In this document: in pieces, positions 1 to 64,000 of the stretch
Numbering within the stretch: position 1 is the first letter of the stretch
Layout: every line of letters begins with the position of its first letter
Assembly (NCBI GenBank): GCA_964016885.1
Contig: OZ024749.1
Span: 11,966,001 to 12,030,000, forward strand
Source: Eledone cirrhosa
Taxonomy: Eukaryota
Reading direction: 5' to 3'
Length of the DNA stretch: 64,000 bases
The notes under the pieces: generated by a model
What the model was told of the DNA's origin: nothing
The model's database searches: none
Seen by the model: the letters and a program-made list of their open reading frames with translations, nothing else
Program-made: the position numbers and the translations under genes

Positions 1-13044: not shown

Positions 13045-13752
13045 GTATGTATGTATGTATACACACACACATTCAAACAGACATTGGCACCAACACACAA
13101 TCGTTCAGAGAGAACAATACAAGATGTATTCATAATGTGTCAGGTACAATAATAAGTTTGGTTGAGTTGTATATTTAAATGGAAGGAAACATTAAAATAA
13201 TGAAAAACCCCCCAAAAAACAAAAACAGAGGAGGACAATAGGGAAGTGGAGAGGGATGATGAAGGGAGATAACTAACTCACGTATAACATCTTTCGTGTG
13301 TGAGAACTGGTTGGACAGTGATGCGATATACATGACACAACCAAAGCTGGCAGACAACGATCTTAAAAAGGAAGAGACCTAGGACAAGGGAGGCAACTCA
13401 CAGCTGCTCTACCAATTGCATCTCTTCGGTAGTTTTAGGAGGTCTTCATATTTGAGGATTTATTTTTCTTTCTTTCTTTATGTTGTTGAAAGAGAAGTGA
13501 GGCAGAACTGTCTTGCCGTACTCTAGGTCACAGCATGGGGTCAGCTGTTTAATAACATTCACTTCAGCCACCAAAAAATACTGATTGTGAGGGGGAAGGG
13601 AGTGGGGTCGATTTTTTTTTAAAGATGATAAACATTAAAAAGTTTCTTAGCAATTTTGTTTCTTGTTTTTTTTTTGTTCATACATTTTTAAACATTTTGA
13701 TAAGTTCAGACAGGTTTGCCATTATTGTTTATCATTATTCATTTTTTTCATT

Positions 13753-13964
13753 TTATCGCACCACAGCAGCTTCTTTATAATCAGTACCCTCCATGGTAAA
13801 GAATTCTTCGAGCTTCCATTGCAACGTTTCAAATGTTGGACGTTCCATTTCCTCTTTACGCCAACATTCCAACATAATATCATAGAGGGCTTTAGGACAG
13901 CATGGTGGACACGGCATGCGGTAACCATGTTCTACTTGATGCAACACTTCAGCATTGGTCATAC
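13753..13964 (-). CDS. Src42A: Src42A/FRK-type tyrosine kinase, last coding exon
   Basis: ttgtag acceptor, phase 1. Reads (G)[69 protein letters not shown] and includes the C-terminal regulatory Tyr (DYKEA). Confidence 0.95.
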
Positions 13965-14049
13965 CTACAACAAGATAAACAAAAACAATGAATATATATA
14001 TAGACATACTTTTTCCCTTCCAGGTACAAAGAACTGCTACTCAAGGAAC

Positions 14050-16400
14050 AAACCATGGTGAAGCTACAAATCTCTGGACTGCCATCTCAAAGGTGAAATT
14101 GTGAAACCTTTTGCGAATTACTGATGAGACTTGTGGCTGAAGCAAAACACCAGCCAGAGAAAGGGTTACCTGGAGCCATTGAAGCCAAGAGACAGGCATG
14201 GAAAGACTGAAAAATGGTGGTAGCAGAGACCAGTACCAAGTAGCTAAGAAAGAAGCTAGGCAACAGGTATCCACAGCTCGGAGAGAGGCTGAAGAAAGTA
14301 AATTTGCCAATGTCTGGAGATGTGAAGTGTTTCACATTGCAAGGCAGTGTGTTAGTGTGAATCAAGATTTGTTAGGGGAAAATGTGTGAGAAATGACGCG
14401 GGTGTATTTAGTATCACTGATGCTCAAAAGAAAGAGGCCTGGAAATGTTACTATGAGAGATTGATGAATGTAGCGAATGAATGAGAGGAAGAGAAACTAC
14501 CCCCCAACTTACCCAAAGTAAGGACCAGCTATTGAAGTTGATAGTTTTACTATGAGAGATTGATGAATGTAGAGAATGAATGAGAGGAAGAGAAACTACC
14601 CCCAACTTACCTAAAGTGAGGACCAGCTATTGAAGTTGATAGTTTTACTATGAGAGATTGATGAATGTAGAGAATGAATGAGAGGAAGAGAAACTACCCC
14701 CAACTTACCTAAAGTAAGGACCAGCTATTGAAGTTGATAGTTTTAGGGTCAAAGACGCAATCAAGGAGATGAAAAATGGTAAAGCTGCGAGACCATCAGA
14801 AATAGTTTCTGAGATGCTAAAAGCACCAGGAGAAGTAGGAGTCAAACTAGTAACCCACATAGTAAACCAAGTAATACATGATGGGGTCATAACCAATAAC
14901 TGGTGCAGCAGCACAATCATAAATTGCTACAAGGGCAATGGTGAGGCTCTAGAAAGGAGCAACTATAGAGGTATAAAACTAATGGATCAAGTGATGGAAA
15001 GGGCTATAGTGCAGCTAATTAGTGAAAGAGTCAAATTAGACGAGATGCAATTTGGTTTCATGCCTGAGAAAGTACTACAGATACCTTCTTTTTAGCAAGG
15101 CAACTACAAGAGAAATTTCTAGCCAAGAGTAAGCCACTATATCTAACTTTTGTTGATCTAGAAAAGGCCTTTCACAGAGTACCTCAATTTACTATCTGGT
15201 GGTCGTTAAGGAAACTAGATGTAGAAGAATGGATTGTGAGAGCAGTGCAAGCCATGTGTAGAAAAGCTGTCAGTAAAGTGAGAGTAGGAAGTGAGTTTAG
15301 TGAAGAATTCAAGGTTCAGGTAGGAGTCCATCCTGGTTCAGTTCTTAGCTCACTGCTATTCATCATAGTTATCCAGGCCATAACAGAGTGACTGTCCATG
15401 GGAACCTTTTTACACGGATGATCTGGTCCTTATAGCCGAATCCATAAAAAAACTAGAGAATAAGTTCAGACTATGGAAACAGGATTTGGAATCAAAAGGT
15501 CTGAGAGTAAACTTAGCCGAAACTAAAGTGCTTGTAAGTAGGAAAGAAGATAGGACCCTGATTCCTTCAAGGAAGTGGCCCTGCTCAATATGCAGAAAAG
15601 TAGTAGGCATAAATTCCATATAGTGTACACAATGTAAATCCTGGATACACAAGAGATGTAGTGAGATAACAGATAGACTAACAGGAAGAGAAGACTTTAT
15701 ATGTAGAAGATGCACAGGAGTAATCAAGGGGAATAGTATCAATGATATAAACCTCTTCAAGTCATAGGAAGGATCCATAGAAGTTTTTGATAGCTTTTGC
15801 AATCTAGATGACTTAATTAGCAGAGGAAGAGGGTGCTCTGAGCACACGATACCTAGAAAAAGGATAGATTGAAGAAGTTTAGAGAGCTACTCCCACCATT
15901 GACAAGAAAAGGTTTCTCCCTGTCTAGAAAAGGTCGTCTGTGTGACACCTGAGTATGAAGTGCTATATTGCATGGTAGTGAAACATTGGCAGAGACTGCA
16001 GAAGCCATGAGAAGGCTGGAGAGAAATGAAGCAACCATGATCCATTGGATGTGCAATGTAAATGAGCGAGAACGGCAGAGCTTGGGTGAATTGAGGGAGA
16101 AACTGGATTTAAAGGGAATCCGAGATATGTGCAAGAGAGAAGACTGCGTTGGTATGGGCATGTGATGCACATGGATAAAGATCGATGGGTGAAGAAATAC
16201 CAGGAAATTCCAGTGGAGGGAAACCACAGGAAAGGACGGCCAAGAAAGACCTGGGCAGAGGTTGAGAGTGGACTTCAAATCACTGAGATGCAAAGAGGAG
16301 ATGACGAAGGAATGCAGCAAATAGAGAGATGCTGTCCTGAGAAGGACCTATCTAACTCATGCAAGCATGGAAAAACAGACATAAAATGACACTGATGATG
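14050..16400 (+). mobile_element. Degenerate RTE-clade LINE (RT region to 3' tail) with an internal triplication of about 98 bp (14448-14745)
   Basis: MKNGKA, NYRGIKLM, QFGFMP, FVDLEKAF, YTDDL and RRLRWYGHV motifs with many stops; GCAAGCATGGAAAA..ATGATG tail. Confidence 0.9.
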
Positions 16401-16454
16401 ATATAATTGTGGTTTATTAATGAAGCAATAAATTTTATTGATCATATTTCAAAT

Positions 16455-16965
16455 CAGCTCCTGCAAGACCTGCAAGAACTGCAGGAGCTAATGCAGTAAT
16501 GTACTGGCTTTAGCCCTCAGTCAGTGCTGCAAAGACTGAGACATTGGTCTTCTCAAGCTCTCAAGGAAGCAGGTAGAGAAGTTCAAGTATCTAGGGGCTG
16601 TGTTCTTGAGTGGTGGAAGGCAAGAGGCTGAATCAAGAGTTGGTGCAGTAATGCACCAGCTGCAGCACTCGGTTACCAGAAGACAGGAGGTAGGTGTAAA
16701 AGCCAAACTCGCTATTTTCAATCAGATATTCATGCCTACCTTTACCTATGGTCTTGGGTAATGACTGAAAGAATGCAAACATGAATACAAAAGGCTGAAA
16801 TGGGGGTTTCTCCGAAGTGTCTTTGGAGTAATGATAGGGTGCATAGCTCAGAGGTCAGGGAGTTGCTCCAGGTAGAACTGTTACTTTGCCACACAGGTGG
16901 TTAGAATGTCTCAGGAAAGAATCACTGGCCAGATTTTATGGGCAAAGTCAACTGACAGGTAACAC
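16455..16965 (+). mobile_element. Degenerate LINE fragment of a second RTE lineage (Rex3/Expander-like)
   Basis: KQVEKFKYLG motif and similarity to the element at 24770-26070. Confidence 0.65.
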
Positions 16966-17644
16966 AGAGAATGTGCCACACTCCGTGACTTCTCAGATTA
17001 GAGATCTACTCTGCTCAAACAGAAAACCGGTTATCATCACATAAACCAAAAGAATATTTATTTAAAAACTTTTAAACATTCAAGAATTAATTCGAATCAA
17101 CATATTTCAAAGATATGATATAAAAAATATCGGTAGGAATTCCTTTTCAGTACAAAATGTTATTAAATGTGATCTCTCTCATGATCAAGTTGAATAAAAT
17201 CATCCATAAAACCAACACTAATTCAAGCAGAGAAAGAAAGATATGATAAATAAAAGTTCTCAGTAGATAAATTACCAAGCTAGCATGTCTGAAACAAGGG
17301 ACATAACTCAGCTGCAATTTTGTTAACTTCAATTCTGCAAAACAGAGCCTCAAAAAGGAACCCATGGTGAAAAGGGAACCCTGAACAATACCTCAAAAAG
17401 GATACTACGATGTGTAAGAGGCCCACAATGTCTTAGCAGGGAAAATGACCTTCAAATGCCTGTTAAATACTTCCTCATAAATAAATATTTCCATATAAGG
17501 AAACAATAGGGTATAAAATTCTAAAATACTAAGAATGATATAACTACACACACACACAAAGTACCGTAGAACTGAAATAAAAAGCCTGTGACATGAAGTA
17601 AATCTCTTTACAGACATGTCTATCTTAAAATTCAGTGTAAATGG

Positions 17645-20600
17645 AAAATTATAACATTGGTCAACAACCAAAATTATAACAACACTGGTCAACAACGAAA
17701 ATTATAACACTGGTCAACAACCAAAATTATAACACTAGTCAACAACGAAAATTATAACAACACTGGTCAACAACCAAAATTATAACACTGGTCAACAACC
17801 AAAATTATAACACTAGTCAACAACGAAAATTATAACAACACTGGTCAACAACCAAAATTATAACACTGGTCAACAACCAAAATTATAATACTGGTCAACA
17901 ACCAAAATTATAACACTGGTCAACAACCAAAATTATAACAACACTGGTCAACAACCAAAATTATAACACTGGTCAACAACCAAAATTATAACAACACTAG
18001 TCAACAACGAAAATTATAACACTGGTCAACAACCAAAATTATAACACTGGTCAACAACCAAAATGATAATACTGGTCAACAACCAAAATTATAACAACAC
18101 TGGTCAACAACCAAAATTATAACACTGGTCAACAACCAAAATTATAACACTGGTCAACAACCAAAATTATAATACTGGTCAACAACCAAAATTATAACAA
18201 CACTGGTCAACAACCAAAATTATAACAACACTGGTCAACAACCAAAATTATAACACTGGTCAACAACCAAAATTATAATACTGGTCAACAACCAAAATTA
18301 TAACAACACTAGTCAACAACGAAAATTATAACACTGGTCAACAACCAAAATTATAACAACACTGGTCAACAACCAAAATGATAATACTGGTCAACAACCA
18401 AAATTATAACAACACTGGTCAACAACCAAAATTATAACACTGGTCAACAACCAAAATTATAACACTGGTCAACAACCAAAATGATAATACTGGTCAACAA
18501 CCAAAATTATAACAACACTGGTCAACAACCAAAATTATAACACTGGTCAACAACCAAAATTATAACACTGGTCAACAACCAAAATTATAATACTGGTCAA
18601 CAACCAAAATTATAACAACACTGGTCAACAACCAAAATTATAACAACACTGGTCAACAACCAAAATTATAACACTGGTCAACAACCAAAATTATAATACT
18701 GGTCAACAACCAAAATTATAACACTAGTCAACAACGAAAATTATAACACTGGTCAACAACCAAAATTATAACAACACTAGTCAACAACGAAAATTATAAC
18801 ACTGGTCAACAACCAAAATTATAACAACACTGGTCAACAACGAAAATTATAACACTGGTCAACAACCAAAATTATAACACTAGTCAACAACGAAAATTAT
18901 AACAACACTGGTCAACAACCAAAATTATAACACTGGTCAACAACCAAAATTATAACACTAGTCAACAACGAAAATTATAACAACACTGGTCAACAACCAA
19001 AATTATAACACTGGTCAACAACCAAAATTATAATACTGGTCAACAACCAAAATTATAACACTGGTCAACAACCAAAATTATAACAACACTGGTCAACAAC
19101 CAAAATTATAACACTGGTCAACAACCAAAATTATAACACTAGTCAACAACGAAAATTATAACACTGGTCAACAACCAAAATTATAACAACACTGGTCAAC
19201 AACCAAAATGATAATACTGGTCAACAACCAAAATTATAACAACACTGGTCAACAACCAAAATTATAACACTGGTCAACAACCAAAATTATAACACTGGTC
19301 AACAACCAAAATTATAACACTGGTCAACAACCAAAATTATAATACTGGTCAACAACCAAAATTATAACAACACTGGTCAACAACCAAAATTATAACACTG
19401 GTCAACAACCAAAATTATAACACTGGTCAACAACCAAAATTATAATACTGGTCAACAACCAAAATTATAACAACACTAGTCAACAACGAAAATTATAACA
19501 CTGGTCAACAACCAAAATTATAACAACACTGGTCAACAACCAAAATGATAATACTGGTCAACAACCAAAATTATAACACTGGTCAACAACCAAAATTATA
19601 ACACTGGTCAACAACCAAAATTATAACACTGGTCAACAACCAAAATGATAATACTGGTCAACAACCAAAATTATAACAACACTGGTCAACAACCAAAATT
19701 ATAACACTGGTCAACAACCAAAATTATAACACTGGTCAACAACCAAAATTATAACACTGGTCAACAACCAAAATTATAATACTGGTCAACAACCAAAATT
19801 ATAACAACACTGGTCAACAACCAAAATTATAACAACACTGGTCAACAACCAAAATTATAACACTGGTCAACAACCAAAATTATAATACTGGTCAACAACC
19901 AAAATTATAACAACACTAGTCAACAACGAAAATTATAACACTGGTCAACAACCAAAATTATAACAACACTAGTCAACAACGAAAATTATAACACTGGTCA
20001 ACAACCAAAATTATAACACTGGTCAACAACCAAAATTATAACAACACTGGTCAACAACCAAAATTATAACACTGGTCAACAACCAAAATTATAACAACAC
20101 TAGTCAACAACGAAAATTATAACACTGGTCAACAACCAAAATTATAACACTGGTCAACAACCAAAATTATAACAACACTGGTCAACAACCAAAATTATAA
20201 CACTAGTCAACAACGAAAATTATAACACTGGTCAACAACCAAAATTATAACACTGGTCAACAACCAAAATTATAACACTGGTCAACAACCAAAATTATAA
20301 CACTGGTCAACAACCAAAATTATAACATTGGTCAACAACCAAAATTAAAACACTGGTCAACAACCAAAATTATAACAACACTGGTCAACAACCAAAATTA
20401 TAACAACACTAGTCAACAACCAAAATTATAACAACACTAGTCAACAACCAAAATTATAACAACATTGGTCAACAACCAAAATTATAACAACACTCGTCAA
20501 CAACCAAAATTATAACAACACTGGTCAACAACCAAAATTATAACAACACTAGTCAACAACCATAATTATAACAATACTAGTCAACAACCAAAATTATAAC

Positions 20601-22362
20601 ACTGGTCAACAACCAAAATTATAACACTGGTCAACAACCAAAATTATAACAACACTGGTCAACAACCAAAATTATAACAACACTGGTCAACAACCAAAAT
20701 TATAACAACACTGGTCAACAACCAAAATTATAACAACACTAGTCAACAACCAAAATTATAACAACACTAGTCAACAACCAAAATTATAACAATACTAGTC
20801 AACAACCAAAATTATAACAACACTAGTCAACAACCAAAATTATAACAATACTGGTTAACAACCAAAATTATAACAATACTGGTCAACAACCAAAATTATA
20901 ACAACACTAGTCAACAACCAAAATTATAACAATACTAGTCAACAACCAAAATTATAACAATACTAGTCAACAACCAAAATTATAACAACACTAGTCAACA
21001 ACCAAAATTATAACAATACTAGTCAACAACCAAAATTATAACAACACTAGTCAACAACCAAAATTATAACAATACTGGTCAACAACCAAAATTATAACAA
21101 TACTGGTCAACAACCAAAATTATAACAACACTAGTCAACAACCAAAATTATAACAATACTGGTCAACAACCAAAATTATAACAATACTGGTCAACAACCA
21201 AAATTATAACACTGGTCAACAACCAAAATTATAACAACACTAGTCAACAACTAAAATTATAACAATACTAGTCAACAACCAAAATTATAACAACACTGGT
21301 CAACAACCAAAATTATAACAACACTAGTCAACAACCAAAATTATAACAATACTGGTCAACAACCAAAATTATAACAACACTGGTCAACAACCAAAATTAT
21401 AACAACATTGGTCAACAACCAAAATTATAACACTGGTCAACAACCAAAATTATAACAACACTGGTCAACAACCAAAATTATAACAACACTAGTCAACAAC
21501 CAAAATGATAATACTAGTCAACAACCAAAATTATAACAACACTAGTCAACAACCAAAATGATAATACTAGTCAACAACCAAAATTATAACAACACTAGTC
21601 AACAACCAAAATGATAATACTAGTCAACAACCAAAATTATAACAACACTAGTCAACAACCAAAATGATAATACTAGTCAACAACCAAAATTATAACAACA
21701 CTAGTCAACAACCAAAATTATAACAACACTGGTCAACAACCAAAATTATAACAACACTAGTCAACAACCAAAATGATAACAACATTGGTCAACAACCAAA
21801 ATGATAACAATACTAGTCAACAACCAAAATTATAACAACACTAGTCAACAACCAAAATGATAACAACATTGGTCAACAACCAAAATGATAACAATACTAG
21901 TCAACAACCAAAATGATAACAATACTAGTCAACAACCAAAATGATAACAATACTAGTCAACAACCAAAATTATAACAACACTAGTCAACAACCAAAATGA
22001 TAACAACACTGGTCAACAACCAAAATGATAACAATACTAGTCAACAACCAAAATTATAACAATACTAGTCAACAACCAAAATGATAACAACACTAGTCAA
22101 CAACCAAAATGATAACAATACTAGTCAACAACCAAAATTATAACAACACTAGTCAACAACCAAAATGATAACAACACTGGTCAACAACCAAAATGATAAC
22201 AATACTAGTCAACAACCAAAATTATAACAATACTAATCAACAACCAAAATGATAACAACACTGGTCAACAACCAAAATGATAACAATAATAGTCAACAAC
22301 CAAAATTATAACAATACTAGTCAACAACCAAAATTATAACAACACTGGTCAACAACCAAAAT
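17645..22362. repeat. 25/28-bp satellite (CACTGGTCAACAACCAAAATTATAA[CAA]), 4.7 kb, intronic
   Basis: Visible tandem array. The unit contains the TIR of the adjacent transposon. Confidence 0.97.
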
Positions 22363-23771
22363 GCTTCTGGGACCAGAATAGCAATTTCCAACTAATTTTA
22401 GGTCGCTGATAATGAATATCACAGTTAAAACTGTTTGTTAGCTCTAGTTTACAACATACATCTAAGTGTCACAACAGGCTCCAACGAGCTTGTGGTAATG
22501 TGTTTCTTACCACACTCACAGTCTCACTGTCCTTTAGTATTGTTCCAGTAGTCATACGAGGTGGTTGTACTGTGCAAGTTTATATATTGAGGTGAAAGGT
22601 AGATTATTTTCCTAGTCAAACACTTTTTAAACTTATAATAAATATTCATTGAGTGAGCTATTGATATGCATGTGAGGCATTTTATATTAATTTTATTTTC
22701 CTACTGAATGATAGAAAAACTTCTGCTAAGTTGTCATGTTCTGTATTAAAATGATGAATTTATGAATCTTCTGTTTATCTTCTAATTGTTTGTTGTTTTC
22801 TTCTTACAGATGCCTTGCACCTGTGTGAATGAGGCAGACAACTTCTGCTACAATTGTGGTGAGGTGACCTTTGCATCACAGATGTGCCATATAACTGCTA
22901 TGGTTAGAGAGGCATATCACCCATATTTTGGATGCAAGATTGGTGTCCAGGATAAGAAGTGGGCTCCTCACAAATGCTGCAACACTTGTGCAACTAACCT
23001 TCACCAATGGTTGGACAAGAAGAGGAAAGGAATGCCTTTTGCTGTGCCAATATTGTGGCGGGAGCCAACAGACTATACCAACAATTGTTATTTCTGCATG
23101 TAAAAAAGGGCTTGTCGAAGAAGATAAAGGAGTCCTTTGAATATCCAAACATTCCATCAGTTATTCATCCAGTTCCATCCGAAGAAGGTTTGTTGTTCTT
23201 GATGCACGAACTTCGGTATCTTTTGAGTCAGATGAAGAAAATGATGAGGAGAAAGCTGCTTGGGAAGCATTCAAGTTAGTGGAGAAGGGATTTTTTCGGA
23301 AACAGAAGATAGGGGAACTATGGAGAATTGGTGGAAAACCTCATCAAGGCTTACAAGAATATGGAATGTAACATGTCACTTAAAATCCACTTTTTGGACT
23401 CACATTTAGACTTTTCCCCAGCTAACTGTGGGGCAGTTAGTGACGAACATGGTGATAGGTTTCATCAAGATATTTCAAGTATGGAAAAGTGGTACCAGGG
23501 CGAATGGAGCACAACGATACTTATAGACTATTGCTGGACATGGACAAGAGATGATTTTTCAGCCCACTATAAGTCTCAAGCAAAAAAGCAGAGAGTAGAT
23601 ACGGACAAGAGCTTAAAACATAATGACACATTTTGTACGTTATAATAAAATAATCAACTATTACATATCATGTATTTTCAAGCTTGTAGCTAATAAACAT
23701 TTATTAATGTGATATTTGGATTCAGGACATTTAAGAAGCACAAAACTTTTCAAAAATTGTTGACCAGTGTA
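22343..23771 (+). mobile_element. Internally deleted DNA transposon, probably Tc1/mariner-related (m44-like)
   Basis: 13-bp TIR CACTGGTCAACAA / TTGTTGACCAGTG followed by TA, with imperfect subterminal inverted repeats. Transposase remnants FCYNCG..YFGCKIGVQDKKWAPH..WREP..CYFC (22810-23103) and MSLKIHFLDSHLDF..SDEHGDRFHQDI..DYCW (23328-23645). The family name is from memory. Confidence 0.8.
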
Positions 23772-23834
23772 ATTAGGTGGCATTTTGGTTTATCTCCAGT
23801 AAAATAAAGCATTTTTCATTATTTCAATGATTTA

Positions 23835-24032
<198 letters not shown>

Positions 24033-24099
24033 TCAATATACAGACATAATTTCACACAAAACAAAAAAGTCTAAATATTTAACCCATTAAATACCAAAC

Positions 24100-24295
24100 T
24101 TTCCCTACTTCTATCGTACAAAACTTTCTCTACTTCTTTCAACAAAACCCCCTAGTTCTATCATACAAAACTCCCCCTAGTTCTATCATACAAAACTCCT
24201 AGTTCTATCATACAAAACTCTCCCTAGTTCTATAATACAAAACTCCCCCATACTTCTATCATACAAAAAACTCCTAGTTCTATCATACAAAACTG
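24100..24295. repeat. Minisatellite of about 24 bp (CTAGTTCTATCATACAAAACTCCC), about 8 copies
   Basis: Visible directly. Confidence 0.8.
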
Positions 24296-24379
24296 TTTGC
24301 TTTAAAGTGTTGATATTTATAGAAAACCCTTCCATCATAATTTTATATAAGAACCTTTAAGTTATATTCAAACACCAGC

Positions 24380-24752
24380 TTAACCCTTCATTACTGGAAA
24401 TAACCCATTTGCAGGAATTTAAGGAAACAAATATTGATAAATGTTTCTAAAATAAAATTATGATGTAGTATAAGAATAAAAATAATAAAATGAACAGTTT
24501 TGTATCATAAATCAAAGGCAGCCTCAGACAGTTTGTTAAGAAAATGGTTAATAATGAGAAAGTTAGTTATATTACTAAATTCCTCCAAAGTCTGGATTGT
24601 TATAATTATTTGAAAATTATGGGTGGTATCTTTCATTAGAAATATGGTAATGAAAGGGTTAATGACATAGACAGTATCTTTCATTAGAAATATGGTAATG
24701 AAAGGGTTAATGACATAGACAGTATCTTTCATTAGAAATATGAAAGGGTTAA
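24380..24752. mobile_element. piggyBac-type MITE with its right end present three times
   Basis: TTAA-CCCTTCATTAC ... GTAATGAAAGGG-TTAA. The terminal 48 bp or so is repeated. Related AT-rich fragments occur near 27215-27450 and 36200-36800. Confidence 0.65.
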
Positions 24753-24769
24753 ATACATAGACAGCCAAG

Positions 24770-26070
24770 CTCATGGGTGTTATCCAACCATCTTGCTCAG
24801 GGTCTACCCCTGGGTCACCTACCAGTTGGTTTTGTCCGTAAAATCTGTCCAGTAATTCTCTCCTGAGACATTCTAATCACATATCTATAGTATCGGAGCT
24901 ATGATCTCTCAATTCGGAGTAGTAGCTGTACCTGGAGTGACTCTCTGATCTCCGAGCTATGCATGCTGTGGAATAATATTACTCCAAAGACCCTTCAAAG
25001 AAACCCCATTTTGGCTGCTTGTATTCGTGATCATATTTTTTCAGTCATTACCCAATATTCATGACCAAAGGGAAGGGTTGGCACAAATACTGAATTGATG
25101 ATAGCGAGTTTAGTTTTTACTCCTACCTCTCTTCTTCTGATTACTGAAGCTGGTGCATTGCTGCACTGGTTCCTGCAATTCTTGCACTTTATTGAGCCTC
25201 TTGTCTTCCATTACTAGTGAACACAACCCTGAGATACTTGAACTTCTCCACCTACTTCAGTGAAACTCCATTCACCTGTAGAGTGCACTGCACAGGCTTC
25301 CTTGAGAGAATGTGTCTCAGTCTTCGCAGCACTGATTTTCATTTTAGCCATGCAGCACCCAGCATCAAACCTATCAAGTGCAAGTTGAAGATCGCCATCT
25401 GTCGAGTTGAGTAACGCCATGTTGACTGCAAATTCCAGCCGATTGATTATACACCCACCAGTCATGATACCACTTCTAAACCCACTGCACATGTCAATCT
25501 TGTTCATGTAAATAATGAACAGAAGAGAAGACGGTACGCACCCTTGACTGAGTCTAAATCCCACATTGAATGGTTTTGATTTACAACCATTTATCTGAAC
25601 ACAAATACTTGGACATTCATATAGAGACTTCAGGGCAGCAAGAAGCTGACCATCAATCCCATACTCCTGCACAACCTTCCCCAGCAGGTCCTAAGGAACG
25701 CAGTCATATGCCTTCTCATGGTCAACAAAACAAGAATATACCTCTTGGCAATATTCCCATTTCTCGAATACCTGCCACAGTGTGAATATTTGGTCGGCTG
25801 TCCTGCGTCCGGGGCGAAAGCTGCATTGTTTATCAGCTAGCTTGGACTCAACAATCTCCTTGCATCTCTTTGCATAGACTTTTCCAGGGAAGCTTAACAA
25901 GGAAATCCCTCTGTAATTGGAATAATCTCTTTTGTCTCCTTTTTTAAAAATTGGGATTATCACTCTTGATTGCCATTAGTTAGTGCCCTTCCTGAGATCC
26001 AGGCCACCTGGCACACACGAGTCAGCCAGAGAATGCCTTCTCTATTTAAGGCTTTTAACATCTCAGCCTG
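24770..26070 (-). mobile_element. Degenerate RTE-clade LINE (Rex3/Expander-like) RT region
   Basis: IIPIFKKGDKRDYSNYRGISLLS, FRPGRRTADQIFTL, FVDHEKAYD and QGCVPSSLLF motifs. Confidence 0.88.
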
Positions 26071-26074
26071 CTTG

Positions 26075-26330
26075 TGAAATTTACATGTATTCCACAAACA
26101 TGTGTACCCTTAAAGTAATTATTTCTCAGGGAGATTCATCATGTCATAGAGTGTGAAAAAGCCAGCCCTTTGAACTGGAGGTATGAAGTATTTTTGCCAG
26201 CTGAGTGGACTGGAGCAGCATGAATCATGAACTAAAGTGTCCTGCTGAAGAACACAATGTGCTGCCAGGAATTGAACTTATGTCATTACAACTGTCAAAC
26301 AGTCTAACCACTAGGCTATGCAACTTCACA
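26075..26330 (-). mobile_element. Degenerate tRNA-derived SINE (family B)
   Basis: Head and core similar to 54096-54233 (CAGCTGAGTGGACTGGAGCA..AAGTGTC..ATTGAACT..CTAACCACTA). Confidence 0.65.
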
Positions 26331-26586
26331 ATGCGGAAAACTATGGAAACACTGAACAACATAAAAATAAATTAATTTTCCATTACAATATATGTATAGG
26401 ATGACTGAGGGAGAATCTGGCTTTGATTAGTTGCTGTACCCCTGCATGCTGTAAAAAGTTAGTCAAAAGGGTTGGCATTAAGATGGACATCTGGACATTG
26501 CTTTAGAATGGCCCCCATAATGGGTATGAAGCTTGCCATAGGGCCCCACAAAGCTATCTGTTGGTTTTACAGAGAAGCTGGCCTTA

Positions 26587-26988
<402 letters not shown>

Positions 26989-27867
26989 TTACCTGACAGG
27001 TAGAACAATGTAAATTAGGAAAGATTCAAAGCAACTTAAATCCTTCACAGATGTAAGTGCTTATCATTGACTTCAAACAGGTAAAAAATAATATTTAATA
27101 ACGCTAAATATTCTTGCTGTTATCAAAGAGTTGTTTAGCAAGGTTAACAACTAACACTAAAACAAAGAGATTATTACATGGAATACCTTTCTTAAACTAC
27201 ACTAATAAACACATCTTTTCTTTTGTTACAATATTTGTTACTATATTTCTAATGAAAAACGCTGTCTATAATTTTCATATAAACTTGGAGAAATTTAGTA
27301 ATACAATTAACTTTCTCATATTAAGCTGGTGTATGGAACATAACTTTAAAATTCTTACATAAAATTATGATGGAAGGTTTTCAGATCAAGACTATTTAAA
27401 ATAATTTTGTATTGTGAAACCAGAAAAGGTTTACCATGGTTTGGTATGAAGAGGGTTATTTGCACAGAACTATAATTAACTTGTATGGGATGTAACTATA
27501 GCAACATTTATTTACACAAGTAAAAAAGAGCCACAGTTGCCATGTTGTCCAAGAGACAGCTTGATTCTAGTTCACTAGTGTTTGGTTACGTTGACTTAGG
27601 AGAATATTAAGAATATCTTAGTGCAACTACATCACAAATGAAGGGGTCATGAACAGATACTGAGCTGAGTTATCTACAGAATACCATCACTGTAAGATGA
27701 CAGAAGATGCTTTTGGCTATGTATGTCCATCATGTAACCAGTGAGAGCACCTCTGGAGTGGAAGCCAGAAGATACACACACACAAGGTATAGTAGACCTG
27801 TCAGACTACCCCCTCACCTGCCAGAACTTGTGTCCATGATGGGTGGAGACATCACATTGCCCAATGT

Positions 27868-28190
27868 TCCATGGAAGCAGGTTCATGAGAATTTGTGTCC
27901 ACATAGAGAAAATGCCAACATGGGGCTACCCCAGAAGCAGGTCCATGTCAGAGCTTGTGTCCATATAGGGAGAAGGGTAGACATGGGGCTACCTTAGAAG
28001 CAGGTCCATGTCAGAGCTTGTGTCCATATAGGGAGAAGGGTAGACATGGGGCTACCTTAGAAGCAGGTCCATGTCAGAGCTTGTGTCCATATAGGGAGAA
28101 GGGTAGACATGGGGCTACCTTAGAAGCAGGTCCATGTCAGAGCTTGTGTCCATATAGGGAGAAGGGTAGACATGGGGTTACCTTGGAAGT
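27868..28190. repeat. 63-bp minisatellite, about 5 copies
   Basis: CATGGGGCTACCTTAGAAGCAGGTCCATGTCAGAGCTTGTGTCCATATAGGGAGAAGGGTAGA repeated in tandem. Confidence 0.9.
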
Positions 28191-56336: not shown

Positions 56337-59268
56337 GGTCTTGTGTAGTTATAATACAACTTTGTTATTAGGTTTTGTGTGGGTAAAATTTGAGGAGAGG
56401 ATAAATAAAATTTACATTTGATTAAAACAAACTGGGAAGTGGAAGAATAAAAATATTGGTGGCATGGTGGAGAAATTATTTAGTGTGCGTGTGTATATAC
56501 ACACACACAAATCAAGTTTTATAGAAAATAGTGTTTTGTTTGAAAGTTCCCACAATGTGAATTGGATGGTAAATGTTAAATACTGATGATGTTGTAGGTC
56601 CTTATATATTGGGGTGTTTCCTTGTAGGTCCTTATATATTGGGATGTTACCTTGCAGTTCTTTATAGGTCCTTTAAGTATCATTTATAAATTCAGTTGGT
56701 TGTATTTTAGAAAGTGGGGGGGGGGGACTACAGCTGGTTACATGTATTTTTATAGACAAATACTTGAGGAATATTTATTAACAATGTGGCTCCTCAGTTT
56801 AAATAGGACCAGAAACTGGTTACTGTTTTTCCAAATATGTAGGGAATGCAGCTATCAATCACCAAATTATGTAAATCATTAAATGAAATTCCTTTTATAT
56901 TACTTTGAAACTAAGGTAGGACTGCGATTTAAATTTTGATTAATGATCAATATTTCAAGTTTACATTACATATATTTTTGTTTTTAAATATTCAGTTTAG
57001 ATTTAATAAAGGCTTTTAAAATGGGTTTCATTTTTTTTCTATCAAAATGTTCCATCACAGAAAAAATGAAAAAATAAAAAGATAAAAAATAAAAGAAAGC
57101 TAGACAAAAGAACGAAAATAAAGAGAAACTGGAATAAAAGGTTGGAGAAAAATATGGCAAAATAAGTGTCGGAACTATGCAGCAGCAAATAGTAATGATG
57201 ATGATGATGGTTAGTGGTAATGACACTAAAGATAGTGATGTTAATGATGATGATAGTGGTGTTGATGTTAAAGGTAGCACTAATGTTGACGATGATGATG
57301 GTGAGGATGGTAATGATGGTGAGGATGATAAGAACTGTGATTATGATTATGACAAGTGTCTTCATTTGCAGCTATCAAAGGCATAACAAAATAGCAAATA
57401 GTCAGTAAATAAGAAGTAAAAGAACTTGAGATCATCACCTTTTCAGACTATTTACTATGGCGAGAATTGTATTAGAGTAGGGTGTGGCTGTTTGGGGGTG
57501 CATATTAATTATTATTGAGGAAAAAAAAAAAAAGAAGATCCTATTGCCAGATCAGACCGAGGAAAATATGCCTCTATTGGTCTTTTCATTGCTGATTCAG
57601 TCTGCTGGTCATTGCTTCTGGCAGAAGAAAGGGAAGGAGCTGGTCATCAGATTGAACCAAGAAAACTGTTTCCATTGGTCTTTAAATTGCAGAACCTATC
57701 TGTAATAGTTACAGCTTCTGGCAGAAGGTGGTGGGGATTTAATTGAGAATACATAGAGCAGGATGGTGTAGCATAAAACATCCAACATAGAGCAGGATGA
57801 TGTAGCATAAAACATCCAACATAGAGCAGCCAATCCACAGCTATTTATATATTTTATTGAACTATGAAAGGATGAAAGATAACGTTGACTTGAGTAGGAT
57901 TTGAACAGAGAATTCAGTGAGCCAGAACAAATGTTGAGCTGTTTAATGTGACAGTTTAACGACTCTATCAATTAGTTATAATCAACCTACTAATTAAGAG
58001 AGCAATACAGGAGACGTTAACATTACTGATGATGATGATGGTAATGATGAAGAGAGTACTAGAAAAAAACAGACAGAGATAAATGGAGAAATGTGTTTGG
58101 CAAGAGAAGATAAGCGAAAAGAAAAAACGTGCTGACTTTTTGTCTGCTAAATGAGAGAGAGAGAGATAGAGAGAGAGTTAGTTGTTTATCACCACACAAA
58201 TACATCTCATTATACTAGAGTTTCAAAGCTCTACATGTGATTGCTGACAAGCACAGTCCATTTGAACTACTATTAGTGAGATAAGTAAGTGAATAAAGTT
58301 AGTTTGTTTTCTTTTTGTTCTTATATTAATACAGATGTTTGTTTTGTTGGGTCTATCTGTACATTAGTGGATGCCGGCATGTTTGTTTTTTGTTGTTTTG
58401 CTTGGTTTATCTGCCTGTAGGTACATGTACATATGTCTTATCTACATATTTCACTGAAATTTGCATTCACCCAAGTGTGATTCTGGCAACAAGATACTTT
58501 ATTTCACATTGTTCCATTCCACTAATTCAAAAGGCCAGCCTTGTCACACACTGAATTATGTTGAATCTCCCCAAGAACTACATTAAATGTAGAATGCTCA
58601 GTCACTTGCCTGTTATTTTCATGAGCAGGCTGTTCCATTGTTTGAACATCCGGAAAATTTGTTATTGGAACCAAAGAAGTTCCAACACAATGTATACAAA
58701 TTATATGTCATGTATGTAGATAATAACATTTAGGTGAGTTAATATATGTCATTCTAAGATTGGTAATAAGCAGCTGAGTGGAGGTGGAAAGTCAAATATA
58801 TTGACCACAGTATTTCACTGGTATTTTATTGACCTCAGAAGGTTGGAAAGCAAAGTCAACCTAGATGGGACTTGAACTCAGAACACAGAGTATTATGTCT
58901 GAGGCTCTGCAGATTCACCAGCCTCTACTTGATATGCAGCAGAATGTAGGTAGACTATCTGAAGTGGATTGTGTAATGTATGTGTATCTAGTATAGGTTA
59001 TATGTGTGTATAATATCTAGAGTAGGTTATGTAATGTGTGTATAACACCTAGGGTAGGTTGTGTAATGTATGCATAATGTCTAGAGCAGGTTATGTAATG
59101 TGTGTCATTCAATGTGTGCATGAATGAGTAAATGAAATTCCAATGCAAAACATAATGAGAAAACCTTATGGTGTAGTAGTAGACTTTCATAGCATAAGCA
59201 GGAATCTGATTCTCGTCTTCTGCACTAAGTACGTATTTTAGTGTTATCACACCTGTACTGTCACTTAC

Positions 59269-59277
59269 CTGCCGACA
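59269..59277 (-). CDS. Src42A: Putative 9-nt microexon of the Src42A-type kinase (TGTCGGCAG; adds V-S-A)
   Basis: ctag|TGTCGGCAG|gtaagt. Frame-preserving and stop-free in phase 1, which matches the next exon. Preceded by a 111-nt AG-free zone with a long U-rich tract. Confidence 0.65.
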
Positions 59278-59542
59278 CTAGGTGAGTAACCATCATCATA
59301 CGTCATTAATCAGGGTGATTAGTGAAATTAAAAAAAAAAATAAGAAAAAAAAAAGAAAAGAAAATGTAGTTAAAAATAGGATTGTCCATACTTTACAAAC
59401 AAAAGAAGAAAATTGGAATAAATTAAAACTGAAATGACATGGACTGTGTTGTGAAAGAATTTGTTGGTTGAAGAATGATGGAGAAAACTGGGGATATATA
59501 TATATGATGATGATGATGATGATGATGATGATATATATATAC

Positions 59543-60180
59543 ATCTACACCCAGAGCTTTCAATAACTGGGTAAGTTATCGGGAAAACGGAGAAGGGGGG
59601 GGGGATAGAAGAGAAAAGGGAAGAAAAGAGAAAACAGCGAAAAACAACAACAGACCGAGCAATGTGCGAGCAACTTAAGGTAAGAAAATCCAAGACCACA
59701 GCAATAAGAGAACTTAAGTTGAAGAGCGTGTGGGCGAGAGAAAAGACACACATCTGACCCCAGGGAGTTGTAAGTGAGAAAAGGACTACTAGAGGGTCAG
59801 GTGAGGGAAACAATGAGGTGGCTGTCAGAGAGAGGGAGAAAAGGAGAGGAAGCATGAGGGGTAAGAGTAGATAGTAACAAAATAGGTAGGTAGAAGGAAC
59901 CTTAAGTTGCTCGCACATTGCTTGGTTTGTTGTTTTTTTTCACTGTTTTCTCTTTCTTCCTTTTCCTTCTATTTTCCTTCCCTCTCTCCTCCATTTTCCC
60001 AATACTTACCCAGTTATTGAACACTCTGGGGGGTAGATATCTTATCTTTAAAGCAAGGAAATATCTGAGACCCCCAGTAGACAACTGATGAGGAAACTCT
60101 GCCCCGTTCTTGCTTTCTTCTTATTCCCACTCCGTTTTAAGCTACCTTAAATAGCAACTACACAGCCATTTCTATTCTCC
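59543..60180. mobile_element. Fold-back element with inverted arms of about 138 bp; possible Penelope-like pseudo-LTR remnant
   Basis: Arms at 59543-59681 and 59899-60038; CTGATGA-G-GAAAC at 60085-60097. Confidence 0.5.
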
Positions 60181-62215
<2,035 letters not shown>

Positions 62216-62279
62216 AATGACCATGCTGTAAAATGGAGGGGTAGAGAAGAGGGCCCTTGAGTCTAGTAAGACATCCTCT

Positions 62280-64000
62280 CTAGTGCTGGTGGCACAAATA
62301 AAAAGCACCCAGTCCATGCTGTAAAGTGGCGCTGGTGTTAGGAAGGGCATCCAACCAGTGTATCAATGCCAAAAAGCTTATCAGCACAGCAACAAAACAG
62401 CATAGAAAAATATGAAGACGTCGCATCTCAGAGTTGCAACACTTAATGTTGGCACTCTCAGAGGTAGGTCTGCTGAAAATAGCGGAGATGCTGGAGAGAA
62501 GGCAGGTGGATGTGTGCTGCGTGCAAGAGGTGAGATGGAGGGGTGCCTCTGCGAGACTAGTCGTAGGCAAGCGTCTTAGCTATAAGCTATTCTGGGTAGG
62601 TAAGGATGATGGGTTAGGGGGAGTAGGCATTTTCCTGGCTGAGAAATGGATCAATAAGACAATAGAGGTAGTTCGAGTAGTAATCGAATAATTAAGCTTA
62701 GATTAGTTGTAGGTAGGAGACTACTGACAATCATCTCGGTCTATGCTCCCCAAGCAGGCCTAGGCAAAGATGAGAAAGACTGCTTTTATGAGCAACTTTT
62801 GCAAACAACCACAATGACAGAGGACGGAGACATCGTTATGCTAGCAGGAGACTTCAATGGTCATGTTGGACAGCTCCAGGATGGTTACACTGGGGTACAT
62901 GGTGGGCACGGTTACGGTTCAAGAAATGAAGAAGGAGTGAGACTTCTTGAATTTTGTGATGCAAGTACATTGACTATTTGCAACACAAACTTCCAGAAAC
63001 CTGCCAATCACCTAATAACCTACAATCTGGTGAGCACATAAGCCAGATTGACTTCCTGCTAGTTAGGCAGCGGGACAGGCAGATAGTGTCTAATACCAAG
63101 GCATACCCTGGGGAAGAATGTACCCCACAGCATAGGTTAGTTGTTAGTGATATCTCAGTAAGCAAGAGATGGAATGAGACATATAGGAAGGTGTGGAGAA
63201 GAAAGGTCTGGAAGCTAAAAGACCTTTCACTAAAATTCAAATTTAGGAAAGCCCTTCAAGATGTATATGACGAAAAGAAGACGATTTAGAGACGTATGAC
63301 ATAGATAATAACTGAAGTTCTTACGTGACAACTTGCTGAAGGCTACTGATGAAACCTGTGGCTGGAGCAGAGCTCCAACCAGACAGAGAGTGACCTGGTG
63401 GTGGAACAGCAGTGTAGATAAGGCTATTAGAGACAAAAGACTAGCATGGAAGGCTTGGAATAAGGGTGGAGTAGGGAAGAATATACAGCCACTAAGAGAG
63501 AAGCTAGACGTCAGGTGTACTTAGCACGCAGGGAGGCAGAGAGTAGGAGGTTTGCCAATGTTCTGCGACGGGAAGATCAGAGGCGTGCGGTGTTCCACAT
63601 TGCAAGGCAGTGTGTCAATGCAAATCAGGATGTTGTTGGTGATAAATGTGTCCGGGATGATGCCGGTGTACTTAGTGTCACGAATGACCAGAAAAAGGAG
63701 GCCTGGAAATGTCATTATGAGAGACTGATGAATGTGGAGAACGAATGGGAGAGAGAGAAATTACCCTTGGTAGATCCGACAGAGGGACCAGCTATTGAGA
63801 TTGACGAATATAGGGTCCAAGAGGCGATTAGGGAAATGAAAAATGGTAAGGCGGCCGGACCATCGGGAATAGTTGCTGAGATGCTGAAGGCATCAGGGGA
63901 CGTAGGCACTAAACTGGTTGCACGCATAATCAATCAGGCTATATATGGTGGTGTCATACCCAAAGACTGGTGCAGCAGTATTCTCATAAATTGCTACAAA
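62280..64000 (+). mobile_element. Degenerate RTE-clade LINE 5' part (5' UTR, AP endonuclease, start of RT); runs off the window
   Basis: ATLNVGTL, VDVCCVQEVRW, GGVGI, SVYAPQ, AGDFNGHVG, SQIDFLL, TPQHRLVV, TWWWN and MKNGKAAGPSG motifs with frameshifts and stops. Confidence 0.92.

Follow-up and report, generated by a model that had tools for sequence, protein, structure and literature searches.

Two alternative 9-nt microexons and a likely TG acceptor vary the alphaD-alphaE loop of the Src42A kinase in the octopus Eledone cirrhosa

The intron splitting the alphaD-alphaE loop of the kinase domain of octopus Src42A raises the question whether a segment of nine nucleotides in its interior is used as an exon, how its inclusion may be controlled, and what it adds to the kinase. 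The locus was analysed on a 64,000-nt stretch of contig OZ024749.1 from Eledone cirrhosa (positions 11,966,001 to 12,030,000; the window), and tblastn comparisons covering the window and the 200 kb past its end place a single SH2-kinase gene, with seven identified exons, on the minus strand. The gene product is an SH3-SH2-kinase protein with a Src-family fold, which is nearest to named Src42A proteins (Src42A/FRK), and the exons correspond to proteins named Src42A in Octopus. The host intron is 43,886 nt long (43.9 kb) and free of N. An earlier note on this DNA had given a reading frame on the condition that the upstream exon ends in G, and the exon found beyond the window indeed ends with CAA G in front of the donor gt, so the reading frame foreseen in that note holds: skipping yields Q-G-K-G-R, while inclusion of the short exon, here termed microexon 1, yields Q-V-S-A-G-K-G-R. 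The elements of the gene and of the region around microexon 1 are as follows.

Contig 12036879-12036721, beyond the window, minus strand: upstream exon, ending CAA G before gt, phase 1
59269-59277, minus strand: microexon 1, 9 nt, phase 1-1, adding V-S-A after Q342 of the kinase domain
59280-59390, minus strand: AG-free zone of 111 nt, with a U-tract at about 59365-59329
59373-59369, minus strand: candidate distal branch point UUAAC (-96), from the sequence
59318-59324, minus strand: CACUAAU (ACUAAU at -46), matching the proximal branch-point consensus CUAAY and also a QKI/How-type site
26656-26834, minus strand: downstream constitutive exon, 179 nt, encoding the rest of the alphaD-alphaE loop, alphaE, HRD and DFG

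Microexon 1 lies 11.4 kb from the upstream exon and 32.4 kb from the downstream exon, which starts at 26834 in phase 1. It is flanked by an acceptor AG at 59279-59278 and a donor GTAAGT starting at 59268. As far as the sequence is concerned, the description in the earlier note is accurate, since the exon, its consensus donor, the 111-nt AG-free stretch, the ACUAAY motif, the distal branch-point candidate and the missing UGC (absent from the 160 nt upstream of the exon) are all present. The stretches 1-4000, 42000-48000 and 60001-62000 of the window are very AT-rich or strongly skewed (GC skew 0.78; GC down to 0.12) and probably represent simple repeats in introns or flanks.

Four runs were compared at the downstream acceptor, and two of them contributed records, namely X22 from the same organism and X1 from a second one, whereas X12 and X23 yielded no record there; in the runs X9 and X14, the upstream exon is not covered. 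The evidence on junctions consists of assembled contigs, whose depths do not represent shares of molecules. Run X22 provided four records, the loose ends of which match the predicted ends of three splice forms letter for letter. One of these records, a 58-letter contig with a depth of 13.2, joins the upstream exon, microexon 1 and the exon starting at 26834, which is the junction the earlier note had proposed to look for in RNA. Two 57-letter records from run X1 decode as inclusion and skipping of microexon 1; the tie consensus of this run departs from the predicted mix of both forms at two places, which are both explained by one synonymous change, and paths for skipping, for inclusion and for unspliced RNA reproduce the record lengths. 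An origin of the junction contigs from a processed copy of the gene was considered and rejected: the exon and the surrounding island of microexon 1 are single-copy in the genome, and a further junction found in RNA, which joins the second microexon described below to the V-V codons, is absent from the genome. Microexon 1 is thus real with near certainty. It is an alternative, frame-keeping microexon of Src42A, falling within the size range of 3-27 nt with AG/GT ends, being spliced into mRNA, and occurring in both included and skipped forms; inclusion and skipping are likewise modelled in the RefSeq isoforms X2 and X4 of O. sinensis, respectively. The suggestion that it is hidden from annotation does not apply to the relatives, because the RefSeq entries XP_029648313.1, XP_029648314.1 and XP_014775612.1 already include it. 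Taken by itself, microexon 1 is ordinary and known from RefSeq models of related species.

The exon at 26834 had also been regarded as the one following microexon 1. Its phase and distance agree with this assignment, but it is not always the next exon, since a second microexon intervenes. When the intron was scanned for short exons that keep the frame, seven candidates emerged, only two of which have a long AG-free and pyrimidine-rich flank, i.e., microexon 1 and the following element.

39577-39585, minus strand: microexon 2, 9 nt, phase 1-1, adding A-S-D, with a donor GTAAGT and two X22 contigs
39588-39725, minus strand: 138-nt AG-free zone preceding microexon 2 and containing a U-tract, UUAAC at -43, UGC at -30 and -5, and UCUC at -93

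In a stricter scan, requiring YAG followed by 3-27 nt and GTRAG, an AG-free zone of at least 80 nt and at least 65% pyrimidines (thresholds chosen after the candidates had been seen), 264 kb of sequence contained exactly these two matches on the gene strand and none on the opposite strand, and 200 block shuffles of the intron gave a mean of 0.03 matches. Both matches occur in RNA contigs. For microexon 2, these are an X22 record joining it to the 26834 exon (depth 12.1) and a 64-letter X22 contig (depth 13.6) joining the upstream exon, microexon 2, the last six intron nucleotides and the next exon. Its flank resembles other sites in the genome only over the U-rich part. The exon is found in none of the 398 proteins compared, and its RNA support comes from the single run X22. 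Neither microexon 2 nor the TG acceptor treated below was noticed in the earlier note. Relaxed scans additionally returned a candidate 27-nt exon in the same intron (63791-63765, minus strand), whose AG-free zone measures 82 nt and whose donor is weaker, and which is not represented among the records at the downstream acceptor, as well as three weak short-exon candidates on the minus strand of the intron between the two SH2 exons, at window-equivalent positions 101970, 106629 and 135796.

The combination of these exons was assessed by treating contigs as paths through a 31-letter graph and testing sets drawn from 15 candidate paths for letter-for-letter agreement. Only 16 of the 32767 path sets reproduce all four X22 records, and every one of the 16 requires the forms with microexon 1, with microexon 2, with microexon 2 plus V-V, and with both microexons; eight of them also allow skipping. 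No skipping record is among those listed for X22, while forms without microexon 1 are present. Double inclusion of V-S-A and A-S-D is thus deduced from contig break points, the joining contig itself not being among the records, and the two microexons would accordingly not be mutually exclusive: a pair of that kind is never used together, whereas the path sets of X22 contain both at once.

The V-V codons correspond to the last six nucleotides of the intron, which are preceded by TG in the assembly.

26842-26841, minus strand: TG of the likely TG-AG tandem acceptor, with the six nucleotides 26840-26835 kept and V-V added in some transcripts

After microexon 2, both acceptor positions, 6 nt apart, are used in X22, and V-V isoforms are also found in RefSeq models of two Octopus species. 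In humans, TG acceptors serve exclusively as alternatives to an AG lying within 28 nt (PMC2374985). The same features are seen here, with a TG not more than 28 nt from the AG, alternative use and a GT donor, and the 9-letter motif at the V-V acceptor is identical to that of the TG acceptor listed for intron 2 of human OSBPL8 (PMC2374985, Table 1). Note that hidden AG alleles can mimic TG acceptors, as stated in the same source. A separate 6-nt exon encoding V-V was considered and rejected: the sole AG-flanked candidate (40521-40516) has different letters and a purine-rich flank and is located upstream of microexon 2, and a scan of the intron, which is free of N, revealed no fitting 6-nt exon downstream of microexon 2. 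On balance, V-V probably arises from a TG acceptor. The octopus case shares the TG alternative within 28 nt of AG and the OSBPL8 motif with the human TG-AG tandem acceptors (Szafranski 2007), but differs from them in being found in a mollusc, in affecting a coding kinase loop and in being combined with two microexons.

A view on related proteins bears on the age of these elements. Fifteen members are listed of an 18-member protein cluster of Src42A, and among these V-S-A is present in the O. sinensis isoforms X1 and X2, the older O. bimaculoides X1 and two further proteins. V-V alone is found in four of the listed records, and O. sinensis isoform X1 carries both V-S-A and V-V. The RefSeq models of Octopus sinensis (X1-X4) and O. 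bimaculoides represent the same gene with V-S-A and V-V inserts at the same site, covering forms with no insert, with V-V and with V-S-A plus V-V, although the TG origin of V-V is not stated there. None of the 15 records listed for this cluster of 18 shows A-S-D, A-S-D plus V-V, or double inclusion. The two further V-S-A proteins are 94% identical to that of O. sinensis, compared with 98.5% for Argonauta, and are therefore likely to come from a more distant cephalopod. A protein search centred on the insert, with 77 candidates scored, returned one V-S-A protein among 25 matches. In a sampling that favours skip forms, a three-residue insert is found in none of the 19 named non-cephalopod molluscs, 17 of which have no insert and two of which (Dreissena) have one residue. 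The microexon had been called old, and this holds within the cephalopods, beyond which the sampled molluscs lend it no support.

A stronger version of this idea, in line with the earlier note, dates microexon 1 back to the protostome ancestor and equates it with a three-residue insert in fly Src42A. The intron position indeed appears to be shared, since in the genomes of many other animals the reading frame is interrupted at this very residue, and insects bear inserts at this site. However, the insect inserts vary in sequence and length, the 19 molluscs argue against such an origin within the sampling just mentioned, and the fly exon known to depend on eMIC differs from it. According to PMC8797185, this exon of Src42A (DmeEX0006556) measures 27 nt. 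Exon arithmetic excludes it from the octopus site, with 439 nt preceding the fly exon and 614 nt being needed to reach that site, on the assumption that the 95-nt exon of the published table is the SH3 exon (an exact fit, with the D. erecta protein as stand-in). All six Drosophila and Glossina proteins compared lack an insert, these being short isoforms as favoured by the skip-form query. Thus, DmeEX0006556 resembles the octopus microexons as a short alternative exon in an orthologous gene, but is three times longer and located upstream of the octopus site, probably in the SH2-kinase linker. Common ancestry across protostomes is very improbable on these grounds, and repeated, independent gain of such exons within one gene, for which 10.64898/2026.09.05.749416 provides a description, would by analogy fit better than shared descent with the fly exon.

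Inserts in Src42A isoforms are also observed elsewhere in the protein, namely in the SH2 domain in amphioxus and in the SH2-kinase linker in a planthopper and a sand fly (P0270/P0311, P0301, P0354). Others are located where the activation loop begins, at the intron equivalent to 26655-24000 of the window, in Dreissena, Babylonia, a chiton, lobster and ticks; a relaxed scan of this intron in the octopus genome gave no microexon candidate. Src42A appears to be a hotspot of short alternative exons. A literature search found no paper on the octopus exons; most subscription papers lay outside its coverage, and the supplements of 10.64898/2026.09.05.749416, a paper that deals with O. bimaculoides exons, may list them.

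Both microexons share several properties with the neural microexons depending on eMIC (SRRM3/4, Srrm234), namely a frame-keeping length of 9 nt, a long AG-free zone, a strong donor and, in the case of microexon 1, the CUAAY motif (111 nt and CACUAAU). The corresponding zone of microexon 2 spans 138 nt with UUAAC as nearest branch-like motif, and this exon additionally shares UGC and UCUC with eMIC-dependent microexons. The UGC near the 3' splice site is present at -30 and -5 in microexon 2 but missing in microexon 1. The earlier note had taken the missing UGC together with ACUAAY as a hint at a QKI/How-type regulator in place of eMIC, an argument that has proved weak. CUAAY is the branch-point consensus and enriched before eMIC-dependent exons (PMC8797185). 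Among SRRM3/4-dependent microexons, 74-79% have UGC and about a quarter lack it, the motif not being strictly required (10.1101/2024.09.17.613571). At ACUAA branch sites, QKI acts as a competitor of SF1 and thereby as a repressor of inclusion (PMC13004596). Since ACUAAY equals the branch-point consensus, QKI would be expected to repress the exon rather than to activate it.

An explanation retaining this type of regulator would place microexon 1 mainly under How/QKI competing with SF1 at CACUAAU, the exon being included at low How levels and skipped at high ones (muscle, glia), with eMIC unneeded. The position of ACUAAU at -46, the lack of UGC, the documented competition of QKI with SF1 and the presence of a STAR_dimer gene in the genome are consistent with this proposal. 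It appears unlikely nevertheless, because only one ACUAAY site is present upstream of microexon 1 and none within 200 nt downstream, whereas strong repression by QKI required two ACUAA elements in PMC13004596, and because the role as branch point fully accounts for the motif and the missing UGC is compatible with eMIC. Note that the genome contains matches above the Pfam cut-offs to both SRRM_C (eMIC) and STAR_dimer (QKI/How-type).

Another peculiarity of microexon 1 is a predicted RNA structure.

59260-59290, minus strand: predicted hairpin in which the 11 nt before the microexon 1 AG pair with its own donor in 10 of 11 pairs

The predicted hairpin covers both splice sites of microexon 1, with pair probabilities of 0.83-0.97 and -10.8 kcal/mol. 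It ranks fourth of 1276 YAG sites in the intron and is reached by 198 of 20000 shuffles, values which refer to a feature noticed after the fact, and six other exons gave -3.4 kcal/mol or weaker in the same comparison. The microexon 1 region as a whole folds no better than shuffles (z -0.5 to -1.3). CACUAAU itself is predicted to pair with 59312-59304, with probabilities of 0.57-0.99 in three contexts and -2.4 kcal/mol alone. According to PMC12871342, vertebrate neural microexons have unusually unpaired regions between branch point and AG; hence, microexon 1 differs from eMIC-dependent neural microexons in lacking UGC and in being predicted to be base-paired where the vertebrate ones are open.

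On the protein level, the structure model containing V-S-A shows alphaD at residues 337-342, the insert at 343-345 and alphaE from 353 onwards, and the placement of V-S-A in the alphaD-alphaE loop that had been proposed earlier is thus backed by the reading frame, the junction contigs and the model. The predicted fold matches that of c-Src, whose loop has nine residues compared with eight in the skip form, and the forms seen or inferred have loops of 8, 10, 11, 13 or 14 residues. Averaged over residues 341-350, pLDDT amounts to 74 in the presence of the insert and to 94 in its absence, and a short helix at 344-347 is predicted in the form without it; with both models resting on one shallow alignment (75 rows, pTM 0.54-0.55), they give a weak hint that the loop changes depending on V-S-A. 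The loop between alphaD and alphaE is also the site of the kinase (DE) insert in receptor tyrosine kinases, as described in PMC8662651. That insert is long, fixed and often tyrosine-phosphorylated, whereas the octopus kinase acquires 2-6 residues without tyrosine by splicing.

Such a position would also suit inserts that are merely tolerated variation in a permissive surface loop, with fixed, unregulated splicing rates and no functional effect. Unrelated inserts are found at the same site in ants (3 and 5 residues), bees, wasps, a midge, a spider and annelids, and the loop is one residue longer in c-Src. Moreover, 282 of the 311 proteins that match the loop pattern have the insert-free loop of eight residues (out of 398 proteins, the 87 non-matching ones being outside this count). 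On the other hand, V-S-A is identical in octopods and in a lineage 94% identical to them, long AG-free zones with consensus donors are rare by chance for both exons, and the inclusion contigs equal or exceed those of skipping in depth, which makes the variation quite unlikely to be neutral in this sense.

The explanation we favour, and which seems somewhat better than an even bet, is that two alternative 9-nt microexons and a likely TG acceptor together give a loop of 8-14 residues, with inclusion probably regulated by tissue and most probably neuronal, the neural bias being assumed by analogy to other animals. Skipping would be the default for both microexons, given that their length does not suffice for exon definition and that a long distance separates their U-tracts from the AG. 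The eMIC/Srrm234 signature is complete in microexon 2 (UGC at -30 and -5). In microexon 1, UGC is lacking, the CUAAY branch point is strong and the predicted hairpin covers both splice sites; its inclusion would therefore require that the spliceosome is recruited early (eMIC) or that the hairpin is opened, and How/QKI could exert repression at its branch point. In the protein, the fold and the active site would be kept, and the short helical turn predicted after alphaD may be replaced by a longer surface loop; such a loop would alter contacts to partners or substrates or the regulation from the SH2 side, rather than switch the kinase off. A more far-reaching version, which we regard as tentative and doubtful, assumes three independent splicing switches. 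Microexon 1 would be gated by its hairpin, in which the acceptor flank imitates U1 and conceals the donor of the same exon, microexon 2 would be of the eMIC type, and the TG acceptor would be non-canonical yet conserved. Together they would deal seven loop forms by neural cell type and thereby change binding or phosphorylation.

In vertebrate c-Src, likewise a Src-family gene, a single intron hosts the short neuronal microexons N1 and N2, which can be used singly or together and affect the SH3 domain. The octopus pair has a similar layout, but belongs to another subfamily, affects the kinase loop instead of SH3 and is not homologous. What the present analysis adds is microexon 2, the likely TG acceptor and the way in which they combine within a single kinase loop, and a simple scan of raw intron sequence recovered a true exon that the compared protein records lack. 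With one loop varied by two microexons that differ in their upstream codes and by a likely TG acceptor, the cluster constitutes a compact test case for the regulation of cephalopod microexons by eMIC, How/QKI or RNA structure, and a likely invertebrate example of TG-acceptor splicing. It also offers a handle on the role of the short alphaD-alphaE loop in Src-family kinases, the loop that bears the kinase insert in receptor kinases.
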